Assembly: GCA_964016885.1 (NCBI GenBank)
Contig: OZ024746.1
Location: forward strand, 6,572,001 to 6,636,000
Reading direction: 5' to 3'
Length of the DNA stretch: 64,000 nt
Origin: Eledone cirrhosa
Lineage: Eukaryota
The notes below the pieces were generated by a model, which was not told where the DNA came from, did not search any database, and worked only from the letters and a program-made list of their open reading frames with translations. The position numbers were made by a program, and so were the translations under genes. Every line of letters begins with the position of its first letter. Within the stretch, counting starts at the first letter, position 1. This document shows, piece by piece, positions 1-64,000 of the stretch.

Positions 1-391
1 AAATGTGTCGTTAAGAAATAGAAATTTAGTAAAATATATTCTGCCCACAAAGAGAGCTATAGTCAAAAGCTATTTATATCAAACACAATGACTGAATCAG
101 AAAACATTACTATTATATATATATGTGTGTGTGTGTGTGAGTGTGTGGGTGTGTAATATTCAAAATATTAATAAATGAGAAATATTATCATAACCAAAGT
201 ATAATATTTATAAATATTTATATTTGTTATATCTGTATATAAAAAGTTAAGTATTGATTAAAACTAGAGTATGTAAGTTTTATTACATCTATTATTATTA
301 TTGTTATCATTATTATTATTGTTGTTGTTGTTGTTGTTATTACTATTATCATTATTATTAAAATAAAGAAATCATTATTATTATTATTATT

Positions 392-2705
392 ACAGTTGCA
401 TTTAGCTTGTTTTATGTTCATACTAATTATCACCAAGTCACAACCAGTCACTTCAAGAGACAACAAGGTCCGCCATGTTCAAGAAAGAACATACATACAC
501 ACGCATGCATCTTTAGGTGTTTAGACTTGTGATGTACTTATATTGACAGAATCTTCCTTAGTATATGGGCAGTTCCCATTAGCACTATTTTTTGTATTTC
601 TCCTATACGCGGGTTTCCTGGGATTTGCGATAAGTAATCATTAGACCTCTTAGGTATCATTCCTAGAGCGCCTACAACCACTGGTATTGTTTTAGTTCTC
701 AATTTCCACACTTTTCCAATTTCTATCTCCAGGTCCTTATACTTGCTCAATTTTTCAAATGTTTTTATAGATACATTCTTGTCTGTTGGAACGGACATAT
801 CAATTAGCAGGCATACCCTCTTTTTAAAGTCCTTCAGTATTATATCAGGTCTATTTACATCTATTTTTCGGTCTGTTTGAATGCTAAAGTTCCACAAGAT
901 TGAGATGTGATCTTTTTCAAGTATGGGAGGTGGTTGATGCTCCCACCAATTCTTTTGATGGGGCAGGTCAAAATGCTTACACATTATCCAATGTATGTAT
1001 TGTGCAGCTCTGTCATGCCTGTTTAGGTATTCGGTTGGAGCTATAGGACTGCACATTGAAATTATATGATCAATGGTCTCTGGTTGTTTTTTACATACAC
1101 GGCATAATGGGTTGCATCCATTTTTTATTATGTTGGCTTGGTAATTTTTTGTTGGCAGACACTGATCTTGTGCTGATATAATCAGTCCTTCAGTCCCAGA
1201 TTTCAGTCCAGAGGATGCCAACTACTGATGGGTTAAAGTTTGGTCAACATCAGGATTGTTAGCTCTTTCTGGGTATTTTCCATACAGAGGCTTTTCTTGC
1301 CATTTCTTAGCCAGTTTCTGTAGCAGTTCTTTCTTTGAAGTTACTTTTACCTGCTTTGCTTTTTCTGTGTTTTCCATTTCAGCAGTAAATGGGACTTCTG
1401 AAATTTGTAGCCCATTACTGTATCTTTGTGCATCTTTTGAAATGGAATATGATCTTTAGATGCTTAAGTGTTTCAAAACGAGTTTGATCATCCAATCATG
1501 TGCCTCCCTTAGATATGTAGATAATCCAATTGTTGCAGTTTTCAACGCAATATCTAACTGGATTAACCCACGTCCTCCTTCTTTCCTAGGGAGATATATT
1601 CTATCTGTATCTGCCTTAGGGTGATGTATTCTGTGCATGGTTAAGAATTTTCTAATTTTTGTATCGAGCCTACGGATCTCTGTGCTTGACCGGTTGATGA
1701 CATTGTAACTGTAGGTTACTACTGGTATGGCAAGCGTGTTTATGGCATCGATCCTATTCCTTGCATTCAATTCCGTTCTTAAGATTGCTCTTACTCTGCG
1801 GTAACATTCCTTCCTTATCCTTTCCCTCATTGTCGAATTTTTGATTCCGCCTCCTTAACAAACACCTAGATATTTGTAAGTTTCCTCTTGGTTAAGTTCT
1901 CTTATCACATTCCGCCGATCAAGATTAATGTCTGAACTTTTCAGCAATTTTCCTCTGGTGAACGTTGCTTTGGCGCATTTATCTAGTCCAAACTCCATTT
2001 TAATGTCATCACTGAATTACTTCACAGTGAATAATAGCCCTTGCAATTGTTCATCATTTTTTGCAAATAGTTTCAGGTCATCCATGTAGAACAAGTGATT
2101 AATGGTTTTGTCATAGACTTTATATCCATGTTTTGTTTCATTGAGCATTTTACTTAATGGCATAAGTGCGATGCAGAATAAAAGCGCTGATAAAGAGTCA
2201 CCCTGAAAAGTTCCACAATTAATATTAACTTCTCCAGCTTCCAGTGATTTCTTTTCACTATTCAAAAGGAGTGTCGTTTTCTATGTCTTCATACTGAATG
2301 ACAGGAACCTCCTGACAACGGGAGATATTTTGAAAATCTCTAAACATTTTTCAATCCAACTGTATGGCAAACTATCGAATGCTTTTTTGTAATCTATCCA
2401 AGCAATTGATAGATTTTTGTGTCTATTATGACAATCTTCCAGTATCATTTTGTTAACCAAAAGCTGATGTTTACACCCATATGAGCCTCGTTTACACCCT
2501 TTCTGCTCATTGGGAAATAGATCATTTGTTATAAGGTGATCAATATGTATATTCAGTTAGGATTGATGTTAAAATGTTATACATTGTGGTCAAGCAAGTT
2601 ATCGGTCTGTAATTTGGGGGATTGTTTGTCTCATCATTCTTCGGAAGTAGGAATGTAATGCCGTTAACTAGCCATGATGGTATCTTTTCTGGCTCCTTAT
2701 TTAAC
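392..2705 (-). mobile_element. Decayed, 5'-truncated R4/Dong-type non-LTR retrotransposon (RT, CCHC knuckle, restriction-like endonuclease)
   Basis: Broken ORFs read NYRPITCL, AWIDYKKAFDS, FQGDSLS, NHLFYMDDLKL, YKYLG, CRVC..ETIDHI.S.C, RPDI and KYKDLEIEI..W...IPVVVGALG. The 3' UTR ends in an (AAT)n tail at about 374-391. Confidence 0.88.
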
Positions 2706-3299
2706 TGGAAAGTTTGTTGAAATGAATATCAAGCCGCTACCTGCAGCCTCAGATATTCAGGACGTATCGGAGGGTTCTTGCTGTTCCCAGCAAGCATGCC
2801 TTTTGAAGTGTTCCAAAAAGCGGGACTGGACTACTCTTCTTTAACCATCCTTGGAAACTCTTTGAGATAGTCCCTAGTGCGCCTATGACAATCGGGACGA
2901 CCTTGACTTCATGGCAGTTCCAAATCCTTTTTACCTCCCACTTTAAGTCCTGGTATCGGTTAATTTTCTCCCTCTCCTTTTCTTGTACTCTCGTGTCAAA
3001 TGGGCAGGCTACATCTACAATCAGGCACGATCTTTTTTCCTTGTCCAAAAGCACCAGGTCAGGCCTATTGTGTCCTAATTTTTTGTCCGTCTGTATCCTA
3101 AAATCCCACAGCACCTTCACCTGATCGTTTTCTATCACCGACTCTGGCTTATGCTCATACCACTTCTCAGAATGTGGTAAATTGTTTACCTTGCATAGGT
3201 GCCAGTGGATCACCCTGCCCATCTCATCATGTCTCCAGCCTTTATAGTGAGTCTGGGCTAGGTGTTTAGACTCGGATACAATGTGAGCAACAGACTGAG
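2706..3299 (-). mobile_element. 3' fragment of a second R4/Dong-type family (RLE domain and short 3' UTR)
   Basis: ORF 2749-3222 reads RHD..GRVIHW, WDFRIQTD, NRPDLV, IVDVACPFD, RYQDLKWE, PIVIGALG. It is preceded on its own strand by about 12 TAA repeats (3300-3336). Confidence 0.85.
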
Positions 3300-3337
<38 letters not shown>

Positions 3338-5419
3338 GTTATGAACGTAACTGCAGACTTGCCACTTTAAAAGGAAAAAAACAATACATTATAAGTTAAA
3401 TATCTTTCACTAAAAGATTTTCTTTTTTTTACAATGATATTTGAATTCATTATATATAATTTTAAGTTTAGTCAGTGTTGTAAAATTATTTTTGAAAGGT
3501 GAATTCTTACGTATTAATAAAGATATATACAATATTTTAATTGAAAACGAGTGGAATCTTTTATATATAATATATTTTTGTGAAAATTATATTTTATTCG
3601 CTATTATATCATGTAGGTTACAACATATATGTTTTTCTAATCTGATATATGCGTTACTGACTTTGATTTGAAGCAATGTTTATATATTGTAATTGCTCAT
3701 TTTTGTTTACAGATATTGGTGTATATTATTACTTGAGAACAGTTAAAGAAATTCAGAACTAGTTAATATTAATCAGTTCAGTAATATCTTATGAAAGTTA
3801 TTTATTATATAATTGGCTTTATTCCTATGATTCCCACACTCAATACGTGTTTGAACTATACGATAAAGAACAACTAATAACTAGAAAATATATTTGTATT
3901 GATTTCTGTTTCAAATTCGTAGGTAAAGATGGAAGAAACACATAGGTAATTACTTTCACATTATATAACATTAAACGATGATGATGATGATGACTGCTGA
4001 ATGGACAATATTAAAGAAAATATCTGCCTTTACTTTAGAAGAGATCTATGAATTAATTCTGAGCGCACATAAAAGCTAGGTTATTGTAAAATTATCATCT
4101 TCTAATACAATGTATTTCATATACACCGGAGGATGGAATTGAAGTTACCAAATTAGTGTAAAATGAATGGTATTTCAAATATTAATGAAATAAGTATAAC
4201 ATTTTATATACGTACACCATATTTGTTGTATTAATATAGTATATCTGAACTTGTTTCTTTTATTCTACGTATATTATCGTGTAGATAAGAATATACCCAG
4301 TTGTTAGGAGAAGGGTCAAAATACAAACCATATTTAGAATGTTGATTTGTAGTTCAGCGAATGACTTTCATTTAGTTTTGCCATTTTATACAAAATAATC
4401 AACTCTGTTCATACGGATGAATTACTGATGCTATGCTTAGTGTCATGAAAACCTTTATATTAGCAGATTTTATAAACATTGACCATTTTCATTTAATGTC
4501 ACCATTATTTTAAAGAGATTCAGTGAGATTTAATACTTCTTTTTGATAAAATATTTCCATTGTTTCGTAAATATAGTTTGGCTGAAATTATCCATTCTTT
4601 ACTGTTAAATGAAAGCCTACGATGATTTAACTCTTCCTTAAATTTTCACAAGGCATTATATATATATTCTTTAACTAAAAAGACACAACGGACATTCTAT
4701 TGATTTATTTTTATCGCAGTGTTCCATTTTGTTCAGGAGGAAGATAAGTGTTTCCTGTACGGTGTTAAGATAGTAACTTTGCGGTTACAGGTTCGATCAC
4801 ATGGAATGGCACCTTAGCCACGTGACATTTAGAAAAACCTCAGGCTGATAAAAATAATGTTTATGAATGTTTGCAGGTGAAACTTTTCCAGAAGCCGGTC
4901 AGATTTACAACTCTTGTTTTGTGGTTGTAGATTTAATCCGTCATCCGATTTACTTTGGTCCTTGAGTGCTTTAACAAAGTCCCCGTTGTTGAAAATATTC
5001 AGACTAAACCTCCGATTGTGTATAAAACCTTCCATTTCCTCATAAGTCATAGATGAAGTATCCCAGGCATTGTCCTTTCTTCTCTTAGCAAGTCATTAAC
5101 AAACCCCAAACAGGGGAGAAATATGAAATACACTTCACAAGAGTAAGAAATGAAAAGTCACCTTGGTTTTATTACTTTTAATACTGCATAGAATATTTCT
5201 TAAACATATTCCCACTAAACTAATTCATGTTCGTATGTATTTTTAAATAGTGTCAAAAGATCATGTTTCTGGTGTGTAGATTACTTATTTAAGTGAAATA
5301 TCTTTTGTGGTTCAATCTCACAATAATTTCATTGGAATTGTTTTTAAGCTAGAATTATGACAACCATATTGATTCCACTATTACAGATTACACCTATATG
5401 ATATCTTCTTCTTCTTCTT

Positions 5420-5625
5420 CTTGAGAGGGTCGTTGCGGCAGAGTCCTCAAACACTTCTTCCAGCAGGTCCTGTCAGAAGCAACCGTCTCCAATTAATTCG
5501 GCAAGATCCCCAAGCAAGACCAGCCAAGTCGATGGATGTTAACCAACCATCTTGCTCAGGGTCTATCCCTGGTTCTCCTGCCAGTTGGTTCTGCCCATAA
5601 AATTTTAGGATATATCAATAAATAA
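5420..5625 (-). mobile_element. RTE-clade LINE 3' end fragment with (GAA)n tail
   Basis: Similar to the RTE 3' fragments at 39800-40220 and 46090-46330. It abuts (CTT)n on the plus strand. Confidence 0.6.
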
Positions 5626-6367
5626 AATTGCAACGTTTCACCAGAACATATGTCACCACTTTCAGCTATTTTCAAGAGCCTTAACATTTGTAGAGAAATA
5701 TTGTGGCAGTTTTTTTAATGGCAGTAAAATATACATAATAATGCTTGTAAGATAAATTACTATTATTTTATAAATAATCAATATGACTGAAAAAATATAA
5801 TTGTAAATTTGGTGTCAGTATGATTTATTTATGTTTCATTTAATAGTATTGAGATTTGCCAAATCTATGTGCGTGCTTAACATCCAAAACAACCTATATA
5901 ATATAATCAAAATATTATATATAGAATTAATTATATCTTATAACACCCTGGGGCCATTTCAGAAGCAAAATATTGCATAAAGTCAAAATGGATTTAAGCA
6001 GCACCTACGGCGGTTTTGGTATTCCAAACAAAATGTTGATGAATCTAAGCATTGTTAATGTTTATAACATTCAGTTTAAAAACGAATAGATAGCAACTAT
6101 ATATTAAACTGAATGAAATTCTCACGTACAGAAAAGGTTTCAATAATTTGTAACAAATATAAAGGAATATATGACCTGTCTTCAGCCATACAAATTTTCA
6201 ACAATTATTGTAATGCCCTAAAGAACAACAAATTCTATTATTAAATCCCATCAGAATGTCTGAAATCTACCAATAAAAATATACACAGAGACACACACAG
6301 ACACACACACAGACACCCATACACTCATACGCACGCAGACATACACTCACGCGCACGCACACACATA

Positions 6368-6482
6368 TAGGAAAAAGAAGTTGGAAATGCAATTGTAGTC
6401 TTTAAGAAAGATTATTTACAATAATTTATTGTAAATAAACCTTCTTGAAGACTACAATTGCATTACCAACTTCTTTTTGCTA
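6368..6482. repeat. About 115-bp imperfect palindrome (fold-back element)
   Basis: aaaaagaagttggaaatgcaattgtagtc... is mirrored by ...gactacaattgcattaccaacttcttttt. Confidence 0.85.
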
Positions 6483-6491
6483 CATTTTTAC

Positions 6492-6681
6492 GAACAAGTA
6501 AGACCCCGACGGCTGAGCTCAAGCCGTTTCGACGGCTAATTCTGAGTACAGAATTAGCCGTCGAAACGGCTTGAGCTCAGCCGTCGGGGTCTTACTTGTT
6601 CCTATTACCCACTCTACTACCCTAAGTATTGAGTACTTTGGTGCGTTATGGTCCACCTGGTTCCTTACCATATTTCCTTCG

Positions 6682-6683
<2 letters not shown>
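6492..6683 (+). mobile_element. About 190-bp palindromic half-hammerhead micro-element, copy 1
   Basis: Perfect 53-bp arms (6492-6544 and 6549-6601) plus a unique tail ending ccttcgtt(AT)n. Other copies at 31857, 40567 and 49252. Confidence 0.85.
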
Positions 6684-6732
<49 letters not shown>

Positions 6733-6746
6733 TTTTAATATAGATG

Positions 6747-6797
6747 AGATTCTACAGGACTAGAACTGTTTCATTCTTTAGAAATCATCAGGAATCT
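6747..6797 (-). ncRNA. Type I hammerhead ribozyme motif with intact core
   Basis: Minus strand reads AGAUUC-CUGAUGA-UUUCUAAAGAAU-GAA-ACAG-uucuaguc-CUGU-A-GAAUCU. Stem I is 6 bp, stem III is 4 bp, stem II is short, and the cleavage triplet is GUA. Confidence 0.8.
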
Positions 6798-7110
6798 GGG
6801 TATCAAATAATAAATAAAAAAAATAAATAAATAAATAAATAAATATATATATATATATATTTGAAAAAAAACGGAAAAGAATGACTTCACTTGTAGTTCT
6901 AAACAATTTGATTTAGTTTTAGAATATTATAATATTATGAGTTGTTAGATCTAGTAAGTTCTTTGTTAACTTCGGTGGGAAGAATTTTAAAGATTCCTGG
7001 TTAACTTTCCTGGAGAACTTTCTCGCATTCGTCGGTGGCGATTGTCACTCAGTTTAACAATCGCCACCGACGAATACGAGAAAATTCTGTACCAAGAATC
7101 TCACACATTT

Positions 7111-7221
<111 letters not shown>

Positions 7222-7228
7222 GAGAGAA

Positions 7229-7408
7229 ATGGCTTCTACAGAACTGTTTCATTCGCGAGAAATCATCAGAAAATCAGGGCTTTCCCGATGGTTTCTCCCG
7301 AAGGAAACAGTTCTAGTCCTGTAGGAGCCATTTCTATATTAAATATTTATACTCTGCTATGTATTGAGTACCTTACTTACTGTGTTTACCCCCGATTGAA
7401 CCCGGGAT

Positions 7409-7410
<2 letters not shown>
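7229..7410. mobile_element. PLE pseudo-LTR-like fragment with two hammerhead motifs in opposite orientations
   Basis: Minus about 7231-7275: CUGAUGA-UUUC-ucgc-GAAU-GAAACAGuuCUGUA. Plus about 7279-7330: degenerate CCGAUGG...GAAACAGuucuagucCUGUA-GGAGCC. Same family as 6747-6797. Confidence 0.65.
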
Positions 7411-7493
<83 letters not shown>

Positions 7494-7861
7494 TATATAT
7501 ATATAATTCTGAGAGACTTATGATGGACTTATAATACTATAATACTATCATTCACAAGTCTGAGCCAACCGTGGCATACATGTGTATACTAAAGCATGCA
7601 GTGATGTCTAATTTGGAACCAGATGATTCCACAATGGACTTCTTAACCACATTACCATACATTTTCTATTGAAAATAAACATTATCAACTTTGAATATCA
7701 TCAGTACATATTAGATTACATACACGAATAAATATAAAAATATTGCTTTAGTACAAATCGACAGCGAAATCTCAAAGACAAATTTTACTCACACATATTT
7801 TTATGGGTAATATTTATATATAATATCTGACGTCGCTGGATTGGTGGAATTGGTAGAGCAT

Positions 7862-8153
7862 CTATGGCTGGATATAATGGGGGGGGGCAAAGGAGGCAAT
7901 TTTCCCAGGCCCTCTGCAGTGGGGGCCCCACGAGCGACGGCTATAGTAATTTATTTATGCCCTCAGCTGGGCATTTTTGTTTTAGGATGGTTAGAATTTT
8001 TGAATTTAATACCTGTATCTATAACTTTTCAATTCCAGTTACTTGCGTCATACTGTGATATGTAAAATTGGGGGGTTTGCTGTATATTCTATTTTTTTAT
8101 GTATTAAGGGGTCTCCAAACCTGAAGGGCCCTCAAGTTCTAAATCTAACCCTG
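7862..8153. mobile_element. Possible hAT-type MITE
   Basis: GC-rich ends. The right end ...tctaaatctaaccctg is a degenerate inverted match to the left end, and GGGCCC motifs lie near both ends. Confidence 0.4.
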
Positions 8154-8347
8154 AGAACTTCGCAGAATTTGTTTCAGCTCTCAACATTTTAAGTTAAAAT
8201 CCCACTGAGGTAAAATTTGCCTTTTATCCTTCCAGAGCCGAAAGAAATTTATTAATGAAATATTCGGGTTGATTAAATCAACTTTGTCACTTCCACAAAT
8301 TCCTTGGCCGTGTGCCTCACTTAGAAATCAATAATACTTGTACTTAC

Positions 8348-8442
8348 CTCCCAGGTTATATGCAATTGGCCAACCTTTCCACCACCACCACCAACGAACT
8401 TTGGAGCCACTTGAGGTCTAGAAGGCTCCATTGTATGTGACC
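8348..8442 (-). CDS. cntn: Contactin-like exon 10 of window: FN3-1/FN3-2 linker and start of FN3-2
   Basis: ttttag|GG...GAG|gtaagt, phase 1/0. Reads (R)SHTMEPSRPQVAPKFVGGGGGKVGQLHITWE, which contains the contactin-typical GGGGGK.G.L.I.W motif. Confidence 0.92.
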
Positions 8443-8547
8443 CTAAAATATAGAGAAATATATATAATATATTTTTCATTAATCTTCGGATTTTTAACTC
8501 GCTTTCTCTAGTTATTTCTTTCTTCTTCCTCTCTCGACACAGATGTA

Positions 8548-8819
8548 TACATACATTAATACATCCTTACATTCACACATACATTAATACATCCTTACAT
8601 TCACACATACATTCATACATCCTTACATTCACACATACATTCATACATCCTTACATTCAGACATACATTCATACATCCTTACATTCACACATACATTCAT
8701 ACATCCTTACATTCACACATACATTCATACATCCTTACATTCACACATACATTAATACATCCTTACATTCACACATACATACACACATACATACATACAT
8801 ACATACATACATACATACA

Positions 8820-8850
<31 letters not shown>
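8548..8850. repeat. 28-bp minisatellite (about 8 copies) running into (CATA)n
   Basis: Unit acattcacacatacattcatacatcctt. Confidence 0.9.
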
Positions 8851-8887
8851 TTACATATTTACACATATGCATACATATATATTCTTT

Positions 8888-9235
8888 TACTGGTCTCGTT
8901 CACACCAACCCCAGTAAAACAATGAGCAGACTTCTGGCGTCCTTGGCCCTAGGACCAGCTCCCCACTCACCAACATCGGCATGGTGTTGGCTAACCGCAA
9001 GTGTAGGCCTCGCGAGCTGAAATAGCTCTTCCAAAGCGTTCTCCTCACCATCCTCCGGGGAAACGCCTTCTCTATTCTGGGCCGCCATTTGCTTAATTGT
9101 GAGAGATGGGGAGAGCGAGAGAGACGGAGGCAGTGAGTGAAAGATAAGAAATAGATGTTTTTATTGTCCAAAGATGTTTAGCTATATATCTAAGTAGATA
9201 CCTCTCTGACTACACATACCAGGTTACATGTAACA
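8888..9235 (-). mobile_element. Possible LTR-retrotransposon 5' remnant (short LTR, PBS-like motif, start of ORF)
   Basis: Minus strand: TGTTAC, TATA-like motif, AATAAA, ...GCA, then AA-TGGCGGCCCAG followed by a GC-rich ORF. Confidence 0.35.
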
Positions 9236-9371
9236 TTAACAAGCGAGAAATAACAGCTCTCGTTACTCATTTATCATTATAAAAACCATTATTTTAATAT
9301 ATATCTAATGGAATATCTTGGAATATTTAGTAGCTAAGTATATCTTGGAATATTTAGTATCTAAGACAACG

Positions 9372-9640
9372 AACTGACAGAATCATTAGAACGTCGGATA
9401 GAATGCTTTGTGGTATTTATTCCGGCTCTCTACTCTCTGAGTTCAAATCCCATCGAGGTCAACTTTGACTTTCATCCATTGGCAGTCGATAAAAAAGTAC
9501 CAGTCAAGTAAGGGGTCGATTCTTCTTCTATATCTCTTTCTCACTTTCTATCCTTCTCTGGAATAAATATGTTGTCTTCCGATCTGTTAGTTAATATGGC
9601 ACCCTTCGGGAGTTACGCAACCATGAATGCGTCTTTAGTA
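9372..9640 (+). mobile_element. tRNA-derived SINE, family A
   Basis: B-box-like ctgagttcaaatccc followed by gaggtcaactttgactttcatcc...gtcgataaaaaagtaccagt, a sequence that recurs many times in the window. Confidence 0.75.
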
Positions 9641-10359
9641 TCCCAGATTACATATTTCCTTCACGTGTTAATAAAGTAAGTAGTGTTAGACCAGAATTTA
9701 ATAACTATACCTGAAGCAACTTGGCCATGTATCGAGTTAAAACTTAATATATAGGCTAAACTAGTGACAGTAATATTTTATTAATATTTATTCAAGCTTT
9801 TGAAGTTTATTTGACCATCGTAATTGAAAAAGAGTAATAAAATTCTGAAAATTCCCAAAGGTACAGGAAAATAAATATATTCAATATCTCGGCTCTGTAT
9901 GAACCGAAGTGTTGAAGAATGTCATTGATTGTGTAAACAATTATCTCAACCAAGCTGAAATTTACAGAAACTCACATCGTAACGAGCTGATTTTGTTTGA
10001 CAAACACTGTATAATACTGAAACCATTCGGTAAACAGCTAAAAGCTGTAAATTTTGAATGTTTTTAATTAATAAACTAGTGAAGTTTTAATTAAGTTAGA
10101 TGTGTTTAAAATGCAAGTTTTCGATCACATGAAAAAACTGTAATCTTCGTATTTAGTTAATGTTTAATCGAATAAATTTGCTAGCAAGTTTGTTTGTTTT
10201 TTATGGATCGGAAGTTATTTGATGGTATTCGTGCTTTTAACTTCCTTTCTCTCAAAGATACTTAGTAATATTTACCTAGTTAAAAAACCAACATTTCTAT
10301 ATCGGTATCTACTATAAATCTTTATTTGTGTGTGTATGTGTGTGTGTGACATGTATGCA

Positions 10360-10617
10360 GGTTTAGCTGACCTCCTCCAGGGTATATCTCGTTGGAGGTG
10401 TCTTGGGTGATTTAATGATAGGGACCCCTGTCCTATCATCTCATTTCTACAGCTGAGTAAACTGGAGCAACGTGAAATAAAGTGTCTTGCTCAAAAAAAC
10501 AACACATTTCCCGGTCCGAGAATTGAATTCACAACCTTTCGATTGCAAGCCCAATGCTTTAACCACTAAGCCATGCGCCTGTGTAGGCGCATGGTTTAGT
10601 GGTTAGAGCATTGGGCG
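10360..10617 (-). mobile_element. tRNA-derived SINE, family B, with a short inverted duplication of its head
   Basis: Head ggcgcatggcttagtggtt and core ttgagcaagacactttatttcacgttgctccag on the minus strand. 10585-10617 mirrors 10548-10580. Confidence 0.75.
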
Positions 10618-10689
10618 TATTTATTTTATGTGTAATGAACAAAATGATAATGTTTTATGTCATGTCTACTATCGAAAGCAGTAACTTAC

Positions 10690-10830
10690 TTGATGTTAGA
10701 CTGACTTTTCCAACTCCGTTTATATTAATAGCAGAAACACGAAAAACATAGGTAGCATTCGGTATTAATCCAACCAGGTTTGCGTATCGGAATTGAGAGT
10801 TTTCCTTCAATGTTGAGGATTCTGTGATAG
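10690..10830 (-). CDS. cntn: Contactin-like exon 9: C-half of FN3-1
   Basis: tttttag|CT...A|gtaagt, phase 1/1. Reads (S)ITESSTLKENSQFRYANLVGLIPNATYVFRVSAININGVGKVSLTS, with the FN3 motif L.P...Y.FRV.A.N..G.G. Confidence 0.92.
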
Positions 10831-10899
10831 CTAAAAAATATCAAATATTCATATGTTACATAGTGAATACACCAACAACAAATTGTTATTTATTTATAT

Positions 10900-11185
10900 C
10901 TCAGACCCCCATCGGTCACTAATGACCATGGTGTTGCACCTAGAAAGTTCCCCTCGGTAGCACAAACCTGGGCAAGTTTTGTTTAGGGAAGACCAGCAGT
11001 CGCCCATGCATACCAGTCTCTCCTCTCTATGTCACTGATGCTGTCCAAGGGAAAGGCAATGGCCGATACAGCTTGGCACTGGTAACATCGCAACTCATTT
11101 CTACAGCTGAGTGAACTGGAAAATCGAACTCACTACCTCTCAATTGCAAATCCAATGCTCTAATCATTAAGCCATGCGCCTTCAC
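10900..11185 (-). mobile_element. tRNA-derived SINE, family B, long form
   Basis: Matches the copy at 50570-51045 (gaccatgg...aagttcccctc...gaccagcagtc...catgcatacca). Confidence 0.75.
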
Positions 11186-11571
11186 GTTATTTAAATTTGT
11201 TTTTTCTAATTATATACACCTACTTCAGGTATCGTTTTCACATAAAGTCTTCTTGATTTAATTAACAATATTAATAGGATCTAAATTTAATTACAAAAGG
11301 GTATCAGCTTAGCTTGTTTGAAAATCCTTGTCAGTACTAATCAGGTATTGAGGGTGTTTATCACAAAACATGTTGTCTCTAATAACAATTGTAATTTCTA
11401 ATAACAATTGTAATTTCAAAAATGTAATTTCCTCATTTTGAAAATCAGTGTATTTATGAAATAAAACTCATGAACAGTGACTGTGCAGTAATATTAGTAT
11501 AAGTTATCCATACTAAAATAAAATATTTAAGAAATATGAAATAATTAATGTGTAGATACGCTTTCTTTATT

Positions 11572-11831
11572 GATTGGCCATCCCCCAGTGTGGTATACTA
11601 CCTACAGTTCTGCAGATTAGCCATCCCCAGGGTGGTATACTACCTACAGTTCTGCAGATTAGCCATCCCCCAGGGTGGTATACAACCTACAGTTCTGCAG
11701 ATTAGCCATCCCCCAGGGTGGTATACTACCTATAGTTCTGCAGATTAGCCATCCCCAGGGTGGTATACTACCTACAGTTCTGCAGATTAGCCATCTCCCA
11801 GGGTGGTATACCACCTACAGTTCTGCAGATT
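11572..11831. repeat. 42/43-bp tandem repeat, about 6 copies
   Basis: Unit attagccatcccc(c)agggtggtatactacctacagttctgcag, head-to-tail with no spacers. Confidence 0.92.
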
Positions 11832-12967
11832 TACCTGTTGAATGTTAATTATCTTGGACATAGATACGGCAGGGTGCCTCTCACAATTACGATACACTAA
11901 AATCTCAGATGTGTTTTGCGGAATGTTCCAACTTAACCATCTGCGATTCCTAAACATCAATATTGTATTTCGATTGTTTATATTGTTTCACGATGAAATA
12001 CTGATAATGTTATACTATTAAATATGTATGGATTTTATAAAGTTGTAAAACATTCATTGTATTAGGAATAATTAAACATTATACAAATACACTTGGAATA
12101 TTTTAATTGTCAACTTAGATTCTTCTCAATTGTTCTAATCAATAATTATCGTCTCTGCTTTGTTAATTATTGGAATGACAAAGAATGATAATGGCAATTA
12201 TTTTTTACATTTTATGCAATGGCTTCTATGGGACTCTAAACGTTTTCGAAGTTGTTCAAATTCTTATTCAATTCTTAAAGACGCTGCTGAACTAATAGAA
12301 TTAAAAAGGGAAATAATTATTCGATTAGAAATTAATCCAAAAAAATATTGAAGCAAATATGTGATACTAAAAAAAATCATATTTCTTTTTATAATTGGCA
12401 ATGTCATTTAAGAGGATATTATAACGAAACCCAAATAACTTAAAATCGATTTCTAATCGCTCATTCTATTCTCCTTAACACTGATATTTTCCTTTCTAAA
12501 TTTTATATTTCTGTCTATTTGAACTGCGCAATACCCCTCTTTATTTAAAATCCATTCAGTAATCAAAGGATGTGGGGGAAAATTATTTTATAAAATTAGA
12601 AAAGAAAGTGGAAAAAAAGAAGAAAACATATTCTAGTGAGTTTGAAAGAATTATTGGGAGCAGTGTTATGGTGAAAGAGGCGGAAAAGTTGTGCACGAAT
12701 ACTATTAAAAACAATCTGGCAAAAGACAATTTTGACAACGATTGCAAACATGAGAAACCGTTCAAAGAATACACGTGATTTGTAAAATTGAATCCATGAG
12801 AGTTTCTGCACCCGTACGTTTTGCTAAAAATATTCATAATATTTTTGTTTGCATCAACTAAAGTGCACACAAACATGCGCACGCACACACACATACATAC
12901 GTACATACATGTATACATATAATATAATACACACACACACATATATATATATATATGTATATAATGA

Positions 12968-13290
12968 ATGCGCTTTGCTTAGTGGTTAAGTTGTTCGGCT
13001 CCCAAATGTAAAGGCATTTGTTCGATTTCCTCTGATGATTCGTTGTGTTCTTGAGCAAGAGACTTTGTTTCACGTTGTTCTAGTGCACTCAACTGGTAAA
13101 AATGAGTTGTACCCGTAATTCATAAACGTTGAATTGTCATGCATTGCGTCATCCTGAATCTACCTCAGAACTACGCTGAGGTTGCACGTGTGTGTGGAAT
13201 GCTCAGCCACTCAGCCAATTGCTTGTTAAAATTCACGAGCAGTCTCTTCTGTTGTTTGAATATCTAAAGCACTCATCGTAGGAACTGACA
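12968..13290 (+). mobile_element. tRNA-derived SINE, family B
   Basis: gcttagtggtt...gttcgatttcc...ttgagcaagagactttgtttcacgttg. Confidence 0.65.
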
Positions 13291-13326
13291 AATGTTTAAT
13301 AACATATTCGTATATAATATATCTAT

Positions 13327-13442
<116 letters not shown>

Positions 13443-13459
13443 CTATATATGTATATCTA

Positions 13460-13508
<49 letters not shown>

Positions 13509-13701
13509 TATAATATATATAAATGTAATGTGAGTTTTTCGAATATTAATAATAACATTCGATTCGTTTGCAGTTATGCAAAAACTCAGATTACATTTAT
13601 TGTATTTAGCTATGTAGAGCGAAAATTTCCTATAGGTATATATATATATATATATATAGGTATATTATATATATATTTATGTGTTTGGAGAGAGAGAGAA
13701 T

Positions 13702-13747
<46 letters not shown>

Positions 13748-13763
13748 AAGAAAGAAAGAAATA

Positions 13764-13807
<44 letters not shown>

Positions 13808-14978
13808 GAAGCAGAAAGAAAGAGAGAAAGATTTTTTTTTAATATTTCGGTCTTTTAATAAATTTTGTTCATCTTTTCCTATTAGTCATCTATACTTGTT
13901 TATAAAAACCGACTTATATCTGAGCATTTCATGTGCTTCATGGTAATATCTTCTCAATAAAATAGTTTAGTTGTATTGATAATGTTGTTTCTATTGTGTA
14001 AAAACAAATCGTGGAATTAATAAATTTCTTTATTCAGAAAAAGGAATTAGTTTAGCCGATCTTTTTCATTGTTTTTTTAATAATTAATTTTCATTTATTT
14101 TATATTTCCTTTTTACATAATCTGGTTCCACGTGATAGGAGATGTAAAATAAAGCAATAACTAAACAATACTTCAGAATCTAAACTATAATAAAATAAGG
14201 AGTGCGGGACTGCATCCAGAATATATTTATTTATCCTGTTAGTAAAATAAGTTGGATTACTTTGAATAAATAATGAATGAATAATACATAATTTATCTAC
14301 TAGTTTTCGTGACTGCTCATTAAATATATTTTATTACTTATTTAAAGATTCACTTCTTTAAAATGTTCAAATGTCAACACTTCCGGTTAGCGATCGCTTA
14401 AATAAGCATTCATATATTTCCGTCACTAATTTTCTCCTAATGCAGTTTATATATAATATCGTCTTTTTTTAATGTATCATGGATTACTTTACTGATTACA
14501 TAAGACAGTGTAACGCAGTCTTCGTTCAATTTCTGTGTATATTGTCAATTACGATTTTATTTGGTGTATCGTATCTACATGTATATATACCTGTGTATAA
14601 TATCAATATGCACACTACACATGCTAGCAGAAAACCACCCGAAGGGTGGCTTTTCTGCTAGTTATAGAGTAATAGAAGTAATATATGAAGGATATATGTC
14701 CGAAACGTTAAGTCTCTTTTCCTATCATTTCAAGCGTTAAACTAATATATTTCCTCATTTTCTGTGTTGTTTTCTTTGTTATTTAGAGCCGCGAACCAGG
14801 ATTTGGGTTGTCATGAATTTTTTCCTAGTCCGTTCCCTTGGACTATTCTGTGTATCAGTCTATCTTTCTATCCATCCTTCTCTCTATCTTTCAGCCTATA
14901 TATCCATCGGTCTATTCATCCATCTATCTATCAATCTATATTTATGTATATATATATATGTATATATATATATATAGT

Positions 14979-15120
14979 GAAGGCGTGTGGCTGAGTGGTT
15001 AGAGTATTGGATTCACAATCGTGAGGTTGTGAGTTCGATTCCTGAACCAGGCGATGCGTTATGTCCTTGAGCAAGACACTTTATTTCACGTTGCTCCTTC
15101 TACCTGGAGTTGCGACCGAT
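14979..15120 (+). mobile_element. tRNA-derived SINE, family B, 5' part
   Basis: A-box tggctgagtgg, B-box gagttcgattcc, then ccttgagcaagacactttatttcacgttgctcc. Confidence 0.8.
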
Positions 15121-15195
15121 AGATAGTATTAGCAATTGGAAAGACCAACGGAAACATAGTTTCCTCGGTCCGATTTGACGAAAGTCGATCGACTA

Positions 15196-15232
<37 letters not shown>

Positions 15233-15305
15233 CATAGTACCCGTCAAAAATGATGGGGTTTATAGCGACAAATGTTTAATCAAATCACTCTCAAGCGTGA
15301 ACCTA

Positions 15306-15392
15306 AAAAGTAAATAACAACAAGAAGGAGTACAGTTACGAAAGGTGTTAGACCTTTCGTAACTGTACTCCTTCTTGTTGTTATTTACTTTT
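15306..15392. repeat. Perfect palindrome with 41-bp arms and a 5-nt loop
   Basis: aaaagtaaataacaacaagaaggagtacagttacgaaaggt-gttag-acctttcgtaactgtactccttcttgttgttatttactttt, lying between TA/TG microsatellites. Confidence 0.92.
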
Positions 15393-15395
15393 CCA

Positions 15396-15443
<48 letters not shown>

Positions 15444-15577
15444 ATTAAGCAAACAGAAGTCTGATGAGCTTTTGATTCCAGAGTCGTGCCCGATTGATAG
15501 GAATCGAAACTTAAGCGTCACGCCTGAATAAACTTAATGAAAATATTTGATACCTCGTCCATACTTATTATATTTAT

Positions 15578-15645
<68 letters not shown>

Positions 15646-16116
15646 TTATGTATGTATGTATGTATGTATGTATGTATGTATGTATATATCTGTATATGTA
15701 TTTATGTATATCATCGATTAGTCAATAAAAACTGCGAAGAGCATCACAAGATGTCAGAAACAGAAGTAATAAAAGTGAATTTGTGTAAACATTCCATCTT
15801 TTCTATATAAACTCATAAAATTCTTTCTTATTAGATATCGTTTAAACACATATTAAACAACATTAACACAATAGCCGTGCAGAAATATTTAGTTCAGTAT
15901 TTGTAAATGTATTTTTTCTGAATGTTGAGGAAATGGTTTTTTTTAATATAAATCCATTAAATGTAGTATGATAAAGGTATTCCTGTATATTCCAACACTA
16001 TGGAACTTCTAGAATTAAGTGTTATTAAATATTTTATTCTATTTAAGAGTTTTACAAACGTGTTATTTTCCTATGTTTCTATTCAAATGTCTACGTAAAT
16101 AAATATTTGAACTTAC

Positions 16117-16281
16117 ATTCGGTAATAATGTTCCATTTCTTATCATGATTGTGCATTGCTAATACCATGTAGGAATGTATAGGAGAACCACCATTATAAG
16201 GATGCAACCACTGGAGTGTTAATGTTGTTGTCTTGCTGCTGTGTGATACAACAGATACACCAGACGGGGGAAATGGAGGAC
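16117..16281 (-). CDS. cntn: Contactin-like exon 8: N-half of FN3-1
   Basis: cttttag|GT...T|gtaagt, phase 1/1. Reads (G)PPFPPSGVSVVSHSSKTTTLTLQWLHPYNGGSPIHSYMVLAMHNHDKKWNIITE. Confidence 0.92.
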
Positions 16282-16409
16282 CTAAAAGAAAACGAAAGTG
16301 ATAATTAATACAGCAGCTGGTTTATTGATTAATTAAAACCTGAGGCTGGCATAATATCTAATACGGTTATCATTTATTCTCCTAATATCTAATATGTTTA
16401 GCATTTATT

Positions 16410-16811
16410 AGTCCCAAATAATATTGGGTGGGGCTTGGAATATGTGGAGGGTTGGAATGAGCGGGGGTGAAATAAGCGGGGGAATCGGTAATTTTTCTAG
16501 GCTGTCTCCGTTGATTTTTTTTTAAATCCAGAATTAGTCATTTAGTTTACATATTGAGACCCCAACCCATCCTATTTATTTTATAACATATGATATTTCT
16601 AGTAATGTACTTTTTTTTGTCATGTATAATGTTTTTTAATGTCTAAAGAAAATTAATTGTCGCAAGAATGCTGCTACTTAAAATAAAATTTCGCCGGAGA
16701 TAGATTAGGAAAATTTAATAAGCTGGGGGTAGAATAAAAGAGTAAGGGTGGAAAAAATCTGAAAAATTAATAAGTGAGGTGGGGATGGGCATTATTCGAG
16801 ACCCAAGAGTA
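16410..16811 (+). mobile_element. Non-autonomous DNA-transposon-like repeat; other copies at 19410-19760 and 51902-51990
   Basis: Long shared sequence among the three loci. Ends tactct..cccaaataat and attattcgagacccaagagta look like terminal inverted repeats (TIRs) with TA termini. Confidence 0.65.
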
Positions 16812-17621
16812 AATGAAATAAACTTTCGAGTCGAATCGACGATTTTGTTTCGATTCCAATGAAGCAGGTTTGTTTAACATTTCTGATGAGGTTATTATCA
16901 TTTTCTACCCTGTTTAATACTGAATTATTAGACCAATAATCACATGGGTTCCAGTCGTTATCATCCAGTCCTATTTTACATACATTGCATTTAATACTAC
17001 ATTAGCAAATGTGCCATTCTTTTTTTAACATAGTAAGGTGTACTATTGCGTGAGATATTGTAGCTATTGTTGTTAAAACTGTAGATTTCATTCTGTCATA
17101 TTGCAATAAATAACCAGCACTGTTCATATATCAAATGTCAATGTTTGAATGTATTCGATTCAACTAGGTTTATGGAAAGATACAACAGACTGCAACCAAA
17201 TAAAGAAATGGAGTTATACAACAGGAAAACGATACGTGAGACTCCCAACCAAACAGACAAATGGATATAGTGACATATGTCAGCTACATAGCATCCATAT
17301 ATAGGGAATACATAGACAGAATCTGACGGCAGATATTACTAATATACATAGACATAAACAAGACAAATGAAATGATTTAAAGTTTCAACTGATTTGATGT
17401 CAGTTAATATTCTGTGGGAGGTATTGTTTTCTGACTCAGGATAAATCTTTAAAATCTGTGAAAAATGAAGACAACATTCATTGTTTTTATCTCCTGTTTT
17501 TGTTCTCCATTTTTTTTTTTTTTTTGTGAGCACGATCATATTGAGGTGGTATGTGGAAATATGGCGATGTTTTATGATATTTTAAAATATATTTAACAAA
17601 TAGCTATATGTATGTTTAGAA

Positions 17622-17785
17622 CAGGCATGGGCAACCTTTTCCGAGTAGTGGGCCGCATAGGATATGGCTCATCATAAGGCGGGCCACACTACTAAAACAT
17701 TCAAGGCAATTTTGATATTAGGTGTGCCATTCAGAAAGCCAAACAGACTGCATGCAGCTCGTGGGCCGCAGTTTGCCCGTGACTG
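17622..17785. mobile_element. hAT-type MITE
   Basis: TIRs caggcatgggcaac and gtttgcccgtgactg. Flanks gtttagaa and gttt(g)agaa approximate an 8-bp target-site duplication (TSD). Confidence 0.75.
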
Positions 17786-18244
17786 GTTTGAGAATATTAC
17801 TGAAAAAAAACCACTCACGCTAGCTACAGGAAGGTTTCCTACTGTGTGGGGAGGCAAGCATACAAGATGCAATAAGCCAAAATGTTTAAGAGATATTTAA
17901 TTATTAAAAATTTGAAAATTTCGTTTAATTCATTCAGTATGCCGGCAGCTATTTTATCTAAGTTATGAATATGCATTTTTTAAAATACAGTTCATTATAT
18001 ATCTTCAGGAAAGCAAAAATGCAAGAACACAATCTCCAGCTAAACAAATATATACACACACAAACATTGTTGAAAAATAAACCTAATTTTGTCATTCCAT
18101 GACTTGGTCAGCCTATGAACTTTTCAGCCGACCCATTGTAGTCCCTAGACTACAAATCAAAAAACGTATTGACATGGCAGGAAAATCTGTGATCGTTGTC
18201 CTACTGGGGCTAAACTACAGTTAATCTTTGTTAATATGAAATGC

Positions 18245-18585
18245 ATGCATGTATGGTCCCGTAACTTGTGAGAGTATCTTAGGGGCGCCATATTGACATA
18301 CGGCGTTTCTATGGCAATTTAAATTCTGGCGGAGCCCATCTCGTCTCCATGTCTGAATACAACAGATTTCTTCCAGAAATGGACAGAGAGAGTGAGAGAA
18401 TGGAAGTAAGAAAGAGATATAGAGGGAAAATCGACCCCAGTACTAGACTGGTATTTTTTTATCGACCTCGAATGGATAAAAGTTAAAGTTGACCTCGGTG
18501 AGATTTGAACTCAGAAAGCAGCAAGCGAAAATAACACAGCAAAGCATTCTATCCGACATTCTAACGACTCTACCAAATCGAACCC
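18245..18585 (-). mobile_element. SINE family A with extended 3' tail; second copy at 43365-43705
   Basis: Shared sequence gtatggtcccgtaact...gacatacggcgtttctatggca...gacctcggtgagatttgaactcag. Confidence 0.75.
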
Positions 18586-18601
18586 CTTTAATATGAAATA
18601 C

Positions 18602-18731
18602 CTTTGACAAATAGATATGCTGCAGCAGCTACTTGATGGGTTGGTGTTATAGCAATACATACATATCGTCCTTTGTGGTACATTTTGGTATCACGTATGT
18701 ATAATCCTTTCATATGTCCATTAAGTTCAGC
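18602..18731 (-). CDS. cntn: Contactin-like exon 7: C-half of Ig6
   Basis: tgtcag|GCT...G|gtattt, phase 0/1. Reads AELNGHMKGLYIRDTKMYHKGRYVCIAITPTHQVAAAAYLFVK(G), with the Ig motif L.I....H.G.Y.C.A. Confidence 0.9.
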
Positions 18732-19966
18732 CTGACATCATGTAAAATATACAAACAGAAAATAGATTTATATTTGGAGGGATTAAGTAGTATAATTTTA
18801 AGTGGTTAACATTTGTGTTTATTTTACAAAGAATAAATGAATGTGTGTCCGTGAAACATACATATACACCAGGTCCTGGCGTTCCATTAGCTCGACTACA
18901 ATATATGGCTTGGACTGTATTGTATGAATGAGGAAAGACAAAGTTCAAACTAGAACCAAAATCTACTTGATCTATCAATCTATTTAAAATAATTCAAACA
19001 GCAAAGTTTTAAAAAATAATGGTCATTTTCTAAATCTTCAAATTTACCTTTGAAATAGTTAAAATATTGATTTGTTTTCGTATATATTTAAAGTGGAAGC
19101 TACATAATCAATATACGTTTTGGGGAATAGTGTGAGAGAAGTGTGAGGTGTATGTCGAAAGCCAAAATCATTCGGTTTCTATGAATAATTATGTTAGATT
19201 GCCTCAGTGTCCATATTTGCTTTCGTAAGTTGAAAAGTAAAAAGATATTAAAGAAAGATGCTATTTGATCTTATAAAGGTGAGCCTAACAATTGGAATAA
19301 TGTAAAACATTGAGGTGACTCTCTACTGTTTCAAACATTATTTACCATCCTACAAATAACCATTGCTCTAACATAAGATCATATATTTCAAGGGAGAATT
19401 ATATAATACTGATACCCAACAATAGGGGATTTGGAATAATTGTGGGGGTGGAATGAGCAGGGTGGGTAGAAAATTGGTAATTTTTCAAGGTTGTCTCTAT
19501 TGATATTTTTAAAAACCAGAATTAGTCATTTAGTTTACATTGAGACCCAACCCATCCTATTTATTTTATAACATATTGGATTTCCTAGTAATGTACTTTT
19601 TTTACATGTATAATGTTTTATAATGTATAAAGAAAATTAATTGTCGCAGGAATGCTACCACTTAAAATAAAATTTCACCAGAGATAGATTAGCAAAGTTT
19701 AACAAGGGGGTGGAGTTATAAGTGCGGGGGTGAAAAAACTCTGAAAAATTAATAAGCTGTATTTTCTTTTATCGAAAGCCAGGAACTTTTCATCACGCTC
19801 TTGTATATTTAAATGAAAGATCATCATGTAATTTGAAGTAACTTAAATGACATATTTAATTTGGTGGTCCACCAGAAGATATAAAATACTTTTGAAGCCA
19901 TTTCTCCATTAAATGTTTCTTAAATGAAATAAAAACAAATGAAGGTCCTTTATGTTAAGTACTTAC

Positions 19967-20130
19967 CATAGAATAGTGTGGGTGGTTCTCAAGATTTAAT
20001 GGGTGTCCGTTAAAGAGCCAATGAAATACGAGATCAACAAAATATGAATGAGAGATTTCACATTGTAGAAAAGCTGTTTCATTAACAGTTACTTCCGTAT
20101 CAATTGGTGGATACGATATAACAACTTGTT
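19967..20130 (-). CDS. cntn: Contactin-like exon 6: N-half of Ig6
   Basis: ttacag|AA...ATG|gtaagt, phase 1/0. Reads (E)QVVISYPPIDTEVTVNETAFLQCEISHSYFVDLVFHWLFNGHPLNLENHPHYSM. Confidence 0.93.
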
Positions 20131-20164
20131 CTGTAATTAATAAAGTATACCAGTTATATGTAAA

Positions 20165-20300
20165 TACGAGGTCTGGCAAAAAAGAAACAGGACTGATGGC
20201 GCAAAAATAAATATTGCAGGTGCAAACCATAAACTACAAGTTTTGCCCTTCGAAATAATCCCCCACGAGTCTAACGCACTTTCCCATCCTTCTCCTCCTT
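20165..20300 (+). mobile_element. Tc1/mariner-like terminal fragment
   Basis: Starts TA-CGAGGTCTGGCAAAAAAG and contains ccttcgaaataatccccc...cgcactttcccatc, which resembles mariner left ends. Confidence 0.5.
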
Positions 20301-21039
20301 CACCTTATAAAAACAACTAGACTTTAATGTGATATATTTACAAATACGTGTTTATATGTCCAGCACATAAAAGTACGACATGCTTTAATTACAAAAGTTG
20401 AATCATATTATATTGACCAATAAGTGAAATCTTATTGCCGAAACCCATGTTCACTCTTTCAATTATTCCTTAGTTTAGTTTCGTTCTCTGTGTGGGAGCT
20501 TATACAAGAATTGTATTCTAAACTAATAAAATTACCTTGGATATATTACATCAAAAGTAGAAATTATATTTAAATAAAACAGTCAAAATATATTTTTTCA
20601 CTAAGAATCTATGCATGTTTTTCGCAAACCTCGATGACGTTTTACGATAATCGTAAATTCTAATCTACAGAGACGAAATCAAAATGAGAAATATCAAAAT
20701 AGAAATATAGAAATAATTGTCTAATATTGCAACAAATTGGAATTGCTAGTTAATGTCAAATACACTGCAATTTTTATGGTTTCTTATGAAGAGGAGTTGA
20801 CGATTATGACTTAACATCTCATACACTTCCGGTAGCTTCTCTAAAAACTATAATGAAAGAGATGAAAAGAGAGAAAACCTTGATTTAAGTGTAGAAATAA
20901 TGTCTAAATGAGTGATTATGAAACAAAATTATTATCAAAGATAATAATTGGTTAGTAATGCCTGATACATTTGTAAAAGTAGATATAAAAGTATTATGTT
21001 CAAGTGTCATTTTTCATCGGCTGAGATTTGTGGAAATCA

Positions 21040-21735
21040 AAAGATTGGCGATATCGGTAGAGGGTCGGACGCTATGCTTTGACGCATAGAGTTACGGCCA
21101 TTTATCATCTGAGTTCAAATCCCGCCGAGGTTAACTTTGCCTTTCATCCTTACGGGTCGATAAAATAAAGTACCAGTAATGTACTGGATAATTGCTGGCC
21201 TTGTGCCAAAAGTAGAAACAATTATTTAGAATAAAGGGCGGTGGATTGGCAGTATCGGCAGAGGGTTGGACGCCATGCTTTGTAGCAAAGAGTTACGGCC
21301 CTTTATGGTCTGAGTTCAAATCCCGCCGAGGTTAACTTTGCCTTTCATCCTTACGAGGTCAATAAAATAAAGTACCAGTGGTACACTGGAGTAATTGCCG
21401 GCCTTGTGGCAAAAGTAGAAATAATTATTTAGAATAAAGTACCAGTAATGTACTGGGTGATTGCTGGCCTTGTGCCAAAAGTAGAAACAATTATTTAGAA
21501 TTGCGTTAGGGCAGTGGCTTGGAAGTATCTGTAGAGCGTCGGACAATATGCTTAGCGGCATAGAGTTACGGCTCTTTACGTTCTGAGTTCAAATCCCGCC
21601 GACGTTAACTTTGCCTTTCATCCTTACGAGGTCGATAAAATAAAATACCAGTTATGCACTGGGGTCAATTTAAACGATTTTCCTTTCCCCCAAAAAAACA
21701 TTATTGGCCTTGTACCTAAATCAGAAACAATTTTT
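21040..21735 (+). mobile_element. Tandem cluster of three SINE family A copies
   Basis: ctgagttcaaatcccgccga.gttaactttgcctttcatcctt occurs three times (about 21108, 21310, 21583), with duplicated tails. Confidence 0.85.
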
Positions 21736-22329
21736 CAGAATGGTGTTAATATCCTTTACCTTGAAGGAAATATTTAACACTTCTCAAGTTTTAGAAATGA
21801 CTTGCTATGCAATCTATTTTTATATAGTAGAGGCATAAACATATATTTAACATTATATACGACATAATCTTTGGCACAGTTCATAAAGCCGGTTCTTTTG
21901 TTGTGTAATTCTCAGAAAGGACTTCGGCGTTTCATGAAGATGTATATGTCTTGCAATGTTTTGTATATGAAAACACAGCGATAATCACTGAAGTTCTCAC
22001 AGAAATGTGTGACGAATTTGAGAAATTGTATTTACATTTATATTTTGAAATGTTGGTTAAACAATGATAAATATTGATTGCCAGCTGAATTGTTTATAGA
22101 AATATTTTTTTTTAATATAAAATATACTGAAGCGAAAACCATACCAAAAAGTGAGTGTGTTTTACTATTTTTGGCAATATTTGGACAACATGACACTCCA
22201 CAAACATAACAACGTTATATGAAGATTTCTACGAAAAAGAGCATAATAGATATTGATTATGTCCCGTATCTATAGGTATCTATAGGTTGGATTGCCAATA
22301 TTTCTTAAATAACAAATTATCATCATCAT

Positions 22330-22680
22330 GGTCCCTTAACCGTTTTCAGGGTCGTTGAGACACTGCATTGTTGAACGCTGCACCAACTGCCCCCATCTCT
22401 GGTGTTCATGGGTGAGTGCTTGGGTTGTGTCCTATCCACCCAGCTATGTTGTCTGTCCACAATTTCCTCTGTTCCACCTTTTCATTCTCCCACACTGTTC
22501 CTTGGAGAATTGTCTTAGGGAGTCCGTCCTATCTTGTCACATCTCCCATACCACCTCAGCTTCCTCCTCTCCAATAGATCTTCAAAGTGGCTCATGTGTT
22601 GGGTGATTATTTTGCAGACCTCGTTGTTTGTGATGTATTCTGTGTAAGAGATTACCAGGATTCTTCTATAACAAATAAAT
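22330..22680 (-). mobile_element. RTE-clade LINE 3' fragment
   Basis: Reads YRRILVISYTEYITNNEV...RRKLRWYG, followed by an (ATG)n-like tail. Confidence 0.7.
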
Positions 22681-23169
22681 TGAGGTAAATTGCTGTACAC
22701 TGTAGTTTACTGAATAATTTTATTTCGGGGCTTCACATGTTTTCAAATCAAATCTCAAAAGCGATCAGTTTACATTATCCACCCACGTTCGATAAAATAA
22801 ATCAAGGGAAGAATTTCTATAACATTGATTTCAGGTCAATCCAAGAAATTCATTTTGTGCTTAGAAGAAAACGAATTATGATTTCGTTGAGGCAACGATA
22901 GAGAGATAATCTGATACAGAATTCATTCAGTGCCCTGATGGTCATTCTCAATTTCTCTCCTTTATTCATAATATATCTTATTTTGACAAGTCTATAAGGC
23001 TAATGTAGTGTTCTCCCATAATTATATTCGTGTGCCGAGATAAAGGGCTCTAGGAAATTAGATGCTATTACTGCCTCACCTTATCTATTTTGATGTAATA
23101 CTCTTCAAGATACAAATCTCAATAATGTTGATATATTTCTAAATCTGGATTCAATGAAAGAACGTATAA

Positions 23170-23233
<64 letters not shown>

Positions 23234-23307
23234 AGTAAGAATATTTTCGAAACAGCGAGTGGGTTTGAAATTATAAATGTAAGCTATAAATATATATATA
23301 TATATAT

Positions 23308-24489
23308 ATTGTTATATTTGGGGAGGGTCATATTTGCGTAATATTGCCAGAATTAATAACAGAACACACTCACTGTTTGGTTGGTTTTCGCTTCTCGCTG
23401 TCTTTTATATCTGCGATCTAACTGACTAGGTCCTCAATGTTGCCATTGACTGACCGGCGGTCAAAAATAATACAGATACAATATAGACACAAACACATAT
23501 ATATAGTTTACATAATTTACATAAATCTTTCGTTGCACATCTGCAACATCGTCAGTGGTGTTATATTCATTGTTCCTCCTGTTGTGTTGTATGTCTACGC
23601 CATTTTTTATTCAGTCTGTCTATATATTTATTTATTTATTTATTTGCTTGTTTGTTTATCTTATTTTATTTTGTCTTCTTTGCGCATGCGTTTGCGTGTG
23701 TGTATAGTGTTATGTGTGATGTGTGACTAGTGTGTATAGTGTTGTGTCTGCTGGGTGACTAGTGTGTGTTTATGTGCTTGTTGTTATTGTGCTTGTGTAT
23801 GTATTTATTTATCTTATTTTATTTTATTTTATTTACTTATTTATACTTCTCTTAGGTCAGTGTTGTTTGTTTGGGTGTTGTTGTTGTTCCACTCATTCTT
23901 TCTGTTTAGCTTTGGTCTTCTAATTTGTATTTCGCTGGCCTCTCTGATTAGCCTATCTGCTGGGTCATTCCTATGTTTAGATATTATTCTAATTTCTATG
24001 TTGTCTATGTTACCGTCATGTTGTTGTCTAGCATGTTCGTATAGTACTGACCCGTTTTTTCGTCCTTTTAGTTCCCCCCAGTGTTGGTCTATCCTTTCAC
24101 CTATGCTACGAGCTGTCTCACCTATGTATGTTGTTGTCATGTTTCTGCAAGTACCCTCTGTACATCTTATGCTATAGACTACGTTTCTAGTTTATCCGGG
24201 GGTTCACCTTACATATGATACATTTCCTATTGGTACAGTGGGTTTTCTTAAAAGGGTAGGTTTTGCTGATCAGGGATTTTATGGTGGTTCCTGGCTTTTC
24301 TACCACCTTTATTTTTAAGTGGGTCTTTCTCAGGGCCTTTCTACACTGGTTAGCTAATTTCCCTCCAGGGGTGGCGTCCACAAACATGACACTCTGATAT
24401 CTCTGGTTGTCGTACCATGATGTGGCCTTCCCTATCTTATGTCTAGCCCTATCTAAGCTATTCCATCTATCTAAACTAATTCATCGCCG

Positions 24490-24490
<1 letters not shown>
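23308..24490 (-). mobile_element. Penelope-like element, family P3, 3' part (GIY-YIG endonuclease and pLTR)
   Basis: Reads VMFVDATPGGKLA, CTNRKCIIC, VYSIRCT...YIGETARS...R..QH. Closely similar to 47150-48120 and flanked by (TA)n. Confidence 0.88.
23527..23560 (-). ncRNA. Hammerhead-like core in the P3 pLTR; second copy at 47357-47390
   Basis: Minus strand CUGACGA-U-GUUGCA-gaug-UGCAAC-GAAAG, identical in both P3 copies. Stems I and III could not be resolved by eye. Confidence 0.5.
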
Positions 24491-24538
<48 letters not shown>

Positions 24539-24583
24539 GTTTGTTTTGAAACAGTGAGCAGGTTTGAAATTAGAAAATATAAA

Positions 24584-24907
<324 letters not shown>

Positions 24908-25009
24908 GTGTGTGGTTATTAATATAATAGATTAAAGTTTAAGCAAAGAATCGCTGCTTTCACCCTTAACGGGATCTTCTGAAACTGTATATATATATAT
25001 ATATATGGA

Positions 25010-25670
25010 TCAGTTCTGTGAGAGAACGAATCGTAGGTGAGGGATGGCGATACGGCCACCAGATATGATGGTTAGTTGCAATGTAAGTGGGATCCTGCTG
25101 GACGAATAAGCAGCCCCGGACCATCAGCGATAAACTACTAAGGGAGATGGAGCGATGGGTGACATTTAATTCCCAAGTAAACTGTCAAAACTGTGTGGTG
25201 CCGCTACGATAAATCGTGTAAAGACCGCCTCTAAAAAAGTCTAGTCTTGGTGGGTCTGAGAAAAGTAACAAATTAGTGACTGGCGCGAATAAGACCACTA
25301 AAATGCTGCAATATATCTAGACACAACAAAGGCAGTTGTACCGCATGACCCTTTGAGTGGGATAACAAGCCTTAGGGAGAGAGACCTGTTCAAAAGATAT
25401 ATTTATTACAGCCTCTAGCCAACGTTGTAATAACTGGCGATGGGCTTATAACCTGTCCCGGGGGGGGGGGGGGGGGTAGATGTACAATATTATGTATCGC
25501 AAGACCCCAAGGAGGGTTCGGAAGGGAGTAAACCTTGACAATTGGTAACTAGAACGTTATAACATCATTTACTGGTAAGGAGCAGGAACTAGGGGAAGAG
25601 GCCGGTTTCTACCCGCAAGATATAGTTGGGGTTTCCTCAACAAAGAGCCGTGGCTCTGGTACTATGAAGT
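25010..25670 (+). mobile_element. RTE-clade LINE 5' fragment (5' UTR and start of APE endonuclease)
   Basis: About 25535-25665 translates as LTIGN*NV...TGKEQELGEEA..Y..DIVGVSSTKSRGSGT, resembling the RTE APE N-terminus. Confidence 0.6.
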
Positions 25671-25944
25671 AGGATGTAGCTGTAGCTGCGATGTCAGTAG
25701 GATGTAGCTGTCAGAATATATTATTGACTGTATCCCATTGGGGAGGAGGAGGACTTACCTAATCCTGGTACTTCATTTTATCGACCCCGTAAAGATGAAA
25801 GGCAATTAAATCTAACAAGATAATTGTTTCTACTTTTGGCACAAGACCAGCAATTACCCAGTACTTTATTTTATCGACCCCGTAAGGATGAAAGGCAAAG
25901 ATAATAAAAACACAATATGTATATGATAGAAACCACACAATTAC

Positions 25945-26241
25945 CTGTAACTTTGAGTTCTATTGACAACACTGCTTCTCCTTTTGTGTTAGTCGCCTTG
26001 CACGTGTATTTTCCTGCATCATTCATATTTATAAAGTTGAAGAAAAGATTTCCATTAGCAAGCAATCGCAAATGACCGTTATCGTTATTATTAACAACAA
26101 GATTGAGGTCTGCACCGTCTTTTAACCACGTAATTTCAGCTGTAGGTGCACTCTCGGGGTCACATATAATCGAAAGATTTCCATTAACTGCTCCAGAGAC
26201 TATCTTGGATTGGCGAGATCTTACAAAAGTTGGTTTGAACT
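25945..26241 (-). CDS. cntn: Contactin-like exon 5: complete Ig5
   Basis: ttttcag|AG...G|gtaatt, phase 1/1. Reads (E)FKPTF...IICDPESAPTAEITWLKDG...NGNLFF...DAGKYTCKATNTKGEA...LKVT. Confidence 0.95.
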
Positions 26242-26287
26242 CTGAAAACACACAGAAATTTAAATTTAACTACAAGCCACACACACA

Positions 26288-26413
<126 letters not shown>

Positions 26414-26606
26414 CAGAAATAACAACACAATCGGTACAGTATATGGAAGGGATATATTAGGTTAACGCTTGATATAGCAGGAAGAGGGTCTTGAGGTTTC
26501 AGAAGAAAGAATGAGAAATTAGATAGATTGAAGGGACGGGAAGGTTGGAATTGGAAAACATGTCTTTAGATGAAAATAACAGGTCCATTGATGTTGACAT
26601 CCCTCG

Positions 26607-26658
<52 letters not shown>

Positions 26659-26665
<7 letters not shown>

Positions 26666-26887
26666 ATACTTGGGGAGGGTCATATTGTTGTAATAATATT
26701 GCCAGAATTAATAACAGAACACACTCACTGTTTCGTTGGTTTTTGCTTCTGTGTCTTTTATATCGGTTAATTTAATTTAAGATATAAAAGACACAGAAGC
26801 GAAAACCAACGAAACAGTGAGTGAGTTCTGTTATTAATTCTGGCAATATTATTACACAAATATGAGCCTCCCCAAGGATAACAATAT
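26659..26887. repeat. Fold-back palindrome made of two inverted copies of the P3 PLE terminus
   Basis: Arms of about 105 bp. The left arm matches 23308-23412 and 47150-47260. Confidence 0.9.
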
Positions 26888-26944
26888 TTGTTTCGACACA
26901 CGATTTCATATCAAAAACCTCGCACAACTAATATATATATATAT

Positions 26945-27009
<65 letters not shown>

Positions 27010-27074
27010 TGTGCGTCTGTGTGTTTGTGTGTGTGCGTGTGTGTGCGCGTGTATATACAAAATAGCTAACTGAA

Positions 27075-27270
27075 TACGCACGTCTGTTTTTTTCCCCAAT
27101 TTTTTCCTCATTTCCCCCGTTCCTTCCTCTTCTCCCTCTTTATCTTTCTATCTTCTGAGGAAGGACTAGTGTATGAAACGTTAAAACTCTTTTCCTGCTA
27201 TTTCAAGCGTTAAACTAATATATTTCTTCCGTGTACTGTGTTGTTTGCTTTGTTGTTTCTGTTTACTTTT
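27075..27270 (+). mobile_element. pLTR-like fragment with a degenerate minimal hammerhead; related copy at about 14680-14780
   Basis: ctgagga...gaaacgtta followed by ctcttttcct..tttcaagcgttaaactaatatatttc. The GAAACGTTA and downstream part occur at both loci. Confidence 0.45.
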
Positions 27271-28053
27271 TACATATATATATATATATACATACGCACA
27301 TACATACATTACATACATACAGACATGTGTGTGTGTGTGTGTGTATCTATGTGTGTGTGTCTATGTATTGTCTATGTATGTGTATGTGTGTCTATGTATG
27401 TGTATGTGTGTCTATGTATGTCTGTGTGTGTCTATGTGTCTATGTGTGTATGTGTGTGCTTGTGTGTGTTAATGTGTATGTGTGTGTGTCTATGTGTGTG
27501 TGTGTATCTAGGTGTTTATGTGTGTATGTGTGTGTATCTATGTATGTGTCTATGTGTGTACGTGTGTGCCTGTGTGTATACGTGTGTGCCTGTGTGTGTC
27601 AATGTGTGTGTGTGTGTGTCTTTCTATGTATGTGTGTCTGTGTATGTGTATGTGTATGTGTGTCTATGTGTATGTGCATATTAAATTTATTAAGTTCTAA
27701 CTGCACATTCCTGCCAAATTATTGTAGCTGACATTTCATAAAACTAATATGTTATATGATTATCTCAATTACAATATAAATGGAAAAGCTAAAATATCCT
27801 CACAAAATACGATGGTTCTTCATGCAAACAGATCCATAAAGCTAATTCTATATACTGTGATAATCTTATAAGAACTTCCGTGGTCATTGTCTGCTCAGTC
27901 AGTCTATATTAACTCCAATGGTCGGTTATCTTCTATCTGTCCATTATTTATGAGATCTCTAACGCAATCGTACAATTGCGAAACAATGATTTCTTAGATC
28001 AAAACTTAGATTTGTTTTGTATTAGTCTTAATTGGAAATTTTGCCGAATATTT

Positions 28054-28151
<98 letters not shown>

Positions 28152-28199
28152 TCATTGTTCAGTATTCGGCAAAATATATATATATTTAAAAGTTAAACA

Positions 28200-31100
28200 A
28201 GGTTCAATGAATAAATCAAAGTATGGTTTTCCAGAGTTATTAATATTAATTCCAGAGTTATTAATATTGATTCAAAGATGATAAGAAAAGATGATAAAAA
28301 AACACAAAATTATCCAAATGGACATAACAAGCTATTACTCTTCCATTATGCCTAACCTACTTAAAAAGGATCTATCCTACGCTTACAAACATACAGATCT
28401 AACTACGGATGAAATCGATATCATATTAACTGCTAGAAGAACTCTAATTAATTTCAACAATGAGTATTGGACCCGCTCAGATAGAAATAGAAACTTTGAC
28501 ATTACCATGGGATCATCGGACTCAGCGCAAGTCACGGATCTTCTGGGGATTTCCATCTTAAATATGGTAAATAGAAACCTGCCAGAGATTACCGGTGGTT
28601 TATATAGGGACGATATTTTATTTATGGTTGTCAAACACAGCAATACAGAACTAAATAGGGTTAAGAAAAATATAATTGAATTCTTTAAAAATTACGACCT
28701 TAAATTAGAGGTTGAAAGTGGTACCAAAATAGTTAATTTCCTTGATGTTACCCTTAACTTAAACTCTGGTTTTTATTACCCTTTCCATAAGCCCAATGAA
28801 AACTTAAATTACGTTAGTTATTACTCTAATCACCCTAAATCTGTGAAAAATGCTATTGTCAATAGTGTACAGAAACGCATAACTACAATATCTGCGAATA
28901 AATCAATATTTGATGAAAAAGCAGGATATTACAATGATGCGCTAAGAAAGGCAGTTTATAAAAATAATATAGAATATATAGACAATAATAATTCGAATCT
29001 TAATCCTGATAAAAATAATGTGACTGGCATGTATAAACGAAATTCTAAAAATTATAATTCAAACACCTGTACTGTCAATACATCGGGGAAAAAAAACAGA
29101 ACTAAATCAGTTATATGGTCCCCCCCCCCCTGCTTCTGTAGCAGTAAAAACACCACTAGCTAATCTATTCTTTAAGGCTTTAGATAATTCCTTCCCTAGT
29201 CAACATAAATACCGTTCCATATTTAATAGACACACAATTATGCTTTCTTATTCTACAACTATGAATATGGCCCAAAACATCGCTAAACTAAATAGTAGAA
29301 TTCTAAACCAAAATCAGCATAATAGTGTTAATAATAGTGCTAATATAAATAATAATAAATCGAAATGTAATTGTAGAAATAAACCAGATTACCCTCTGCA
29401 AAATAATTGTCTGGATAGAAATTTAGTGTATAAATGTGCCGTAAAAGCAAATAACATCACATACAACTACATAGGGTCAACTTCTTCGACATTTAAATCG
29501 AGATTTGCGAATCACAAGTGCTCGTTTTCGAATCCTAATAGGAAGTCTTCGACTTCTTTATCACAACTTATATGGTCATTAAAAGACAAAAATTCAAAAT
29601 ACTCTATTTTTGGGACGAAGCTTTGTAATAGTAGAATCTATCAAATTCGTCTATATCAACTAACTGCAACCTCTGTACTAAGGAGACCCTATTAATAATT
29701 ACTAATTATGAAAACTTAATTAACAAAAAAAGTGAATTATTCTCAAACTGCCTTCATAAGTCTTTGTCTACATTCCAAGCCTCGCAAAAGGTCAGGAAAA
29801 AACACTAAATAAACAGGTTTTAATTTTTGACGTCTCTTATCAACTGTTGTACCTAAAACGTTATAATAGCTTATAAAACTTTAATAATACTTTATTTTCT
29901 AATCATTTATGATAGAATTAATGTTAGAATGAAGGATCCTATTTAGTTATATAAACATATTATTTGTTAACTTGTTCTCTTGATGAATATGCACACCTTT
30001 GAATTATTTTAGATATTTATAATTTAGATTCGGATTCTTATAAATATTTGTCTTTGTTTTAAATATATAATTTGGATATATAACTTGTAAGATTACCGGT
30101 TATAATTGAACCGTAAATCATTCATGCATTTATATATTTTACTCCTTTTGGGTATGTTTTGGGACTCAGAAAGTTAGATTTGCACATATATATGTTTTAT
30201 ATTTAGGTATAAATATCACAAACCATACTAGTCGACAAATATTGGTCTACCTTTCCACTGAACTGGAGGTAAAACTACAATTATAACTTTACTAATAATT
30301 ATTGTAATTATTTATTTATTATATGTATATCGTTTCATTAATATCTATAATACTCTTTCTATATATTTGAACAAATATGTTTATCTAGTATAATAACATG
30401 CTCGTAGTTACATTTATAAGTAATTTAGATACTCAAATGACTCTCTATTATAAGTGTTACATATTTCCTTAATATTCGAAATTATATAATGATTATTACT
30501 TAATTTAATTTAATTTATTTTATTTTAATTAAATTTAGATTACCTCCGGGTCATTCAAATCCTTAGCTCCACTTTCTATCACCTTCGTTGGACATTTTAG
30601 AAGTATCTTTTGTCTACTATATTATAAAACCATCTTGCATTTTAAACTATATTTTTTTTATATTGGGCATTTTTATGTTTCGCAAACAATTCATTATTTT
30701 TTCACTTTTTTTCACTTTTTATTTTTTCACTTTTTATGTTGTATCTAGTCCTTATCCTTAGGACTCATGAAGTTTTGACTTATATATTTATAGTATATAT
30801 CTATTAAATGATCCTTTTACAATAATTGATCTAAAATATTAATTTTTAACAATAATTTCAGTAACTTATTTACTATATTGTATTATATTATGTATATTTG
30901 AAAGGTATCATCTTAAGTCTTTAGACAATATAATCTTTGTGTATTTTTTTTTATAAACACATATATGTAACTTAAAATTCAGACCTTTTTAAGTTTAATT
31001 ATAAGGCCTGTTGATCCTTTAGGCACTCAAATTGTTAATCATAAATTCTTTAAAAATTATAACGGTAATTATTTCTAAATTATATTATATAAACTGTTGT

Positions 31101-31830
31101 CAATATTATATGATAAATTTGGTAAAGTTTACCTTCGTGAGGTTGTAAAAACATTGTTTTCTTTCTCGTGTTTGTAAATCCTTTAAATTTGATTTCATAA
31201 AATTTGATTTTAGAAATTAAATTTGATAGTATACTTTAATATTAATACAGATACCTATTAACTTTTAAAACCTAAAATATTATTCATTACTCTGAACTAA
31301 CTTAAATTAAATATTTTGAATATTAACGGTCAACCAGATATGTTTAGATATATATTGTATATATGGATAATTGTCTAAAGACTTGAACATAAGTTTATTC
31401 CTCTTTATCTCTCTCTCTGTAATCAACTCTCTTTTGCTTTTCTAGGCCCCTACTAACTATATTATCCCCTCATCTGTCTCTTCCTCTATGCTTTTCTTTT
31501 CTTTCCTCTTTCTTCAGTAATTTAAATTATTTAACAGTTATATTGATGCCAAGTATTTTTTAAGCTGTCTCACACGCATCCTCTCTATTGTATGTATTAT
31601 ATATTTTTCTCATGTTTCTCAATATTAAGGTATATAAATATTGAGTTTTGTCATATATTACACACTACCATGACTGAATCTTAACCATCTACTATGTCAG
31701 GGTATGTCATGCATCATCTTATTTTATCTGATGAGGACGTACTGTTGAAGTTAACTCAGTGCCTCTGAAATATGTATAATAAAATATACTTGATCACAAG
31801 AATATCTATTTTGTTAATATTTTGAATTAA
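28200..31830 (+). mobile_element. Penelope-like element, family P1: 5'-truncated, frameshifted RT and GIY-YIG, about 2-kb 3' region ending in a hammerhead
   Basis: ORF 28291-29163 reads MDITSYYSSI, TMGSSDSAQVTDL, GLYRDD, NFLDVTL, SNHP. A frameshift lies at the poly-C near 29119-29130. ORF 29240-29695 reads CNCR...LVYKC...YIGST...KSRF.NH. Both ends sit in (TA)n. Confidence 0.88.
31720..31786 (+). ncRNA. Type I hammerhead ribozyme motif at the 3' end of PLE P1
   Basis: UAUUUUAU-CUGAUGA-GGACGUACUG-loop-CAGUGCCUCU-GAA-AUAUGUAU-A-AUAAAAUA. Stem I is 8 bp, stem II has 9 of 10 pairs, and stem III is short and quasi-palindromic. Confidence 0.78.
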
Positions 31831-31856
31831 TATATATATATATATATATATATATA

Positions 31857-32112
<256 letters not shown>

Positions 32113-32399
32113 GGATTTTATCAGTAATACTATTATTTAGCAGAGTACTCAATACTTGGAATAGTCTGAAAATTCTGGCTCTGACTCTCAGTAATATATA
32201 TGTACACATTAAACAACAATAGAAGACCTGACTAGGAAAATACGCCTTAGAATTCTAAATCCACGAAATCGCTGGACATAATTCGCATATTTTTCCAGTC
32301 TGGAATGTTTGCGTAAACATTGACTTTTACAATCTTCCTTTTCATTGGATCCCGCCCTCTATTGATCACCTTTCGAACTGGATTGGTATTGGCTGCACA

Positions 32400-32625
32400 A
32401 ATAATGGTTTCTTATATAAGCACAATGCCAGAAATTTTGGGGGAGGGGAAAGTCGGTTAAATCGACTCCAATGCATGACTGGTACTTTATTTTATCGACC
32501 CCATAAGAATGAAAGGCGAAAATAACCTCGGCGGAATTTGAACTCAGATAATAAAGGGCCGTAACTCTATGCTGCAAAGCATGGTGTCCGACCCTCTACC
32601 GATACTGCCAATCCACCGCCCTTTT
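32400..32625 (-). mobile_element. SINE family A
   Basis: Reverse complement of the 21235-21420 type. Confidence 0.8.
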
Positions 32626-33473
32626 GGCTGCACAAATAATACGCGGGTTCTAGTAATTAAGCTGTTGGACTCAGGACTTTAATGTCCCGGGTTAGATTCA
32701 TGGGTTAAGTGGCAGGTAATATCTTGAGCAAAACACTTCATTTCACATTGTTCCAGTTCATGCAACTGAGAGTAAAACTGCGATAGTCGGGGATCCTAGG
32801 AGTATTGCTTAACGTAGAGGAAACCGGGATAAGCACCAGCCTGGTTAGCTTTCTCACTTGGGACGGGTATTAACTTATGTACAAACTATGGTGCAGGTAA
32901 ATATATATGTTTATCTGCAGTTATACTTTAGTTCAGATCTGAAGGTATTGAATATTAATTTAATTGATATACTATGACACCCATATATCATTATTATGTT
33001 GTGTAACATATATTGCAAAACTGATTATCTATCTATCTGACGTGAAAGAGAGAGGGAGAGAGGGGGGGGGGGGGGGATAATGAAAATGCGAAATTCGGTG
33101 TGGATGTTAAAATGTCCTTTATTAACAAAGCTGTGATACATTCCATGTTGGTATATATATTACATATATTGCTTATTAAAATTGTCAGCAAAATGACAGT
33201 AATTTAGAAAAGGTGGAAATGTTATTAATGAAGTTATATAAATATCAAATTTATTCAAAGTTTAATTCAGAGAAATATTTTTTAAAACTTTTTTCATAAT
33301 ACTCGCCGTCATCACTCACACCAGTAAATTCCTATTTTAAAGACGTTAGATAACTTAGACATAGAGAGAGGATGTGACACAGGTTGCATACACGCAATAT
33401 TCATAGAAACATGTGTGTGTAGTTTTGTGTGTGTAGTTATATATACTTGTATAAATACACATATATACATATG

Positions 33474-33514
<41 letters not shown>

Positions 33515-33648
33515 ATAATAATTGTTTCTACTTTTGGCACAAGGCCATCAATTACCCAGTACATTACTGGTACTTTATTTTATCGACCCCGTAAGGATGA
33601 AAGGCAAAGTTAACCTCGGCAATAATCATTCGGTTTCCTAGTTAGAAT

Positions 33649-33920
33649 TTTAGTCTACGACTTCAGTTATACCATTTACGTGGTTTTGTCTTTGCGTGCA
33701 ATTGTTCTCCACACTCCACATATGACGTATTATCTTCGTTTTTTCCGTTCATTGCCAGAGAACGTCTCTATGAACCACCTAAGAGAACATTAGTCTACGA
33801 CTTCTTTTATACCATAAACGTGGTTCTGTCTTTGCGTGTAATTGTTTTTCACCGCTCCTATTAATGACGTATTATATTCGTTTTTTCCCGTTCTTTGCCA
33901 GGGAACGATTCCACGAACCA
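33649..33920. repeat. Diverged tandem duplication of about 140 bp
   Basis: ttagtctacgacttc...gacgtattat...ttgccag.gaacg...gaacca occurs twice (starting about 33649 and 33790). Confidence 0.75.
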
Positions 33921-34149
33921 AAGTATCGTCTTCCTGTCTTCCTCTGGTTGCAACGTTTTTTGAAATATTCACTTCTGCGTTCACAGATTGACTTTGTTAG
34001 TTTCAGAAGATCCCGTTAAGCGATTCTTTGCTTAAACTTTAATCTGTTATTTTAATAAATATATATATATATATATGTATACATATATATATATATATAT
34101 GTATGTATATATACATATATATATATGTATGTATATATATATATATATG

Positions 34150-34186
<37 letters not shown>

Positions 34187-34283
34187 GTATATATATATAT
34201 ATATATAAATATGTCTAAACATATATATATATATGTGTGTATATGTACATATATCTATATATACATATATATATACATATATC

Positions 34284-34382
<99 letters not shown>

Positions 34383-34418
34383 ATATACATACTTATATAT
34401 AAATACGTACATACACAT

Positions 34419-34529
<111 letters not shown>

Positions 34530-34559
34530 CATATATATATACATATATATATATATACA

Positions 34560-34848
34560 TATGGGAGCATCCCAAATATCAGCTCAAAAGTGATACAGAG
34601 GAGACTGAGGTTAGCTGGACATGCTCACCGACATCCAGAGTTGACATTGCACTCAGTGCTCCTTTGGGAGCCCCTACATGGACACACTAGAAGAGGAAGA
34701 CCAAGGTTAACGTATGTTGATGCCCTAAGGACAGACACTGGTCTGTTAGAGACGCAGGACATGGCAGCGATAATGAGGGACAGAGACCGCTGGAGAGAAC
34801 TCGTCGATGGATCTCGGGAATTTTACCCGCCTTAGAATAGAATAGAAT
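34560..34848 (+). mobile_element. RTE-clade LINE 3' end inserted in (TA)n
   Basis: Reads [16 protein letters not shown]...LLWEP.HG...[10 protein letters not shown], followed by an (AATAG)n tail. Confidence 0.8.
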
Positions 34849-34913
34849 ATTTACATATATATATATAGAGAGAGAGAGATTACAATAATCAAAGTTCAGT
34901 TTAAATCATTTAT

Positions 34914-34962
34914 TTGCTTACAATTGTTTCCTCCAAACCGAGGTTTGGATTCTTCGGAGCAA
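34914..34962 (-). ncRNA. Hammerhead motif with one core substitution
   Basis: Minus strand UUGCU-CCGAAGA-a-UCCAAACC-uc-GGUUUGGA-g-GAA-ACAAUUGU-A-AGCAA. Stem I is a perfect 5 bp, stem III is palindromic, and core U4 is changed to C. Confidence 0.7.
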
Positions 34963-35995
34963 CTATTAAGTGATCTATAACATACTTGACCTCCTTTTCA
35001 ACACAAGAGACATATAAAAACATATGCACATATTGATCCACAGTGGGATGACATCCATCAAAATGATATAGCATGGCAATTTACATATAAAGGTTAAAGG
35101 ATAAAAATAAAAATAAAAATAAAAATAAAAATGAAGCATTGGCAGTTTATGAAGATAAAGCAAGAGGAAAGTTTAGAGTAGTCAGTGTATGAAACAATCT
35201 CACGTGTAGCATGCACGCGTGTCTTATTTATACAGGATTAGAGTGCGTCAGATTGTTACTTGCAGGGTCAGGCAGTTGAAGCAGGCAATCGATATTATTA
35301 TGTGGGCTGAATTATTAAATCATTTTTTCGCATACACCTGTATGATATACAGTCCCGAATGTAGAGAAACACCAAAATATCAAAAATATCAAACATATTA
35401 TAAAACAAATTATATCGTAGGCAAAACAGTACCACTGTCTTCGCGCACACCACCACTCACATAATCCATGAGACGCAATATATAGACCACGGGTCTATCG
35501 TATAATCCACGATGGTTCAGCATATAACCAAGTCATAAACCGTATCTTGTCGATTCTTAATTAATAGATCATGTTGTTTAGTTTTGTGTGATGATATTAT
35601 ATTCCGGAAGTGTGTGTATGACCAAGGGGAATTAATGCGTAAGGGGAGGTAACTAGCTGGTTTTCTTAGTTAAATTTATTATCCTAAATTACATTAATAT
35701 ATATATATATATTACAAATATTTGTGAATCTATGAATGTATGTGTCTTTGTATGGATCTCTAGAATATCAGAGTTGATGCCGTTAATCTTCACAACTTTT
35801 ACTGATATGTAACGAAATGTGTGAGAGAGAGAGAATGTGTGTGAAAGATAGAGAGAGAGAGTGTGTGTGAGTGAGTGAGAGAGATGGGAGGGAGTAAGAA
35901 TGTATATAAAAATGAAATATAATATTAAGCTAGTCACAAATGTAAGTATAATTCAAAATATATATTGTAAACAAATGAATGAAGTATATTCTTAC

Positions 35996-36268
35996 CTAGA
36001 ACCCTCAGTTGAGCTCCGCTTAAGGTGATACCAAAGGAATTTGAGGCACCACATTGATACATTCCACTATGGAGAGCTATGTCGGCAGATTTAATAATCA
36101 ACTTGTTTCCTACCACTTCAAGATTGTCTCGTTTTGGGTCTATTAGAAAACCATTTTTGTACCAAGTATATGTAACCTCTGGGCGCCCACGAGCATCACA
36201 ACGCCAAGTAAGATGAGAACCAACGTCGATATGTTGTGATTTTAATGGTAACACAAAATATGGCTTTG
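35996..36268 (-). CDS. cntn: Contactin-like exon 4: complete Ig4
   Basis: tttccag|CA...G|gtaaga, phase 1/1. Reads (A)KPYFVLPLKSQHIDVGSHLTWRCDARGRPEVTYTWYKNG...HSGMYQCGASNSFG...AQLRVL. Confidence 0.95.
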
Positions 36269-36405
36269 CTGGAAAACACAACATATATAAAACATACATT
36301 TCTAATTTAATATTAAAACGAAAATTTAACATTTACATATTGCCTTTTTGTTATTAAAAATATATTTACTAAATTCATATTTCTCTCTCTCTCTCCATAT
36401 ATATA

Positions 36406-36469
<64 letters not shown>

Positions 36470-36474
36470 AGATA

Positions 36475-36724
<250 letters not shown>

Positions 36725-36744
36725 GTGTGTATATATATTTTATA

Positions 36745-37705
36745 AATCTTAATTATAAAAAACAGACACAAATATTGAAACTGATATACACTCATACAAC
36801 CAACAGATTCCAAACAATACCTGCTATTCACCTCTAACCATCCAAAGCACACTAAGACTAACATCCCTTTTAACCTAGCAAGAAGAATTTGCACAGTTGT
36901 CTCCAATTATGAAACGCGAAATAAAAAACTTCAAGAATTAAAGGAAATTCTGCTCGAAAGACAGTACCCACCATTACTAATAAATAATGGAATAGAAAGG
37001 ACTAAAGCAATAGGCATTGATGAATTACGAAAACAGAAACAAATTCAAGGTACGCCCAATATTCTATCATATATCTCAACACACAACCCAAGAAGTGCGG
37101 AAGCTTACAACATTATTCATTATTCACTATTGAAACAAGACAGAAGAATTAAAAAAGTCCTTGAAACACTCAAAATAATCAAAAGCAAAAGACAACCGAA
37201 ATCATTAAAAACATTACTCACAAATCCCAAATTACCTACCACAAACCCACAACCAACTGTCAAAATATGTGGCCGCTCTAATTGTGGAACCTGCACTCAC
37301 CTCATTGAAAGCAACATGTATACATTTCAATCAGGACAAAATTTTGTTGTAAAAAATCACTTCACTTGCTCATCAAAAAATTTAGCTTACGACATTAAAT
37401 GTAAAGGATGCAATGAAGATTATACAGGACAAACTAAACTCACACTCAGAAACAGAATGACAGTTCATCGCCAACAATTACGAGATCCAACCACGAGACA
37501 GATACCACTCAGTGCACATCTAGACATATGCGCAAGTGATAAGACACCCAAATTCAAAGTCTTCCCACTTTATCTTTGCGCCGACAATACAACAGAACAA
37601 ATACGAATAAATAAGGAAAATATGTTTATTCAAAACTATAGACCAGCATTAAATATAGTTTAATATACATTATGTTAACACCATAACATGCTAACCATCC
37701 AAACA

Positions 37706-37745
<40 letters not shown>

Positions 37746-38046
37746 ACACCTATATTCGAAAATAAAAACCAGAGCTAAATAAACCTTAACATACGTTAAT
37801 ACTCTAACACCTTTACATACTAACCATACCCCACACACACACATAACTACCACCCCCATTTCTACTAACGGAATCATTTTCCTACACACACACACACACA
37901 AATATATATTTTCTCTCCATCTTAACATGCTAACCATACTCCCACACACACATACATACACACATACAACCCCCATACACACACATAACTCCCTCCCCCA
38001 TTTCTACTAATAGAATCATCTTCCTACACACACACACACACGCACA

Positions 38047-38084
<38 letters not shown>

Positions 38085-38935
38085 AGCACACAAATAAAAA
38101 TACACATCTCTACTTTCATATTTCAATAGAAAGTCTGAATTTTGACACCGCAGCACATCAGCCATACTCACTAAATTAGAACAATTCTCCCCATCCCTTT
38201 TTCCTTGACCATTATCTTTTGTTTGGCACAAAAGTCTCTAAATGGCTACAAAAAAAAATTGCCAAATACGGGCGCGAAATTTAATGTACTTGTTCACTTG
38301 ACAGTCATAATTTCATTTATAACCAATCAAATTACATTTCAGCACATCAACCATACTCACTGAACCAGAACAATTCTCCCCATCCCTTTTTTCTTGACCA
38401 TTACCTTTGGTTTGGCACAAAATTCTCTAAAATGACTACAAAAAGAATTCCCAAATACGGGCGCGAAATTTAATGTACTTGTTCACGTGACAGTTATAAT
38501 TTCATTTTTTAAAAAAAAACTTTCTTGGACCACGTTTTTAAGTAAAAAGAAATTCAAACACAAACTAGCTCGAAAGTTGATGTACTTATTCACGTGACTG
38601 CATCAACCAACCAAATTTCGCTCACATATGAAAAAAACAATCTGAGCCACTCCCACCCCACCCACCCTCCTTTTTTTAAAGGCAAATATAATAAAAACTT
38701 TGTAACGTGAACTGGCGCGAAATTTATTATACTTATTCACATGACAGTCATCAACCAACTAAATTACTTTTCTAAAAACCTAGCATTTCGAGCCACTTTT
38801 TTCCATATAAAACCGAAGTAACATTCGAACACCAACCAGATGCGAGAAAAACCACAAACCCTCCATCTCAATTCTACTTTTGAAAAGCACAAGAACTGCG
38901 AAACCGGTAAAGGAACCAAATAAATATTTTTTTAA
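36745..38935 (+). mobile_element. Penelope-like element, family P2, 3' part (thumb, GIY-YIG, repeat-rich pLTR)
   Basis: Reads PTDSKQYLLFTSNHP..TKTNIPFNLARRI. ORF 37130-37663 reads CGRSNCGTC...C.SKNLAYDIKC..C...YTGQT....RNRM..H. It ends with a degenerate hammerhead and AATAAA. Confidence 0.85.
38877..38912 (+). ncRNA. Degenerate minimal hammerhead at the P2 3' end
   Basis: CUU-UUGAAAA-GCA-caagaac-UGC-GAA-ACCGGU-A-AAG. Stem III is palindromic, and there are two core changes relative to CUGAAGA. Confidence 0.55.
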
Positions 38936-38970
38936 AAGACACCAGTTGCATTTTCGATTTCATCTTTTTT

Positions 38971-39053
<83 letters not shown>

Positions 39054-39574
39054 TAAAATTATTGGCAACATGAGCCTCCCAAAGTATAACAATATATATA
39101 TATATTTGTGTTTCTATCAATTTTGTTTTAAATATCTGAATCTAATTCGTTGAAATTGTTTAAATTGTTTTAATTGATTTCTGAATATATAAATATAGGA
39201 TTTTCATCATTTAAATTGAAGCAAGGGGAATATCTCTATTTCCAAGTCAACGATCTGATGAATAAAATGTTATATCTTCTGTATTTCATTTTAAACACAT
39301 GACAGGTTATAAATCATGTCAGCAAAGATGCACTATTTTTACATAGTTGAAAAATGTTTAATTCCAATACAATTAATAGAAGTCTCTCTGAAAAAATGAT
39401 ATATATTTCTTCACGGCATCCGTGAAAAGTGAATACAGGGAGCAGGAAATGTTAAAATACCAGCATGTTTTGATCTCTATATTTATTTGATACAGATTCT
39501 TGATATTCTGAGATACAAACATATTTAAACACATAGTAAGGAATAAATAGTATTCTTCAAAGTTGTATTGGATG

Positions 39575-40220
39575 AATTGGCAGTATCGGTAGAGGGTTGG
39601 ACGCCATGCTTTCTAGCATAGTTACGTCCCTTTACGGTCTGAGTTCAAATCCCGTCGAGGTTAACTTTGCCTTACATCCTTACGGGGTCGATAAAATAAA
39701 GTACCAGTAATGTACTGGGTAACTGCTGCCCTTGTGCCAAAAGTAGAAACAATTATTATAGCGGTTGATTGGCAGTGTCGGTAGAGCGTCAGACAACATG
39801 CTTTGCAACCATTTCCAACTGATCCGACAGGACTTTCAAGCGAGACCAGCCAAGCTCATGGATGTTATCCAACCATCATGCTCAGAGTCTACCCCTGGGT
39901 CACTTGCCAGTTGGTTTAGCCCGTAAAATCTGTCCAGCAATTCTTTCCTCAGACATTCTAACCACATGCCCATAGTATCAGAGCTGTGATCTGTCAATTC
40001 AGAGAAGTAGTAGCTCTACCTGGAGTGACTCTCTGATCTCGCAGCTGCGCACTTTATTGAGTAACATTACTCCAGAGACCCTTCGCAGGAACCTATTTCA
40101 ACCGCTTGTATTCGCGATCGTATTCTTTCGGTCATTACACAAGATTCATGACCATGGCTATGGGTTGACATGAATACCGAACTGAAGATAGCGATTTTGT
40201 CTTTTAAACCTACCTCTCTT
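39575..40220. mobile_element. SINE family A copies (+) abutting an RTE 3' fragment (-)
   Basis: SINE at 39575-39810. The minus-strand RTE peptide reads HGHESCVMTERIRSRIQAVEI. Confidence 0.75.
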
Positions 40221-40535
40221 CTTTTACACCTACCTCCCTTCTTCTGATTACCGAATGCTGAAGCAATAAAAAAAATTACTAAAAGAATTCGACACATAAT
40301 TAAAATATTTATGTATTACTTGGGGCTAAGATATCTAAAGAGAAGATATAAAATGATAAAAACCACTGATAAACCACATGCGACTAAAGAAAATGTATTC
40401 AATTCCTTAGAGTCCTCTTGAAAAACAGGTTTTCTCTTTGTCTGTGATATTCACATCTTCATTTCAAAAAGGCAGTTTACCTATCTATCTAACTGTCTAT
40501 CTATCTTTCTGTCTGTCTATTTATCCACCCACCCA

Positions 40536-40566
<31 letters not shown>

Positions 40567-40738
40567 ACGAAGGAAGTGTGGTAAGGAACCAGGTGGACCA
40601 GAGTACTCGATACTTTGGGTAATAGGAAAATAGTCAGAACCCCGACGGCAGAGCTCAAGCCGTTTCAACAGCTATTTCAGTCCAGAAATAGCTGTCGAAA
40701 CGGCTTGATCTCTGCCGTCGGGGTTCTGACTCTTTTCC

Positions 40739-40740
<2 letters not shown>
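40567..40740 (-). mobile_element. Half-hammerhead palindromic micro-element, diverged subfamily
   Basis: The palindrome at 40623-40740 carries substitutions mirrored in both arms. Confidence 0.82.
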
Positions 40741-40771
<31 letters not shown>

Positions 40772-40776
<5 letters not shown>

Positions 40777-41078
40777 TATTTCTTTATTAGCCACAGGGGC
40801 ACAAAAGAAGGGGACAAATACAAAGGGGGAAGTTTACATACAATAAAAACGTGTAAAATGTTATCACAGATGGAATTTAAAAGTTAGTCGATTTTCCCCA
40901 ATAGAGGGAGACAGTTTATATGGGTAACACAGACCCCCGAAAAAAATGTGCAACCCTCATCTCCAGGAGTACGAAGAGCTTGTACTCCTTTCCTCTCCTC
41001 CTCCTTTTCCTCAACCTACAGGCTGATATAGAGAGAAGGCCCATTCACTCGGGCCATTCTCGCCACTTTCACCCACCT
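40772..41078 (-). mobile_element. Tx1-type LINE 3' fragment (sister family) ending in (TATC)n
   Basis: Nearly identical to 63457-63762 and homologous to the ORF2 end and 3' UTR of the full-length element. Confidence 0.88.
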
Positions 41079-41699
41079 GTGTGTGTGTGCATGGCTGCAT
41101 GTATGTGTGTGTGTGTGTGTGCACATTATGGGAGTTGGTGATGTCTGTGTGTAGCACATATATGTCTAGAAATGTATTTCCTTTGTAGAAGTTATAACGA
41201 ATTCATTAATGATGAGGATATTTTTACTGTTTGATATTGATAACAAACAGACACTTAAAATAATTATGCCTAGGCCTAACATCTTATATTCACTGATATA
41301 TCTAATCTTTGCATTTCTGCTTTAATTGAATGCATATTGAATGCGGTGGACAATTCTAGAACTGTATCTCTAATCAATTTCTAAATATCTGATCATCTGA
41401 TTTTCATAGTAATTTCCATTGCTGCCTAATATAATATCGATGGATACATATGGAATGAATACAGAATATTGAACATAGAACACATTTTATTCTGAACAAC
41501 GAATGTAACAGTAAGAAGCTTTTTGCAGAATGTAATGAGTTGTTCGAGGTTGAATATCTATAGTTTATATTAAATACGGCTTCATGTTTTGAAGAAGATA
41601 TCGTTTTAAGCAATTATATTGTAGGAGAGTAATTGTAGGAGAGTAATTTAAGATCCACTCAACACAAAAAATGTTATTCATTCTCTGTGTATTTCATGT

Positions 41700-41700
<1 letters not shown>

Positions 41701-41730
<30 letters not shown>

Positions 41731-41808
41731 AAGAAGAAGAAGAAGAAGAAGAAGAAGAAGAAGAAGAAGAAGAAGAAGAAGAAGAAGAAGAAGAAGAAGA
41801 AGAAGAAG
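41701..41808. repeat. (AAG)n microsatellite, about 36 units
   Basis: Read directly from the sequence. Confidence 0.97.
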
Positions 41809-42319
41809 ACAATTTGTACAAGGTTTAATATCAAGAAAATACTACGGAATATAAATAAGTAAACAACTTGAATCAATTTCAATGTCTTCTACATTTGTAT
41901 ACAGGTGTATATTCCAAAGATATTAAAGTAGCCAGTGTTAGTGACTATTTTTCACACAGAGCATGCAGACATATTATTGTACATAATTGATATCTACTAA
42001 TGCTCTGTGTAAAATATAAGTGAAATCTTGTGAAAAGACCTACCAGAAATAACAGATCTCCAACAGTTTCAGATATGAAGAGTTACTATGGAAAATATTT
42101 TAATTAAAATCTTACAAGAAAGCAACTGTGAAACTGGCCATATGATCCACATGATTTATGTCTAAATTAAATACGGAAAAAGTTGGTTTAGCTGTGGTAC
42201 TTTCTGAAGACTTAAACAATTGCAGAACTGAAATGTTTAATAATCTACAATAGTTTGTAATTTCCTAGTATGTACAGATTCTTTCAGAAAAGAAAAAAAG
42301 AAATAAATAAATAAATAAA

Positions 42320-42440
<121 letters not shown>

Positions 42441-42525
42441 TATTAATAATAAATATGAAAACTAAAATCCAAAGAGGGCTCGATAAGGATAAATATATAT
42501 CAAATAGATAAGAACCCTAGAGCAA

Positions 42526-42646
42526 ATATTTATTAAAATAACAGATTAAAGTCTAAGCAAAGAATCGCTGCTTTCACAGAAGATCCCGTTAAGGGTGAAA
42601 GCACCGATTATTTGCTTAAACTTTTATCTGTTATTTTAATAAATAT
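42526..42646. repeat. Fold-back palindrome of a short element also seen as single arms at about 24925-24988 and 34000-34060
   Basis: ttaaaataacagattaaag..taagcaaagaatcgctgctttcac...gtgaaagcaccgattatttgcttaaacttttatctgttattttaa. Confidence 0.8.
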
Positions 42647-42660
42647 ATATATATATATTG

Positions 42661-42704
<44 letters not shown>

Positions 42705-42923
42705 GAGAGATTTATATATATATATATATATATATAAAATACAATATGTTGAAAAGGTAACACACCAGAGAGAGATATATAGTGCATTATCAATAATACA
42801 GGGAAAAAACCACCAGTGTATGGAATCTATAACCTATGAAAGGCAGACTATAGACACGACAATTAAAAATATAAATTAAAGCGTCAATAAATACCTCTAT
42901 AACTATATAACACACGTACAAAT

Positions 42924-42987
42924 CCAAAGATATGTTTCACCAAAAATTTGTTGAAAGAAATGGTCTCGTCTCGGTTCATCAGCGTGG
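42924..42987 (-). ncRNA. Hammerhead motif with intact core and weak stem I, in a 280-bp insert between (TA)n tracts
   Basis: Minus strand CCAcg-CUGAUGA-ACCGAGA-loop-UUUUGGU-GAA-ACAUAU-C-uuUGG. Confidence 0.55.
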
Positions 42988-43009
42988 GCCTATGCCTCCG
43001 TTAATTTAT

Positions 43010-43068
<59 letters not shown>

Positions 43069-43076
43069 ATATATAT

Positions 43077-43126
<50 letters not shown>

Positions 43127-44872
43127 ATATATATTATATATATATATATTGTACATATATATATATAGGTGGTGTGTGGGGGAACAATATCCATCTTTTA
43201 TTATCTAGTGGTTATAGAAATTATATTTTTCGTGGGTGGGATGAGAAATGAATAAGTAAAAAAAGTACATTCTAAATCCATTCATGAAAAGATCGAGATA
43301 TTTAGACTTTAATGAATACTGGTTTTAATATAACAACTTCCTGAACTATGGTATTAGATGTTTTTTATGTATGTATGGTCCCGTAACTCTTGAGGGGGTC
43401 GGAGGAGTACCATGTCGACATACGGCGTTTCTATGGCATATTTAAACCTGGCGGAGCTCATCTCTTCTCCTGGTCTGAATTCAGCAGATTTCTTCCAGAG
43501 AAGGATAGAAATTGAGAGAGAAAGTAAGAAAGAAATATAGAGGAAGAATTGACCTCAGTACTTGACTGGTACATTTTTTATTGACTTTAAAATGGAGGAA
43601 ATCAAAGTTGACCTCAGCAAGATTTGAACTCAGAAAGCAGAGATTCGGAACAAATACTGCAAACCATGTTATCTGACGTTCTAAAGACTCTGTCAATTCG
43701 CTGCCTGTTTTTATATTTGTATTTATTTAGAATGCATTTTCCCCACAACTCAAAATTCTCACTCTGACACAATCAACAACTACAACTTATTCTAACTCTA
43801 AACTCATTTGTTGTTTCTCTTATTACTATTCCAGTTATGAACATTTCTTTCCCTGTCTTTCATCCTGCATTGAAAATATCCTTATTAAAACCTGGTTCGT
43901 CGTTAATGGAGACATCGATACAATTCCTCTCGGTTCGTTTACACCTACTTACAACCGACATTGCTAGTGTAGAAACCTAACAAGGTTGATACGATGCATC
44001 TTAACAGACAAAGAAACGCGACTACAATACTTGAATGAAATCCCACACTTTTCCTAACTGTAAGAGATCCATACATCATCCTAATTGATATAATGACTAT
44101 CATGATTTATTCTATTGCATTACAAACACGTTAATCTTCCAAACTGTAGCCTGGTCCCTTGCAAAATGATTTATACCAACTTTACAGATTTTTACCATTC
44201 TCTATTCGTATGAACAAGGATGTCAACGTTAGTATTATATCTGTCAATAAAGCTATAACATTTATAGTCAACATTCCCAACAACTATACCCAGTCCAAAA
44301 CACTTAGTGTATCCTCTCAATCTATAGTGTGTATAACGTTTTTCCTGTCGTGTACACTTCAAACAAGGCTTCTTCGAAGAATCTGCAACCTTTTCTGACT
44401 ATGTTTGTACAACAGACATTCATGGGAAACGTTCATAATATATCTCAACTATATTGAGCTCACAAGTCTTGAAGACTTCTAAAGAACATAAACACTGACG
44501 TATTCTAGGATTATTATTTTTAAATCATGGGTAATTTTGTTTTCAAAAGGATGAATAAATGTGTGAAAGAAAGATAAAAACAAAATTAAGTAATAGAAAC
44601 TAGGAAAGGGGTAAGGGAGGGCAGATCTGGATGTAAAGGATTAAATTATCTGCAAATGTATATTTTAAGATTAACGAGCATTCCTGTTGCTCTAAACTTT
44701 CAACTAAATATATTTTGAATTAATTGGTATTAAAATTCTAACTCATTCATCACTAGAGTAATATGTTAACAGAAAGCTATTGATGAAATGTTTCATAATT
44801 AAATAAAAGATTGTTTCCACAATTATACAATTAATTATAAATACAATGGTGGCAAAATATTGTTTCACTTAC

Positions 44873-45057
44873 CAGAAAATAATAAAACGTAATCTTTTTG
44901 ATCTCTTCCTATTCTACCGCGCCTTGCTATACAGCGGTATGTACCTTCATTTTCAAACCGAGAATCTTCTATCATCAGAACTCTATTCAAATCAAAAAAC
45001 TTTACATTGTTTCCCATTGGACCATCTAACTTCTGCCACGCATATACCATTGGTACA
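44873..45057 (-). CDS. cntn: Contactin-like exon 3: C-half of Ig3
   Basis: tttttag|T...G|gtaagt, phase 2/1. Reads (S)VPMVYAWQKLDGPM...LNRVLMIEDSRFENEGTYRCIARR...YVLLFS. Confidence 0.94.
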
Positions 45058-46447
45058 CTAAAAAGAAACAGCAAGAATATCTTAAATAGATGTATATTTT
45101 CTTTTTCTTTCCGTTTAATATTTAAGCACAAGTACAACAATTCATGAAGGAAGAGTATCAGTACGTATTTGGTACATATTGTATCATCTGTAGAACAAAA
45201 GGCAACTGTAATTTCGTTAACCCAAACTCTGAACATATAGAGAGAAAAAACTAATTATAATACGTTATTTAGTATGGTGTATTATCTTTTCAACTCATCC
45301 ATTTCCTTATCACAAAGCTAGAGATTTCATAATATTACTTAATGAGTACAATGTAGATGAAATCAATATTGCATATATGGATGGTTCTAATTTTTGTTAG
45401 AGTAATTGAAATAATGTTTCACTTATTTAACATAATTTGGTACGAGTCATTTTTTAAAATATATCACCATACGCCATCTTAGTAAGGGATAATGTTGTTT
45501 TGTTTTGTTTTTTAGAGATCCTATATTTAAAATATGTCTTGCCTTTTTAATTGGAAGTTTTATACTAATTGTTTTAATTTTATACTAAGAAACTTATATA
45601 TTCCCCCTCCTCCTCCCCCTCTACATCATCATTATCATCAAATCTAAATACTATCCTACCATGGTGCTGCCTCTCTATCGATGTTTCCTTTCATTCTCTG
45701 GGTCCCAATATTTCTAAAACAATTCAAACACGCCACAAATACATGGCTACACAGTCTCTCTGGATCACTCGTTAGAAACTAATCAGTCTTCAATTTCAAA
45801 CATATTTCAGTCTTGAAACGTTTCTGACTTTTTATTTATGGTCAAACTGTGTAGTGATGTATACCTAAGACGCCACCGTCCAAAGGATAGACAAATATTC
45901 ACTTCCAAACACACAAACTTGAGATGTTATTGTAATTTTCTCTCTTTAACTCCGCTTCAACAACATCCCCAACAACGATGTGTACTATACCCAGTCCAAA
46001 GACTCTTGATTTATCCTCACACACCCTCCTTCTCAATCTTTATTCTGTATAACTTTTCTACTGTTGTATACACTTCAAACGTAGAATCTGCTGATCCCCA
46101 AACGAGACCAGCCAAGCCCATGGATGTTATCCCACCATCTTTCTAGAGGTCTGTCCCTGGGTCTCCTGTCGGTTGGTTTTTGCCCGTAAAATCTGTCCAA
46201 CAATTCTTTCCTGAGACATTCTAACCACATGCCATAGTATCGGAGCTTTTATCTCTCAATTCGGAAAAGCAGCGGCTCTACCCGAGCTGCGCACTCTATC
46301 AAATACATGTGACCGAAATGGGATTCATCCCCAAGGGTCTTTAGAGTGATCTAATATTCTGTTTAGGTAATAGATACAATACAATACAATAAACGTTCAA
46401 TTCTTGTAAAAAGGATAAGTACTTGGTTGAAAGAAGGTAACACATAC

Positions 46448-46568
46448 GAATTTGTTTGAGATCCAACTGCGAAGCATTCAAGCCGAACATTATGACCAAG
46501 CATTGGAGGAGTTGGGGAAACAAATATGAAGTCATTGTGAATCTCTGGTCCCCAGTTCGATTTTGGAG
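46448..46568 (-). CDS. cntn: Contactin-like exon 2: N-half of Ig3
   Basis: tttacag|CT...TC|gtatgt, phase 1/2. Reads (P)PKSNWGPEIHNDFIFVSPTPPMLGHNVRLECFAVGSQTN(S). Phases match both neighbouring exons. This frame is absent from the ORF track. Confidence 0.92.
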
Positions 46569-47046
46569 CTGTAAATGATAAAACATTCGCTTAAATGTTA
46601 ATTCCAAATATGGCAATAATTTATTTGGCGGGTAGACGTTCTCTTAAAGAATTTTACGTTATTCAGTAATAATTAATACGATATTAAAATTTCAATAATC
46701 TATTCGTGCCAAGCCTTACCTATGGTCATGAATCTTGGGTAATGACCGAAAGAATATGATCGCGAATACAAGCGGCCGAAATAGAGTTTCTCTGAAGGGT
46801 CGATAGAGTGCCTAGCTCGGAGATCAGAGAGTCAATAGAGAGCCCCTCTATTAGGGGTTACCATGCAAGGCTATGTCACCTCATCTATAGAGATTAAAAG
46901 TGTTTCAACAATTACGTCAACGTTTAGATCGATTTCATTTCTGATAACTATCAGGTAACTAATCTTGTGTATTTACACAGTCCCAGAATCGATTTGAATG
47001 AGAAACCGTTATTTCTATGGCGTATATATATTTATATATATATATA

Positions 47047-49251
<2,205 letters not shown>

Positions 49252-49254
<3 letters not shown>

Positions 49255-49445
49255 GGAACAAGTAAGACCCCGACGGCTGAGCTCAAGCCGTTTCGACGGC
49301 TAATTCTGTCCAGAATTAGCCGTCGAAACGGCTTGAGCTCAGCCGTCGGGGTCTTACTTGTTCCTATTACCCACTCTACTACCCTAAGTATTGAGTACTT
49401 TGGTGCGTTATGGCCCACCTGGTTCCTTACCACATTTCCTTCGTT
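49252..49445 (+). mobile_element. Half-hammerhead palindromic micro-element, complete copy within (TA)n
   Basis: Perfect 57-bp arms (49252-49308 and 49311-49367), 2-nt spacer, and a unique tail. Confidence 0.88.
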
Positions 49446-49533
49446 ATATATATACATATATATATACGTATATATATATACGTATATATATATACGTATA
49501 TATATATACGTATATATATATATATATATATAC

Positions 49534-49617
<84 letters not shown>

Positions 49618-49667
49618 GCCATAGAACGGTTTCTCATTCTAATCGAATCGATTCTGGGACTGTGTTA

Positions 49668-49770
<103 letters not shown>

Positions 49771-50569
49771 TATATATATATATGCATATATGCATATATG
49801 CATATATATATATATGCATATATGTATATATGCATATATATATATGCATATATATATATATGCATATATATATATATGCATATATATACGTATATATGCA
49901 TGCGTCAAACTTACATCATATATGCAACAGTGTCGTAATTGGTCAGAGTTTTATTAAACTTAGTTTAGAAATAAATTCTCCTAGTCGAAATCTCCTAGCA
50001 CTCATATTGAATGGTAGTGTAGCTCTAAATATTGAAAAGTTCAACTCTAGAAATGAAATATTCCGTGTTATTCGTGATAGTTCATCTCAGGCATTTAGAC
50101 ATTTAAAGTTACTACGTTTGTTTTCTAATTATACTTAAAGATATAATTGATTCGGAACAGGATTTTAGTTATAATATATTGAACGTTCTATCCACAAGCT
50201 CTGTGATTTATATGTAGCAATCGAAATTAAAGTTATAAGATTTCAAGAAAAGGTCCAACGTAATTATTGATAATTGCTTAGCTCGTTAATCTTCTAAGAA
50301 GCAGTTCTTTAAAATGGAAATAAATTGTATTCACTTAAAGACGTTTGTCTGTATAAATTCTTTTTGTTTTTGTTTTCTTTTTCTAGAAAGCAAAACTTAG
50401 TACACAAGCTATTAAATAAACATTTTATTTTAACCAAATCAAGCTAATTAAAAAAACATATCAATTACACACACAAACAATTTCTATAATTCTTTTACGA
50501 CGAAATGTCAGAAAATTTGAAGATGAAACCAACCAAATTAGAGTGTGCAACTATACTCTGGGTCTAAGC

Positions 50570-51045
50570 TAAGGCCCCCGTTGGTCACGAATGACCATGG
50601 TTTTGTACCTGGAAAGTTCCCCTCCGAGGCACAAGCCTGGGCAAGGTGTGTTTTGTGGGAGACCAGCAGTCACTCATGCATACCAGTTTCCACTCTCCAC
50701 GCCACACATGTTGTGCAAGGGAAAGGTAATGTCTGATACAGCTTGGTAGCAGTGATGTCACAACATATTTCTATAGCTGAGTAAACTGGGGCAATGTGAA
50801 ATAAAGTTTTGAAAGAATTTATACAGACAAACGTCTTTAAATGAATCAAATTTATTTCCATTTTAAAGAACTGCTTCTTAGAAGATTAATGAGCGAAGCA
50901 ATTATCAATAATTACGTTGGACCTTTTCTTGAAATCTTATAACTTTAATTTCGATTGCTACGCAATGCACCACCCGGTCAGGGATTCGAACTCACAACCT
51001 TACGATTGTGAGCTCAACGCTCTAACCACTGTTCATGCTCCTTCA
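50570..51045 (-). mobile_element. SINE family B interrupted by a 150-bp inverted copy of nearby DNA
   Basis: SINE body at 50570-50810 and head at 50962-51045. 50812-50961 is the reverse complement of 50214-50363. Confidence 0.85.
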
Positions 51046-54000
51046 CTCTGGATACGAACATGTTATTAACAGTTGTGACAATACGCAATTTTCCCTAACA
51101 TAAATTTAGTTATTATTTTCTTTGTCCATTTCTATATTTTTATCTGTGAAGTCACATTGTTTTCATTATAGAAGAATATCATAAATAATGTATGTGTATA
51201 AAACAGTATGATATGTCGTGTTTTGTGTATGATATAAAAGAAATTCCTTAAACCATGTAGAACCATAAATTGGTTATTCGATGTATGATGTCAAATTTCC
51301 TTTCGAAAGTCAGAGATTGTAGTGAATACATTTAAGGCCTAACAGTTTTATAACCAAGCCGACTGATATCACACCACGTTCTATATTACCAAGCTAAGAG
51401 TATTCATATGTTCATATTTAAACCAAAATATCGACATAGATCATGTTACTTCGTTAATGATGACAAGTGATTATTCACTAGGCACACACTTATTCAGTGT
51501 CCGACATTGTTACGGTATGAATACTCCGTTCCAGAAATGAATGGTTTTTTTTACTATTTCTCTCCGCGCGTTTCTCTTCTTTTTTTATCGTATAACGTTC
51601 TGTCTTGTATAAAAGTTATTTCGTTTTCAGATTCAGTAGAAGCGACTCTGACTTTGGATATAAAAACAGCTGCAGTAAATAAAAAAAATACAAGTATAAG
51701 ACGTAGTAGTTTTTGATGTGCCAGCTTCCATTAGTGAAATGAATTCGGTCTACAGTAGTGGAAATATTAATCATTCCACAAAGAAAATGTTGTGAAATCT
51801 TTTTAAATATTTCTCTTCCGAATTCCTTTTGAGAAACAATGACAAATGGCTTTCGTATATTTATTCCACCATAAGTGTTTCATATAACTGAGATTAATAA
51901 CTACTCTCCCAAATAATAGGAGGGGTGGAAAAAATCTGAAAAATTAATAAGTGGATAGGTTTGGTGACGATTATTCGAGACCCGAGACTACACATAATAT
52001 AAGTTAAATATCATTCTTTCATCTGATATATCTCTAAATTATATTTTGTACAATAATAAATTACGTTTAACTTTAAAAAAGAAAAAAAAAAAAAAAGTAA
52101 ATGAAAAGGAGTAGAATCCATTAGTTTCTGCCGACATTGTTTTAAATAATTATCATTAAGATAATATTTTATGGACCATTTTATCAAATTTAGTTAATTC
52201 TGAATTATCTGTAATTCTAAGTTACCTTTTAGATGAGTAGCAAATTCGACTTCACTGTATTGAGGAATCGGTATATTTTATAGTTCGATAATTTTGGTAA
52301 TTTATTTTTATTGTGTACTCTATTACCTTTCTTTTTTTTAAAAACATTTCTCTTTTTATTACAATTATAACAACACAGGAACGTCTGTGTAAGACATACT
52401 TATTAGTACTCAAGAATTTATATAAAGATCCAATATTGATCGTGAAATCTTTACAAGAAGGTAAGAAGATGTTGACACCAATTTAGAGGAACATTATAAG
52501 TAGTGTACTAGCAGGACTTGTATTCAATTGGAGGGCTATTGATTTCAAGTAGAACTCAAACTGAGTCAAGGATAAGGCCTTCTGTTTTGAGCTTCCTTTT
52601 GGCCTGAGATATTTCGCTACTAAACAAATCTATAAATGGTCCAATAATGGAGTCTCAATGTGGTCAATCGGTCTGCTAGAAACATCAGCTAAAATTCCAT
52701 CAATTGCTATCCTGCTAACTCGGGAAAATATCTTTGATAAACAAAAGAAACAACAAAAACGAGAGTGGAATGGATGGGAACACATTTGATGATAGGTGTG
52801 CAACAACAACGAAAACAACATACAATGCTTCATATTCACGACCAAAATATCTGTCTTGGCATTTTCTTTCTGTTCATATCTCTAAGATTATCTTATTGAA
52901 ATACATTCCGCATCTGACTATTAATCTAAAATAAACTATTCACGTATGTTTGATACATGCAATTATTATGCATATTTGGCCATAATATGCGAAGGACATG
53001 TTTAATATCTTTCTTAGAAATGTTACTTTTGTAAATGATATAAAAATATTAATTTTCTTTGTTCTGATACAAAGCTTTTTAATCATGAATGTGTCAAAAA
53101 TATTTCTTAGAAGATTAATATGTCTGGTTATCTTTAAACGATCGTTAGTGGAAAATGTCTGTCAGCTGTAAGTTGATGTTCAGTCTAAGTTGGATATATA
53201 CATGATGAAAGACTTAGATAATGGCTTGTATCTTCTTTCTCAGTTTACAGCAAGACTGTTTTTGATAAGGCCAAACATGACATTGAGAGATTGTGTATAT
53301 GTTATATGTTTTAATGAAAATTTAAATGTACAAGGATAAAACTAAATGTGTTTTACTTGACTAACACAAATATTTAGAGATTTGCACAGCGTATGTTCAA
53401 AATATGTCAAACAGTTACAACGAACAATCAAAGCTATATTGTGGATTTGTGTCATTAGTGTCGTTTGTCACTGCACTCTGCATATAAAGATATAATACAG
53501 GTTTAATTAGTCGGATGTTCTTAGTTCTGAGTCGATCATTTATTGTCAACCGAACCTGTGCTAACTTGATTCGTGTCAGACACATTTATGAGGCAGTAGC
53601 AGCTACCAACCGACATGAATGGACGCAAAGAGGTGTCTTTCAGTGCTTCTGCTCTGATGCTGCATTATTCACGCTTAAGACGACACAAATATAAACCAAT
53701 TCCGGTAAAATCCGCTGCCATTTTCATAATTGTCAATGCTTTGGTGGTCTTCCCCCACAACCGTCACGATATATCCCCTCTCCGTTAAAGAAGACCAACG
53801 ATAGGTAAACATAACTACTCGATGTAACCTCTATGTGGTCGATTCACCTAATAGAAATATCATCCAAACCTTCGAAAGGACAGAAAATATAGTCCCAGAA
53901 AACATGAGTTTGTTAGAGCTGGGAAAGACTTATATTTTTATTTTTGTCGGTTAGAACTGATTTGAGGCTGAACGACGACAGGATGCAGTAAAATGACCAA

Positions 54001-54817
54001 CGACACTACCGCTCAACTACAGAAATACCGAAACCAGAAAGCAGAGACATCGATTCTGGCACAACCACTACAATCTCAAACCGATCGACTCTGAGTCGAT
54101 CCTTATTCCAAAGATACAGATACATTTTTACCTCACTCCCCTGTACACAGCGATATCAAAGAGATACTGAACATTTTAAGCACCTTCTGCAGACTCGAAC
54201 ACCGCGAATCATTAATGATTCAGATTTTTCTAGGCCGTTGTCAGTGCCTCGAACACATTCTAAGTCAATCCATCTGAACCTCGGTAAGTTTGCTCAAGCT
54301 ATTGTCAGTGAAACTTCTCTTAAATCTTTCACTCTAAGATCTTTTAAAATAGAAGAGGGATATTGGATAATGGAGTCTGAAATAAATTGTTTTCTGAAAA
54401 TACTAGAATGGCTTTGATCATAGGCTTGCAGAAAACAAGAACAAAAGACTGATTTCTTCAGCAATAAGATCAAACTTCGTACGGAAGGAACTTTATTTGA
54501 TTGAGTCGATACAATTATATCACTGGCTTTTATTTTATCATGTTCAGATAAAAAGCAAAGTCACCGAAGCAATATTTAATATCATAACATAAAAATGATA
54601 TCTAAATAATATAAGGCATTTAAACCGATATTCTGCTAGTTCTACCAGCACGCTGCTCTTAGCAAAGAAAAGATATTGATTGGGAAGTTGTTACAAAAGA
54701 CTGTTGAATTATGTGAAAAAAGCTGACTGTATATTTTGAAGAAAAGAAAGGTTCATTTGGTATTATGGTGTGTGATAGCAAATATATTGTCAATTGTGTT
54801 TAAGGTATATTACTTAC

Positions 54818-55051
54818 GTGCAAATGCAACAACCAGCGGTATTGGCAAACTTATCCGACTTGGTGGCTGCGAAATCTCCATTATACTGTTGACATTTGAT
54901 TCTAATTCTACTAAACATCGATACTTCCCTGTATCGGCGGTAGAAACTTCTGAGAAATATAGACGTCCATTTGATGAAATGAATATATATTTCTGCTTGG
55001 TGGGTCGAACAAATTCTTCGGTCGTTCCTTTAACCCATTGATAAGTGATCT
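54818..55051 (-). CDS. cntn: Contactin-like exon 1 of window: C-half of Ig2
   Basis: caaaag|AG...C|gtaagt. Reads ITYQWVKGTTEEFVRPTKQKYIFISSNGRLYFSEVSTADTGKYRCLV...SLPIPLVVAFA, with the contactin Ig2 motif FIS.NG.LYFSEV...D.G.Y.C. The acceptor could be 2 nt further in (tandem AGAG). Confidence 0.9.
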
Positions 55052-55110
55052 CTTTTGTGGTTGTTAAAGAAAAAAGGTTTGTATGACATTAAAATTAATT
55101 AAATATCTGC

Positions 55111-57354
55111 ATATAGTTAAGATATAGTTAAGATATAGTTAAGATATAGCTAAGATATAGTTAAGATATAGTTAAGATATAGCTAAGATATAGTTAAGAT
55201 ATAGTTAAGATATAGTTAAGATATAGCTAAGATATAGTTAAGATATAGTTAAGATATAGTTAAGATATAGTTAAGATACAGTTAAGATATAGTTAAGATA
55301 TAGTTAAGATATAGTTAAGATATAGCTAAGATATAGTTAAGATATAGCTAAGATATAGTTAAGATATAGTTAAGATATAGCTAAGATATAGTTAAGATAT
55401 AGTTAAGATATAGCTAAGATATAGCTAAGATATAGTTAAGATATAGTTAAGATATAGTTAAGATACAGTTAAAATATAGTTAAGATATAGCTAAGATATA
55501 GTTAAGATATAGTTAAGATATAGTTAAGATATAGTTAAGATATAGCTAAGATATAGCTAAGATATAGTTAAAATATAGTTAAGATATAGTTAAGATATAG
55601 TTAAGATATAGTTAAGATATAGTTAAGATATAGCTAAGATATAGTTAAGATATAGCTAAGATATAGTTAAAATATAGTTAAGATATAGTTAAGATATAGT
55701 TAAGATATAGCTAAGATATAGCTAAGATATAGTTAAAATATAGTTAAGATATAGTTAAGATATAGTTAAGATATAGTTAAGATATAGCTAAGATATAGCT
55801 AAGATATATTTAAGATATAGTTAAGATATAGTTAAGATATAGTTAAGATATAGCTAAGATATAGCCAAGATATAGCTAAGATATAGTTAAGATATAGTTA
55901 AGATATAGTTAAGATATAGTTAAGATATAGCTAAGATATAGCTAAGATATAGTTAAGATATAGTTAAGATATAGTTAAGATATAGTTAAGATATAGCTAA
56001 GATATAGTTAAGATATAGTTAAGATATAGTTAAGATATAGCTAAGATATAGTTAAGATATAGTTAAGATATAGTTAAGATATAGTTAAGATACAGTTAAG
56101 ATATAGTTAAGATATAGTTAAGATATAGTTAAGATATAGCTAAGATATAGTTAAGATATAGCTAAGATATAGTTAAGATATGGTTAAGATATAGCTAAGA
56201 TATAGTTAAGATATAGTTAAGATATAGCTAAGATATAGCTAAGATATAGTTAAGATATAGTTAAGATATAGTTAAGATACAGTTAAAATATAGTTAAGAT
56301 ATAGCTAAGATATAGTTAAGATATAGTTAAGATATAGTTAAGATATAGTTAAGATATAGCTAAGATATAGCTAAGATATAGTTAAAATATAGTTAAGATA
56401 TAGTTAAGATATAGTTAAGATATAGTTAAGATATAGTTAAGATATAGCTAAGATATAGTTAAGATATAGCTAAGATATAGTTAAAATATAGTTAAGATAT
56501 AGTTAAGATATAGTTAAGATATAGCTAAGATATAGCTAAGATATAGTTAAAATATAGTTAAGATATAGTTAAGATATAGTTAAGATATAGTTAAGATATA
56601 GTTAAGATATAGCTAAGATATAGCTAAGATATAGTTAAGATATAGTTAAGATATAGTTAAGATATAGTTAAGATATAGCTAAGATATAGCCAAGATATAG
56701 CTAAGATATAGTTAAGATATAGTTAAGATATAGTTAAGATATAGTTAAGATATAGCTAAGATATAGCTAAGATATAGTTAAAATATAGTTAAGATATAGT
56801 TAAGATATAGTTAAGATATAGTTAAGATATAGTTAAGATATAGCTAAGATATAGTTAAGATATAGCTAAGATATAGTTAAAATATAGTTAAGATATAGTT
56901 AAGATATAGTTAAGATATAGCTAAGATATAGCTAAGATATAGTTAAAATATAGTTAAGATATAGTTAAGATATAGTTAAGATATAGTTAAGATATAGTTA
57001 AGATATAGCTAAGATATAGCTAAGATATAGTTAAGATATAGTTAAGATATAGTTAAGATATAGTTAAGATATAGCTAAGATATAGCCAAGATATAGCTAA
57101 GATATAGTTAAGATATAGTTAAGATATAGTTAAGATATAGTTAAGATATAGCTAAGATATAGCCAAGATATAGCTAAGATATAGTTAAGATATAGTTAAG
57201 ATATAGTTAAGATATAGTTAAGATATAGCCAAGATATAGCTAAGATATAGTTAAGATATAGTTAAGATATAGTTAAGATATAGTTAAGATATAGTTAAGA
57301 TATAGCTAAGATATAGCCAAGATATAGCTAAGATATAGTTAAGATATAGTTAAG
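55111..57354. repeat. 11-bp minisatellite (GATATAGTTAA)n, about 204 units, with variant units and higher-order structure
   Basis: Variants include GATATAGCTAA, GATACAGTTAA, AATATAGTTAA and GATATAGCCAA. Confidence 0.97.
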
Positions 57355-57498
57355 AATATAATAATGATTTAAATGTAATACAAGACAAGAAACGCTTTTC
57401 AGAATAACAGTGCGAGTTCAAATCATGACATTCACTACATATTGTAGAAAATAGGTGTCTCTGGGACACCAAGGCTATCTCTCTCTCTCTCTCTCTGT

Positions 57499-57545
<47 letters not shown>

Positions 57546-57592
57546 TCTCTCTCCCTCTCTCCCTCTCTCCCCCTCTCTCCCTCTCTCCCTCC

Positions 57593-57637
<45 letters not shown>

Positions 57638-57860
57638 TAGATACATTTCTTTATTTACCATAAAGGCATAAAAAGAAGGGACAAATACAAAGGGGGAGTT
57701 TACATATAATCGAGTAAAAAGGGTGTAACGTGAAAATAATCGAAAATAACCTCAAAAGGGAGGGGACGTGATGGGGGTTGCACACACCCCCGAAAAAGTG
57801 TGCAATCCTTTGCCCGGGGAGCACATGGAGAAGGTGTTCCCCTCTCCTTTACTTCTTTAC

Positions 57861-60800
57861 CTACAGGATGGTATACAGAGAAGGCCCATTTACACGAGCC
57901 ATTCTCGCCACTATCACCCACCTTTCATAAAACTGCCTGTGGCCAAGCACCTCTCTCTCCATTCTTATCCTTCTTCCGAAGTGATATCGGAAGAAGTAGA
58001 CCAGACTATGGCCAGAGAGGAAGTTGCCTGACCTCAGACCTTTCAATCGTGTCCACCAAACAACCTCTTTCAACATGGCTATTACGCACAGAAAAACCGC
58101 CTTTGCTTCCTTTGCGAAGAGGGGAGGCGGTTTGATTGTCATCACGGACTCGGCGGTCAATTTAATCGGCGCCACCCGCGACAGCAGTTGTTCGGCGTAG
58201 CCCCACAGATCAGCCACGCCCGGACATTGCACCAATGCGTGCGCTACGGTTTCTTCGTGACGCACGCATCTAGGGCAAATCTTTTTTGAGGGATCCCTGC
58301 CCGGGCGCCTGTGTCTGTAGAGCCTCTCTCGAACGGGTAGAGCCCCTCGGTAGCACTGCCAGGCCAGTGACTTCTGGAAGTTGTCCATTGGTCCTGGGCC
58401 GAAAGTCCTACCGAACAGGCTGGCCAGTTCGTCTTCTTCCATGTCCAGCGACTCTCCAAGGGTGTCATCGCCCCTGCTAGCCACCAGCCCTCTATAGAAT
58501 GATGAGGTGGATTCTCCACCGATGGCCCGGCCCGCTTGCCAGAGAGCCCTGAGCGCCTGAGCACACTCAGTGTGCCAGTCTCCCAGTTTTCCGGATCTTT
58601 GCTTGACCCAGGACTGCAGCTCGGTGAGTGAGACGAGTCTCGGAAAGGCTCGTTTCACGAACGGAGCCCACACCGGTTGACCAGTGAGGAATACCTGTAG
58701 GTGCCGTAGCCTTAATGCGTGCCTACGCATCATCAACCACGGCATCCCCAGCCCTCCTTTCGAAGGTTGTTGGCAGCAGATGGATCTTCTCACCATAGGA
58801 GGACGCTTCTTCCAAAGAAATTGGAAGAGCATGCGTTCCATGGTGGCGAGTGTTTCCTTAGGGCAAGGCACGACAGTCAGGCGGTAGTAAGTGACGGACG
58901 CTATGTAAATGTTCTCCACCTCCGCCCGGCCTTTTAGGGACAGCTTACACTTGGCCCATTTCTGGGTTAGTGCAAACACCTTGTTCGTAACCTCGTTCCA
59001 GTTCTTTTCCACCTGGAGGTCCGGTCCAAACCAGACCCCAAGCAACTTTACCGGGCCCTCCGTCCAGTGTCCGACGACACCGTCAGGAGGCATCGGTTTG
59101 CCTCTCCACGTTCCGAGTTGCAGCCCGATGGATTTTTCCCGGTTCAGTTTCGCTCCTGACAACCTTTCGTACTCCTCCAGTAAGGTACCGATCGCCTCGA
59201 TCTCCGAGTCGGTTGATACCATTACTGTTACGTCATCGGCGTAGGCCGACACCGCTTTGCTCAATCCTGGTTCCAGGGGGATACCCTGCAACAACTCCAA
59301 CTTCCTCAGTAAAGGCTCGAGAGTCAATACGTACAGAAGGGAGGAGAGAGGGCACCCCTGTCGAATGGATCGTGTGATTTCGAACGGCTTCGAAAGGTAG
59401 CCGTTCACCTTGATCCTAGAACAGATGTGGTTGCTATGTAGGGCAGTGATCCAGCCTCTGAAAACAGGACCGAACCCAGCCGCCGCTAGCACCGCATCCA
59501 GGTAACCATGGTCGACCCTATCGAAGGCCTTAGACTGATCCAAGTTGATCAGGGCCCCACCGAAGCCGGGTTTGTTGCCAACCCTCTCTATGATGTATCG
59601 CATGAGGTGGAGGTTATCGTGAATGGACCTGGATGGGATAGCACATGTCTGCGCATCTCCCACCAGGCCACCCACGACAAGCGCCAACCTCTTTGCTAAC
59701 ACCTTGTCCAAAATCTTTAACTCTGTGTTTAGCAGGGTTATGGGCCGAAAATTATTTATACTATCCCCCTTGTTCTCGTCCTTCCTCACCAGCGTGACTA
59801 CGCCCTTGGCTACAGAACAAGGAATTCTCCCGTTCTGCTGCCAATTGCAGTAGACCGCTTCGAGGAGTTCGGAGAAGAAGACCGGCATTGCTAAATAAAG
59901 TTCGTAAGGTATACCATCGAGACCTGGAGATTTGCGTCTGCTGCATTGGCTCAGCGCATCTCCGATCTCATCAGCCGAGATTGGTCCCTCGCAGGACTCT
60001 GCCTCTTTGTTCGAGAGACGCGGCAGGCCGTCGAGGTATGGACCGAAATCCACGCCCCGGCCCGGACCCTCGCCTCCCCCGAACAATCGGGCAAAGTGCT
60101 TTTGAAAGGCCTCGCACATCTGCTTAGGCTCCCGGATCACTCGTCCATCTTCGTCTTGCAACGACCGGATGGTGGATCGATTTCCACTTTTAGCTTCTGT
60201 CACGCGGGCCCATCCAACGGCTTTGGCCCCCTCATTACCTAGAGCACGTATTTTACTTCGAATGACGCAGCCTTCATGCTTTGCATCGAAAAACTGGTTC
60301 AAGGCCGTCCTCGATGCCAGCACTCTGGCCACATCTTCGCTCTTGATTGCCTCTTCTAATTTACCTGTTAATTCTTTCTCGTTTCTATTCCTATTGGCAG
60401 CTAACATCTTGCTATAACTTATTGATTCTGTTCTAATCTCTCTTTTGAGAGATGCCCACCATCGGTTGTTGACGATTGCACCCGTCAACCTCTCCTTAAC
60501 TAATCTGCTAATCCGGTTTCTGTAAGTCTCTTTTGCCGGTAAAGACAAATTAAGTTTCCAGTAACCGGGACCCTGTCTATGTGTTTTCTCGAGATTGACC
60601 ACGCAGGTCACTAATTTGTGATCCGTGTAGCCAACCGTGCGCATTTCTGGACAGCTTAATATGTCCCTATCCTTACTTCTAACTAAGAATCTATCTAAGT
60701 ACGATCTAGATTGACCACTGTGGTTTCTCCAAGTCCAGGTAGGCACAGTTGGAAAATCTAGTCGATATCTATCGACCAAGTTAAAACGGTCGAGTAACCC

Positions 60801-61298
60801 CTTGAGGCTGTTACACCCCCCTCTATTAGGACATGCTCCTGCATAGTCCCAACGTGCATCCAGGATGTCATTCCAATCCCCCGCTAGAAGCAGGGAACGC
60901 GACGTTCCCAGAAAAGTCTCCAAACGCTGGAAGAAGTCGGGCCGTTCAGCTCCGAAAGGGGAGTAGACGGCGACCAGTCTCAAGGCCGCACTTTCACTAC
61001 TGCCAACGTCTAGCACCAACAAACGACCCTCCGGGTCCGAGTGCACAACCTGTACGGCAAGACCCAGGTGTTTTTGCAGCAGCACGACAACCCCACCCCC
61101 ACCTCCAGGTTGACAGAGAGATGCATGCACCTCAAAGTCATCGAAGGTGGGGGCCAGCTGCCGCATGACGCTGATTCGAGTCTCACAGATAACCATTACA
61201 TTTATACTACATGACCTGAGGTCATTTAGAAGCTTTGCTTGCTTCCAAGTTGAGCCCAGGCCACGTGCATTCAAACATCCTACTCTTAACACATCCAT
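57861..61298 (-). CDS. LINE ORF2: APE endonuclease, reverse transcriptase and CCHC domain (1145 aa, uninterrupted)
   Basis: APE motifs CLNARGL, ICET, GDWN, SYLDRFLV, TDH. RT motifs KSPGLDG, FRPITLLN, DQSKAFDRVDH, RQGCPLS, AYADD. C-terminal CPRC....ETVAHALVQC. Confidence 0.95.
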   Translation of the reverse strand: MDVLRVGCLNARGLGSTWKQAKLLNDLRSCSINVMVICETRISVMRQLAPTFDDFEVHASLCQPGGGGGVVVLLQKHLGLAVQVVHSDPEGRLLVLDVGSSESAALRLVAVYSPFGAERPDFFQRLETFLGTSRSLLLAGDWNDILDARWDYAGACPNRGGCNSLKGLLDRFNLVDRYRLDFPTVPTWTWRNHSGQSRSYLDRFLVRSKDRDILSCPEMRTVGYTDHKLVTCVVNLEKTHRQGPGYWKLNLSLPAKETYRNRISRLVKERLTGAIVNNRWWASLKREIRTESISYSKMLAANRNRNEKELTGKLEEAIKSEDVARVLASRTALNQFFDAKHEGCVIRSKIRALGNEGAKAVGWARVTEAKSGNRSTIRSLQDEDGRVIREPKQMCEAFQKHFARLFGGGEGPGRGVDFGPYLDGLPRLSNKEAESCEGPISADEIGDALSQCSRRKSPGLDGIPYELYLAMPVFFSELLEAVYCNWQQNGRIPCSVAKGVVTLVRKDENKGDSINNFRPITLLNTELKILDKVLAKRLALVVGGLVGDAQTCAIPSRSIHDNLHLMRYIIERVGNKPGFGGALINLDQSKAFDRVDHGYLDAVLAAAGFGPVFRGWITALHSNHICSRIKVNGYLSKPFEITRSIRQGCPLSSLLYVLTLEPLLRKLELLQGIPLEPGLSKAVSAYADDVTVMVSTDSEIEAIGTLLEEYERLSGAKLNREKSIGLQLGTWRGKPMPPDGVVGHWTEGPVKLLGVWFGPDLQVEKNWNEVTNKVFALTQKWAKCKLSLKGRAEVENIYIASVTYYRLTVVPCPKETLATMERMLFQFLWKKRPPMVRRSICCQQPSKGGLGMPWLMMRRHALRLRHLQVFLTGQPVWAPFVKRAFPRLVSLTELQSWVKQRSGKLGDWHTECAQALRALWQAGRAIGGESTSSFYRGLVASRGDDTLGESLDMEEDELASLFGRTFGPGPMDNFQKSLAWQCYRGALPVRERLYRHRRPGRDPSKKICPRCVRHEETVAHALVQCPGVADLWGYAEQLLSRVAPIKLTAESVMTIKPPPLFAKEAKAVFLCVIAMLKEVVWWTRLKGLRSGNFLSGHSLVYFFRYHFGRRIRMEREVLGHRQFYERWVIVARMARVNGPSLYTIL

Positions 61299-61331
61299 GT
61301 GGGCGGCAGAGCCAAAGGAGAGTGTAGAGAC

Positions 61332-63209
61332 CTACCTTTCCGCTTCCCGGGGTTCGGGTTGCACGACTTCCATGGGGTCGGGGGTGTTGGGTGAAGGGGT
61401 GTCTTGTGGTGGTGTGGGGTCGTCGGTGTGTGGTGGGGTTGGGGTGTTTGGAGTTGTGTTGGGGAGGGGAAGGGGAGGGGGAAAGCTTTTTAGTAGGACG
61501 CGGTTTATGGGTTTGACAGAGGGTGGTCCTACGTCCTCCTTAAAATCCTTTTTTAGTTTTTGGTAGAGGTTCATTGGGATTTTTATTAGTTTTAAATGTG
61601 GGTGGTTTTCTGATGAAACAAAGTTTACACCTTCGGTTTGTACCGAAGGATTATTGTATATGAGTTCATTTAATTTATTATTGTTTCTGTTGATGTAAGT
61701 ATAGTGTAATGTCTTTTTTTCCGATGGTGTGAGTGTTTCGAAGAGGGGAGGGGCAGGTTTGGTTTTGTTTGTTGCTGGAGGGGTGTTTTCTGTTTTGTTG
61801 GATTGTGTTGCGATTTGGGTGGGGGTTGTTTGTCCTTGTGTGTTTTGCACATGTTTTCTTTTTTTCCTTTTAATCTGTCTGAAGGACTCCGTTTCTTCCT
61901 CCGAATTCGTTGGGTTATCTTCAGTGTTGGAGGGAAGAGGTATGTTTGCTGGTAATGTTTCCGTGTTGGTTTTCTTTGTGGGGGAGATGGATGTCACTAT
62001 GTTAGACTGTGTTGTGTGTTGTGTCTGCGGTGGTTGTGTTGTTTTATTGAGTGAGAGGTTGGGTGGGCCTGTATTTTGTTTTGGGGTAATGTGTTGTGAC
62101 TGTTTGTGTTGTGGTGGTGTTGTGGTGTTACTGAGGGACGGGTTGGGTGGGACTGAGTTTTGTTGTTTGTTTATCTGTTGTGGTGGTGGTGGTGGAGCTG
62201 GTGTTGGTAGCAGGGTTTTCTTTTTGTTGAGTTGGGGACAAGCGGCCTTCAGGTGCCCTCTGCCTGCACAGATATGGCAGGACGGCCTTCTCCCCTCCAC
62301 GCTAATGTTTATATACCCGTGGTCCTCTAATAGGATTCTGTCGGGTATTTGGGCGATGCGTTCAGGCTTCATTTGTACTACCAGCTCTATACCTGTTCCA
62401 CTGAACGCATTGCCTGTGGTTTTCCCAATGGAAATCACGTTGTCATTCACTGGATCGATGAAGCCAGCTATGAGCCAGCAGTAGTCCACATCTGGCATCA
62501 TTGCATCCAGCCATATGCGTTGAGTTTTTTTTCCCATATAAGATGGATAAAAGGTGAAATTTTTCGAACGAATCGGTGACAAAGCACATTTTTTTGCCGC
62601 CGATTCGTTCTTCATGATAATTGCTAGGCTTCCATACAGTCTGTCTTTTCTTATGAAAGTTGTTTCATTCAGTACTTCTGCGAGTACTGTTTTGATATCT
62701 GCTTGAGAAGGCTGTTCAGGTTTTTTTGTACTGTTGTTGATGGTCCGAAACTTGACCGTTCGGCTTTCAATGTCTTTCGTGAATTCTTGAGGCATTTTTA
62801 CCAATAAAATACCATTCTCACCTTCACTTATGTATTGTTTTGCGTCCGTGATCCTTCGTACCACATCTGAAATGTTTTCCGCTATATAAGTCAAAGATTT
62901 CTTTGTTTTCTGTGCAAATGAAATCTTGTCGTCTGCTTTGTTTTCTGATATGATGTTATTTTCAACTGTTATTTTTTTGTTTGTTGTGTCTTTGTTTGTG
63001 TTATTAGTATTGTCATGCAATTTTTCAAATTTTTTTTTTTCGTTGTTTTCGTCATTTAATTTTTTCTCCGCAGATTCGTCCGTTTTTATTTTCATTTTTC
63101 CTTCCTTCTCTATGACGTTAGTTGGGAAGGAAGGGAGGACTAAAGCGTGCGAGCTTACAACTCTTACCGCTGTCCCCCCACCACTATTTTCGTTCGCTGC
63201 GTTTAACAT
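61332..63209 (-). CDS. LINE ORF1: nucleic-acid-binding protein (625 aa)
   Basis: Zinc knuckle CHICAGRGHLKAAC preceded by ISVEGRRPS, then a P/Q/T-rich tail with the basic motif KRKKRK. Lies directly upstream of ORF2. Confidence 0.88.
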   Translation of the reverse strand: MLNAANENSGGGTAVRVVSSHALVLPSFPTNVIEKEGKMKIKTDESAEKKLNDENNEKKKFEKLHDNTNNTNKDTTNKKITVENNIISENKADDKISFAQKTKKSLTYIAENISDVVRRITDAKQYISEGENGILLVKMPQEFTKDIESRTVKFRTINNSTKKPEQPSQADIKTVLAEVLNETTFIRKDRLYGSLAIIMKNESAAKKCALSPIRSKNFTFYPSYMGKKTQRIWLDAMMPDVDYCWLIAGFIDPVNDNVISIGKTTGNAFSGTGIELVVQMKPERIAQIPDRILLEDHGYINISVEGRRPSCHICAGRGHLKAACPQLNKKKTLLPTPAPPPPPQQINKQQNSVPPNPSLSNTTTPPQHKQSQHITPKQNTGPPNLSLNKTTQPPQTQHTTQSNIVTSISPTKKTNTETLPANIPLPSNTEDNPTNSEEETESFRQIKRKKRKHVQNTQGQTTPTQIATQSNKTENTPPATNKTKPAPPLFETLTPSEKKTLHYTYINRNNNKLNELIYNNPSVQTEGVNFVSSENHPHLKLIKIPMNLYQKLKKDFKEDVGPPSVKPINRVLLKSFPPPLPLPNTTPNTPTPPHTDDPTPPQDTPSPNTPDPMEVVQPEPREAER

Positions 63210-63456
63210 TTCTGTTAGACGATTGAAATTTTTTACACAAAATTTTTTAAAACAGGTTTTTCACCTCTAGGAGGGGTAAAGATGATCTGACCCACCGCCT
63301 GACAGTTCAGACGGAGGGTCAAGCTACACAATTGTATCAAAATAAAGTTTGAACTCACAAAATTTCCTCAATAAATTTGAACAAAACTTCTGTGCGAAGT
63401 GAATGACATCCACACTGTAGAACAGACGACAGCTAGATTGATATATATATATATAT

Positions 63457-63879
63457 AGATATATTTCTTTATTAGCCACAGGGGCACAAAAGAAGGGGAC
63501 AAATACAAAGGGGGAAGTTTACATACAATAAAAACGTGTAAAATGTTATCACAGATGGAATTTAAAAGTTAGTCGATTTTCCCCAATAGAGGGAGACAGT
63601 TTATATGGGTAACACATACCCCCGAAAAAAATGTGCAACCCTCATCTCCAGGAGTACGAAGAGCTTGTACTCCTTTCCTCTCCTCCTCCTTTTCCTCAAT
63701 CTACAGGCTGATATAGAGAGAAGGCCCATTCACTCGGGCCATTCTCGCCACTTTCACCCACCTTTCATAAAACTTGCTGGGGTACAGCACCTCTCTCTCC
63801 ATCCTGATTCTTCTTCCAAAGTGGTATTTGAAAAAAAGAATCAGTTGTTGGCCGGAGAGAAAGGTGTCTGACCTCAGCC
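63457..63879 (-). mobile_element. Tx1-type LINE 3' fragment (sister family) directly upstream of the full-length copy
   Basis: Homologous to about 57640-58035 and nearly identical to 40772-41078. Confidence 0.88.
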
Positions 63880-64000
63880 ACGGGTGTGTATGATTGTGTA
63901 TAGAAGATTATATTAATAAGAGGAATTCCAACTTTGTCTGATTTACTCGTTTTATTTACAATCCTTTAAAATGTATAATGGTATTATAATGAAATAGTAT

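What the first reader, a model, noticed from the sequence alone, without database searches (positions are those of the whole stretch)
6492..6683. Family of mirror half-hammerhead micro-elements (copies at 6492, 31857, 40567, 49252)
Seen: each arm holds GAA-ACGGCU-ugagcuc-AGCCGU-C-GGGGUCUU, which is the GAAA, stem III, GUC site and stem I 3' strand of a hammerhead. The palindrome axis lies exactly where the stem II loop would be (GACGGCUAAUUCUG-loop-CAGAAUUAGCCGUC). The CUGANGA half is absent and replaced by a mirror copy. In the 40567 copy, substitutions appear in both arms (gtcagaacccc/ggggttctgac, ggcagag/ctctgcc, cagctattt/aaatagctg), so the arms are homogenised or regenerated per subfamily. 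Inference: cDNA self-priming on the ribozyme's stem II hairpin creates a symmetric element of about 190 bp. It may spread non-autonomously or present a substrate half for trans-cleavage.
Basis: partly seen in the sequence, partly recalled or inferred. Interest (0 to 1): 0.8.

Follow-up and report, generated by a model that had tools for sequence, protein, structure and literature searches.

The report
Paired run-off scars of Penelope retrotransposons
These 190-base mirror repeats are the shortest insertions of a Penelope-like retrotransposon, present over 15,000 times in this genome, and they likely form when two DNA copies run off the capped start of the element's RNA and are joined head to head, so they would mark where the element is transcribed from: inside its own hammerhead-like ribozyme.

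Summary
The palindromes are real (3 of 4 window copies; 31857 has one ribozyme arm) and occur at 15,671 or more loci. I found the parent: a Hydra-clade Penelope-like element (PLE) whose pLTR folds as a type I hammerhead with the U3-A8 core (UUGANAA), not CUGANGA. The mirrors are not a self-copying family and mostly not fold-back products: 56 junctions in 72 copies, one tail in 117 of 123, either arm can be the longer, some arms come from different subfamilies. Arms stop at a sharp wall (80 of 100 within -7 to +11 of one A) that lies 29-31 bases behind a TATA-like box, matches an initiator, and carries an extra G (12 of 12 unexplained bases; control site 4 of 16). A second family shows the same wall behind a perfect TATA box. 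Best reading: both target strands prime reverse transcription at two internal sites, run off the capped RNA 5' end and are end-joined. The half ribozyme is incidental: this family's promoter sits in loop II. No RNA data; cleavage untested. Two-site priming and inverted insertions are published; the start-site wall and cap signature I did not find in print.

The parts
6492..6544 (-). Tail-less arm of copy 1: parent bases about +5 to +57 (A of AGTAC = +1); outer end has one substitution and abuts another palindrome
   Evidence: L084/L085 are long copies of the same subfamily
6545..6682 (+). Tail-bearing arm of copy 1: starts at +1; GAAAC 6563-6567, GUC 6583-6585, stem I 3' strand from 6586, first priming site after 6602, tail 6603-6682, then (TA)n
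31857..31917 (-). Copy 2: tail-primed arm that stopped after 61 bases; joined through a 4-base overlap (TTAG)
31916..31973 (+). Copy 2: tail-less arm from +1 to the first priming site, then (TA)n
40567..40678 (-). Copy 3: tail-bearing arm starting at +7, other subfamily, two deletions in the tail
40679..40738 (+). Copy 3: tail-less arm starting at +1
49255..49308 (-). Copy 4: tail-less arm starting at +5, after (TA)n
49308..49444 (+). Copy 4: tail-bearing arm starting at +2 (one base shared with the other arm), then (TA)n
6728..6810 (-). Arm of the sister family B with a whole minimal hammerhead core (CUGAUGA at 6791 down); its +1 is 6797
7229..7411 (.). Decayed two-arm, one-tail insertion of family B

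Best explanation
The repeats are the shortest insertions of an autonomous Hydra-clade Penelope-like retrotransposon, each likely made when the element's protein nicks both strands of a (TA)n target, primes reverse transcription at two sites near the 5' end of its RNA, runs off the capped 5' end, and the two short cDNAs are joined head to head. Shown: parentage, (TA)n target, two fixed outer ends about 57 and 138 bases from +1, one tail per insertion, copy-specific junctions, a sharp wall at +1/+2, a TATA-like box 29-31 bases upstream, an extra G before +1, and the same wall in a second family. Inferred: that the wall is a polymerase II start site, that the G is the cap copied as C, that the join is host end-joining, and that the parent ribozyme cuts. 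The 'half hammerhead' arises because this family's promoter lies inside loop II, so the 5' end of the RNA carries only the GAAA/GUC half while the 3' end carries the whole motif.
For: Parent: L104 holds inverted truncated copy + pLTR-ORF-pLTR between (TA)n runs; 786-aa stop-to-stop frame with RWR, DKT, YRDD, CxCx5C, YIG, CxxC/CxH; the tail is the stretch of 5' UTR after the pLTR. Long inverted pairs show the same one-tail anatomy. Wall: of the first 100 arms on contig C1, 80 start between -7 and +11 (mode +2), 1 at about -19, 19 run through the whole ribozyme. Family B (27,663 arm matches): of 52 arms of its main subfamily among the first 86 listed, 30 start at -1 or later, 2 at -2/-6 beside (TA)n, 20 are long, none between -7 and -33; TATAAATA-type box exactly 30 bases before +1 in 19 of 27 long copies; parent ORF 49% identical to the first (L341). 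Family A: box 29-31 bases before +1 in 60 of 60 long copies, YY-AGT at +1 in 56 of 60. Extra G: where the base before +1 is a purine (6,561 places), 27 of the first 30 are G, and 12 G to 0 A when partner arm or microsatellite cannot explain it; 89 G to 11 A in the first 100, counted by eye; family B 8 G, 2 A, 0 T; control site +4 gives 4 G, 6 A, 6 C (Fisher p=0.003 for G against A). Several copies carry the extra G on both arms (listings). Two cDNAs: 117 of 123 mirrors have exactly one tail; tail arm further 26, tail-less further 27, equal 19; 21 microhomology, 26 blunt, 25 inserted joins; L185 and L158 join arms of different haplotypes. Raw reads change strand at -4 to +7 in 11 of the 13 strand-change joints listed. 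In vitro precedent: a Poseidon PLE nicks and extends both strands from two internal sites, the tail lies between them, and cutting the RNA 5' end shortens the product (PMC11167929).
Against: No 5'-end RNA data were examined, so the start site and cap are inferred. In the unselected set the base before +1 was T 11, C 5, G 4, A 2 of 22: templated or partner-derived pyrimidines are commoner than G, so starts may scatter from -4 to +2; the G test excluded those letters by design. An untemplated C added at any RNA end would look like a cap. Family A's TATA-like box is variable (TATTTAAATA in only 24 of 60) and the pattern that found it demanded TA there. The mode is +2, not +1, in both families. 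An AU-rich sub-hairpin in loop II ends near the wall and could stall the enzyme. Most arm pairs match in haplotype, as fold-back also predicts; 4 of the 6 discordant pairs differ by one transition and may be later mutations. Arm samples come from the first 20-80 Mb of one contig and need exact pattern matches. Ribozyme: no Rfam hit, stems 98% paired but without covariation, fold z-scores only -0.4 to -2.1, one of five copies prefers another fold. The parent protein has no Pfam or PDB match of its own; its homologues match GIY-YIG (4 of 43) and RVT_1 (1 of 43) weakly.
Confidence: 0.78

Rival explanations
1. Same parent and two-strand priming, but the wall is a structural stall: the enzyme pauses at the loop II sub-hairpin or a tertiary contact of an RNA that continues upstream.
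For: A hairpin ending near +2 to +4 is predicted in loop II; mode at +2; pyrimidines before +1 in 16 of 22.
Against: Family B's wall lies at the start of stem I, a different structural place, but at the same distance from a TATA box; extra G at +1 and not at +4; short arms have short partners (78 of 81, none long), which fits a property of the template better than independent stalls.
Confidence: 0.1
2. One reading: one cDNA, or an antisense template, folds back and primes the second arm.
For: Arms usually share a haplotype (38 of 44); the wall region is a weak natural quasi-palindrome; 21 of 72 joins have microhomology.
Against: Tail-less arm reaches further in 27 of 72; copies with both arms at +1/+2 and a 0-1-base spacer leave no loop (L135, L206); natural loop II is not kept; L185 differs at three diagnostic bases between arms; a tail-less first strand cannot template a tail.
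Confidence: 0.07
3. A non-autonomous element (retrozyme- or MITE-like) that copies itself as a 190-base unit, perhaps offering a substrate half for trans-cleavage.
For: Fixed outer ends; the 40 best BLAST copies are 97-100% identical, and most of the 30 fetched share one junction.
Against: That set was chosen for likeness; unselected copies show 56 junctions in 72 and the commonest occur in 4-6 haplotypes; arms lack the TATA-like box; no arm pile-up at the cleavage site; no tandem arrays with two whole ribozymes.
Confidence: 0.04

Closest known systems
Hydra-clade EN+ PLEs (Craig et al. 2021, PMC8557442; passages, section 11 and supplement rows read; Hydra-1_Obim is listed there)
   Same: Single ORF with RWK/R, DKT, CxCx5C linker, C-terminal GIY-YIG-like domain, (TA)n target, partial tandem pLTR, inverted 5'-truncated copy, one-sided tail, hammerhead in the pLTR.
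   Different: Tail about 80 bases rather than 30-40; U3-A8 core with a 38-40-nt loop II; about four in five arms are micro-insertions ending at one wall. Whether this family is Hydra-1_Obim itself was not tested.
Poseidon_Ac in vitro mechanism (Frangieh et al. 2024, PMC11167929; parts 1-3 of 4 read, supplements not)
   Same: Both strands nicked and extended, two internal start sites, tail between them, uncleaved RNA used, product length set by the RNA 5' end.
   Different: Other clade; in the parts read, no start site, cap, head-to-head join or genomic class of run-off insertions is described.
Palindromes at inverted PLE junctions in Adineta vaga (PMC3846280, passages) and opposite-strand ribozyme pairs 100-700 bp apart (PMC4209133, passages)
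   Same: Head-to-head pLTR palindromes; putative TATA/Inr in pLTRs; U3-A8 core reported in Schistosoma PLEs.
   Different: Read there as self-priming on an antisense template; here the data favour two sense-templated cDNAs ending at the start site.
Non-LTR retrozymes (bioRxiv 10.64898/2026.07.22.740005, part 1 of 5 read)
   Same: Short pLTR-derived, ribozyme-related repeats of PLE origin.
   Different: Retrozymes are direct tandems with whole ribozymes and self-propagate; these are inverted, half-ribozyme, one-off products.
Minus-strand strong-stop DNA of LTR elements; L1 twin priming (both recalled, no call)
   Same: Run-off to a capped 5' end; two primers on one insertion.
   Different: Primed by target DNA, inserted as such, and both cDNAs cover the same stretch.

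Membership tests
Hydra-clade PLE (parent) | Single ORF, RT core then C-terminal GIY-YIG endonuclease, under about 3 kb | tested here: met
   YRDD and YIG motifs, unit about 3.1 kb; 882 homologues, some with GIY-YIG/RVT_1 hits; no direct Pfam or PDB hit
Hydra-clade PLE (parent) | RWK motif, DKT for DKG, CxCx5C linker, CxxC and CxH, no CCHH | tested here: met
   RWR, DKT, CNCx5C, CNLC, CKH in P0001; RW[KR] 41, DKT 40, CxCx5-6C 42 of 43 aligned
Hydra-clade PLE (parent) | (TA)n target, pLTR, inverted truncated copy, one-sided tail | tested here: met
Hydra-clade PLE (parent) | Placement in an RT tree with named Hydra families | not tested
   no named reference sequences were available to the tools
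Type I hammerhead (parent pLTR) | Conserved core with free N7, G10.1-C11.1, GAAA, NUH, three stems | tested here: met
   positions 4-6, 9, 10.1 invariant in 13 of 13, N7 free, U3/A8 dominant; three-way fold in 3 of 3; U3-A8 is a known natural pair (PMC3088659, PMC4209133)
Type I hammerhead (parent pLTR) | Covarying stems / Rfam match | tested here: not met
   0 of 21 pairs with double changes; no Rfam hammerhead hit
Type I hammerhead (parent pLTR) | Self-cleavage | not testable with these tools
   needs an in vitro assay
Hammerhead (mirror copy itself) | Both core halves | tested here: not met
   5' half absent; folds as one long hairpin
Non-LTR retrozyme | Direct tandem units each with a whole type I ribozyme | tested here: not met
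   inverted, half motif
MITE / non-autonomous element | One inherited internal structure, terminal inverted repeats | tested here: not met
   56 junctions in 72; ends differ by the tail
Polymerase II core promoter | TATA about -30 and initiator at +1 (consensus recalled) | tested here: met
   family B exact, family A TATA-like and variable
Polymerase II core promoter | Capped RNA starts there | tested here: inconclusive
   indirect extra-G signature only

The most novel reading that the evidence does not exclude
PLEs have a strong-stop step: the RNA starts, capped, inside the pLTR; both target strands copy its 5' end first; most events abort and are sealed as mirror scars that map the start site to the base in DNA alone. 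In this family the promoter has moved into loop II of the ribozyme, so the RNA's 5' copy cannot cut itself while the 3' copy can, leaving a 41-base terminal redundancy that would let the enzyme jump and rebuild pLTRs and partial tandems. The scars of many families would be a main source of the near-perfect hairpin RNA behind cephalopod hyper-editing.
Probability: 0.35. Interest if true: 0.82.

Novelty: new variant of a known kind. Interest (0 to 1): 0.64.

Why it matters
How PLEs form pLTRs, tails and inverted copies is still open; the cited papers call for mechanism. Tens of thousands of abortive insertions give a genome-scale record that agrees with the 2024 two-site priming result, argues against the published self-priming reading of junction palindromes, and predicts start sites to the base in two families, so one CAGE data set and one in vitro assay can test it. 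A promoter inside a ribozyme loop would be a simple way to switch off the 5' copy. The scars are perfect hairpins at about 5 per Mb for this family alone; Porath 2017 (PMC5625713, passages) reports unusually abundant near-perfect dsRNA and hyper-editing in octopus without assigning repeats, and this genome looks octopus-like (my inference, not tested).

Tried and rejected
Search for a CUGANGA parent: 28 hits, but on reading they were junction by-products or insertions into other elements; the true core is UUGANAA. Helentron/MITE reading (my first guess): dropped once the PLE parent appeared. Neptune clade: dropped for Hydra on motifs. Rfam: only microRNA-type hairpin matches below gathering score in the window, none for the parent pLTR. 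A first cap-G tally was negative and is reported. One search used a mis-registered structure string; one search replaces it. No RNA holder listed. RAD-seq depth step is not used as a count because reads end at an AATT site inside the arm. A core-burying alternative hairpin in the 5' half was predicted in 3 of 5 copies, near 0.44 in one and absent in one: suggestive only. The structure prediction had not finished; no fold result exists. Earlier-findings look-ups were empty. Literature searches found no paper describing a start-site wall, cap G or run-off mirror class in PLEs; subscription papers and the supplements of PMC11167929, PMC3846280 and PMC4209133 were not seen and may bear on this. 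PMC13000458 (passages) was not useful; PMC7151607 seen as a listing only; PMC2377424 (passages) supports an Inr/DPE promoter in Penelope.

Full report
Observation. Three of the four listed copies are near-perfect palindromes with 53-54-base arms plus an 80-base extension on one side; 31857 has one ribozyme arm joined to 61 bases of that extension. Of the 30 best genomic copies fetched, 29 lie in (TA)n on both sides with fixed ends; L016 has two extensions. The 3.0-Gb genome holds 15,671 mirror-pattern loci and 57,178 arm matches, controls 0. These are lower bounds from exact patterns.

Parent. A CUGANGA search gave 28 hits, mostly junction by-products, but two long arms led upstream. The 5' half of the motif matches 6,728 places. 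L104 is a complete arrangement between (TA)n runs: inverted truncated copy with tail, partial unit, ORF, 3' UTR, pLTR without tail. The protein has the Hydra-clade motifs listed in PMC8557442 section 11; it has no Pfam or PDB hit itself. The extension is the 5' UTR stretch that follows the pLTR, bounded by two TAT sites: the PLE 'tail'. Long inverted pairs also carry one tail, so the mirrors are the short end of one series.

Ribozyme. The parent pLTR reads ACCCC-UUGANAA-G..CGGCUA-loop-UAGCCG-UC-GAAAC-stem III-GUC-GGGGU. N7 is the one freely varying core position and three subfamilies fold as a three-way junction. U3-A8 is a known active pair (PMC3088659) seen in PLEs (PMC4209133). Against: no Rfam hit, no covariation, weak z-scores, and a subfamily with C3-A8. 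Activity is unproven.

The wall. Taking the A of AGT(C/A)C in loop II as +1, 80 of the first 100 arms on C1 start between -7 and +11, 19 run through the ribozyme and 1 stops in between; upstream values are inflated by overlap with the partner arm. Raw reads change strand there too. Short arms have short partners (78 of 81, 3 none seen, 0 long). A TATA-like box starts 29-31 bases upstream, and loop II is about that long. A sister family B, found through other palindromes, has a Hydra-type parent, a whole minimal hammerhead in its arms, and the same wall at CC-AGATT, 30 bases behind TATAAATA (52 of 86 arms belonged to the subfamily scored, the other 34 lacked a reference and were left out). So the wall follows the promoter, not the ribozyme. 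TATA and initiator consensus are recalled.

Extra G. Where the base before +1 cannot be the parent's, it is G far more often than A, also after setting aside bases that partner arm or microsatellite explain (12 to 0; family B 8 G, 2 A, 0 T), whereas a control site at +4 gives 4 G, 6 A, 6 C (30 loci scored by script per search, the 100-row tally by eye). Copying of the cap as C is recalled knowledge. In unselected copies T and C are commoner than G at that place, so this supports run-off at a 5' end more firmly than it proves a cap.

Joining. 117 of 123 mirrors have one tail. In 72 copies not chosen for likeness to the query, either arm may reach further (26, 27, 19 equal), joins are overlapping, blunt or filled (21, 26, 25), arms mostly share a haplotype (38 of 44) but L185 and L158 do not, and junction types recur across subfamilies. 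This fits two cDNAs, usually from one source locus, sealed by end-joining (signature recalled), and not fold-back or inheritance of a unit. Only 1 of 176 partner arms starts at the cleavage site, so the copied RNA was uncut there.

Mechanism and standing. Shown: origin, anatomy, wall, promoter-like spacing, extra G, independent junctions. Inferred: start site, cap, two-strand priming (shown in vitro for another PLE, PMC11167929), host joining. Speculative: 3'-end cleavage, a 41-base redundancy and an enzyme jump; the concordance of long arms could equally mean read-through or circular templates. Inverted PLE insertions, tails, junction palindromes and U3-A8 cores are in print; the start-site wall, cap signature, promoter inside loop II and the scale were not found in searches. 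Verdict: a real, abundant feature; not a new element class; a new and testable variant of a known kind. Interest 0.64.

Noticed in passing
window 6368-6482, 7014-7088, 15306-15392, 24624-24731, 26658-26887, 42526-42646: Six more long non-microsatellite palindromes, several with a one-sided extension ending in (TA)n; likely run-off scars of other families. Dozens more in fetched loci.
   Followed up: partly
G000, family B (L210-L279, L310-L347): Sister family whose predicted RNA begins exactly at stem I of a whole minimal hammerhead, so cleavage would remove the cap; arms nevertheless copy across the site. Its tail shares GTATTGAGTAC with family A, a candidate protein-binding motif.
   Followed up: partly
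window 31728-31770: CUGAUGA...GAAA hammerhead-like motif of a further family; L032 holds a mirror of it.
   Followed up: no
window 28285-29781 (+): Broken Hydra-type PLE ORF, about 41-44% identical to the parent protein; other PLE-like fragments at 23841-24191, 36785-37663, 47625-48994.
   Followed up: partly
window 25871-26269, 35934-36332 (-): Immunoglobulin-domain exons; the copies probably lie in introns of this gene, so they would be transcribed as hairpins.
   Followed up: partly
window 57861-63260 (-): Non-LTR retrotransposon with two long open frames, 642 and 1156 aa.
   Followed up: no
L014, L015, L143, L150: The same G-to-C change in stem III appears in one arm only in four mirrors, never in both: two templates or a mutation hot spot.
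   Followed up: no
L075, L091, L092; L080, L081: Subfamilies with CUGAGAA (3-8 mismatch) or UUGAAGA (wobble) cores still made insertions, hinting that cleavage is dispensable.
   Followed up: no
L058 near 1889, L093 near 583: Chimeric tails between families A and B.
   Followed up: no
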